Part shown: one piece after another, positions 1 through 64,000 of the stretch | Layout: each line of letters starts with the position of its first letter | How positions within the stretch are numbered: the first letter of the stretch is position 1 | DNA from: the human T2T-CHM13v2.0 reference genome, Homo sapiens | Strand: one strand, 5' to 3' | DNA: 64,000 nt | NCBI RefSeq assembly: GCF_009914755.1 | Contig: NC_060935.1 | Notes under the pieces: generated by a model | Seen by the model: the letters and a program-made list of their open reading frames with translations, nothing else | Databases searched by the model: none | Told to the model about the DNA's origin: nothing | Translations under genes and position numbers: made by a program

Positions 1-352
1 AATAAGATTTCTCTTTTTTCTCACTGTAATTTTGTGAAGGTACTTTGAAACTAGATATTAGTTTACTTCAAACTTTAAATTTCTCTTCAAACTTTAATTT
101 TATTCACTTATTTATATTAGTATGTACTCACATATTCTTATTTTAATATTTGGGTTAAAAATCTTTATGCTCATTATTTATATCTCAAATTCCCCAAGAT
201 TTGGTTAATAGAAGCACTTTCAAGATATTTTGTGTATCTTTTGGGAGTGTGTCTGTGGTTTTTGAACACTCCCTTACTGTCTGGCATGAAAAAAGTAAGG
301 TTAGTTTTATACTTCCTCTGTCCTGGAACTGGAATCAGTCATTTCTCTAAAG

Positions 353-693
353 CAGCAGTCCTCAACCTTTTTGGCACCAAGGACGGGTTTTGTGGAAGAC
401 AATTTTTCCATGGGTAGGAGGTGGAGGGATGGTTTTGGGATTAAACTGTTCCACTTCAGATCATCAGGCATTAGTTAGTAGAGTCTCATGAGGAGCACAC
501 AACCCATGTCTCTTGCATGCATGGTTCACCACTGGGTTTGAGCTCCCATGAGAATCTAATACCACAGCTGATCTGACAGGAGGCAGATCTCAGGAGGTAA
601 TGCTTGGCTGACGCTTAACTCCTGCTGTGTGGCCCCACTTCTAACAGGACACAGACCAGTACCATTCTGTGGCTAGCGATTTGGGGACACCTG
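353..693 (+). mobile_element. MER1B-like hAT-Charlie DNA transposon
   Basis: Termini CAGCAGTCCTCAACCTTTTTGGCACC...TTGGGGACACCTG with a degenerate 8-bp TSD (ctctaaag/ttctaagg). Confidence 0.85.
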
Positions 694-1517
694 TTCTAAG
701 GATGTTCTGGTTCATTTTGTCAATGAAATTTGGAAAACGAAAACTGCGAACTATATTTGTTTATTGTTATTAAGGTATGTTGTTCAAAATCCTCTCATAT
801 GATAGAGCTAGGATATTACTATCTCTATCTCATGTCTACCAATATCATGTCAGTTAAAAATCACATGTTCACAATATCTCCAAACCAATCAATACCATAA
901 GATTTGTTCTAGGTTTTTCTCTTTCTATAAGTGTCTCTTTCTTCTCTAAAATGGAGAAACCTGCCTTCCATTAGCCTGAAGATATTTACTCAATTGGTTG
1001 TTTCAAATGTTACTAACACATTCCTAACCCTACTCCAGCTCAGATACGCTACCCAGGGCTTCCATAGCTTCCCTCATTTGGTTACCTTCCTCATTTTGCC
1101 TGGGCTTCAGTACCATATTCTAAGCCACGCACCATGCCCTCTTTATAATGGTTAGTCCTTTGACATTCAGTGCTTGGCCACACTCTCACTCCCATACATG
1201 GAAGCCTTATGGGCCCCAACATCCTGCACTCAACTATCCTCCTGAATCCCACTCTTCACCATGAAGTTTGACATGTGATGGACAAACACTCTCTATTTGG
1301 GTTCTGACATGACTTGCTGGATTACCACGGCTCCTCAACTTCCACCAGAGATATACATCTTGCTTAGTTAGGACCAAGTAATGTTTTATTCTTTCATTAA
1401 TTTATTTTTAGACTGAATTTCTTTGGAATAGTAAGAGTATTACTTTATTTTCATTCTTGTCCATTTCAATATTAATTAGACACTCACAGTCTCTGTCTTT
1501 TAATTGGAGCATTTTGA

Positions 1518-1901
<384 letters not shown>

Positions 1902-3524
1902 TGATTTATTGGTAAATTTATGTGTTTTTCTTTTTTCTTTCATGATTATTAGCTATAATTATTTGTGGTGTTATTGTAGTTGTTGTTTTAATGGTTATAG
2001 TATACATGTCTACCTTATCATAGTCTACCTTCCACAAATATAATACCATTTCACTTTTAGTATAAAAACCTTACATTTTCATCTTTTCTTTCCTGGCCTT
2101 TGTGGTGGTGTTGTCAAACGTTTTACTTCTACATGAGCTCCAAATCCAACAATATAGTGTTATTATTTTTACTTAAACAGTTAATTATCTTTTAAAAATT
2201 TTAAATAAGAAAGATATATTTTATGTAGTTATATTTCTGGCGCTCTTTATTCAATTGTGTAGATTATACTTTCATCTGTTATTAGTTACTCCTCCGGTAA
2301 CACATTTCTTTTAGTTCAGACATACTGATGATGAAGTATTTTAGCTTCTGTATGTTCAGCTATTATTTCTTCAGCATTTAAAAATACATTTTGCTGGGTA
2401 CAGAATTCTGGAATGATAGCATTTTTACTTCACTACATTAAAGTTACTCCTCAACTGATGTCTGATGTTCAGTTTTCTAATGAGAAGTCTGTTGTAATTT
2501 TTCATCTTTTTTTTCCTCTGAATATACTGTGCCTTTTTCTCTGGCTCTTTTTATCATTGGATTTAAGTAGTTGGTTAAGATATATTTTACTACAGTTTCC
2601 TTAATTTTGCTTGTGCTTGATTGAGATTTTTCGTGAACCAAAAATTTGGAAAAAATGGTCATTATTTTTTGCAAATGTATTTTCTGCTTTTCCTCTGTCT
2701 TTTATGCTTCAGGACTCAAATTACACCAGGACTCAAATTGTCCCACAGCTGATTTATGCTCAGTTAATGTTTTTCTCATCATTTTATTCTTCTCTGCTTC
2801 ATTTTTGAATTGTTTATGTTGCCATCTCTTCTATCTTTTCTTATATAAGGTATAAATTACTATTATTAATCCCATCTAGTGTATTTTGCATTTGAGACAC
2901 TGCTTTCAACTCTAGAAGTTTGAGTTAGGTCTTAGCACTTCTCTGCTGAACAAGTTCAATTTAGCTAATTCAACGTATGGAATAAAGTTTAATAACTATT
3001 GTGATAGCTTCATCTATTCTATTTTCTGTATTTTTCAGGGTCAGTTTAATTGATTAATTTTTTTCTTGCATATATTGTATTTTATTGTTTCTTTTCATAT
3101 CTGGTAATTTATACTAGATACCAGATACTGCTAACTTTATCTTTTTGGGCGCTGGATATTTTTGTATTTCTACATATATTCTTGAGCAGTTAATTTATGT
3201 GAAAATAATTTGATCCTTTTGGTCTGGCTTTTAAGATTGTTTTAATCAGGACCAGAGGAGTTTTTGTTTACAGTTAATTTGACTTCACTTGTGAAGCAAT
3301 TCACTTCTGAGTTACCTACCTATACACCCAATGTTTCATGAATTTTAAGTTCCCACTCTGGCTGATGGGAATAGGCATTATTCCTCTAATTCTTTTGGCT
3401 GTTTAATCTCTGGTTTCTGGTGGTAACATCATATGGCATGCACTGATCAGTATGAGTGAAGGCTTGAAGAAACCTGCATTTCTCCAGACAGCTTCTCCCC
3501 CTACTGTCTTCCCCCAACTCTCTG

Positions 3525-3858
3525 CAGCTTTATTTTCTGTGGCACTAACCCCTGCGAATTCTAGCCACCCTTTTCTCTTATGGAAGGAGCTATATTACTG
3601 GCTTCTTCTCCTCAGCTCAGGAAATCACAAGATTCTGCCCAGATTTTTCCTCATTGTACTATAGCCTTGAATATATCTCTTCCTGCCCTCCCCCTACCCT
3701 CCCCAGCTTTATTCTCTCTGGCACTAACTCTCTGGTGAAAATGCTAGCCACTCATTTCTCTTATGGAAGGAGCTACATTACCGGCTCCTTCTCCTAGAAG
3801 GAAATCACTAGATTCTGCCCAGATTCTTCCTCATTTTACTGTAGCCTTGAATATCTCT
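3525..3858. repeat. Tandem duplication, period about 179 bp, 2 diverged copies
   Basis: cagctttatt...ttctcttatggaaggagcta...gattctgcccagatt...tagccttgaatat starts at both 3525 and 3704. Confidence 0.9.
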
Positions 3859-4754
3859 CCAGGCAATAAAGTGAAATAATCCTGAGATTCACCTACTTTA
3901 CTTCTCATCTCTCAGAGATAAATATCTTTTATTACCTGATATATAGTATCATAACATACAGTTTTGTATTTTTATGTGTCTTTTATTTTGGTTGTTTTGG
4001 GAAGAATAGTAAATCAAGTTCCTGTTTCTCCACATTGGCTAGAAGTAGAATTATTTTACTCTTTTAAATATTTGACTGTACAATATGCTGAAAATCCTAA
4101 AATCCTTCTACACTATGTGACTGGATATAGACTTTTTTCCTATAATCATTTGAGAGCCAATCAAAAACCTTTCTAAAAATGTTCAGATTTATACTGTCAG
4201 AAATGAAAAGCTTTTGGTACTGCCTCACGAGGATTTGAGGATGAAAGATAGAGGTTGTGAAACAAATTAGGGATTTGTCATTTCTTCATAATGTATATGA
4301 TTGCACAATATTGTATAATCTAAATTTACATACTTTTGAGTATGTTTAATAAAAGTGGGAATAGAAAAACTAGAAAGGATAATATTTGAAGTTGATTTTT
4401 TAAGGTTACATAAAATTGCCATGGCATGGTGACTGTATTCGTCTGAGTTTCCCTGTATGCCAAGATTTAGTCATAAACTTATGAAGAAAGAGATTTCTGG
4501 AAGGTGATTAATCTATCCTCCCTTATTCTCTCTTTTCCTCAACAATTGCCTTATTTCTTTCTTACATTTTCAAATATAGAACATCTTCAGAGTGCTAGAA
4601 GAATATACCCAGGTTACATACTTGAATCTCATGTTCAAAGTTGGAATTGTGTCTGCAGACTAAGACAGGTGGTGCTGATTCTCAGTTTGAAGATGCATTG
4701 TGTTAAAGTAATTTGAAAATCTGATTCAAATAAATAATATTATGGGTTTTCTTC

Positions 4755-4990
4755 TTTTGAGTTAGGATGGTAAGTGGCTAAGAGTGTAAATCTTGGAGTA
4801 ATTATGCCTAAATTTTAAACAAAGCTCTTTTGTATTTGCTATGTGAATTCAGACCTGCTACATAATTCCTCTTTGTTTCATTTTCCTTGTTTGACATCAT
4901 TATCTATCTCATGGAATGGTTGTGAAGATTAAATGATTTAATACATCTGGAACATTTAGAAAAATACTTACATAGTATGTAAGAATGTTT
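4755..4990 (+). mobile_element. MIR fragment
   Basis: MIR core-like ...ggttgtgaagattaaatgatttaatacatctggaacatttagaa. Confidence 0.6.
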
Positions 4991-7900
4991 GGCTACTCTC
5001 ATTTTGTTAGTTGCAAAGTAGTTAATTTTTCCTAGATAAACCTATCAGCATTTTAATATTACCACAATTATTTTATTGCCATCTGCTAATTACATAATTA
5101 CCTTACATCTATATAGAGAAAGATCATTATCATAATAACTATTCAACAGTAATCCCAGGAAGTCTTTGTAATTAACAGAGATGGAGCCAAGTTCTTTTCA
5201 AGTAATATATGCTCTCATCTGACCCTTTATAACTTTGGGAAGTATTATTCATGAAATAGTATTCACATGAAGTCTATTCAATAATCACAATCACTTCATT
5301 AAGCACATTGTAGAAGAAGAAAAGCCTGTATTTTCTTCTTAAATATTTACATGAATTTTATTAAAAATAACGAAAAGATTGTAGTTGAGTCTTCTTGTTT
5401 AGGACTATATAAGAAATGATTTCTGTGTAGTGTGTCGAGGCTAACTGAAATGCAAATGTCTGAAGGTCTAGGTATGACCACGATTCTGAAATAATGATGT
5501 TCAATGACCCAGCTGTCTCCTGAGGTCTGTTATAGTGTTTTCCGAAGTGTCTCTCTGGCATTGTTGAATCTATAACTAGTAACTGGAAAAAACATATTTC
5601 CTATGTCTCCAATACACACAAAGAAAAAATTAAGATATGCCATGAGGAATTTATTGCTTTAGAAATCTGCTCATCAAAATAAAAATTAGTCATTCAGAAA
5701 CAATAAAAACTTAAGTCTTTTAATGCATGTTCTTAGAGAAAAGGAACTGAAACACTAACCTCTAAAACAGAGTAATTCAACATTTTGTGGGTATTCTAAT
5801 GTTATGCAAACATGTTGACAACAATCAATTTAAATTGTAGAGAGTAATGGTGACCAAATTTTCTTGGATAATTTAACACAGGAACATTACACTCAGATAG
5901 TTTTATTTTAATCTACATTTTTAATCACTATTTATGAATCTTTCAAAGCATATCCTTTGACATTTGGCCTAATCCTTATTTCCTATTAGCATGTTCTTTT
6001 AGTTTTACTGTTCAACAGACATTGGCATATGTTTTTATTGATACATTGTTTTCATGCACGACAATATTAAATAATCAAATGTGTTTTGTGACCTTGTTCA
6101 GAAATTCTAATGTTAACTATGTAGATTCTCAGTCACGGCATATTGCTGGTGCCCAGATTTCTTAGCACATATAATCCTTTAATTAGATATTGTGTTTTGA
6201 TGTTAATATCCATTACTTATCTTAGTATGGCAAAACCTTTGTAAGTGTACAAGCAAAGGCAAAATTAAATAGGAAAATGCATACTATTTCACTAAAGAAA
6301 ATTATAAAATTTCAAAGTTCAGAAAATGTCATAAACCATATTAAAAGGATAAAGACAAATAGCAATAACGTATTTATTTCAGATATTATGTTGAAGAAAA
6401 TGATGCAGCTTAAAACTAAAGAACTTTAATAAACCAATAAAAATAAAACTCCAATAATTTTGAAGTGTCTTAAAAGTAAATGTGGAATTTCAGAAAAATA
6501 AACATTTTCAATTAATGTAAAGAGTTCAAATTAATTTTAGATCAGTAGTGCTTCTATTAGTAACAACAAAATTATGTCTACTATTTATTAAGCATTTACC
6601 ATGTGCCAAGCACTGAGCTAAATTAAACCATTTAAACATGATAGCAAATGTAGGAGATAAGTATTATTATTATTATAAAAGTATTATTTTAAAAGTATAT
6701 AAAAATATTATTATTATTATAAAACCTGCTTTTCAGATGAGGAAATGGGGAAATAAAAAGGGAAGTTATGTTGTCGAAATTTACTTAGTGGTAGAGTTGA
6801 ATCACAAGTTTATGACTGACAAATTCCTATACACATGTTCTTAAGCCACTGCACTAAGAAAATATGATTTAACTCATAAGATATCTTAAAAATATGTCTG
6901 GCAAATTGGCAAAGAATAAAGAATTGATTGTGTTCAAAATTGGCAAAAATATTTTAAAACAGACTTTTCTTTTACATTGTCAGCTGGAATTGTAAAGTGG
7001 TAGAGACTTTTGAAGATCAGTTTAAAGAAAATATATTAAAAATATTAATGGGTGATTTCAATGGCTAAATAACTTTGAATCATTTATACTCTGAGACATA
7101 ACCAGACATTGGCAAAGGTTAATCTAGAATTATATTTATTTTAGCATTGTTTATTCAATAGAAACATTAAAAATAAAATAAACTTTAATAATTGAAAATT
7201 CATTAAGTACAGCGTTACGGGATAGCTGTATAATTAATACTAATAATTTATTCAAATTACTGTTTTAGAAAAAATTATTTAACCTCATGACAAAAGTTTC
7301 AATATGCTTTTAAAAGGAAAAAAATTCCCAAGTGTAAACTGAACTATACACCCATACACTCGTAAAACATATATTTGCTAAAGAAACTGGAAGGCTACAC
7401 CTTCAAAGCTAATTGTGGTTATCTATGAATGATGTAATTATGAATAAGTTTTGCTTTTCTTTCTGTTACTTTCTGCATTTGCTAAGTTTCAAACTTGTTA
7501 ATTTTTTTTTCAGTTCATAAGCTGTATTAGCTAAGATTCATTTAAATCATTATCCTAGTATATACAATTTTAAATTGCATCTCTTCATTTACATCAAGTT
7601 AATTACCAGGATACAGAAAAATTTTACTCGTCTTCATAACTTAATCCTTTTTTTAAAATTCAAGTTTCAAAATATTACAAAAGTTTTAATGGCGTTAGTG
7701 TTAATAAACCAGGATTCTAAGACATTACATCTCATAGGTCTCTGAAAGAAAATTGAGGCTTTCTATTGCATGTGCGTGTGTCTCCAATTTAGTATGTGAG
7801 GATGAATTCCTAGATAATAAAGATATAGGAATTTCTAAGCTTTGCCATGTTATCTATCAGTAAATGAAAATCATTTCCACTAAATAAATCGATTTCCTCA

Positions 7901-8265
7901 AACTTCTAGTTGTTTAGCTCTTACCCCGAAATCTTCTTGTGTCCTTTCTTCCTTGAAGTATTCCTGGGGTGTAGTCAGTGGTTTATAACAAAGAAATGGA
8001 CTTTGTTTAAATAATACAGTAATATTTTCTCATTTATTTTGAGAACTTATAGTAGATGTTTCAAATGATCTGAGAATTTCTGAGAGTATTTGCAGAATCA
8101 CTGCTTTTGCATATTCAGAATCACTGCTTTTGAATAATTATTATAATGCTGACCAGGAGATGCTGCTAAGAGGAGGAGTTCAAATTATTGACTAATAAGT
8201 TGTGTTTTTCTTTCTTTCTGTTTCAATTTCAGTGAATCAGAAGAGCAATCTTTTTTTTTTTTTTT

Positions 8266-9706
<1,441 letters not shown>

Positions 9707-12700
9707 TAGGGCAATCTCATACTATGTGTAAAGAGGAAAGACTTCCCTTGGCTCTAAAATAATCTAATATTTTGTGACACTTCCTTAATCCAGCTGTGTT
9801 TGGAGCAAACATTCTAACTGTAGAATTTGGTTCATCTGTAAAACAGAGCCTAATGTCTGATTGGAGACATAGGTAGTCTGAGATGACAGATGGAAAATAT
9901 AGCAGTGTTCTTTTCTGATGATCGTTTCATAGATATTTTGTGGATCTGACCCTATTTTTTTTAAGTTTGCTTTGCTTACCTTTGTTTTGTTCTTAGAGAC
10001 GTATCCTCATTACATTTCCTACATATCCCTGAAGGTTTTATATAAGATGCTGTATTTCCTGTGTTTTAAAAGTTTTTTAATTTTTCTATTCTTTTGGAAA
10101 ATGTGGCATTTAAGAGCATCCTTTGTTATAATACATTTGGATAGCATTATTCTTAAAACACCTCCCTACTTATTGGATGATTCGATTCTAACAACAATGT
10201 GAGGTAAATAGTGTAAATATAATCGTAGCTATTCAATTTCAGGAAAGTTTTAAAAACCTAGGTGAGAGTATACAGTTTGGCAAAGGATGCAGTAAAAGAC
10301 CTCTTTTGTGAGTAGGTCAGATAGATAGCTGTTTTATGGTGCTGTTGGAGGAACATTATCTTGAGGTTTTGCTCCAAGGTCTGTCTCTGTCTCTCACAAA
10401 GATGATCTTCCAGTTGTCCCTATAAAAATTATGTCTACATTTACATAATGGGTGAAAAAAGACTGGTCATTATGTCCTTGTGTATTTTTTAAGTGAATAC
10501 ATGATTGAGAAAGAAGAATACATTAGTTTAGACAACATAAATTGACAATTTATGTCCTGATTCCAAAAAAAGGAGAGAAATGCTTATGGCTAGAGATGTG
10601 CTATAGATCCATTGGTGTTTCTTCCCACTTTTTACCCGGGACTAAGATTTCTCTGCAAGGGCATACTACCTTCCAGTGAAAATTCCGTTCTAACATGACA
10701 CATGCCACAGAGAGTAAAAACCTTTGATTATGCCTATTTTGAGCATCTATAGCAGCTATTTTATTCAATATTAAGCCCCACAGTCAATCATGTATACTAA
10801 AAGTGAAGCCTATGGAACTCATTGAGATACAGTGAGAACCAACGCATTGTAAGCTACCAGAGCAACTAAACAACTAAATGACTGTCATTTTTGTATGGCT
10901 CTATAACATGAAATTTATATTTTACTTTAATATAGAGGCAATCTGGGTACTTTGCAATTCTTAAAAACTTATGATAACAGAGAAAGGAAGACTTTTTATG
11001 AAATCTCCAGTTTAAAGGTGGAGGCATACAGATTTCAGAGGATAAAAAAGAACATGTTCAAGAAAATACTGGCAGGAATTTCATATTAGAACAGGAACAA
11101 GGATGAGACTAAGAAGGAGGTCATCTGATAGGCAGCCAATTAAATTGAGATTCTGTTTAATTCAGTAAGTAGAGCCCTTATTTTTTTCTAAGTCAAAATT
11201 TTATGAAATCATTAAAAACACTGTGCAAATTATCAAGAAAACTATAGTCTATTTTATCAGACAATCTGACTCTATTGACTAATCCTTACTGAGTTTTTAT
11301 TTTACATCTACATTAGGGGATTGCAGCACATGCAGCAAAACATCACAGGAGTTTAATGTAGGTCCCTGCCATTTTGTAATATCTTGGTAGGTTATTGGTT
11401 AGTTAAAATCGTCTGAAAAAGTGGACATTCTGAGGTTTTTGTTGTTGTTGTTGTTGTTGTTTTAATGGCTAAAGATATGAGTCCCAAAAGGATATAAGAT
11501 TTAGGGTAGAAAATCACTACAGGTTGAAGCAGTAAATTCAGGCTTCCTCTTATCCTTTATGGCAGTTCTTAAAGGGTAAAAGGACAGAGCCACAAGGATT
11601 GATTGGCTGGGAGATCTTTAATGTAAGAAAGATCTTTAATGTAAGAAAGAGCTATGTTTGAGGTAATGTAATCACTCACTTAAATTTTGCCTGAACCTCA
11701 TTTCATGCAGCATATATCAATATTTATAATTTACTATCTCAATAAATAGCCTTATAGTTTTTTAAACAATTTTTAAGAGTATCTCAGTAAGGGCAAGCCT
11801 TTACTATTGCAAAGTTGATATAATATTACCAAATAATATTAAATAAAAACTAAACCCATAATCCCAACAATCCTAATATCAGAGTTATACTGTAAAAAAT
11901 GTATATTATCTTTTAATATCTCCATGTAGATTTTTCTATTTTTTAGGAAATTTGTATTTTTTTCTCAATTTTTGATGTCAAGAAAAAATTAGTTGAGAAA
12001 TCAGGACAATGATTATTCTGCGAGCATTAAAGCTTGAATATTAACAGAGACTTAACTGGTTTGGAGGAAGCAAAGCTGACATGCAAGGTCTAAGGTTAAA
12101 GTGACCATTTTCGTGAGTTGGCAGGAGAGAAATGATCATGATTTCCTCAGTCTTACCTGTAGCTCTTGCCATGTTATAAGCAGATGTTTATGGTCCTATC
12201 TTCAGCTAATGAGTAATTCTTGCACATAAGGTGACCAAAAATGCAAGTTTAGGAAACAAAATAAGACCTTAATATAGCGAGTTAAACACGTGATACTGTG
12301 TAGAGCCGTTTAACTTGCTTAGATGATCCTAATGTTACATTATGCAAATACTGCCCAATAAGGATGACTGGTGATTTCCAGTATTTAAATATTCACCCTA
12401 CACTACAGGTCCTTGTAAATACCACTACACTCAAAATTTTGTATTTATTAGACATTGAAAAAAGATATTCATAACAATTTGTAAAGAATCTGAGAAATCT
12501 TGGGCGTATTTTCAGAATAACATGGTTGCAGAAATTCCCAATTTCTGTCTAATTTCTTGTTCCCAGTCCTGAAGATTGGTATCTGGAGGGATGGAGAACA
12601 TTTAGAAACACTACATCTTTGATTCTTAGTTCACAGGAAACACTGTAAATAACAAGAATTTAAAAGTTTGTTTCTGACAGAGTTTCTATCTATATTTTCC

Positions 12701-14554
12701 TCTGCATCGTGGTATTATTCTTGGAACATAATATTTGTCTCTGACTCATTTGAGTTAATTTTTGTGACTTAGCGAACTCCTTGTCTGTTTCTACAGACTT
12801 CCAAATATGAAGGTGGATTAATTTTTAGTTTTATTGCTTTTTACATATTGTTCCAATGCCCATATATTGCCACAATCAACTTCTATTCTATGAGATTCAA
12901 TTACCGAAAGCAATGTGAAGATCGGAGGAATAATTTAATTTACTATGGGAGATTTAAGTTTTAATCCAAATATTTCAAGGCCATTTATTTTCAATGTATG
13001 TCTTTTAATGGTCTATTTGGAGATTTCAGCATTCTCAATTCATACATTATAAGAAGTAGATTTAGGAAATGGCCAGAAGAAAACTTGAAGGATCCTAACA
13101 AGGAAGATGCATTTTGTTAAGTACAAAAAAGATTTATTACTCAAATCAGGCTACATTTAATATCCTTGCTTATCTTGTGGAAATTGACACAACACATTTT
13201 TCCATATTTTATTCTTCAAACTCCCTGAAGCAATCTATTTTCAGATGAAGGTGAAGGAGGAATAATGCTGTCTTCAGCATCACTGTGATTTCAAACCTAA
13301 AATTATATTTGCCGTGAATTCTAGACACATTTGTAACTAATAAGATGCTTAATTTAATAATTTTCTCTGATTCCATGGTGACACATTCAATGAATACTGG
13401 GAAATTTAAAAAATTGCAGGTCTCAGGTGACATAAAATGATAATTAAATGTGTATACTTATTTTTTATGTTTCTTAAAAGATTTTGGGGTTTGACCTGAT
13501 TAAAAACAGTGGAAAAATGAGAACTACTTGTACTATAATTTAATAAAATATCCTAAAAAAATGATTCAGCAGGTCAACATGACTGGTTGACTTACCAAAT
13601 CACATGACTATTTCCACATGATTGACATGTTGCTTTCCATCTACTTAAAACTAATAAGTTGAGTAAAGTTATTAGTAAAACAAAAAACTATTTGCCACAT
13701 ATGTTGTACAAAGTAGAGCACATGAACCTCTATAAAATAAGGCTTTAGTGTTTGTTAGAAATTCACAGGGTAAGGAACCGGGTGCAGATAGAGTTTAGCC
13801 AGTTGCTCAGTCTGCCACTGGAAGGAGGTGGAGATCAAAGCTATGGTGCCATTTATCTCAAACATCCACATGTAATTCCTGACATAGGGGTAAATGCAAA
13901 CTCACCTGTTTCTTGCTGAAGGAGATAAGCACACCAGAAACAACAGCACTGCCAAGCAGAGCTGAACATTTTATTTGAAAATGTGTACAATGTGCAAGAA
14001 CTGACTTCGTGGTGCATTTACGGACCCAACCATCAAACTCAAAACTAGTCATGTAAGAGTATCCCAAGGTCAGCAAGAACAATCAGAGGAAAAAGTGAAC
14101 TCAAAGAGTGGATTTTATAGGGCTGTTCATTGTGAATAGTGATTTATTTTATTTTCTAAATTTTAAAATGTAGTCCCGAGAGGCAGTACAGGAGAAATGT
14201 TAAAAGACAGCATTACAAATAAGCTAAAACATTAGGTGTGTATAGAAAAGTAATCTTTGTCAATTGCTCCCAAGGTGCCTTGGACTGTCCAAAAAACTAG
14301 CTACGTGCTCATTCCACTTGCCCACACAGGCAAGTCTTCAGTGCACCTTGCAGTTTATTCCTTTCATGATACTCAAGTCTGAACTAACCCCTTTACTTAG
14401 CTAAGACATGGTTACGCTATATCTCTAGCCCTCCACACCACTCTCTTAGAATTTCCAAAGTGAGCGTTCTCATATTTAAAAACTGAATCTTGGTTTCTAC
14501 GTGATTCTAAGATTATGAAAACATACTCCTCTCTCCCTGGCCATGCTACTATTT

Positions 14555-14820
14555 TCCTCAGTGTTTAGGAGTTTGGGCTGGTGATCTTGGCCAAATTATC
14601 CAATTTTTCTGTTCCTGAGTTTCCTCATTTATTATTTTAAATTTTATTTATTTAAATTTATTTTATTTACTTATAGCCACATCTTTCTGATGCCTCATTT
14701 ATAAAATCAGGGTAATACAACATATTTATTTGGTTATTATGAAAATTTATCAAGATAAATTTTGCAAAATATTTGTAATAATATCTAGCTCATAGTAAAT
14801 TCTTAATACATACTTAACAG
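14555..14820 (+). mobile_element. MIR with an internal 60-bp insertion
   Basis: gtgatcttggccaaattatc...cctgagtttcctcattt...ataaaatcagggtaata MIR core. Confidence 0.65.
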
Positions 14821-15669
14821 TTACTGTTGTGTTGTGGCTGCTGTTGTTATTGTCCCCAAATAATGGATGTGTGTTAACAGTGGTAGAGTGGAGATAAGAC
14901 ATTGTACTGTAAATTCACTGAGAACTTAAATGTAGTTATTTATCTCTATATACCTTTTCATTAAGCATTGTTTTACACAAGCCATGGGTTCTCAATAAGT
15001 ATTTTTTTAACAGAGTAAAACTTTGCTGTTGAACCTAAAAATATAATTCAGATGGCAGGCATTTTAGGCCAGTCCAGAAAAAGAGAATGTTAATAGATTC
15101 AAGATTAGAATATATAAAGCGGTGGCCAAGATGTGTATCTCAGTGTGAGTCATAAACTATTCAGCAGCTCTGGCAAGTTGATGGGCAAATCTGGAATCTG
15201 CAATTCTACCTGCTATTAAAACTTGATTTTTATGCCATGCTAGACTATGTAGTTCCCACTAAGGTGGAGGAAGTGGGGTTGAAAGGGTGATGACAATACT
15301 CAAGTAGCTTAAAAAGTTTCAAATTAAAGGCAGTGAAATGTTTATGATGGAATATGCTCAAGGTTGTTTTTCTCATGTTTCTGGATATCGGGTTATCTTT
15401 TACTGTCAGTGGTAGAGGCTAAGATGCACACTTTCTCATCTCCATGGCCAGGAATGAGTAGTCTCTCTTTTTTGTGGATAAGAAATTGCTACTGATTCTA
15501 GAAGAAAGCCTCCAGGCAAGTTTGTCTTCTCCTCTACACTACAGACAATATCTAGGCAGAAAACCGCACTCGCTGAATTGATATGCCTGGTCCACCAGAT
15601 GCTAGGCCATCCAAAGGGTATCAGATCAACTGTCAGAAGTGAGGAGCTAATATTTAAGCAATGCATCTG

Positions 15670-15860
15670 CTTGTAATACCTGACTCTCTCACTTCTGCTT
15701 GTGCGATCTTGGTAATGTTATCTTTCTGGGCAAAACTTTGCTCATTTATAAAATGGGAATAATAATTATGTCTATTCTATCAGATTGTTATGAAGATTAA
15801 ATAAGTAAGTCTTGTAAAATATTAAAATAGTGGTTGGCCTGTATCAGCACTCATTCAGTA
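15670..15860 (+). mobile_element. MIR
   Basis: gctcatttataaaatgggaataataa...ttgttatgaagattaaataag. Confidence 0.7.
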
Positions 15861-17769
15861 ATGGCAAATAGAATTAGCTTTTAATCTTCTCCAGAAAAAT
15901 TACTTGCTGGTAATTTGATTGTTAAATATTGTAAATCATACAATTAGGAAGGTCTTTTACTTTATTCACACTTTTGCATTACTAGTCACCTAATCTTATA
16001 TCAACACCCTAATTTAGCACTGAATAAAATCAGGCCTTCTATTTTTTATTTGCAGCTAAGTTTGAGAAACTGTGCCTGGAGAGGGGATAGAGCAGTTTTC
16101 AGTTTCTTCCACATCTCCTATCTCCCCTAAAATAAATATCTTGGGCAACTCACCCAGCCCAATTAAAAAGGAGGATTTCGTGTTACAGATGGCCCTTTAT
16201 TAATTATGATCTACCATAATTTACTTTTAATAACTCAAGATAATCATAGAAACGTAGATTCACAAAGCTGAACAGGGCTTTATGTTCATCTAGTTCAGAA
16301 TTCACATTTTACACTTAAGTAAATCTGTCTTCATTTGGACTCCTTACTTAAACCACTTGCTTCCCCTTTACTTTGAGGGAGAGAGTTTGACATGGGCATC
16401 CTGCTTCTTAGCCATTGCTTGCCTGCCTGTGCTTCCATTTACTTATCCAGAGAGTGACAGTGTTACAAGCAATTCAGGATGAGGACGTTAATGAGCACAC
16501 TTTGCCAAATGCATGGTGCTTCACCTAACTCAACTTAGCCATTGTATAATCTTCAAGTCCATAGGCACATTTTAGCAACATAAATCAAGGTGAAACATGT
16601 TTGTTTCCAAAAAACAATACTATTCATGTAAATATTAATCTCTCATTGATCTTGAATTACCTGGAATTTATTAATTTGTGACCTAGCCTGAAAGTTCCCT
16701 GAATTTTACATTTCCTTATCAATACCTACATCTATATATAATTGCTGTTTGCTATCTGAATAATGGGGCCTCACACATTACAATGTGGAGGGTTTTCAGT
16801 TCAGATTTGGTGTAACATAATGAAGAAAAAAATGACTAGGCATATCATGCATGTAATCCTCAAATAGATGACAAAAATCCAATTCAGTGTAGAGTAACTG
16901 CACACACCAGCATTAACAGAAGTCCCTAGTACATACAAGACAGGCCTCTAGCCAGAGGAAATGTAGTGGCCCAGATAGTGAAAATGACAACTTTGGCCTG
17001 AGGTAAACAGGCAGCATACTGTTACATTCTAGACACAAGGCAAGCAGCTATCGAGAACTGCAGCGTTTTTCTAAAGTGTATTCATGCAGTTTTAGGATAT
17101 CATGACTTTTCAGAAGGAGGGTAATGCATTCTGATACCACCATCTTAGAAAAGATAAGAGATTACGGCTTTACGTGCCTAGAAAATAGGAAAGGAAGATG
17201 TTATTATTGTCTTAAATATTGAATACAGTGTATTTTCACATTGTCAAAAAATAAAACAAAATATGCATATTTTGTGTGCATACAACACACTTTCTAATAG
17301 CAACTGAACACATCAGGTATTATTTAAAAGCTTCCTCTAATTTGCAATAATAGGCGATAATGGGATTTTCAAGATTAATATGCTAAACCATTGAAATGAT
17401 GAAGCAGAGCATACATATCCCCTTGTAGTGGTTATTTAGAGATAGAAAACAAATGAATATTACTTTTTTTTACTGTATATATAAAAGGTTTATTTTCTGG
17501 CACTGATTCTTCTTGCTAAAATACTGTTTAAATAAATCAATGTGTAGGGATAATGGCTACCATCCAAAGACCACTATATTAACATTTATATTAAGAATAC
17601 AAATGATACAAGATAATTAGGTAGCTTCATTTTGATATGTGAATGGCCTTGCAATGCTTTGTAAAACACAGACAAACAGACATTACTACTGCGTTTTTAT
17701 AAATCACAGATGCAGAATAATACATTTTTTTCTAAACTACAGGGCATGTACTCTTTTTATAAGATAATA

Positions 17770-18182
17770 TTTAATTATTTTTCATTGAAAAATAAAAATT
17801 GTACATATTTACCATGTACAACATATGGTTTTGAAATATGCATGCATTGTGGAATGCTAAACTGAGATAATTTACATATGCATTACCTTATATACTTATC
17901 TTTGTGTGTGTGTGTGGTGAGCTCACTTAAAACCTACTCTCTTAGCAATTTTCAAGAATACAATACATTGCTACTAACTATAGCCATTATGTTGTATATC
18001 TATTGAACGTATTCTTCCTGTCTTAACTGAAGGTTTATATTATTTCGCCAGCATCTCTCCAACACCATAATCCCACCCCACCATTCTACTCTCTGCTTCT
18101 ATGAGGTCGACTTTTTAAAAATCCACATATAAGTGAAATTATATGACATTAGTCATCCTGTGCTTGGCTTCTTTCACTTATT
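17770..18182 (-). mobile_element. L1MA-type 3' end
   Basis: Antisense L1MA 3'UTR: aattgtacatatttaccatgtacaacat...cttagcaattttcaagaatacaatacattg. Confidence 0.8.
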
Positions 18183-18504
18183 CAAATTTCCTAATGAAAT
18201 AGCTGCACTATTGTTCTTTGAATTATAGTCTTTGTTGATGTCACTGTGCAATACTACAAAGAATTGTTATGAATAAATGGGTTGTTATGAAATAGTTCAG
18301 TGGAACACTGAACTGGGTTCAGTTCAGAGAAAGAGGTTGTTACGAATCTTTCACTGACTCCTTAATTCTCAAGTCTTTATGAGAAGTAGCTCTCAGCTAT
18401 AGCTGCCAACCATATTAGTATAATCTGGAAAAAAAATTCTTTAAATACCTACAACCCAATCTCACTTAATGTTCATTTCTCAGAATATTAGAAAACAAAA
18501 GATA

Positions 18505-18730
18505 CAAAAAATAAGATCTGAGTTAAAACCTCAATATATTACTAATACCAAGGATAAGTCACTTAATATTTTAAGCAAAACATTAATCTGTAAAATGGGT
18601 TTCCTAACTTGCCAAATGCTAACTTCTTATAGGGATAGGTTTATGTGAGGATTAAATGAGGTAAGGGATGTGACAGAACTTGAAAAAGCACAAATTGCTA
18701 TGCAAGTGTAAGGTCTTATTATTGTAATTA
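18505..18730 (+). mobile_element. MIR
   Basis: ataagtcacttaa...atctgtaaaatggg...gtgaggattaaatgag. Confidence 0.7.
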
Positions 18731-20375
18731 AAATTAACGTAAGAAATTGAATGACTACTAAGCCAGTCCTTATGTGCTTCTAAAAAAAATCTGGGCAATT
18801 TATCAACATATCTAAATTAAGTATTAATAAGCAGAGGGTGTATGTAGAATGACTGAAGAAAAGATCAGAATTTAGGGAAACAATGCTATTTGAATGGAGA
18901 CTGTATATGTGTGGGTGGGGGAGCACTTCTCAGCAGAAAACTGCATTGCCCCATACAGGAAAGTCGTCCAAGCATTACTTAATTCTAGCTTTTTATTGAC
19001 TGAGCTAATTTTCAACTCTATAAGTGGTAGGTCTCTAGTAGACCTTTGAATTATGTCTTGCATAGTAGAGGTTCAACACACTTCCTTTCCAGTCTGTATT
19101 AAGACCAGTTTTGCCACCCTTTACGTATTTCTTTCAACATTCCTGATCTATAAATGTGCCTGCTTATACAGTCCTCTTTGAACCAGTTATAACATGTGTC
19201 TGGCAACCACATTAAATGAGTAGATATTAAAATGTGTTTATTTTAAATCTGTATGAGAGTTACAATTTTTTCCTTTTCTGAAAATTATATTTTAACAGCA
19301 CCAAGGAAGAAATGTCAGCGAAAGAGAGGGCAGTCAATTATCATATGAACAAGCAAAACTACAAAGAAAAAGACATGTCCCTGAGAACAAAGGAGAAAAA
19401 CGATTTGGAGAAATAGCTCAGGGGTGTCTGGTAAATTGAAAGAGGTTAAGAATGTATTGCATTTAGCAACCAAGTAACCATTGGTATCTTTACAAGAGTA
19501 TTTTATAACATATTGAGGTTAAGTACAATGCAGACTTTAGATGAGCAGGTGAGAAGTGGCAAAGGAAAGCATCAAAGCAAGCCTACCTTTTCTTTAACTT
19601 TTCTTTTTCTGAAACTTACTCTTCTGTATCTGTAAAAATAATAAATGCTCACTGTAAAAAAATACAAAAAAGTAAAAAAAGAATGCAAAGCTCTTCTGAA
19701 AGTTTACTGACTTGAACATCTTTCCATACATTCCTCTAAATGCATATAACTTAAAATAATGGAACCATAATGTATCTACCTACTATTAGGTACGTAACTT
19801 AATTTTGTTTCATCACTTAATCTTCCTAGTTAAACTTTTTGTATTTATTTCAATTTTGACAGCTTAGTTATGCGTCCTCCTGGCAAAGAAAGGGAAAGTA
19901 AGGAGATAGATAATTTGAATATATGTACATGCTTCTCTTATTCTTATAACACTCACATCTGTATGACAGTTTATAGTTCACATAGTATCTTCCCATGATT
20001 TATTTTATTTAATCCTTAAACTCTATGAGATAAGACGAGGCATTTTTGTCCTTAGTTGACAATGAAAAAAAATAAGGATTGATATGGTGAAATATCCTGC
20101 TCAAAGTCACAAAACTGTTACTCAAGTCCTTCATTCAACAAAATTATGCCAGAGACCATTAAAATAAAAATGATTAGAAAGTGATATTTGCTGTTCTCTC
20201 TGTAATTCAAAATTTATTGAGAGAAAAGCATATAAATAAGCACAAGCAAATCATTCAGAGGTCCTATAGGAGATGCCTAAACAAGGTAAGAGAGAGTAGT
20301 CACTTTTTTTGTTGTTGTTGTTTGATAATAGGCTATGCCTTGCAAAGCAAAATAGAATAATTGTATCATTAACTG

Positions 20376-20409
20376 GAGAGAGAGAGAGAGACAGAGAGAG
20401 AGAGAGAGA
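20376..20409. repeat. (GA)n microsatellite
   Basis: Read directly from the sequence. Confidence 0.95.
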
Positions 20410-21084
20410 CTCCAGTTTAAAGGAGATCTGGTGAGAAATGGGGTAATGCGCTCCTTAGGGACTTCTTCTTGAGATATGTACTTACATAGAAAGAAATAAA
20501 CTTGATGTCAAGATTTTACTGAATTTTTGTGAACAAGCAGAGTTTGTGGACATCTTTTCAAGGTAAAAGCCTGTCATGTAGACAAAATGAAGATGAGTTA
20601 GAGAGCTTTACCAAAACACTATAAAGTATGCATGTCATGTTCTTCAATTTCAAAGATTCATGCTGTTCATTCTAACTCAGAAAAACAGGCAATTGCTAAA
20701 GAAAAATTATTTTAAGCTGAAATTTTCAGCAAGCTCACAGTAATTTCAGGTATCTTCATAATGGTAGAGAGGGCAAGATGCATCAATATGTAAACTGGCT
20801 CAAAGACTGGAGAAATTAATATTTAAGCAGGCGACTGAAGTCTACCCTGTTCACTCAAGAAGTGAAGAGGCAATAACAGGTAATAGAACCCAGCAAAAAC
20901 AAGGTGCCTTGTGGAGGTCATGGAAATGGAAAAGAAAACCAGTGAAATAAAAAATTTCATGAAAAAGGTTCTAGTCTGAACTGAGAGAAGCCAATAGTAC
21001 ACTGTAGAATTGGATTCAGAATTGCTTTCAAAGTTTTACTCTCCTACTTGGATATGAAATTTTTTTTTTCCTTTCAAATAACAA

Positions 21085-26560
<5,476 letters not shown>

Positions 26561-26570
26561 TGAAATAGTC

Positions 26571-28455
26571 AAACTCATGTCGTGGGGGTTTGTTGTACAG
26601 ACTACTTCTTTACCCAGGTATTAGGCCCAGTACTCATTAGTTATCTTTCCTGAGTCTCTCCCTCCTCCCACTCTCCACACTACAATAGAACCCAGTGTCT
26701 GTTCCCCTCTATGTATCCATGTGTTCTCATTATTTAATTCCTACTTATAAGTGAGAACATGTTGTATTTGGTTTTCCGTTCTTGCATTAGTTTGCTAAGG
26801 ATAATGGCAACCAGCTCCATCCATGTACCTGCAAAGGACATGATCTCATTCTTTGTTATGGCTGCATAGTATTTCATAGTGTATGTATACCATGTTTTCT
26901 TTATCCAGCGTACCATTGATGGGCATTTAAGTTGATTCCATGTGTTTGCTATTGTGAATAGTGCTGCAACGAACATTTTCTGCATATGGCTAGCCAGTTT
27001 TCCCAGCACCATTTATGGAATAGGGAGTCTTTTCCCCATTGGTTGTTTTTGTCAGCTTTGTCAAAGATTACATGGTCATAGGTATATCATCTTATATATC
27101 AGCTCTCTATTCTGTTCCATTTATCCATGTCCCTGTTTTAGTACAAGTACCATGCTGCTTTGGTTATTGTAGTCTTGTAATATAGTTTGAAGTCAAGTAA
27201 CATGATGCCTCCAGTTTTGTTGTTTTTGCTTAGTATAGTCATGGCTATTCAGGCTCTTTTTTGGTTCCAAACTATTTTAAAATAGTTTTTATTTTTCTAG
27301 TTTTGTGAAGAATGTTGTTGGTAGTTTGAAAGGAGCAGCACTGGATCTATAGAATGCTTTGGGCAGTATGGGCATTTTCATGATATTGATTCTTCTTATC
27401 CATGTGCATGGAGTGTTTTTCCATTTGTTTGTGTCTTCTCTCATTTCTTTGAGCAGTGTTCTGTAATTCTCATTGTAGATATCTTTCACCTCCCTGGTTA
27501 GCTGTATGCCTCCGTATTTTATTCTTTCTGTGGCAATTGTGAATAGGACTGCCTTCTTGATTTTTTCTTGGCTTGGCTGTTGTTAGTGTATAAGAATGCT
27601 AGTGATTTTTGTACATTGATTTTGTATCCTGAAACTGTTGATTGTTTATCAGCTGAAAAAATTTTGGGCGGAGACTATGAGGTTTTCTAGATAGAGAGTC
27701 ATGTGGTCTTCAAACAAGGATACTTTGACTTCCTCTGTTCTTATTTGGATACCCTTTATTTCTTTCTCTTGCCTGATTGCTTTGGCTAGGACTTCCAAGA
27801 GGGCATCCTTGTCTTGTGTTGGTTTTCAAGAGGAATGCTTCCAGCTTTTTCCCTTTCAGTATGATGTTGGCTGTGGTTTTGTCATAGATGACTCTTATTA
27901 CTTTGTATTACGTCCCTTTAATACTTAGTTTTTGAGAATTTTTAACATGAAGGGATGTTGAATTGTATTGAAAGTCTCTTCTGCATTTATTGAGATAATC
28001 ATGTGGTTTTTGTCTTTAGTTCTGTTTATGTGATAAATCACATTTATTGATTGACGTATATTGAACCAATCTTTCATCCCATGGATAAAGCCCACTTGAT
28101 TGTGGTGGATAAGCTTTTTGATATACTGCTGGATTCGGTTTGCCAGTATTATTTTGAGGATTTTTGCATTGATGTTCATCAAGGAAATTGGCCTGAAGTT
28201 TTCTTTTTTGTGTGTGTCTTGGCCAAGTTTTGGTATCAGTATTATGCTGGCCTCATAAAATGAGTTAGAGAGGAAAGCTTCCTCCTCAGTTTTTTGGAAT
28301 AGTTTCAGCAGGAATGGTACCAGCTCTTCTTTGTATGTCTGATAGAATTCATCTCTGAATTTTTCTGGTTCTGTGCTTTTTTTGGATGCTAAGCTTTTTA
28401 TTACTAATTGAGTTTTGGAGTTTGTTATTGGTCTGTTCAGGAATTCAATTTTTTC
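26571..28455 (-). mobile_element. Older L1PA (L1PA13-like) 3' fragment with an internal deletion
   Basis: Antisense 3'UTR and ORF2. ORFs 27925..28182, 27289..27489 and 26734..27012 are ORF2 peptides. Confidence 0.9.
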
Positions 28456-29790
28456 CTGGCTCAGTCTTGGAAGAGTAAAATATACTGTTTCATAAGCATG
28501 TTATTGATCAGCATTTAATAATCAATATTTATATTCTGGGAGGAGATAAATTACCTCTCTCATTTTTTTTTCTGCAGCACATAGAAGAATACCTCAGACA
28601 TATAAGGTTTTCCATTTCATTTTAATACATAAATCAGTATAATACTCATTACACTAATCTCACATGTATACTTATATGTGTATTTTAGATAATTCTGTAC
28701 AGATTAATGAAAAGAAAACATTTATTTATTCATCCACTTGTGACTAAGGTATCCATCTGTTCAACAAATGTTTATTGAAACTATATTGTTCTAGACATTA
28801 TAATAGTAATGAATGCAGGAATGGACAATGTCTTCCTTGTGTTTTTAGTATAACCACAGATATACCATTAAGCAACTATTAAAACAGAGAGTGATAAATG
28901 CTATAATAGGGAAAAAACAGGTGCTGATACCCAAAAGCCCTATAGGTTAATTTGGAGTTTCAGAGAAGGTTTTTACCAGGAAATAATAAGTTGACATTAA
29001 GAACAAAATGATAGTAAGAAGTTACCCAAACTAAAAGGTAGCAGAGAAGCACATCAAATGGCCATCCCACATAGAGATATGTTGAATGCACACGAAAAAG
29101 AAAGAACAATGAAGAGATGAAGGGGATTGAGTGTGACGAGATCAGAGAGAAAGAGGTGGCTAGACACTGGGCAAGTCATGGCTTGACTATGACAGACTCT
29201 ATAATCAAATCTGGAAGTAAATATTTTACCCTAAGGAAAGTGGACAAAGATTAGAGTATAAAAGCAGAAAAACATATAGAGACAGGGTGTCCAGTAAGAA
29301 TATATGAGAATATTCTTGAGTTAAATAATATTAGCTTTAATGGAAATGTTGGCAATGAAAATGGAAAATAGGAAAATGTATAAATAAGTAGAAATAAATT
29401 GAACATTCATGAACAATTAATGGATCAAAGAAGAAACCAAAAAAAAAAAAAAAAAAAAAACTAAGCCCAAGTTAGCAGAAGGAAGCAAATAAGATAGATT
29501 ACAGTAGAAATAAGTTAAATAGAGATTAGAATAATAACAGAAAAGGTGAACCAAACTAAGAGCTAGTTTGTTGAAAACATGAGTAAAATTTTAAAACATT
29601 TAGTTAGACTAAGAAAAAATAGAGAAGACACAAATAAATAAAATGAGAAATGGATAATAAACCTGGCCAGGAGAGAAAGATATTAGTCCTGAAAGTAGGA
29701 ACAGGAAGCAGTTAAATCCCAGATGAAGCAGCACAGCTGAGTGACTTTCCCTGCTTGCCTCTTTTCCCTGCCTGAGAAGGAAGCTGAGAG

Positions 29791-29799
29791 TTTTTTTTC

Positions 29800-29830
<31 letters not shown>

Positions 29831-29868
29831 CTTTTCTTTTCTTTTCTTTTCTTTTCTCTTCTTTTTTC
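29791..29868. repeat. (TTTTC)n microsatellite
   Basis: Read directly from the sequence. Confidence 0.95.
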
Positions 29869-31889
29869 CCTGCCCTGGGACCTGATAGCTTCACTGATGA
29901 ATTCTACCAGATATTTAATAAAGAATTAATATCAATCTTTTTTCAAAGTCTTCCAAAAATAAAAAGAAAGGAAAGAAGACTTTCAAACTCATTTCACAAG
30001 GCTAGTATTACCCTGATACTAAAGCCAGACAGATAAATAATTTAAAAACACTTACAGGCCAATATCTGTCATGAACATAGATACAAAAATTTTAACAGAA
30101 TACCAGCAAACTGAATTCAACAAACTATTAAAAGGCTGATATACTGTCATCAAGTGGGATTGATTCCTGAAATTCATGGATGGTTCAATATACACAAATT
30201 AATAAATGTAATACACCACATTAATAGAATGAAGGATGAAAATCATGTGATCATCTCAATATATGCAGAGAAAGTATTTGATAAAAAGCAACATCCTTTC
30301 ATGTAAAAAATTATCAACACATTATGTACAGGAGAAATGTACCTCAACACAACAAGCCCACAGCTAATATCATACTCAATGTTGAATGTTGAAAGCTTTT
30401 TTTCTAAGATCAAAAAACAAGACAAGAATTTCCCCACTTGCAACTTCAATTCAACATTGTTCTGGAAGTCCTAGTTAGAGGAATTAGGTAAGACAAGGAA
30501 ATAAAAGGCATCCAAAATGGAAACGATAGAGTAAATTTTTTCTGTTTGCAGATAACATGATTTTATACTAAGAAAATCCTAAAGACTTCACCAAAACACT
30601 GTTAGAACTAATAAATGAATTCAGTGAAGTCACAGGATACAAATCAACATATAAAAATCGATTGCATTCCTATGTACTAAAAACAAACTATCCAAAAAAT
30701 AAATTAAGAAAAAAATTCATTGAAAATACCACTCAAAAAGAATAAAATACATAGCAATAAATTTAATAAAATGAATGACATATCTGTATATTGAAAATTC
30801 TGATATTGATGAAGATTTAGGAAGACAAAAATAAATGCAAAGATATCCTCTGTTCATAGATCAGAGGAATCAATATTGTTAAAGTGTTCATACTACCCAG
30901 AAATGTAATCTCTATCAAAATTTCAAGGGCATTTTTCACTGAAATAAAAAAAAAAACCAAATCCTAAAAGTCACATGGAACCACAAAAAACTAAATAGCC
31001 AAAGTCGTAAGAATGGCAAGAAAAACAAAGCTGGAGATATCAAACTGCTTGATTTTTAAATATACTACAAAGCTAAAGTAATTGAAGCAGTATGGTGCTG
31101 CCATACATATGGGGATATACACTAATGGAATAAAACAGAAAGCCTAGAAATAAATCCACACATTTATGGTTAATTCATTTTTGGCAAAGGTACCAAGAAC
31201 ACACAGTGAGGAAAGAAAGGATAGTCTCTTCAATAAATCCTGCTGGAAAAACTGTATATTCACATACAAAAATAATGAAATTGGATCTTTATCACACACT
31301 ATTTAAAAAATCATTGCAAAATGGATTGAAGGCCCAAAACTGTAACAATACTAGAAGAAACCTTAGGGAAAAAGCTTCATGATATTGATCTGGGAAATGT
31401 TTTTTTGGATATGACCTCAACGTACAGGCAGCAAAAGTGAAAATGGACAAATGGGATTATATCAAACCAAAAATCTTCTATACAATAAAGGAAACAACAG
31501 AGTGAAAACACAACCAATGGAACTGCAGAAAATATTTGCAAACCATGCGTTTGATGAGGGTTTACTATACAAAATGTATAAGTAACTTAAAAATTTCAAT
31601 AGCAAGAAAGCAAATACACTGATTAAAAAATGGGCAAAGGAGCAGAATAGACATTTTTCAAAAGAAGACATACAAATGGACAACTGGTGTATGAAAAAAT
31701 GCTCGGCCTTACTAATTAGGGAAATGCAAATTAAAACCACAATGAGATATTACTTTGCAACTGTTAGAATGGCTAAGATATATACATGTGTGTAAATGTG
31801 TATGTATGTATACAGAAACCTGGGTCAATGTACACTGAGTGTCAAAAGTGCCTTTTGTTGGCCAGTTAAATGACCCTTTGTATATAGGC

Positions 31890-31923
<34 letters not shown>

Positions 31924-31957
31924 TGTGCATATATATGTGTGTGTGTATATATATATA
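31890..31957. repeat. Compound (TG)n/(TA)n microsatellite
   Basis: Read directly from the sequence. Confidence 0.95.
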
Positions 31958-34900
31958 ACACAACAGAATACCATGCTTTACATGCTTAATCTTAAACACA
32001 AAGAAGTCTTAAACACAAGGAAATCTTGTCATTTGTGACAGCATGGATGTACCTGGAGAACATTTTTGTTAGGTGAAGTAAGCCAGGCTCAAAAAGCAAA
32101 TACTGCATGATCTCACTCATATGTGGAACTAAAAAAAGTCAAACTTACAGAAGCAGAGTAGAATGGTGGTCTTCATGGTCTGGGGTGTGGGAAAATAAAG
32201 TGATGTTGGTCAAAGGGTACAAAGTGTCAGTTATGCAGAGTGAGTAAATCCTGGAGACCTAATCTATAACTTGATGAATATAGTTAATACACTATTATAT
32301 GTTTAAAATTTGCTAAAGGAGTGGATCTTAAATGTTCTCCAGATCCCCACACACACTCAATGGTAAGGATCTTAGATAATGGATATATTAATCAATTTGG
32401 TTCTGGTAATCATTTCATAATGTACACTTGTATCAAACCATTCTATTATACACATTAAATAGATACAGTTTTTTGTCAATTATACCCAATAAAGCTAGAA
32501 AAAAAAAAGAAGATGAAAATCATGGAGTTTTGAGAGATATAGGATTTACAGGTTGACTTGATGTGGATATACAAAATAAGAGAGAAGTCAAGGGGAGCTC
32601 CCTGTTTCTGGCTTTGACAATGAGCTGGATGCTAGTACCCTTCACTACAAGGAGAAATCAATATGTATTACAAATTAGCTACACAGGAACGGGTTGACAT
32701 CACATTTGAACCTGTTGTTTGTGTAATACATCCACTGGTGACATTGAATGAAGGGTTGGGTTTATGGTTATAGAGCTCAGGAAATACAGATTTTGGAGTC
32801 TTAGCCTTATACATGAACACTGAATCCTTAGAAATAAATAAGATATTCCAGATAAAGCGTGTAAAGCATCGCAAGTGAGGCTAGAAATGAGGAATTGAGA
32901 ATGCCAAATGTAAAGTGAGTTGCAGGAGAAGAGCCTGCTTTTGAAGAATCTGTGAATAAAGTGCCTCAGAATACAGAGACTATAGGAGGGAAACGTCTGC
33001 AGTGATATTTGCTTGAAACAAGTTAACTTTTACTTTGGCTTATGAATAATTGGTGTCCCTGTCAAGAGCATTTCCCATGAATTAATTATGAGAGAAGTCA
33101 CACAACAGTAGTTCCAGAAATGTGTGAGAATTAGAAAATGAAGGCTGTAAAATGCAACAAGCTATTGAATGGACAGGAATCTTAGAATTTTAAAGTCAAA
33201 GAAATGCTGACCACAGTTAAGAGATATCAGAAGAGAAGAATCTGTGGTTATGCAAAATAGTTATACAACAGTTATACAAAGGCCAGCTGGCTCTTATTAA
33301 ATAGAAAATGCGGGAAAAGTGGAGGAATGGCATGCAATATTCAAAAACTCCTGTTGCTTTCTACAATTATCATTGAAAGTCACATAGTACATCCTTACTA
33401 ATGTTTAGTGTCTTGTCCTTATGTGATATTTGTAAGAGCACGGCTCCTTTTTCTGTATTATTGACCAGCCTTCACATTTTATTTGGGAGTATAATTTAAT
33501 TTTATAAGACATGTGGAAAATAAAACTTTTACCAAATAGTCTTTTAAGAATCTAAATGGATACAGTTAACTGTTTCCAACGTGAAACCTCACTGATTAAA
33601 CAAACATGTATTGAGTGACTGCTAAATGCCAGGTACTGAACACATAGAAGAAAATAAAGCATTTTTTAAAAACTAAACAAACAAATAAAAAACTGCCCCA
33701 TGGTGTTAACATACAACCTTCACTTATAAAATTTTATGTTTACCTTAAATTTCATGTAGTTTCATAAACAAATCCATTAAATTTCATGTTATGTGATGAG
33801 ACCTGTCATTTCTTATTCTTTTCCCTAACCCTCAATATCTCATACAGTTCTCTGAGTAAATGGAATTAATATTAAAATGACCTACTTAATTATTACCACA
33901 TTTACTAAAATATTGGGAATTAAATAATTAAAGATATTTACTAATATGAGAATTGGATTGGTTTCAAATATGAAGTAGCCATATCATCTGACTATATTTT
34001 ATGTAAGTTGAGCTGGCCCAATTTGTGATAATAAGGACAAAATCTCAGAGATCCTCTAAGGGAGAACGCAGTAATCTTTATTAATTCCCCATCTTTGATT
34101 CAACCATTTTGACTTATTTTTCCTATTTTTAGAAATTTTAAGGAAAGCACTTTACCATAAGTTGACCCTGATTAGTACCACTTTTCCTTATGTGATTCTC
34201 CATGAAGTTACAGAAAGGACAATAATAATTATTACCATTTACTTTCACTGTTATTTTACAATGAAACACAATCTGTGAAAATAAAAATGAAAGTCCTATC
34301 TAAAGTAAATATCTTCTCCCTGCTACAATATAGATTGTGGTTTAATTTTCAAACATATATTTTAAATTCATATTTGAAGTGAAAACTGTTTTTTGTTTGT
34401 TTGTTTGTTTGGGGGATGCAAAATTTAGTAGCACAAATAACCTTTACATGTTTCCAATGAACTAGCATAGATGAGTCACTGAGGTAAAAGCTGTCACTAT
34501 TGAGTTTGTACCAACTCTACTGTAAACATAGAAAGGTTATAATGTGGTAATATATTGTGGCTAAAAGACAAAGTTTAGCAATATTATGTATTTGAAAGTT
34601 TAATTTTAGTTTAGTATATTTTTCATTTCATAAATTTGAAGTAAAAGTAGAAAGGAATAATGATAAAATGATGAGGTTCTCAACACTTCAGGCAATTTGG
34701 AAATTCTCTAATTAGCAATAATTGCAGAATCAGCGCTTACTACACACTTGAAATAAATGCCTCTTTAAACAAACTACAATTTAAATATTTCTCATACAAA
34801 TATAGAAAACAACGTTGTCTTAAAAGGAAATAAAATAAAAACGTACTGATAAGCTGCTGAGTTAATTGCTGTGTTCAAATTGTCCTATCTATTTTTACCT

Positions 34901-35400
34901 TTAAAAATGTATGCCCTACTCTTTTATTACCATCTGCAGAGATGAAAAACTATAATTTTTGCACTTGAATTAAAGCCATGCTCACCTACTTTAAAAATAA
35001 TAACTGATACTTCATGTCTCATGATATCAAGGAAAAAGTAGAATAAATCCATATTAAATTAATAATAACATAATTAATGTATTTATGCTACCATACCATA
35101 TTAAGTGTTTTGAGAAAAGGGACAAAATACTTCTAGTTTATTGTTTTGATTGTTGGAAGGATCCAGAAGCAAATAATTTCTAAATAGTAGTTTTTTCTTA
35201 TTTCTTAATTTGTAGTATTTACTTTTTTTCATTGTGGTTTTGATTTTAAGTTTATTAGAAATAGAAATTATAATGTTGTGTTTCAGGGTGTATGTAAGGT
35301 ATTAATTTTAGCTTGTTAACCAATGAGTGCACTTTTCTTTTTCCTGCAACAACTTGCTCTCTCAGCTGGACTTCTTTCTATCTAACCAGATACTTTCAAG

Positions 35401-35628
35401 ATCTGGGAGCTTCAGGTTCCTTGCTCCCTTGGCTTTGCCGTTGATAACTTCCTGTCCAATCCTACCAAAGTCTGGAACTGGAACATCCAAGGGTTGCCCT
35501 TAGACGCCTTCTCTACTGAGAATGGCATCATCATCAAGCGAGGCCATAGGTAAGGGTGCAGCTGGGAGCGGGTGTGGCCTGGGAGCAGGGGCTGTCCTCT
35601 GACCTGTGCTCCCCCTTTAGGTGGGCAC
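35401..35628 (+). pseudogene. Orphan axonemal dynein heavy chain (DNAH2-like) gene fragment: exon 35401-35549, intron 35550-35620, first bases of next exon
   Basis: Translates to [50 protein letters not shown]/WA, matching the dynein W..QGLP.D..S.EN.II....RW motif. Donor AG|GTAAGG, branch CTGAC, acceptor CCCCCTTTAG|G. Confidence 0.88.
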
Positions 35629-35796
35629 GGTAATACAAACAAAAAGAGCTGGAGAATGGTCCAGGTCCAAACATAGCTACTTTCAAACCGTTGATAACTG
35701 GGATGAAAAACAAGAATTTCGTGATGGTATTGTTTAAAAAAGAATGAAAGACTAACTTGCTTTTCTTAGTATTTACTAAATCAGAAACCTTGCTGT

Positions 35797-35818
35797 ACAC
35801 ACACACACACACACACAC
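35797..35818. repeat. (CA)n microsatellite
   Basis: Read directly from the sequence. Confidence 0.95.
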
Positions 35819-36401
35819 TTACTTTCTTAAACATAAGGAAGCTGCTTGTATTGGTTTTTTGCTTCTTTATGTTTTCCTTTAATATAAAATTGGATAAAAT
35901 GTTTGAATGCCGTTATTTTACTTTTCTTAACTCTGTGTGTAGAGTGTTATGCAATTTTTTTCCTCTTCATATAATTTACAATCCTTTAGATTTTAAAAGT
36001 TACGTTTTTCTCATTTTCTTTCTTTGTAAATGGTAGTGGGTAGCAATTTGTGGATTTAGGTGAAGTGACATAGACTTTCCTATGTCACTTCTTTCACAGG
36101 AAGAAGTGTTTAAACTATAAACTGAGGAGGAGAAAATATCTAGGAAAAGAGAAGAAAGTTGGCAAAACCATGGTCTCCTTCTTCCTGAATTTGTAACTTG
36201 GCCTACAAAGAAAGCATCAGTCCTACTACACAGGAAGAGTCAACACTCGGAGGAGGCCTTCTGCACTTTGTCCTCTCCTTCTTTTCACTCCTCATAATGG
36301 GAAAGAAAGTAAGTTATCTAATCTGTGAAATAAGAATATGTTGCATATAACCAGTTTGGCCTCTTCTTCGTCTTTTTGGAGGGGCATATGCTTAGAAAAC
36401 A

Positions 36402-36719
36402 CAGTTTTCCCCTCTTACCTTTCTTGGGAGACATGTTCCACGATTGTCAGTGCATGCCTGAAATGTATGATAGGACTGAACACTAAATTTACGGTGCTCG
36501 TTCCTGTACATATACTATGATAAAGTTTAATTTATTAGGTATAGTAAGAGATTGATAATAATATCTAATAGTAAAATAAAAAATATAAGAAGATACTGTA
36601 AAAATGTTACGTAGATATAGTCTTTCTCTCCCTCTCAAAATCCTGTAATACTCAGACCATAATTGACTGCAGGTAAATGAAACCACAGAAGACAAAACAC
36701 GGATAAGGTGGGACTATCG
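36402..36719 (-). mobile_element. MER44-like TcMar-Tigger MITE
   Basis: Degenerate TIRs cagttttcccctcttacc... and ...cggataaggtgggactatcg(ta); internal atgataaagtttaatttat. Confidence 0.7.
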
Positions 36720-37927
36720 TATTCATGCTTTTCTCTGCTATGAAATAATTTTACCACATTAGGGTCTGTGAATGCAGCCAGGGGAAGGGTGCTATTATGG
36801 GAGAGTGCCTCACTTTCAGGCAAAAGATATTCACAATAATCTTAGGACACCAACTTAATGGTAAAGGAGTTTTGCTTATTTCTAACTATCTGAATAGGGT
36901 GTGGACTTCTTAGTTTGTTCACAATTAAATAGAAGGGAGAGAAACATGATTATTTGGAAGTTCTGATTAATGTTTAACACTCTTGAAAATATAATGGAGT
37001 AAATGCATCTAATCATGGTCATTTACTCTTTTGCCATGACAATAAAACACTTTGAACTTGAATCCTAAAAGATATTTAAATTCTTATCTATAAATGATGT
37101 GATTTCTTTCCCATCTAGCCTAATCTCTGGTATATTTAACATGATGAATCCATATACATTTTGGGAACATACGCTTTATTTGAGAATTTATTCCATTCCC
37201 TAAGTATTTCTGAGCACAAATTCTATTTTATATAATTTGGTAGGTTCTGTGCAGATGAGAATAAAAGGGGGATCGTTTACCCTAATAAATGCTTATAGTT
37301 TTAGGAAAGGATAGACATTAAACAAAAAAATTGGTAAATATATAATTACAATTTGTGACAAGTACATTGAAGGAATTTTTAAAATCTCATTTTTATGCCA
37401 GTAAATAACAGGATATCCAGTTTAGACTGAGGATCAGAGAAGTCCTCTCTGAGGAAGTGCCTCTTAAGATGATGGCTGAAGAAGGCATATGAGTTAGCCC
37501 AATGGACAATGAAAGGAAAATTACTGTATTACAAGCAGAAAAAAACAACATGTGAATGCCTGGAGGCCCTGAGGCCCTTAGGTGAGAAACTGCTTGTCTG
37601 CATGTGGTTCAGAGAAAACAAATTATATAAAACGAAGTTAGCAGCGTCGGAAAGGTTTGTTAAGGATTTTTTCTTTTAAGATTTTGTAAGACCACTCAGG
37701 CTATTGTTTCGAGAATGAATCAGAGGCAGGAGTAGGGTTGGCGAGGATGCAAAAGAGATGGGGATATCTAATATTACTTTAGCAGACTCTCTCCTTTCTG
37801 TCACTTGTTATCCTGTGAAGATATCACTTGCTGCCCAATGAATAAAAATTAGGAAAATTGGTCTCCTGTTTTCTCATGCTCAGGGAACATCTTCTTTTCT
37901 GTACTTTTCTTCAGACAGGGAAGATCA

Positions 37928-39290
37928 GTGAAGTAATAAGAAATACACATATTGGTCTGTAACCCCAGTCCCTAGCACAGAACTCCTAAAACTATTGCAA
38001 TTTTCTGAGCAATAGAGGTGCTAAAAGAATCTTTTGTTCTAATGTTTAGTCTCTGCCCTGATTCCTGAGACAAAGCTCCTAGTAACATTGTAGATAAAGG
38101 TGGTAGGTTAATTGTTTGTTCTAATATTTGGTCTTTGATGTAGGGTCTTGGCACAGAGGTCCTAAATCCTTTTGAATTTCCTGGGTAATAGAAGTATCTT
38201 TGGTTGTAATGAGGTGACTTGGTGGGTTTTAGGATGGGGCTGGTCACCAGAAAGACTAAACCGTGGTTATATGCTTGGAGCTCTCATCCCCACCCCCCAT
38301 TCCTCAAAGAGAAGAGAAGGGCTGCAAATGGAGTTTATAATCAGTCATGGCTACATGATGAAGCCTCCCTAAAAATCTTTGAACTATGGGGTTCAGGAGC
38401 TTCTGAGTTGGTGAACACATCTGAGTGCTGGGAGGATGGTGCACCTCAACTCCATAGGGACAGAAGCTATCCTTCCAGACCTCACCCTATGTACCTCTTC
38501 CTCTGGCTGTTCATCTGTATCCTTGGTTATATCCATGATTAATAAGCCAGTAATTCTAAGTAAACTGTTTCTCTGACTTCTGTGAGCCACTAATGCAAAA
38601 CATGATTTATAGCTGGTTAAGAGGAAGTATTGTTGATAACCTACTACTTGCAATTGGCCTTTGAAGTGGGGGAAATTTTTATGGTAATAAGCCTTTAACT
38701 TGTGGGATCTGACACCATATTAGTCCATTCTCATGTTGCTAATAAAGACATACCCAAGACTGGGTAATTTATAAAGGAAAGAGGTTTAATTGACTCACAG
38801 TTTAGCATCTCTGGGGAGACCTCAGACAACTTACAATCCTGGCAGACAGGGAAGCAAACATGTGTTTTTTCACATGGCAGCAGGAGAGAGAATGAGAACC
38901 AAGTGAAGGGAGAAGCCCCTTATAAACCATCAGATCTCATGAGAACTTACTATCACAAGAATAGCATGGGTAAAATAGCCCCCATGATTCAATTACCTCC
39001 CATCAGGTTTCTCGCAGGACATATGGAAATTATGGGAACTACAATTCAAGATGAGATTTGCATGGGAACACAGCCAAACCATATCAGACACTATCCAGAT
39101 CCCATTATCTATCTAGATAGTGTCAGAATTAAATTGAATTATAGGAAACCCAGCTAGTGTCTGCCGGAGAATTATTTGGTGTGTGGGGCAAGACTCCCAT
39201 ACATCTAGTGTCAGAAATGTGGAGGTGAGTGATTGGTTGAGTGCATGAGACTAGAAATAAACAATATGATTTTTTCTTAAATCTCAGAAG
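37928..39290. mobile_element. MER21-family solo LTR interrupted by a THE1 LTR
   Basis: aagtaataagaaatacacatattggtct...cctagcacagaactcctaaa with internal ~80-bp repeated units. Confidence 0.75.
38716..39086 (-). mobile_element. THE1 (THE1C-like) MaLR solo LTR with 5-bp TSD GACAC
   Basis: tattagtccattctc...cagccaaaccatatca; gacac at 38711-38715 and 39087-39091. Confidence 0.9.
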
Positions 39291-41194
39291 GCCAACACTT
39301 TGCTTTTCTAGTTCTGAAATAATCAGAAAATAGGAGTGTCATTTTGCTGAGAATTGCCGTTTCAGACCAAAAATACACTGAACTTCAGAAAAAGATTAAG
39401 CAGTTCTGAGAATCAAGGGCTATGAAAGTAAAACGAAAATAAGACAGAGAGGAAGGAAAAAAGTGTGACTTCCTATTCTCATGCCTCAGTGTGTGTGTGT
39501 GGGGGGGGTGGGGTGGGAGTGTATGTGCGTGCTCATATATGCACTAGTTTAAGAATCTAGTATGTTTCAATTAATTTTAATTTTCAGTTTGTCTTCAAAA
39601 TCCATGTCTTCTTCCAGAGGTCCACTTTCAATAACAAAAACACTTCTACTTGCCTTTCTTTAGAAACTTAAACTATCATAAAAGTCATTTCTCTTTTCCT
39701 TCTTGAATTATTCAAAGTCTGGTGCCTTAGACTTTCTTCTTCTGCCCAGACTATGCTCACACTGATGAAACCTGGGGAATCTATTCCTTTGGGTTGGGGA
39801 ATATTCCCTATTCTCTCCAACAGTAAACATAAAAGATGAATTTCTTCCTAAATTACTTAAGGGCAGACACACCAGTTCTAAGTATATTACATTTTCTCTA
39901 AAGCACACATAGTTTAGTCTCATTAAGGAATATAAATTTATCCCATCAATTAGACTTTGACCTGACTTGAAAAATGATAGCCTTAGTATTATGATGCTGA
40001 GAAGCATTTGCCTCCTTCCCAAGTCCTCTTTCAATACAGAAAGACACTACATTAGCTGAGAATGCAATATGTGGGAAATTGCCTTGATGCAGTGGAAGCA
40101 CTAACTGGTGAGCTATCCCAGAGGTCGAGGAACAGAAAGGCTTTCAGACCAAATTAAAATGACCAAACCACATGGCTTATTAAATTGATTAAAATACTGA
40201 GCAAAAAACAAGGAGAATGAATTGGGGTAAGGTAATTCACTTACAGAGGTGCAAACAGGGTGAAAGGACTACACTCCCTGAGTCCTAGGGTTCACAATGT
40301 GCATAAATCTTGCTTCTCTTTTGAAACATCAGCCTTCATGGGTGCTGGTTCAATGATGAGGGCCAGAGTTAATGTCTGAACAGAGAAGGGCCCCAAGGGA
40401 AGATATCCGGAACCAAGGACACAAACCTCCTCTTTCAGAGAGATGCAGGAGAAGTGTGCTTGATGCAAGAGTAGCATCAATTCATTTGTTGAACAGCCTT
40501 TGGTTTTATTTGCACTTTTGGGCAGGATCAGAATAGAACCATACTTGGTATCTTATTGAACTTCTTGGGTAGGACTAGAATAGAACCATGCTGTGTGTCA
40601 ACAAGTGGTGGCTAATTGAGGTTTAATAAAGTTCTTGATCAAGAAGAAGTGGCATCCTCAAGATGTGGGTCTTTTCATCCTTTGCATCTAAGCAGCATAT
40701 TTTTGTTCCATCACATTTTCTATTTATTCTATCTCTGGTTGTCATACAGGTTACTAACTTACTATCTGTTTTACCAGATCATCTGAATTCTACCTATGTC
40801 TCACAAATTACTTCTTTTTCATTATATATAATAAACCTATCCTGTGGGTTTTGCCTATATCTCACATGCTTATTTTCCAGCATATTGTTGTCCATGTTTA
40901 GCACTTCTTATGAATTCCATCCATCCTATTTGTTTTTTAATCTTCTATAGCAGAACTGAATATTCTCAACAGTACAGCAAAATCCCATTACATAATGCCA
41001 TTAGCCAATCCATCTAATTTGATTACTGTTATAATCACAAAATTTGTTCATTGTATTCCCCAATATTTTTCCAGACCAAAAAAAGAGAGCTTGCATTTTT
41101 TAAAGGAATTAAGAGACATTTGTCATACTTCAATTGAGAGATGATTTTTGCCTTAGCCTGGGCCTACCACACCAGATGTGGAAAAATGGATGAA

Positions 41195-41560
41195 ACTGAG
41201 AGAAAATTAGCAGAACTAGGTGACTGATTTTATGTGGGATTTGCAGGAGAAAAAGATATCAAGGATAACTCCAAGTTTTTTGGTTCTGTATAAGTATCAC
41301 TCACTAAGAAGTGTGGGAAGAATGAAGGAAGAGTTAATTGAGGAGTAGAAAGACGTGATAAATATAAATCCAGTTTTGGAATTATGTCCCAAAAATATAC
41401 CAGTTGTCAATTTGTTAAATATTGATGTGAAACTTAGAAGACAAATCTATTGAGTATATACAAAGTTGGGAATATAGCAACATATAGATGACATTGAATA
41501 CAATGAAATTACATGATTTCATCTAAGGAGAAAATGTAGAAGTGATAAGAGAAGTCAGTG
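41195..41560 (-). mobile_element. L2 fragment
   Basis: gatatcaaggataactccaagttttttggtt... L2-like motifs. Confidence 0.55.
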
Positions 41561-41618
41561 GATCAATATATATGACTATTTATACATACATATTTATAGT
41601 GTACTACATGCAGGCCAA

Positions 41619-42470
41619 TGTTTTAGTTTTTTATTGTGTCAACTTAACTAAGCTGAAACTAAGTTTCTCAGAATTCCTCTCCATATGTAGTTCCAGGTTA
41701 GCTTAGGCCACAGGAGCTGTTTTTTCCTGAGATTTGGAAGATGAGAGTAAAGCAGCAACCATAATTTATTAGACATGGAAGCCTGGTGAAAAACACGAGC
41801 CACGTTGCAACTTAGGTCTGTCGCCGCTCTTGTGGTTGGTTGGAGAAACAGCCAGGCCCACCGTTCCTGCGGGTCCAGTCAGTTTTCTCCTTCAGCTTCC
41901 TCAATTCTTCAATCAGATGATTACTTAGATCCAGGTATGAGTTTAACATTAGCTCCTTCTGCAGAACACACCCATCTCCAAAGTTGGAAGCATAGCAACA
42001 GTGAGAGACTGGAATGAGTTTAGTCCAGTCTTTCAGTTTTTAGCTGATTCATACAGGTTTTAGGTTGTCTTGCTTCTTTACCATCAAGTCTATTTTCACT
42101 CACCTCTTGCTTACCCTGCCAGGTACCCTACAGGTTCCAGTCATAGACAAAGAAGCATCAGCTTCACATAGACCATTGAAACAGCTTTCAGAGGATTCTG
42201 CTTCTCTGATCAAATTCTGAATGATACAGGTACAAACAATCTGATTCTGCTTTTGTGGTAATGCTACTGTAACACTAAGAAGAGCAGAATGATTTTGATA
42301 AGTTACATAGGACACAGCAGTGCACTGTACCAGTCATTAAACAATTATTTATCAACTTTAATTTCATCCTTTCATACTTTGCTCTATGATCTCAGGTTTG
42401 GAATTCTGCAAACCCTACTTTTCCTTGGTCGGATAGCTTTTTATTAGATTTTGCCAATAAGGGCTGAAAT
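41619..42470. mobile_element. Old ERVL-type LTR (41619-42228) plus a second LTR fragment (42327-42470); LTR40/41/52-like
   Basis: Termini TGttttagttttttattgtgtcaactt...tctgcttctctgatcaaattctgaatgataCA; the second fragment starts tgtaccagtcattaa. Confidence 0.55.
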
Positions 42471-43119
42471 AAGTGCAGTGGCATACCATATGAGTATGGT
42501 GATGAGAAGGGGTATTATTTTGGGCAGTGATGGTAATGGTAGCAAATTCTAAAGTGAGAATGTGCCTAGCAGGTAAGAGGAAAAGCTTGGTGGGGTTTGA
42601 ATTTGGAGAGGTAGCCCAGAAGATAGTTCCTTTAAGTGCAAAGCAAACATGTGTAGAACCTGTGGGCAATAGGAGACACCAGCTAACATGTAACTTGTGT
42701 ATAGTGACCAATATGCATATGGAAGGATGCTTAACCAATTTATAAAGGAAATACCTAAAATTTAAAGTGATTTTATTTGTGGCTTGACAAATCAACAGGA
42801 TTAACTATATATCACATTGGTGAAACTATAGATAAATGGGCCCTGTCACTTTCTGCTCACAGATAGTACCCATTTGGACAATTTTCTTAACAATACCTTA
42901 CACAGAAAAGTTAAAATTTAATGCTTTTGACTCTTTTCAGTTCTGAGAGTTTATTCCAATAATTTTATCAGACAGAAACTTAAAGATATATGTACAAGGG
43001 AAGTTTTATTACAGAAATTCTTAAGATAACAAATTTAGAAATTACCTAAATTCATAAAATAAATTCTAGTACACCTATTAAAAGGAATATTGGGTAGCTA
43101 TTAAATGTGGAAACAATGC

Positions 43120-43620
43120 ACAGCAGAGGCAGCCAGTTGAGACCCAATATTGTTTTTTCCTTTCCTAATAGAATCCCCAGTATTTAGCTAATCATGTGGT
43201 AACATGCAATGAATATGTCACTTTTCATCTCATTGCTAAGGGTTGCTCTGTTACTAAATTCTGGTTGATGGCTTATAAGCATAAGTGATTCCCTGAAAGG
43301 GAGGGCAAATGTGTTTTTTTCCTCTCTTCCTCCTTGTTGGCTGGAGTATGCTTTTAATAGTAGTAATGGCTGTAGTTCTGGTAGCCACCTTGAACCAAGA
43401 GGTGACCTTTGAAAGGCAGGCACTCACAGAGGAGTGACAGAAAAGACAGCTGGTGGCAGTGGGCAGGTGGGACGGACAAAGGATGAGAAAAATCAGAAAA
43501 TTATGTAAATATGGCACCCTAAAGTTGCACCATAGATTGTCATCCCGAAGATTTCTGAATTTATTCCATTTATGTCACCTATTCTTCACATATCTGTTAC
43601 TCAATTTAATTCTAGGTGAT
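43120..43620 (+). mobile_element. MLT1-type MaLR LTR remnant
   Basis: atggctgtagttctggtagccaccttgaaccaagaggtgacc motif. Confidence 0.5.
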
Positions 43621-44783
43621 TATTTTTAAGGAAAATTGAAAAGCAGGTCATAGAGTGGCTTGTACAGTATGCTTCTCATTGTATATGTCTTTGTATGTGA
43701 GGAGACAAAGAAAGACAGAAAGGTGAAAATGAGAGAACATATGGCATCTTGTGGAACATAGATGATTTTCACTTCCCTCTTTATAATTTTTAGTTCTGTT
43801 TCGATAGTTTTACAAAATTGCCAATGTTCTCAAGATTAAAACAAAATAAAGAGTTTTTAGTTTGCATAACTAAGCCTTCATCTAGATGAAAAGTTAAAAT
43901 AATCACTACACACATGCAAACATATATTGGTAATTTATTTTAAAAATTTACATCATTTTGATAGTTTTTAATAGTAACTATTAAGGATTAAACAGGCTGG
44001 CCTTTATATGTGCTTATAGGTTAACTTATAGGTGAACTCAGGTATAAAACATGTTCAAGTATTATTGGTTTATTAAAAAATATCATTTGTAGCTCCCTAA
44101 AAAATATGTATTATTAAAAATATCCTATGAAATAATGAAAAATAAATCAAGAAAGATGAGAATCCCTTCTATAAATATAAATATGGGATTTCAAAATCAA
44201 CTATTAGCAAAATTATTTTAAGTGTAGAAGAAATAAATAAACCTACATTACAAAGATGTCATACTAAGAAAGCAATCACTGCTTCATATTAGACCACTGG
44301 CTAGTATGATCATATAAGTATTCTAAATACAAAGATTATACTTTCCATTTATTCTATCTATTCTACATGAGGACTTCAAATAACACTGAGAGATGAATCA
44401 TATGAAAAATAGCAATGTAAATATACATTTAATTATATAAAAGCTAGCTAAAAATCAACAGGAAATATATTTAATCAGGAAACTGGAAGAATTCCTATTA
44501 AGATAATAATTCAGAATATTCGCTATCATTATTTTAATTGGCTATATAATCTAGATATATAATAAATATAAAACTTTATGAAAATAAAATAAAAACTGTG
44601 GATATTGGTGAGAAATAAATCTAGAATTTGTGGATAATAAAATTTTACGTAATTAATTTTCAAAGGATAAAACAAAAAATTATCTAGATCCATGAATTGA
44701 ATGCTCAATAAAGCTGCTAATATGGATATATAATTTGATATTTACAAAAACTGCATATATGTATATATATATAATTTACATAT

Positions 44784-45163
44784 TGATATGGTTTTCCTGT
44801 GTCCCCACCTAAATCTTATCTTGAATTGTAACTCCCACAATTCCCACGTGTCGTGGGAGGAACCTGGTGGGAAGTGGTCAAATCATGGAGGTGGGTCTTT
44901 CCTGTGCTGTTTTCATGATAGTTAATGAGTCTCATGAAATCTGATGGTTTTTTAAAGAGGAGTTCCCTGCACAAGCTCTCTCTCTTTGCCTGCCCACATC
45001 CAGGTAAGAAATGACTTGCTCCTCCTTGCCTTCTGCCATGATTGTTCCTCCGCAGCCTCCCCAGCCATGTAGAACTAGAACTGTAAGTCCATTAAACCTC
45101 TTTCTGTGGTTAATTCCCCAGTCTTGGGTATGTCTTTATCAGCAGCGTGAAAACGGACATATA
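44784..45163 (+). mobile_element. THE1 (THE1B-like) MaLR solo LTR
   Basis: tgatatggttttcctgtgtccccac...ggtatgtctttatcagcagcgtgaaaacggac. Confidence 0.9.
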
Positions 45164-46849
45164 TATTTAAGAATCTAGGGAATCTGTCATTTTTTTTTCC
45201 TTTACATCCACAGCATTGATCAGTTAGAAATGTTGGAGGAAAACATTCTTATTCAAAATAGTAACAAAATACAAAATGTCTAGGTATATCCTGATTCAGA
45301 AATTTGAGGAAGTTATACAAAGAAAAATATAAACATTTGCTCAAAAATTAAAAAATGCATGACAATAAATTTGAAAACCATAGCTCTAGATAAACAAATG
45401 TACACATTTAAATTCCATTAGAACCCTATTTTAATTATCAGAAAACTTATACAGTCATTATAAAATTTACCTGGAAACACACACAGTATGTGACTAAGGA
45501 CAGTAAGAACAAGAAAGGGCTAAAGAGGATGATCAAACAGTAATTAGCAATGTAATACAGCATAAGTCCTGAAAGATGAATCGGTGAATGTAACACTAAT
45601 TATCTCTACCATAAACAATTGCCCACTGTGTGGCAGGCAGTGCAACAGGGAGGTGCTACATGCACATAATATTATACCTGCTCAATATGAGTCAGATACT
45701 AGCACGCCCACTTCATACCTGGAAACTGGTGTCAGATAAGCTAATTTATTAAAAGTACCATAATTAGTAAACTGAAAATTTATGATTCAGAAGGAGTCAT
45801 TACACAATGAAGATGCTAATCAAAGAGAATGATTACCTGATTTTCAATGTTCTAGACCATATCTCCAGAGACCTAATTGTGGTTTGCTTTTTATAATGGA
45901 GGAATATGAGATTACCTGTTGTATGCTTATGTCGAAACTTTTTCTTTAAGCTAGTTTGAGTGAGTTTTAATCCCTCGTAGTAAAAGTTTCTCTAAAGTAG
46001 ATACCAATGTCCAGTATTTTTCTTAAATATCCTCCAAGACACCCATTCCATAACACATTATAAATTAATATTAAAGACAATGTTACAATTGGTGTATATA
46101 TATATATATGATTATATATATATGATTCAAGTGGTGTATCATTGACAACTGGTAATTCATTGGAAAAAATCAATAATATCCCCATGTCACATTTCACTGC
46201 AAAATCATATTGTTTAGAGAATGAATTCATAAAATTTAAAGGAGAATAAGATATTTAAATATATCTTTAATATAATTGTAAGAAATTATAGGTAGTGATA
46301 CAATATTTAAGCTTGAAAATATAAAAACAAACACAGAAGAAAATATAAATGGATTCTATTACTGAAAATGTGAGTATTCCACATCACATATCATACAGAA
46401 AATGTAATATCAAAGAACTAACTAAAAATATTATATGACCTAATGTTATATGAGCTAATACACTGTCATATATAAAGGATTTATACAAATTGATAAGGAA
46501 AACACATATAAAATTTGAAATAAAATTTAAAAAATAAATTAACAGTTCACTAAAACACAGCAAATAAAGTGGTTAGAATGTCAAATAATGTCGATAACAA
46601 AAGACATGTCAATGAAACTGACTATTTTTACCTATTATATCAGTAATGATTTTTTTAAAAAAAAATTCCTCTACCTACCAGTCATTATCTTGAATTTCTT
46701 CTATGCATATAATTTGGCAAAAAAATTTGGCAATAATTTATCAAACAGTTTAAGTGTATGGATCCAGTAATTCTACTTTTTAGTAATACATTCTAAGAAT
46801 ATAAACCTCTTTCTAGACAAAAGTAAAAGTTAAACATATTCATAATCAT

Positions 46850-47280
46850 ATCAACCTAAGTGCCCATCAATGATAGACTGGAAGAAAATGTGGCACATAT
46901 ACACCATGGAATACTATGTAGTCATAAAAAGAATGAGTTCATGTCCTTTGCAGGGACATGGATGAAGCTGGAAATCATCATCCTCAGCAAACTAACACAG
47001 GAACAGAAAACCAAACACCATATATTCTCATTCATAAGGGGGAGTTGAACAATGAGAACATATAGACACAGGGAGAGGAACATCACATACCAGGGCCTGT
47101 CCAGGGGTGGGGGCTAAGTTGGGGGAGGGCATTAGGACAAATACCTAATGCACACGGGGCTTAAAACCTAGATGATGGGTCGATGGGTGCAGCAAACCAC
47201 CATGGCACATGCATACCTATGTAACAAACCTGCACATTCAGCACATGTATCCCAGAACTTAAAATAAATTTTAAAAAAAG
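46850..47280 (+). mobile_element. L1PA (L1PA7/8-like) 3' end
   Basis: ORF2 C-terminus (SFAGTWMKLEIIILSKLTQEQKTK) and 3'UTR ending cccagaacttaaaataaa. Confidence 0.92.
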
Positions 47281-47367
47281 AAAAAGAAAGAGAGAGAAAA
47301 AAAGAAAAGAAAGAAGAAAGAAAGAAAAGAAAGAAAGAAAGAGAGAAAGAAAGAAAGAAAAAGAAAG

Positions 47368-47438
<71 letters not shown>

Positions 47439-47440
47439 AA
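47278..47440. repeat. (GAAA)n microsatellite derived from the L1 tail
   Basis: Read directly from the sequence. Confidence 0.97.
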
Positions 47441-47447
47441 ATAAATA

Positions 47448-47753
47448 GGAGACTTCAGAGAAAATAACAGATAAGAATCAGGCCTAACTTGCAGCTCGCA
47501 CCTGGACAGACAGAGCAGCAGGTGGAGCTAAGCTGTGGGGACACAAAACCGTAAGAATGACACAATTGTCTCTGGGGACTTAGGGGAAAGGGTGGGAGTG
47601 GGTTGAGGGATAAAAGACTACACATTAGATACAGTGTACACTGCTCGGGTGATGGGTGCACCATAAATCACCACAAAAGAACTTATTCATGTAACCAAAC
47701 ACAATCTGTTCCCCAGAACTTATTGAAATAAACAAAAAGTAAAATAAAATAAA
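47448..47753 (+). mobile_element. L1PB-type mini-element: 5' terminus joined to 3'UTR and A tail
   Basis: ctaacttgcagctcgcacctggacagacagagcagc (5'UTR-like) runs directly into ctaagctgtgggg...gggataaaagactacac...gaacttattcatgtaaccaaac (3'UTR). Confidence 0.7.
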
Positions 47754-47829
47754 TGAATATTGAAATCAACATCTAAAAGTCAGGTGAAAGTTAAATAGTA
47801 TGCCCTATATATACCTGACGAATATTATA

Positions 47830-48235
47830 AACTTAAAAGTTATATTTAGGATAGTTTTATTACTAGTAGTAATGTTATAACAATATAATAAAAGCACACA
47901 AAATTGGATATACAAAATAAATAAGCTATATAAAAAACTTGAGTTTTTATGAATAGTTTTAAAAAGGTTGATGATGATTATTTCTTCATTTTTTATGATT
48001 TTTAATACTTAATTTTTTCTCCTATAAGCATGACTTAATTTATGACAAAATTAGAAAACAAGCACAATTTTATAATAAAAATTTATTAAGCATTAATTTA
48101 GCAAAAATATGAGATTGATTTTAGCCTGGTATTTGAAAAGGTGGACAGCTGAGCAGTTTGGTATAAAAATATTCTTAATCAAAAATTGACCTTTTCTAAT
48201 AGCAGATTCATAGACACCATAATGCCTTCATTTTC
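47830..48235 (-). other. CASP12: CASP12 non-coding terminal exon (3' UTR) with two candidate poly(A) signals
   Basis: Strong acceptor TTCTTTTCTTCTACTTTCTCTAG|G. Minus-strand AATAAA at 48082-48087 and 47856-47861. Confidence 0.75.
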
Positions 48236-48846
48236 CTAGAGAAAGTAGAAGAAAAGAACATGAGTAATCTGGCTATTATCGGTAAGATGTAAATATAACT
48301 AATGTCTACTGTGAGAAATACTTTTACAAAAGGGCTACGGATCTGTCATCCCCAAATGGGAAGACCTGTACTAGGGTCTCATTGCCTCAGCATAGATTTA
48401 GCAGCTAGTGGGACATATGGTACAGGAAAGCCTCATCACAAAGAGAGGAGAACATGACTCACAAAAACTGACTTTTGGGTGAAGAGAGACAAACATTGGC
48501 TATACATCACATTTCCAATGACTTTACTTTCTGCATACATCAGAATCCAATATTCCCCATTCTCTGAGTAGTTCCTTGAGGGAAATTAGACATAAAGGAT
48601 TTTCTAGCTGACCACTATTGGGCTACCATTAGTTATACAACCATTGTACTATGACTGATGTCATATAAAACCAGGGTTTCGCTGGGGGTCACTAAGAAAA
48701 GGCAAATAACACGAGCCTCTATAACTAGTGGGCAGCTGACATGCCATCATTATTCTCCATTCTATCCAGACTTTCTGAATAGACTAAGCAGGGAGCACCC
48801 AAATCCACTTCTAGAATATATTTACCTGAGTTGCTTCTTATGAGTT

Positions 48847-48945
48847 TTAATTCCCAGGAAAGAGATAGAAATATCGTGTCATGGATAGTCTTTCAATGGT
48901 GGGCAGCTGGGTCAGTATATTTGGGGTCTCAAATGAATGTTGAAC
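48847..48945 (-). CDS. CASP12: CASP12 last coding exon ([32 protein letters not shown]); the exon continues as UTR to a donor at 48826
   Basis: Acceptor TTTTAG|GTT, TAA at 48847-48849, donor CAG|GTAAAT after 48826. Confidence 0.95.
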
Positions 48946-49329
48946 CTAAAATGGTAAAGAAAGCCTTTAGAGATGTTCTAAAAGGAAAACCTGACTCAGG
49001 AGTGAGAAAAGTCATGGTGTGTATTAAGGTTGTAGCTAAGTAATGTAAACAGAAGATATTTTTAGCTTTTCCTTAGGTATAGCACATTCACAAATGAATT
49101 GTTACTCTAAAAAGAATTCCCTGGGTGAACAAAGCTATCAGAGTCAGGTTATTGGGAAAACCCACAATGGTTCTATGTAGCATTTTGGAAGACCCCATCT
49201 TTGAATAAACTTGGAGTACAGGAAGGATTGTCAAGATGAATTAAGAGCTTTGGGATTTCTTATAAAAATTCACAAATGGTTCTCCAAAGTTTTCTGGGGC
49301 ATAACATTGAAAATAAAAGAAGACCCTAC

Positions 49330-49439
49330 CTTTTGAAAAATTTCCTCTAGATGATGACTCCAAGAATACTCTCTGAAGTAGTAGATAATTTGGGAAATGA
49401 AGACAGAGCCATTTGTTTCATGTCTCCAAGAAACATTAT
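49330..49439 (-). CDS. CASP12: CASP12 small subunit exon (HNVSWRHETNGSVFISQIIYYFREYSWSHHLEEIFQK)
   Basis: Acceptor TTTGTAG|AT, donor AAG|GTAGGG, 110 nt. Contains the conserved SWR motif. Confidence 0.95.
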
Positions 49440-49959
49440 CTACAAATAAAAGGCATCAAAATATTGGAGGATGTGATCTTTTATACATGTGGAAGACTCC
49501 TGGAGACATAACTTTGGGAAAAAAAATCTGATTTTGTTTCTTTGGAGAAGAGAGGGAAACCAATGCTAAATAAAGATGGACCTCCAACTTCCATACCAGG
49601 CCCAGAAAAAGCCATCATGGACCTTCCTCACTCATAAATCACCTTGATTTTCTAGTAGGCTAGACCGAAGTGATATCCTCTGGGTTTGCAAGTAGTGGAA
49701 AAGAGTGTAAGTCCTTTCAGCACTAACTACATAACAGAAAAATAATACAGCCTTGACATTCCTTGATTCTGGGAATGTCATCCTGAGTTGTTTCATACTA
49801 TATTTTTTTTGCACTTTTTGTTATGTTGTATAAAAATATTTTCAAGGACTGCTTCTGTTTACCATTTCAAGATGACCAAGTTGCTCCTATAATTTAGAAA
49901 AAAAGGCAATACTTCTCTAACTACTACTTTATTTGCCGCCAGCTGCTGATTTCTTCTTA

Positions 49960-51215
49960 CTTTTTAAAGTCAAAATTCCAATTCGGTCTATATTCACCAT
50001 TCCATTTCCCTTATCCTGCTCACTCCTATCAGGCTTCTCCTTCCTATACCTAACATCAGCTTTGCCAAATGGCTTTCCCCAAGGTAACCATTACCTCCAA
50101 GTTACTAAATCGAATAGTCATTCATCAAGCCTCACCTTCACCTGATCTTTCATTCACATTAAAGTCTGACAACGCATACTCCTTGTGTACTTTCTTATTC
50201 TCTGATTCTACTTTGTGAGTCAAATTTGCTGGTTCCTATTTCTCTAATATTGAACTCTAGGGTAATTTTAACCTCCATTTCAAGGCCTCTTCTCATGCGA
50301 TTCTCAATTCTTAGATGATTTCATCCATTTTTAAGATATTAAATATTATCCTTAGGGCAGCATCTCTCAAAATTTTATCCCGAATGCAAATCTCTCCTCT
50401 GAAATATACAACTGTGCCACTCTCTACTCTTCATTTCATCTTAAAATATGCCAAAGCACTTCAAAACTTACTGCAAAACTCACGTTTTAATTGATGCCCC
50501 ACCATTTACTTGCATGCTGGAGTCACTTCTATCACACCTTCTTGTTCACCTGACATATATTCACCAAACCACTGGGTGGTTAGTCATATTATTTTTGAAT
50601 ACTAATTGTTTCTTAGATACAACTTATTACATCCCAAGACTATCAGTATCATCTATGGCTTGCAATATTGTGCTAGCATTTAACCTGTCCTCATATATCG
50701 ACTCTTGCTGTACTATAATTTATTCCACACTGAACCTCCAGAATGGTCTTCAAAAACAAAAATCTTATCATTTAATTGCTTACAGCCTACTAGAATTTCC
50801 TGTTACTATTAGTATGAAGGACCATGTAAGGCCTCAGGTGTTTCAGTGCCTGCCTCACTCTCCAGCCTCTCCACTAGCATCTCTCCTGATGCTGTGTTCC
50901 AGCCACTCAGCCTCCTCTCCTAAGCTCCTTTTTTGTCTGTAAGTTCTCCATACGCACTGCCTTTCCTGACTAAAAAGTTCTGCTCTTACCCTTCATTTGT
51001 TAACTCCTTCATTTCTCAAATGTGAACACATATTTTTTAAGGCTTTTACCAGAGTTGACAATTATTATTTATTCTTCTTATATTGTAACTGTGTTTTTCC
51101 CACAGTTAGTGCCTGCCTTTCTGACTGCAAACTCCATGAAGTTCAGTAACCATACCTGCTTTAATTGTGCATCCTATGTCCTGCACCAAGCCCAGGCCTA
51201 GCACACAATTACATG
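49960..51215 (+). mobile_element. L2 fragments in a CASP12 intron
   Basis: Pyrimidine-rich L2 3' motifs ending gactgcaaactccatgaa...cccaggcctagcacac. Confidence 0.6.
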
Positions 51216-51216
51216 T

Positions 51217-51419
51217 AAAAGAAAGAAGGAAAGAAGGAAGGAAGGGAGTAAGGAAGGGAGGAAGGAAAAGAGAGAAAGAGAGAGAGAGAGAGAAAGAAAG
51301 AGGGAAAGAGAAAGAAAAGAAAGAAAGAAAGAGAGAGAGAGGGAGGGAGGGAGGGATCGAAAGAGGGAGGGAGGGAGGAAGAAAGGAAGGAAGGAAGGAA
51401 GAAAGGAAGGAGAAAGAAA
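51217..51419. repeat. Polypurine (GGAA/GA/GGGA)n tract
   Basis: About 200 nt almost purely purine on the + strand. Confidence 0.95.
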
Positions 51420-51634
51420 CAATTTTGCATATTATATTGTATTTCCCAAACTAAATTAAGTATACTTTCAAAATTTGTACCAGGCCTTATATACCTCTTT
51501 AACTTCCTTCAACAGCTGTAAGTGTAGAACTTATTATTCAAATAAAACTTATTAAAACTCGAATACATTACATGAATAGAAGGGAAGCTACTCTAGTTAT
51601 TTATTCCCCAGGCTGGACTCAGAGTGTCCTCTAG

Positions 51635-51815
51635 TCCCTCAGTGCTCACATGCAGCCACAAACAACAGCCCTAATCACAACAAAGCTTTTAAGAAAGGCA
51701 GAAAGTCAGGCCCCACCCCAGACCTACTGAATAAGAAATCTACTGAATAAGCAAACTACTGAATAAGAAATCAAGTGATTTCTATGTTGATTAAAATTTG
51801 AAATCCCTAAATTGA
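51635..51815. mobile_element. MER5A-like remnant with a 16-bp unit repeated three times
   Basis: aggccccaccccagacctactgaat; ctactgaataag occurs three times at 51724-51770. Confidence 0.6.
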
Positions 51816-52503
51816 GCATTTAGAACTGTGAACTGTGCAAAGGAGGTATTTAAAAATTGCTCCTGTTCTCCAAATCATTGATAGAATAATATTGTGGATG
51901 ATCGTTAAAGAGATTTCCTGCAATTCTGACCATGAGCGGTCAAGAATATTCTCTATTTTTCCATTGTATTATGACTTTCCTGCCAAAGGACTGATTTTTT
52001 ATTCAGTGACTTCACTATCCTAAATTAGTTAACATTTAGGCATTTAAATGTTAACTAGTTTCCTGAAACTAGATTAATAATAATAGGTCAACAGTTACTG
52101 GGATGTGTGGAGCAAGTATAATGGTTTTAGTGGTTGGCTTCTTTAATTGCTGGGAAGTGGCTGTGGAGCTACACTGTGAGAAAATGATACCTTTCTGTGC
52201 CATTGCTACCTTCTAAAAACAAAATCAAATAATGCCTCACTTTTTGTAGTTAGATTATTCCAAGTCTTGATGCTCACCAAAGTCCTTCCAAAGTCCTGTT
52301 AACTTTGAACGTTTCTTCCCAAATCAAGATTTATAGCTTTCTAATTATGAAAGTCTCAGCATTTTAAATCTTTTCTCCACCTAAAATATCCTGGTAATTA
52401 GAGAAGAAATGCTCTGTTCGGTGATAAGATATGATCATAGCCAAGCCTACTATCTAGAAACCTACTAAGAAATTTAGAAATTATTCTCTCTGAAATCACT
52501 TAC

Positions 52504-52653
52504 GTGGTGTGGAAGATTTGAAAGCAATGAAGTCCTTTTCCACATGAGCCTTTGTAACAGCATCATTACAGATGTTACCTTGCAAGAGCCGACCATGAGT
52601 ATCTGCACTGGCTTTTCCACTGTCAGTGGTGAACCAAACAATCCCAGCACCAT
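52504..52653 (-). CDS. CASP12: CASP12 exon, interdomain linker and small subunit start (NGAGIVWFTTD...KDFIAFKSSTP)
   Basis: Acceptor CTCCCAG|AT, donor CAC|GTAAGT, 150 nt, open frame. Confidence 0.95.
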
Positions 52654-52697
52654 CTGGGAGAGACATTATGTCTCATTAAAGAAGAGATATTTATAAA

Positions 52698-52922
52698 TAC
52701 ACACACATACACATACACACACACATACACATATGCACACACATACTCATATGCACAAACATCCACATATGCACACACATACACATACACACGCACATAC
52801 ACATATGCATAGACATACACACAAATGCACACAATTTACACACATACACATACATATGCACACACATACACACATATGCATACACACATACACACATACG
52901 CATATACATATGCATACACACA
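52698..52922. repeat. Compound (CA)n/(CATA)n microsatellite
   Basis: Read directly from the sequence; about 225 nt. Confidence 0.97.
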
Positions 52923-53296
52923 GACTCTCTCTTTTACACTGATATCTTTACTTAAGTATATTTTATCATGGCATTACTTAAAAATGCAAGTACCTTACTA
53001 CTAGAAATACCGCCTCACTTACTGGGAACAAAACAGACCCCACTTGAGTTTAGAACAACCATGTTGACAACATAGTCCCAGATGATTGGGATGTTTCCAA
53101 TCATTGTACTTATAGTTTCTTTAAAAAATGGTAGGGACTTAATACAATTTCGAAGTGCACTGGACCTAGTAGTACTGAAATGTTGTTTCTCTTGCCCATC
53201 CCTAAGAAAATGAACACCAGGCTAATTTTTAAAAGTGCACAGCCACTCCCTGGGGTCTCAAAATCAAGATTTACAGCTTTCTAATTGGGGACTCAC

Positions 53297-53531
53297 TGCC
53301 TCGGCAGGCTTGCATGATGATGACCTTGGGTTTGTCTTTCAGACTCTGGCAGTTACGGTTGTTGAAAATTTCAAAGATGGTGTCATCGTGAAGAACATCT
53401 GGCTCTTGATCCCAGTGCTTGGTCCCACAGATTCCATTCAGGATGCTATGTGACATAAACACCAGGAATGTGCTGTCTGAGGACTGGTGCTCTGGGTGAG
53501 CAGCAAACTGCCTTAGTGCTGTTTCCATTTC
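53297..53531 (-). CDS. CASP12: CASP12 catalytic exon (SHS box and QACRG)
   Basis: Acceptor TTTCAG|GAA, donor GCA|GTGAGT, 235 nt. QACRG at 53298-53312 and S-H-S at 53445-53453. Confidence 0.97.
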
Positions 53532-54236
53532 CTGAAAGAGACCCTTGAGTCACTATCGAGGAAGTCTCCATGTGTATGTAGTTTGTAATCAAATAATGGG
53601 TAGGGTTCACAAAAAGGAGCCAGCACTAAGGAATCAGATGGTTTAGACTGAATAGGATTATAAGATAAACAGTGTTCTGACATAAAACTAGAAAATTTAG
53701 CTGTATAGAATATTAAAGTTAGTAGGGTTTTTATGTAGTATCTTGCCCAGTGGTTTTTAGTAAAACCTTAGGTTTCTGAAGATGCTGGGAGATGGAATAA
53801 AATGAAGGCCAAGTGAGATGACAATACACCAATAGGACCATTTTGCTATAATCTGTTTAATGATGGAACTCTTGTAAGTTTTTATTTAAAAGATAAAACT
53901 GACAAATATTAAAAATATGAAATTCATTCACTATGGAGCAGCAGAAAGTTAGTTTAAAATGGTCTCTCTAAAGTTTTGCAAAATAGAGCTAGAAACACAA
54001 CTGTTTCATTACATATTTGTGTGTGTGTGATTTGTTCCCCCTATACCTGCCTTTACATTAAGACACTTGCTCATGCCATTGTAAAAATCTCACAAGATAA
54101 TTCTGTAGGTATCAGACATTTCAGGGTGCAGAGCTTTTGTCTTATGCAGACCATCAAGTAGTAGCTGTCTCCCAGATTGTGAACATCGAAAGACCCAATA
54201 TTTTTACTAAAACTCTGCTACGTAGAATTTCTGTAA

Positions 54237-54238
<2 letters not shown>

Positions 54239-54269
<31 letters not shown>
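54239..54269. repeat. (CA)n microsatellite
   Basis: Read directly from the sequence. Confidence 0.95.
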
Positions 54270-54272
<3 letters not shown>

Positions 54273-54465
54273 GCATACTCATATGCTATAAGAATGTGCA
54301 TTAGAGAAGGCTAAAATCCAGGGGATCCTATTCTGGAGAAAATATAATTCCTATAATATCATACATCTTGCTCTTTCAGCTGCCAATTAAGAGGTAAGAG
54401 GTTGAAAAGTGTCTAAAGGTGGAGGTGGAGGGGAAGCAGCTTGTTCTTCTCTCTGGAGCCATTAC

Positions 54466-54638
54466 CTGAGCTGTGAGATTCTCTTTTATAACCACTGAGT
54501 ATCCAAGGTTTTCAAGTAGATCTCACATCCCCAAAAGGTCAAGTTCAGAACCATTTCGATTATGAAGATAGTTGAATTCTTTGTTGCGGATGTTGAGGCC
54601 AGGCATGTTCGCCTCTCTTTCTCCATCACTGGATATAT
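54466..54638 (-). CDS. CASP12: CASP12 exon, start of large subunit; contains the frameshift site (~54597) and the TGA at codon 125
   Basis: Acceptor TTGCAG|AT, donor CAG|GTAATG, 173 nt. Reads DISSDGEREANMPGLNIRNKEFNYLHNRNGSELDLLGM*DLLENLGYSVVIKENLTAQ. Confidence 0.96.
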
Positions 54639-55031
54639 CTGCAATTAATACACACAGAATGACTTTCCCCAGGACTTTTCTCTTTTGCCTGCAAAGTTCA
54701 TACACAACAGGCCAATATAAATATAGAGTAAGTGACACAAAGTTTCTGCATGAAAATACACCCTCGTGAGGAAAGAGGCAGAAAACCAGACTGAAAGCAT
54801 GTATGTGGTGTAAGTGTTCACTGTATGAAGTTGGCTTAAGTTAGGTGGTGGAGAGTTTAGACTGTGTCCCAAAATAAGATGGAAGAAACAGAAAATGTAA
54901 TGTGAAGACCAATTGGTTAGATAATTTCCTGATCTTAAGGCCTTTGTGACGAGAGCTAAACCATTCCAGTAAGTCCCCAGTGTCTTGTCTGAATGAGTAA
55001 TCTTGTGTCTCCGTATTTCAAAGCATATCAC

Positions 55032-55126
55032 CTCATCTGCCCTTTTTGTCTTTAGTTCATGGAAGTGAGCATGAGGACAAAGCTTTAACTTGCCACTGGG
55101 TTGGGCACCCTGGATTTCCAGAAGAG
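55032..55126 (-). CDS. CASP12: CASP12 ancestral linker exon, skipped in the 341-codon frame (ALLEIQGAQPSGKLKLCPHAHFHELKTKRADE)
   Basis: Acceptor TTTCTCTCTTTCAG|CT, donor GAG|GTGATA, 95 nt, phase 1 to 0. The LKLCP...ADE motif matches the exon preceding IYP in caspase-1/4/5/12. Confidence 0.85.
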
Positions 55127-55999
55127 CTGAAAGAGAGAAAAAAATTCTGTGGCATAGTAAGCAGTAATGTCTGCTGCCTTGCAACACTGCAGATCCTTTT
55201 GCTAGGCTCTCATTCCTCAAAACTGCTTACTGCCAGTCCATGAAAAAGTTTCATAAAATGAGAAAATTGCTTCATATTTAAAATGCCTAAAGCAAAAATA
55301 TTGAGTACATCCCTATTTTCCTTCTGCTTCTTACTGACCTGGTTATCAATTTGTGTGTTTTTGTTAGTGCTCACGGCATGAACTTATCTTTCAGACCCAA
55401 CACATTAGCATCGTATAAACACAGAAACTAAGATTCAGAAGGAAGTGTAATGTTTATCTAGCCTAGTGGAATCACTACTCAGCTATTTCATGTCACTTGA
55501 AATATCCCTTCTTTATTATTACCATTCTCTGAGACATCTCCCCTTTCATGGAACTCAAAACATTCCAAGGCATTCTTGAACAGTTATGTGTATTACAATC
55601 TGTGTACCTTCTAGGTATTGATAGGTATTTCCCACCTCAGAATCATACAGAAAACATTTAATTCATTTCCCTGTAAAAGCCCATGAATTCTTCCATGACC
55701 AACATGTCTTTCCCTATTTTTTCATTCTTACATGAAAATACCTTCAACATAAACAACTATTGCATTGTACTTTAATTGTGTTTACTGTACTATAACCTTA
55801 ATTAGGATAGAAAAGGTGGTCTTCTATCTTTGTATTTCCAGTTTATTAGAATAGTATCTACCAAGATTGCTAGTTTATAAATTCTGTTAGTGAATAGTTA
55901 TCCTCAAATACTTGAAAATAGCTACAAGGTATCCCCTGGTTCTTTGTTCCCTTAGGGCAACAAACCTTCTATTTCTTTTCATAGTTTTGGGTAAGAAAT

Positions 56000-57110
56000 A
56001 TTTCATCTTTTAACCACCAAATCCATTAATTTGCCTACATCTCTGCTCACCTCCTCTACTTTCTCTTTGGCTACATAAAACATGTGTCCTTCCTCCTATC
56101 TAAGATCACCGCCTCTACCTGAGCTCTCAAATCCATCCCCTCCCACCAACAAGGGTTTTTCTCAGGTATTTATTCAGCTTCAGGTTCTATGACATCATTC
56201 ATTCTCTTCCTCTTTTCCCACAGACTTATTCCTATTGACAGCAGCATGACTTAATATATATCATTTTTTTAAAAAAAACCTTCCTGTTTCCTTGCCAATT
56301 ATTGGCCCATTTCACTACTTTACTTCTCTACACAATGCCTGAAAATCATTTTGTTTTTTGCTATTTCCAATTTTTCTGTCTTATGATTTTTGTATGCAAT
56401 CCAATCCAGCTGTTATCCTCAATCCTTAAATAAAATATTGTTATCAAACTACCACTGATTATATGTTGATTTCTTAGCATTCACATGGCATTCTCTAGGC
56501 TTCTGTAATGCTGCATTTTCCAGCCATTCTTTCTAACTCTGTCTGTCTTAGTTGTTGGTTCTTCCTCTCCCACAATGCCTCCAAAAGTTGTGTTTTTCTA
56601 TGCCAGACACTCTGTTATTCTCTATCAATGCTCTTTCCCATGTGGCATCTTCCAGTCTCAATATCTTAAAAACTATCTACATACTGACGAATCTCCAGAT
56701 TTTTCCCAGTCCAGATTTCTCTGTGAGCCCATCCATTTGCCTATTCAACATCCACCACTGGAGGTACCACATGTTCCAAAGTAAGCATACAAAACAGGAC
56801 CCTGATATTGTGCATTCCTTCAAATCTGTGTCCCCTGCACACCTGTTTTCTCTGACTCAGTAAATGGCACCATACACCCCAGTTGCCAAGCCAAAAACCT
56901 AGTCATTATTAATTCTTTCCTTTCTTTCACATCCCATATCCAATCCATTAGTCAATTTGCATTGATTCTGCTGCCAAAACTAGGTCTCAAATTTAACAAC
57001 TTTTCATCAGCTCTATTGCCATAAACCCAGTCTAAAAGCTATTGTTTTTCTAACTGAAATATTTAAACTGCTTTCAACTGGCCTTTGTGATGCGACGCTT
57101 ATCCTATCAC
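56000..57110 (+). mobile_element. L2 fragment in CASP12 intron 2
   Basis: tcagtaaatggcaccatacaccccagttgccaagccaaaaacctag...tcacatcccatatccaatcc. Confidence 0.75.
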
Positions 57111-58124
57111 TCCTCGTTTAACAGCTTCTAAGGTAGTGTAAATGAAGGCAGGATGCATCATTTATCATTTTTCTGCTGTAGACATTAGGACATGCCCTTG
57201 CAGTTACAACCTACTTGGCTCAATTAGCATGTAATGATTTCAAAATTGGCAGTGAAATTAAAGGGAGAATTGAGAGTACGGAGGGAAGAAAGTAAAAGGA
57301 AAGAAGGAGAAAAAGAACAGAGGAAAAAAAGAGAGAAGGAAAAAACAGAAACAAGAAAAAGAATGTCAATGGGAAAGAAAATAAAACAGATGATAAGAAA
57401 GAAAAAAGGAAAGAGATGGAGAAAGAAAATGGGAGATTAAAAGCTCCTTTATTTTTTAAAAAACTCTCAGTTGGAAACACCTTATTTACATTTTGGTAAA
57501 AGGGAGTACCAAGTTCTTACTCAGGGCAATTTATCATATGTCATATTATTTCTGCTTTTTAATGTCAACTTATTTTATGTAAACTAAGATAAAACTTAGC
57601 TTCCATAAAAACATTCTTTAATACTCACACAAGTTTAAGCACTTGTTTTAGAAATAGATGTTAACTGTAATAGATGGCCAGGAAGAACAGAGGCTATGCA
57701 ACACTCCTGGAATTTGTAAGGATCCTCGACTGCTAATAAACAGTTGTCTAAAAAAGATTCCAAAAAAAGAAAAAAAAAAGCAAAAACAAAACCCTGCAAC
57801 GTTTTATATTGCAAATAAAATCCCGGCCTGTCTCTTTAATAGCTCCATTTATACTCCCTCTAATTTCCTACTCTCCAGTCAGATTGGCTGTGACCCTCTT
57901 ACACAGCAAGAGCATTACTGTCTCAGGGTCCTTGCTCTTGTTTCCCCTTTCTAGAGAACACTTTTGTTTCAGAGTTTGGCACAACTCCTTCCCCACAGTT
58001 CAAGTATGTACTGAAATGCCACCTCTGGGGAGAAGTTATGGCTAAACATCCTGGCTCACTGGCCTTTTCTTGATGCATATCCAAGAATTGGGAATATACT
58101 CATTTATATATTACAGTCTGGAGT

Positions 58125-58345
58125 AGGAATCAGCAAACCATGGCCTATGGGTCAGATTCAGCCCAACACCCAGTTTTATAAATAATGTTATACTGGGACA
58201 CACATCAACACACCCATCATGCACTTATGGTCTATTGCTGTTTGTGAGCTACAATAGATGATTTGAGTCATGACAGGGGCCACATGGTCCAGAAAGATTA
58301 AAATATTCATTATCTTTCAAAGAAAAAGTGTAGCAACCCATGTTC
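58125..58345. mobile_element. MER58A-like hAT MITE
   Basis: aggaatcagcaaaccatggcctatgggtcagattcagccc...aagtgtagcaacccatg. Confidence 0.7.
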
Positions 58346-58848
58346 CAGAGAGAAGGAAACATCTATACCCCAGTGACCCATGAATTCCCTATTCCTTCCT
58401 TAAATAGAAATCTAGATTTCCAGACATTTCTTTCTGGGGCAAAGCCACAGCTAAGCAAAAGATAATGGATATCCCCTATTGTACATTCTGTATCTGGGAA
58501 TGACTCTAACGTCCACTTTGTGCAACCAGAGTAGCCCAGAATAGCTAAAGGCTATCACTGAATTTAATGTATCCAACACCATTCGTTTATTTAACAGATA
58601 TTTACTGAGCACCTATTATGTTTCAGGTATCATTTCCATGTGTTTGGGATATATTCATGAACAAAGCAGACAAAGACCCCCCACATGGTGGAGTCTACAT
58701 TTCAGCAGAGGGAGACATAATAATACAATGAATAAGTAAATTGTATGGAGTGATAGGGTGAGTATTGTTAAAGAAAAAAGTATACAGCAGTGTAAAAGTA
58801 ATTGGGGATGATCAAGGTATTTTGTGACATTAAATAAGATAGACAGGA

Positions 58849-59197
<349 letters not shown>

Positions 59198-59336
59198 GAT
59201 TGGTGAAGAAGGTCCTAAGATGGGCATAGTTTATTCTCCACTTGGAGAAAGGAAAAATAAAGAAGACAAAAACTGAATAAGAAGAGTAGAGAAAGAATAA
59301 GAATGAATTACTAGCTGTTAGCCCCACAATACTCAC

Positions 59337-59588
59337 CTGAACTCAGCTGTTTTTTGGAATTCCACAGGTGTTCCCTAAATATTTTGCCTGCAATTTGAGC
59401 TGTCTCAGTGATATCATCAACCAGGTTTTCAGCATTGCTCACCACAAACTTTAGACATTTTCCTATAAGGTGTATCTCATCTGTATTTAACACATTATTT
59501 TCCATCAAATCATCAAAAATGCCATCTAGAAAGGTCTTGATCAGCAACTTCACCATGTGGACCAGAACACCGTTGGATGGTTTCTCAT
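59337..59588 (-). CDS. CASP12: CASP12 exon 2, CARD domain (DEKPSNGVLVHMVKLL...NSKKQLSS)
   Basis: Acceptor TTTTCACAG|AT, donor CAG|GTGAGT, 252 nt. Overlaps ORF 59311..59556. Confidence 0.97.
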
Positions 59589-59643
59589 CTGTGAAAATGA
59601 TAGAATCTTAGATATGGACAGAACTTTAGATCCCCATTCTAGG

Positions 59644-59830
59644 GTAGTGGTTCCCAAATTTTAACGTGCATAAGAATCACCTAGAAAGCTTAGTAAGCAG
59701 AGCTTCCTGCATCCTAGTCCAAATAATTTTTATTTGATAGGTGAGAATGGGCCCATGAATTTTCATTTATAACAATTTCTCAGGTGATGCCAAAGCCTCT
59801 GGTGCAAGGACCACACGTGGAGAAGCTCCT
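59644..59830. mobile_element. MER5A, followed by a MIR fragment (~59840-59950)
   Basis: tagtggttcccaaattttaacgtgcataagaatcacctag...caggtgatgcc...ggaccacacgtggagaagc. Confidence 0.8.
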
Positions 59831-60527
59831 GTCTTGTTCAATTCTCTCCATTTTCATAGATGGTGAAATAGATTCAGAGAAGCAAAGTGAATTCACTAAG
59901 GAACTTAGTGACAGCTGACTCAGTTTAGTCTTTACATCTCCTACGATCTCTTCATTTTCTTTCACTTTTATCAATAACTAGTTTGAAAAGACATTACATT
60001 CAATATGTGTAGCATAAATGCATTCATCTGTAAAATAACACCTTTTTTGTTTCCCTTATCAAGGCTGGCAGGGAAGCTCGGTATGCGCAGATTGAGCACA
60101 CATGTTGTAGCTGACCCATTTGCTGCTGTAATTGAAAGTTCACACAGAGAGCAGAAATGTGGAGGAAATGCAAGTTACCTGTTCAACCGCCTGGCTTCTC
60201 ACCCTCACCGTAACAGAACACTTATAAAATGGGTGAGAATTTCGGGTCAGTATGAGTTAAAAGAAGAGTCTAAAATCAAAGGAAAAGTTTAAGAACAGAA
60301 ATCCAGGTGTTTCTACATTTCTCTTTCATTTGAGAAGTTGTAACATATTAATGAAGACACTTGGTTTGCATTTTTAGTGCTGTGCCGGAAGCTGACATAT
60401 CTCCCTCCATACCCAGAGTAAAATAGTTAGCTTTTGGGAGACCCCCTCCACTCTGCCTTCTTCTTTCCCTTGAATATAACGTTCTCAAAGGACAGCCATA
60501 AACAACAGAAAAACTGAAGCCACTCAC

Positions 60528-60534
60528 CAGCCAT
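60528..60534 (-). CDS. CASP12: CASP12 coding exon 1 (ATG GCT G)
   Basis: Minus strand GAAGCC-ATG-G gives a strong Kozak context and is followed by donor CTG|GTGAGT. A 7-nt first coding exon is typical of inflammatory caspases. Confidence 0.93.
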
Positions 60535-60950
60535 GGCTTCTCCTGCTCCCCGGACAGGAAAAAGCTGTGAAAGCAAAAACAATTTCAACAGGCTTGCTCT
60601 CCTCTCAGTGGACCAGCTTGTTGATATTACCCTGAATGGAAAATTCCCAGTCCTCAAATTCTCTTTTTCTTTGCCAAGATAAAATTAGACTCTGATCTCG
60701 TGTATAACTGCTTTCCTTTGGAAAATAGGAAGCAGAAGGTGTTTTCTTCTTTTTGACATAACAAAGTGAACAGAATGAAATCATGTACACTTGCATGAGA
60801 ACCCGTCTCTGTGTTCTGTTTTCCTGTCTATTTTTAACACTGTTAATAAATTAAGTTAAATCTCTGTTTGTCTGTCTGATGCCATCAGCCTCTAAATGGT
60901 CAGGAGTCTTTACTTCACTGATACTTACTCAACCCCGGAAGTGTGATTTT
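60535..60950 (-). promoter_or_regulatory. CASP12 5' UTR and proximal promoter with kB-like, IRF-like and ETS motifs
   Basis: Repeat-free region upstream of the ATG. GGAAAATTCCC at 60638-60648, GAAAGCAAAAAC near 60569-60580, CCGGAAGT at 60935-60942. Confidence 0.5.
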
Positions 60951-61309
60951 GGAAGTTAAGGGAAAGAGGCTAACTGAAGACTGCCAAATGGTGATACTCC
61001 CTTCACTATTTGAGAAACTCACATAAGTGATCTCTTTTCTTCTCTTTCCTGATCCACTCATTTTTAAATTGGGATGTTGTTTTTCCACAAGATCAATGTA
61101 TTTTTGGTCATTAAATGAACAAGAGGCTCTTTCACTTATTTTTGAAACAGATATATGTGTGCCATTAAAATCAAACAACAGAAAAGTTTATAAAATGGAA
61201 AAATGTAGATTATTTAATTTCACATGGCAAGGTAATCACAACGATACGTTTAGCTTGTATCTGTGTGTAATATTTTAAATAATTTTACAAAACACTTAAT
61301 GCAATACTG

Positions 61310-61790
61310 ATCTTATCCATGGCTCTAATCAATGGCCTCCTAGCATTTTTTGGCCTTTACTTTATTCTGAACTGGCCTTATAGGTTGGTTTTGGCCAGCA
61401 TGATGGAGCAGAGGGATCTGAAGGAGTTTCCAGTCTGAGTTTTACAAATCCTTGTGCCCTTCTTCCTCTTGAACACCTGAAGCTAAATGAGGATAAGCCT
61501 GGGCTAGATTGCTAGCTGAATAGAGACCTCATGTGGAGAAGAGCCCAGTCATCCCAGCCAAGGCCAACCTAGGCCAGCCTCCAGCCAAGTGTTTTCCCAA
61601 CCTATGGGGTATCCCAGCCTTGTCAGCAGAGATGCCTACCCTACACACAGATGATCTCAGACACAATCCTAGCAGTGACAAAAAGAAACATTCAGCTGAC
61701 TGGCCACCTTGTAATAATAATAAATGCTTCTTGTGTGAAGCCACTGTATTTTGGGGTGTTTTGATACTCAACAATAGATAACTAACAGAC
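61310..61790 (+). mobile_element. MLT1-type MaLR LTR
   Basis: 3' end aataaatgcttcttgtgtgaagccactgtattttggggtg...caatagataactaaca. Confidence 0.7.
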
Positions 61791-62419
61791 ACATAATTAC
61801 CTACAGATTGTTTTTTTCTATAGTGGCAGTATCTTAAAATTATATTATTGATAATTTGCTTTATTTAACTTCACAATGTGTGACAAACATTTTAAAAAAT
61901 CAACACATGAAACACTATCTGATTTTTGATGGCTGTATACTATTTAAAATGTGGATAGATTACAATTTTTAAAAGTTTTGTCAGTAGTACAGAAAACACT
62001 ACAATAAAAATCAGATTTTTATGCTTTTCATCTTTGGTCCCACAAACTAGGTGTAATTTCTCTGTTATTTGCTTTATTTTTTGCTGACAATCTTTGGAAC
62101 ACCCAATGATGCCTGTTTTATCTATTTCATGATACAAAAATTACAAACAATGCTATTAACTGTCTCATATGAAAAATGAGATGTAGCTCATTCACACTGC
62201 GAATTCTCTCTCCTATTCTATCTTATATTTGATAATAGTGTGATTTCCAATTATTTCCTTGATTCATTTTGAAATAATAATATACCTAACTCTCACTTCT
62301 TCTTTCATCAATTTTGCATAGTAGCTTAATTCTCCTCTGTGTAAGTTGATCAGAGTTTCCTGGGTGCAATTTACTCCATCTCTTCTCACCTCCAATTAAC
62401 ACCATTTTTTCCCAATTTC

Positions 62420-63468
62420 CTATTGTGGTAAAAATACATACCCCCGGCCAGGCACAGTGGCTCACGCCTGTAATCCCAGCACTTTGGGAGACCAAGGTGG
62501 GCAGATCACGAGGTCAGGAGATGGAGACCATCCTGGCTAACACGGTGAAAACCCGTCTCTACTAAAAATACAAAAAGATTAGCTGGGTGTAGTGGCAGGT
62601 GCCTGTAGTCCCAGCTTATCGGGAGGCTGAGGCAGGAGAATGGCTTGAACCTGGGAGGCAGAGCTTGCAGTGAGATTGGGCCACTGTACTCCAGCCTGGG
62701 TGACAGAGGGAGACTCTGTCTCAAAAAAAAAAAAAAAAACCCAAAACAAAAACATACCCCCAAATTGACCATCTTAACATTTTTACATGTGGTGTTTGGT
62801 GATAATAAATACATTCATAATGTCATAACAGTCACCCCAATCTACCTCCAGAATTCTTCTTTATCTTGTAAAACTGAGATTCTAGATCATTAAATAGTAA
62901 CTCCCCATTTCCTCCTACCCACTGTCCCTGACCATCACCATTCTACTTTCTGTCTTTATGAATTTGAGACCCTAGGTACCTCATATGTAAGTGAAATCAT
63001 ACAGTGTTGGTTTTTCTGTTGCTGCCTTATTTCACATAGCCTAATGTTCTGAAGGTTCATTCATATTGTAACAAATGTCAGAACTTTGTTTTTAAGGCTA
63101 AAATTCCATTATGAGTGTATACCACATTTTGTTTATCCATTTATCATTTATTGGTTAGTTGTGTGGCCTCCACATTTTAGATATTGTGAACAATGCTTCT
63201 ATGAATGTGGGTGTATAAATAAATCTTTGAGACCCTGCATTCAATTATTTTAGGGACGTACCCATAGATGGAATTTCTGGATCATATGGTAACTCCACTT
63301 CTAATTTGTGCAGAACTTTCATGCAGCTTTCCTCAGTAGCTGTACCAATTGAAATTCTCAACGACAGATCACAGGGTTCTAATTATTCTACATCCCTGCA
63401 AACACTTGTTATTTTCTGTTTGTTTGTTTGTTTGTTTTGATGGGAATCATTCTAATGGGTATGAGGCA
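62420..63468 (-). mobile_element. L1MB-type 3' end interrupted by the AluY
   Basis: tattgtggtaaaa...aaattgaccatcttaacattttta...taggtacctcatatgtaagtgaaatcatacagt. Confidence 0.85.
62446..62751 (+). mobile_element. AluY with TSD acataccccc
   Basis: gaccatcctggctaacacggtgaaa; TSD at 62436-62445 and 62752-62761. Confidence 0.93.
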
Positions 63469-63659
63469 CACTATGTCACTATAGTTTTCGGCATCATCTT
63501 CTTTCATCCTATTGTTGGGGCTAAGACACAGTCAGTTTTCTTCATCAGATATTACATGAGGTATAAAGATCAAAAATCCAGTTAGCTTCTTCCACTTCAT
63601 TTAGACTCACCCACCATTTTCAGTGAAATTATATTCTCTATTAAAAAAAGAAAAAGACA

Positions 63660-63770
63660 CAGTTCATTTGTCTTCACCTTTATTGAAATACAAAATGTTA
63701 AGCATTCAATCTGTACTAGTAAAGGTGTTTCTTGAAGTTGATAAAGGAGGGCTGGGCTGCTTGTGGTTTC
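63660..63770 (-). pseudogene. CASP4LP: Terminal 3'UTR exon of an upstream CASP4-like gene, most likely the caspase-4-like pseudogene; the rest lies beyond the window
   Basis: Acceptor TTCTTTCTCTCCCCAGCAG| followed by GAAACCACAAGCAGCCCAGCCCTCCTTTATCAACTTCAAG...TTTGTATTTCAATAAAGGTGAAGAC. This resembles, but is not identical to, the CASP4/CASP5 last exon as recalled. AATAAA at 63679-63684. Confidence 0.75.
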
Positions 63771-64000
63771 CTGCTGGGGAGAGAAAGAACAGAAGGTCAA
63801 GATGGTTACCCCTTGCTGCCTTCATCCCATCCCTCATCATGATTCTTCTTCCATCCTCTTCCATTTGCTCTTGACACTTCCCTTGACTTCCATCTGTGAT
63901 CTGTTAATCTTTTCACTGAAATGTGATCTTTGTAAAACCTAAAACCTAAGTAAAATTATGTTACTTCTCTTTTCTAAAGCACTAGAAAGGCTTCTTGTCT

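What the first reader, a model, noticed from the sequence alone, without database searches (positions are those of the whole stretch)
35401..35628. Stranded intron-containing dynein heavy chain (DNAH2-like) fragment next to the caspase cluster
Seen in sequence: a GC-richer island in AT-rich DNA has a stop-free 149-nt frame, [49 protein letters not shown]. A canonical 71-nt intron follows (GTAAGG...CTGAC...CCCCCTTTAG), then G TGG GCA C, which splices in frame to give R-W-A before homology stops. It is absent from the supplied ORF track. Established knowledge: W..QGLP.D..S.EN.II....RW.L.IDPQ marks the stalk/AAA5 boundary of dynein heavy chains. By recall the closest match is DNAH2 ([10 protein letters not shown]...[35 protein letters not shown]), which lies on another chromosome. 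Inference: with a retained intron, no poly(A) and no evident TSD, this is not a processed pseudogene but a small capture of genomic DNA or pre-mRNA, for example templated insertion at a double-strand break. Apparent R>W and V>I changes fit CpG decay. The 5' edge (ttcAAG|ATC) could be an acceptor or the preceding Lys codon. I do not recall an annotation for this fragment.
Basis: partly seen in the sequence, partly recalled or inferred. Interest (0 to 1): 0.85.

Follow-up and report, generated by a model that had tools for sequence, protein, structure and literature searches.

The report
Old DNAH2 gene scrap near CASP12
A 230-base piece of the dynein gene DNAH2 (one exon, its short intron and 8 bases of the next exon) was copied long ago from chromosome 17 into chromosome 11 beside CASP12, has decayed as non-coding DNA, and now lends its splice donor to a predicted long non-coding RNA: a real but fairly ordinary genomic fossil.

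Summary
Window 35399-35628 has one relative in the genome, the DNAH2 locus on chr17 (E 4.7e-64, 198 of 239 aligned columns). It holds the whole 149-nt exon for DNAH2 residues 3341-3390, the following intron (71 nt here, 80 nt in DNAH2) and the first 8 nt of the next exon. Both edges are sharp. The 5' edge lies 1-2 nt before the exon start, so DNA and RNA sources cannot be told apart. The copy shows no sign of coding constraint: dN/dS is 0.58, and the open frame is expected by chance in 11086 of 20000 simulations. Divergence suggests an age of tens of millions of years. No other DNAH2 piece lies in the window. The DNAH2-derived donor (35549|35550) is the annotated end of exon 1 of lncRNA LOC107984380. 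Also, 35675-35699 repeats the 12 nt that abut the 5' junction plus 12 nt from inside the copy (0 of 5000 shuffles). This may be a target-site duplication or a template-switch scar, and it is unresolved. Best reading: an old, fixed, short templated insertion, that is, an unprocessed pseudogene fragment. It is a new member of a known kind, of modest interest.

The parts
35399..35400 (+). 5' junction: AG shared with DNAH2. It matches the last 2 nt of the upstream intron and equally the last 2 nt of the upstream exon. A35399 is also the last base of the flanking 12-mer.
35401..35549 (+). Copy of the complete 149-nt DNAH2 exon encoding residues 3341-3390. 132 of 149 nt are identical to chr17, 40 of 50 aa are identical, and there is no indel.
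35550..35620 (+). Copy of the following DNAH2 intron (71 nt here, 80 nt in DNAH2). 57 of 71 aligned bases are identical, with 9 gap columns. The GT donor, the CTGAC branch-like motif, the pyrimidine tract and the AG are kept.
35621..35628 (+). First 8 nt of the next DNAH2 exon (8 of 8 identical). Homology ends here.
35429..35442 (+). Cluster of 7 of the 17 exon mismatches within 14 nt, overlapping the left end of the interior 12-mer. The first 28 nt of the exon copy have none.
   Evidence: 169 of 20000 random placements reach 7 in 14 nt
35388..35399 (+). 12-mer directly abutting the 5' junction; first copy of the direct repeat (candidate target-site duplication).
35438..35449 (+). Interior 12-mer of the exon copy. 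It differs from DNAH2 at 2 of 12 positions and recurs exactly downstream.
35629..35674 (+). 46 nt of unassigned sequence between the DNAH2 3' edge and the downstream repeat. It is either filler or original target DNA, and it is A-rich at its start.
   Evidence: no source found
35675..35699 (+). Compound repeat: 35675-35686 copies 35388-35399 (11 of 12), then 1 nt, then 35688-35699 copies 35438-35449 (12 of 12).
   Evidence: (joint pattern in 0 of 5000 shuffles)
35349..35549 (+). Exon 1 of predicted lncRNA LOC107984380 (hub annotation). 149 of its 201 nt and its splice donor come from the DNAH2 copy.
   Evidence: hub gene table; (all annotated borders canonical; 35550 is the only donor-like site scoring 7 or more of 9 in 35380-35700)

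Best explanation
Window 35399-35628 is a dead, non-coding copy of a short stretch of the DNAH2 gene: one whole exon, its 80-nt intron and 8 nt of the next exon. It was copied once from chr17 into an unrelated, AT-rich, single-copy site on chr11 upstream of CASP12. The copying used unspliced template (genomic DNA or pre-mRNA) and happened during repair of a chromosome break or a stalled fork, by end joining or template switching. This is the process described for class 2 templated sequence insertions. The source gene stayed intact. The event is old, roughly tens of millions of years, and is presumably fixed. Since then the copy has drifted neutrally. Its only visible present-day activity is passive: the inherited 5' splice site is used as the donor of the first exon of a predicted lncRNA that runs antisense into CASP12. 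Shown here: the identity of the source, the retained exon-intron structure, the sharp edges, the single copy, the lack of coding constraint, and the coincidence with the annotated donor. Inferred: the repair mechanism, the age, and real use of the donor.
For: Source and uniqueness: the whole-genome DNA search gives 2 matches, self and C17:7721658-7721896 (E 4.7e-64). The protein search puts the chr17 place at 80% identity and the next place at 43%. The best PDB hit is human DNAH2 residues 3341-3390, and the chr17 exon translates to exactly that.
Structure: the upstream chr17 exon ends at K3340. The window copy therefore starts at the exon border, runs through the intron, and stops 8 nt into the next exon.
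Sharp edges: 150 nt on each side show no similarity to 400 nt of the matching DNAH2 flank (76 of 500 and 434 of 500 shuffles reach the observed score). In the intron control, 0 of 500 shuffles do so.
No other DNAH2 piece: 40 kb of DNAH2 against the whole window gives 236 blastn hits, of which 235 fall in seven Alu-like places and 1 is this fragment. In tblastx of 30001-41000, 11 of 18 hits are this fragment and the other 7 are short, with E of 4.8e-4 or worse.
Flanks are single copy. The same tool does detect a 70%-identical old repeat 800 nt away.
Neutral decay: dN/dS is 0.58. 17 random substitutions leave the frame open in 11086 of 20000 trials. 4 of 17 exon changes are CpG transitions, and the CpG count falls from 6 to 3. 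Against the cattle protein, human DNAH2 keeps the cattle residue at 7 of the 10 differing positions.
Known mechanism: the review PMC5110952 (passages read) describes short inserts copied from distant transcribed, including intronic, sequence at breaks, with the donor left intact.
lncRNA: the hub table gives exon 1 as 35349-35549, and all annotated borders are canonical.
Against: No orthologous empty site could be examined, so insertion at a break, the junction features and the age are not demonstrated. A 12-nt direct repeat (11 of 12) flanks the insert region; 27 of 5000 shuffles match it, and the word length was chosen after seeing it. Class 2 insertions as defined have no target-site duplication. 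The exact 12-mer shared between the copy's interior and the downstream flank (7 of 5000 shuffles), and the mismatch cluster next to it (169 of 20000), are not explained by a simple cut-and-patch event. A 5' edge falling within 2 nt of an exon border is an unexplained coincidence under either a DNA or an RNA template. The lncRNA is a predicted model. I saw no expression data, and no paper names it.
Confidence: 0.7

Rival explanations
1. L1-mediated insertion in trans (class 1 templated insertion, a semi-processed retrocopy). A short unspliced DNAH2 pre-mRNA piece was reverse transcribed at an L1 endonuclease nick, leaving a target-site duplication.
For: A candidate 12-nt duplication (11 of 12) abuts the 5' junction exactly and recurs downstream. 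The 16 nt starting 3 nt after the DNAH2 3' edge are A-rich. From recall, DNAH2 is expressed in testis.
Against: The A-rich stretch is short, interrupted and separated from the downstream repeat by about 30 nt of other sequence, whereas a poly(A) tail should touch the 3' duplication. No TTTT/A-type site is visible at the start of the repeat (criteria from PMC5110952). DNAH2 homology ends inside an exon with no polyadenylation signal. The A-rich run is unremarkable in DNA of 25-30% GC.
Confidence: 0.1
2. Remnant of a larger DNA-level duplication of the DNAH2 region, later trimmed on both sides by deletions and unrelated insertions.
For: The intron is retained, as in duplicated (unprocessed) pseudogenes.
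Against: Homology stops abruptly on both sides although the neighbouring DNAH2 intron and exon should be as recognisable as the retained intron. No other DNAH2 piece occurs anywhere in the 64-kb window within the 40 kb of DNAH2 tested. The flanks are unique, non-repeat DNA. About 80 kb of DNAH2 further upstream was not compared with the window.
Confidence: 0.1
3. Multi-step microhomology-guided template switching (MMBIR or polymerase-theta type). A broken or stalled 3' end copied 12 nt of nearby target, jumped to DNAH2 and returned to the target. On this reading the 25-nt compound repeat and the mismatch cluster are scars of the same event.
For: The compound repeat is non-random (0 of 5000 shuffles). 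One of its blocks ends exactly at the DNAH2 junction. The interior 12-mer shares its last 7 nt with native DNAH2. The mismatch cluster sits beside it. Multi-template events using microhomology are described in PMC8421209 (passages read). Mismatch-tolerant microhomology is mentioned in the abstract of PMC13015775 (listing only).
Against: I could not find one series of switches that yields the observed order of blocks without an extra step. Native DNAH2 is not significantly similar to the downstream site (221 of 1000 shuffles). The nearby templated insertions searched for in PMC8421209 are inverted copies within 100 bp, whereas these are direct copies 250-287 nt away. The repeat could instead be a later, separate local event: only 1 of 24 repeat bases differ, against 11-20% divergence from DNAH2.
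Confidence: 0.08
4. A functional coding micro-domain or exon under selection, with a dynein stalk/AAA5 peptide reused by a new gene.
For: A 55-aa stop-free frame exists, and there is a weak Pfam AAA_9 match (E 3.1e-5).
Against: The Pfam score is 23.6 bits, below the 27.4 cut-off, and covers only 23 of 222 profile positions. The translated frame contains no methionine. dN/dS is 0.58, as expected when one copy is neutral. The frame stays open by chance in 55% of simulations. Conserved residues are lost, for example R>W and D>N just ahead of the conserved WNIQGLP motif. The locus is annotated only as lncRNA (hub).
Confidence: 0.01

Closest known systems
Class 2 templated sequence insertions (TSI/TSIP; review PMC5110952, passages read)
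   Same: A short insert copied from a distant transcribed region, including intronic sequence, with the donor intact. There is no poly(A) tail at the insert end and no L1 target motif.
   Different: This one is old and presumably fixed rather than polymorphic. A candidate 12-nt flanking repeat is present, which class 2 events lack by definition. Junction features cannot be read without the empty site.
Unprocessed (duplicated) pseudogene fragment
   Same: It is derived from a protein-coding gene with an intron retained, and it is decayed and non-coding.
   Different: It holds only 1 exon plus 8 nt, that is 50 of 4427 codons, on another chromosome, with sharp edges. It is far below the size of segmental duplications (the usual definition, from recall, is at least 1 kb and at least 90% identity).
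Processed pseudogene or L1-mediated class 1 TSIP
   Same: An interchromosomal copy of genic sequence, with a possible flanking direct repeat.
   Different: The intron is kept. There is no poly(A) next to the downstream repeat and no TTTT/A site.
MMBIR / polymerase-theta templated insertions (PMC8421209 passages; PMC13015775 abstract start only)
   Same: A short compound copy of nearby sequence (35675-35699) with a template jump and possible 7-nt microhomology.
   Different: The copies are direct, not inverted, and the templates lie 250-287 nt away. The main insert is 230 nt from another chromosome.
NUMTs and other filler DNA captured at double-strand breaks (mentioned in PMC5110952)
   Same: Foreign DNA patched into a break and then left to decay neutrally.
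   Different: The donor is a nuclear gene, not mitochondrial DNA.

Membership tests
DNAH2-derived sequence | The best genome-wide relative is DNAH2, at both DNA and protein level | tested here: met
   only non-self match is C17:7721658-7721896, E 4.7e-64; 80% identity against 43% for the next place; human DNAH2, E 1.9e-21.
DNAH2-derived sequence | Exon-intron layout of the source is retained | tested here: met
   149-nt exon without indel, intron with GT...AG, and 8 nt of the next exon.
Functional dynein heavy chain / Pfam AAA_9 (PF12781) domain | Domain match above the curated cut-off and of full extent | tested here: not met
   23.6 bits against a cut-off of 27.4, covering profile positions 2-24 of 222.
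Functional dynein heavy chain / Pfam AAA_9 (PF12781) domain | Purifying selection on the frame | tested here: not met
   dN/dS 0.58 against the constrained parent. The open frame is expected by chance in 11086 of 20000 trials. The sample is small (49 codons).
Processed pseudogene (L1 retrocopy) | Introns removed | tested here: not met
   the intron is retained at 80% identity.
Processed pseudogene (L1 retrocopy) / class 1 TSIP | Poly(A) tract of 10-40 A next to the 3' target-site duplication, and a TTTT/A target | tested here: not met
   only a short interrupted A-rich run, about 30 nt away from the downstream repeat, and no TTTT/A at the repeat start. Criteria are from PMC5110952.
Processed pseudogene (L1 retrocopy) / class 1 TSIP | Target-site duplication of at least 5 bp | tested here: inconclusive
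   a 12-nt repeat (11 of 12) abuts the 5' junction and recurs 46 nt past the 3' edge. 27 of 5000 shuffles match it, and the word length was chosen post hoc.
Class 2 templated sequence insertion | Insert copied from a distant, transcribed region, with the donor left intact | tested here: met
   the chr17 exon and its neighbours are intact and encode the solved DNAH2 protein.
Class 2 templated sequence insertion | No target-site duplication, poly(A) or cryptic poly(A) signal | tested here: inconclusive
   There is no poly(A), but a candidate 12-nt flanking repeat exists.
Class 2 templated sequence insertion | End-joining marks at the junctions (microdeletion, microhomology, non-templated bases) | not testable with these tools
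   This needs the empty site from other species, and no other mammalian genome is held. Visible here: 0-2 nt of possible overlap at the 5' junction and 46 unassigned nt at the 3' side.
Segmental duplication | At least 1 kb at 90% identity or more (definition recalled) | tested here: not met
   230 nt, 198 of 239 columns identical.
lncRNA exon (LOC107984380) | Canonical splice sites at the annotated borders | tested here: met
   GT follows 35549, 36308 and 42229. AG precedes 36100, 37402, 42123 and 53343.
lncRNA exon (LOC107984380) | Transcript evidence | not testable with these tools
   This is a predicted RefSeq model (hub). No RNA data are held, and 0 papers name the locus.

The most novel reading that the evidence does not exclude
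The locus preserves the scar of a single multi-step, microhomology-guided template-switch repair. The template was a partly spliced DNAH2 pre-mRNA, with the upstream intron removed and the short downstream intron retained, which would explain the exon-precise 5' edge. The captured splice donor then founded a new lncRNA antisense to CASP12. It would be a readable fossil of RNA-templated break repair in the primate germ line that gave rise to a transcript.
Probability: 0.12. Interest if true: 0.5.

Novelty: new member of a known kind. Interest (0 to 1): 0.25.

Why it matters
Short interchromosomal patches of genic DNA are known as polymorphisms and in experiments, but old, fixed examples with readable structure are rarely described one by one. 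This one is clean: it has a single donor, sharp edges and a retained intron. Its possible junction scar could be decoded as soon as orthologous loci are aligned. It also shows how a captured splice donor can define the first exon of a new non-coding transcript next to the inflammatory caspase cluster. For annotation, it explains why a dynein-like open frame sits upstream of CASP12 and warns against calling it coding. It changes nothing about dynein or caspase biology.

Tried and rejected
(1) Chance similarity is rejected.
(2) More DNAH2 in the window: none was found within the 40 kb of DNAH2 tested. About 80 kb of DNAH2 further upstream was not compared, but the genome-wide search with 35250-35800 found only the one place.
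(3) Homology extending into the flanks is not significant. The best upstream local match (12 of 14) falls in the upstream DNAH2 exon, but 76 of 500 shuffles reach its score.
(4) Flanks as repeats: they are unique, apart from a CA microsatellite.
(5) Source of the 46 nt at 35629-35674: nothing in the genome, nothing above chance in 40 kb of DNAH2, and no mosaic of local pieces (19 of 46 nt covered, with 486 of 2000 shuffles at least as high). The two flank reading frames match only themselves.
(6) Circular-RNA or back-splice origin: no downstream DNAH2 exon end lies upstream of 35399.
(7) Dating by orthologues: the protein database search returned 1 unrelated 168-aa hit out of 3 candidates. No mammalian genomes are held, so only a cattle DNAH2 chain from the PDB served as outgroup.
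(8) Rfam: one sub-threshold SCARNA7 hit (24.3 bits against 65) over the CA-repeat area, treated as chance.
(9) The literature search on pseudogene-fragment lncRNAs gave nothing relevant among the 8 papers listed of 120.

Full report
**What is there.**
- Window 35401-35549 is 149 nt and translates without a stop to a 50-residue peptide. It lies inside a 55-aa stop-to-stop frame, 35386-35553.
- A 71-nt GT...AG stretch follows at 35550-35620, then 8 nt at 35621-35628.
- GC is 0.555 at 35400-35599, against 0.25-0.30 on both sides.

**Identity of the source.**
- A whole-genome DNA search with 35250-35800 gave 2 matches. One is the window itself; the other is G000:C17:7721658-7721896, E 4.7e-64, 83% identity, covering query 150-379, which is window 35399-35628.
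- A sensitive blastn of window 34401-36600 against the chr17 locus L002 gave one significant alignment: 198 of 239 columns identical, 9 gap columns, window 35399-35628 against L002 1501-1739.
- At protein level the genome-wide search returned 9 matches: self, then the chr17 place at 80% identity (E 5.2e-21), then other places at 43% or less.
- Among solved structures, 60 distinct chains matched at E up to 1. The best is human DNAH2, 8j07_k9 residues 3341-3390, E 1.9e-21.
- The chr17 exon translates exactly to those residues.
- The 21 codons before the upstream chr17 donor are DNAH2 residues 3320-3340. The exon borders on chr17 are therefore L002 1357|1358 and 1502|1503.
- Pfam sees only the first 23 positions of AAA_9 (PF12781), at 23.6 bits against a cut-off of 27.4.

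**Anatomy.** The chr11 copy contains:
- AG at 35399-35400;
- the entire 149-nt exon, 132 of 149 nt identical, no indel;
- the following intron, 71 nt against 80 nt in DNAH2, with 57 of 71 aligned bases identical and 9 gap columns;
- the first 8 nt of the next exon, 8 of 8 identical.

**Edges.**
- Homology then stops. 150 nt on either side show no similarity to 400 nt of the corresponding DNAH2 flank. The observed score is reached by 76 of 500 shuffles upstream and 434 of 500 downstream; for the intron as positive control, by 0 of 500.
- The 5' edge therefore lies 1-2 nt before the exon's first base. Those bases (AG) end both the upstream intron (CAG) and the upstream exon (AAG).
- The third base back, A35398, matches the spliced form. 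It is also part of a flanking 12-mer that recurs downstream, so it carries no weight.

**Nothing else from DNAH2.**
- 40 kb of chr17 around the exon (C17:7701700-7741699) gave 236 blastn hits against the whole window. Of these, 235 fall in seven Alu-like places and 1 is the fragment.
- tblastx of window 30001-41000 gave 18 hits. Eleven belong to the fragment. The other 7 are short, with E of 4.8e-4 or worse.
- The immediate flanks, 34700-35398 and 35629-36330, are single copy in the genome apart from a CA repeat.
- The same tool does find an old repeat at about 70% identity at window 36392-36723, so it would have seen old repeats next to the fragment.

**State of the copy.**
- dN is 0.109, dS is 0.187 and dN/dS is 0.58 against the parent exon. 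A ratio near 0.5 is expected if one copy is constrained and the other neutral.
- Seventeen random substitutions leave the frame open in 11086 of 20000 trials. The open frame is therefore no evidence of function.
- Four of the 17 exon differences are CpG transitions in the direction DNAH2 to copy, and the CpG count falls from 6 to 3.
- PDB entry 9fqr serves as a cattle outgroup. It is called bovine in a figure legend of bioRxiv 10.1101/2024.12.03.626701 (passages only).
- At the 10 residues where the copy and human DNAH2 differ, cattle agrees with human at 7, with the copy at 1 (Ser where human has Cys3359), and with neither at 2. Most change is therefore on the chr11 copy. The copy may predate the Ser>Cys change in the human DNAH2 lineage.

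**Age.**
- The intron differs at 14 of 71 sites. The Jukes-Cantor distance is 0.23, with a 95% interval of 0.12-0.40, or about 0.11 per lineage.
- With recalled neutral rates of 1 to 2.2 x 10^-9 per site per year, this gives very roughly 50-115 million years, with a much wider true uncertainty.
- As an internal yardstick, Alu copies on chr17 and in the window are 74-87% identical to one another. This is a similar range.
- No other mammalian genome is held here, so presence or absence in other species could not be tested. The one protein-database attempt gave nothing useful.

- The repeat finder shows that the 12 nt abutting the 5' junction (35388-35399) recur at 35675-35686 (11 of 12).
- One base later, 35688-35699 repeats 35438-35449 from inside the exon copy (12 of 12). 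That 12-mer carries both of the copy's differences from native DNAH2.
- Against 5000 dinucleotide shuffles of 35629-35828:
  - a junction-abutting 12-mer at 11 of 12 or better occurs in 27 (the word length was chosen after seeing it);
  - any exact 12-mer shared with the fragment occurs in 7;
  - the joint pattern occurs in 0.
- Seven of the 17 exon mismatches lie in 35429-35442, beside this 12-mer (169 of 20000 random placements). The first 28 nt of the exon copy have none.
- The 46 nt between the DNAH2 edge and the repeat have no detectable source.
- Native DNAH2 is not significantly similar to the downstream site (221 of 1000).

**Three readings of this repeat.** All remain open.
- A 12-nt target-site duplication with 46 nt of filler. 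The interior 12-mer is then unexplained.
- A later local templated patch. This is supported by only 1 difference in 24 repeat bases against 11-20% divergence from DNAH2. The coincidence with the junction is then unexplained.
- Template switching between the target and DNAH2 through the shared 7-nt end of the 12-mer. I could not derive the observed block order from this without an extra step.

**Present-day role.**
- The hub's RefSeq table gives exon 1 of predicted lncRNA LOC107984380 as 35349-35549. Its 3' end is therefore exactly the DNAH2-derived donor, and 149 of its 201 nt are DNAH2-derived.
- All annotated borders of this gene are canonical in the window. The site at 35550 is the only one in 35380-35700 matching 7 or more of 9 consensus donor positions.
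- The transcript runs on the + strand into CASP12, which is on the - strand.
- This is annotation, not expression data. No paper names the locus (0 papers).

**Comparison with the known.**
- The closest described process is the class 2 templated sequence insertion. These are short patches copied from distant transcribed or intronic sequence into breaks, with the donor intact and no poly(A) or L1 target (PMC5110952, passages read).
- The fragment meets the donor-intact and genic-template features.
- The 'no target-site duplication' feature is inconclusive. The junction marks cannot be tested without an empty site.
- L1-mediated (class 1 or processed) origin fails on intron loss, on a poly(A) next to the repeat, and on the target motif.
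- It is far too small and too diverged to be a segmental duplication.
- The nearby templated insertions of the MMBIR type searched for in PMC8421209 (passages read) are inverted and within 100 bp, unlike the direct repeat here.
- No paper combines DNAH2, pseudogene and CASP12 (0 papers). Pseudogene catalogues such as GENCODE could not be consulted.

**Verdict.**
It is plausible but unproven on mechanism.
- This is a new member of a known kind. It has two small points of added interest: the co-opted splice donor and the unresolved junction scar.

Noticed in passing
window 36392-36723: An old interspersed repeat. The first look found 835 candidates, of which 40 were scored: self plus 39 others at 69-80% identity on many chromosomes. 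The family was not identified.
   Followed up: no
window about 35797-35818: A (CA)n microsatellite about 170 nt downstream of the fragment. It accounts for all 10 non-self genome hits of the 3' flank and for a sub-threshold Rfam SCARNA7 hit (24.3 bits against 65).
   Followed up: partly
window 1577-1843, 9396-9707, 25150-25462, 58850-59139, 62446-62739, plus shorter pieces near 24319-24431 and 63026-63130: Alu-like repeats that match dozens of places in 40 kb of the DNAH2 locus at 74-91% identity.
   Followed up: no
window 35320-35324: A CCAAT motif lies 25-29 nt upstream of the annotated start of LOC107984380 (35349). This is closer than a typical CCAAT box, and its significance is unknown.
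   Followed up: no
window 35621-35635: Right after the retained acceptor and the 8 exon bases, the junction with non-DNAH2 sequence creates a GT. The inherited acceptor could therefore in principle define a 9-nt micro-exon. The site did not reach 7 of 9 consensus donor positions, and no annotation uses it.
   Followed up: partly
L002 1652-1731 (chr17): The DNAH2 intron copied here is only 80 nt and G+C-rich. From recall, such short introns are often retained, which would suit a pre-mRNA template. This was not tested.
   Followed up: no
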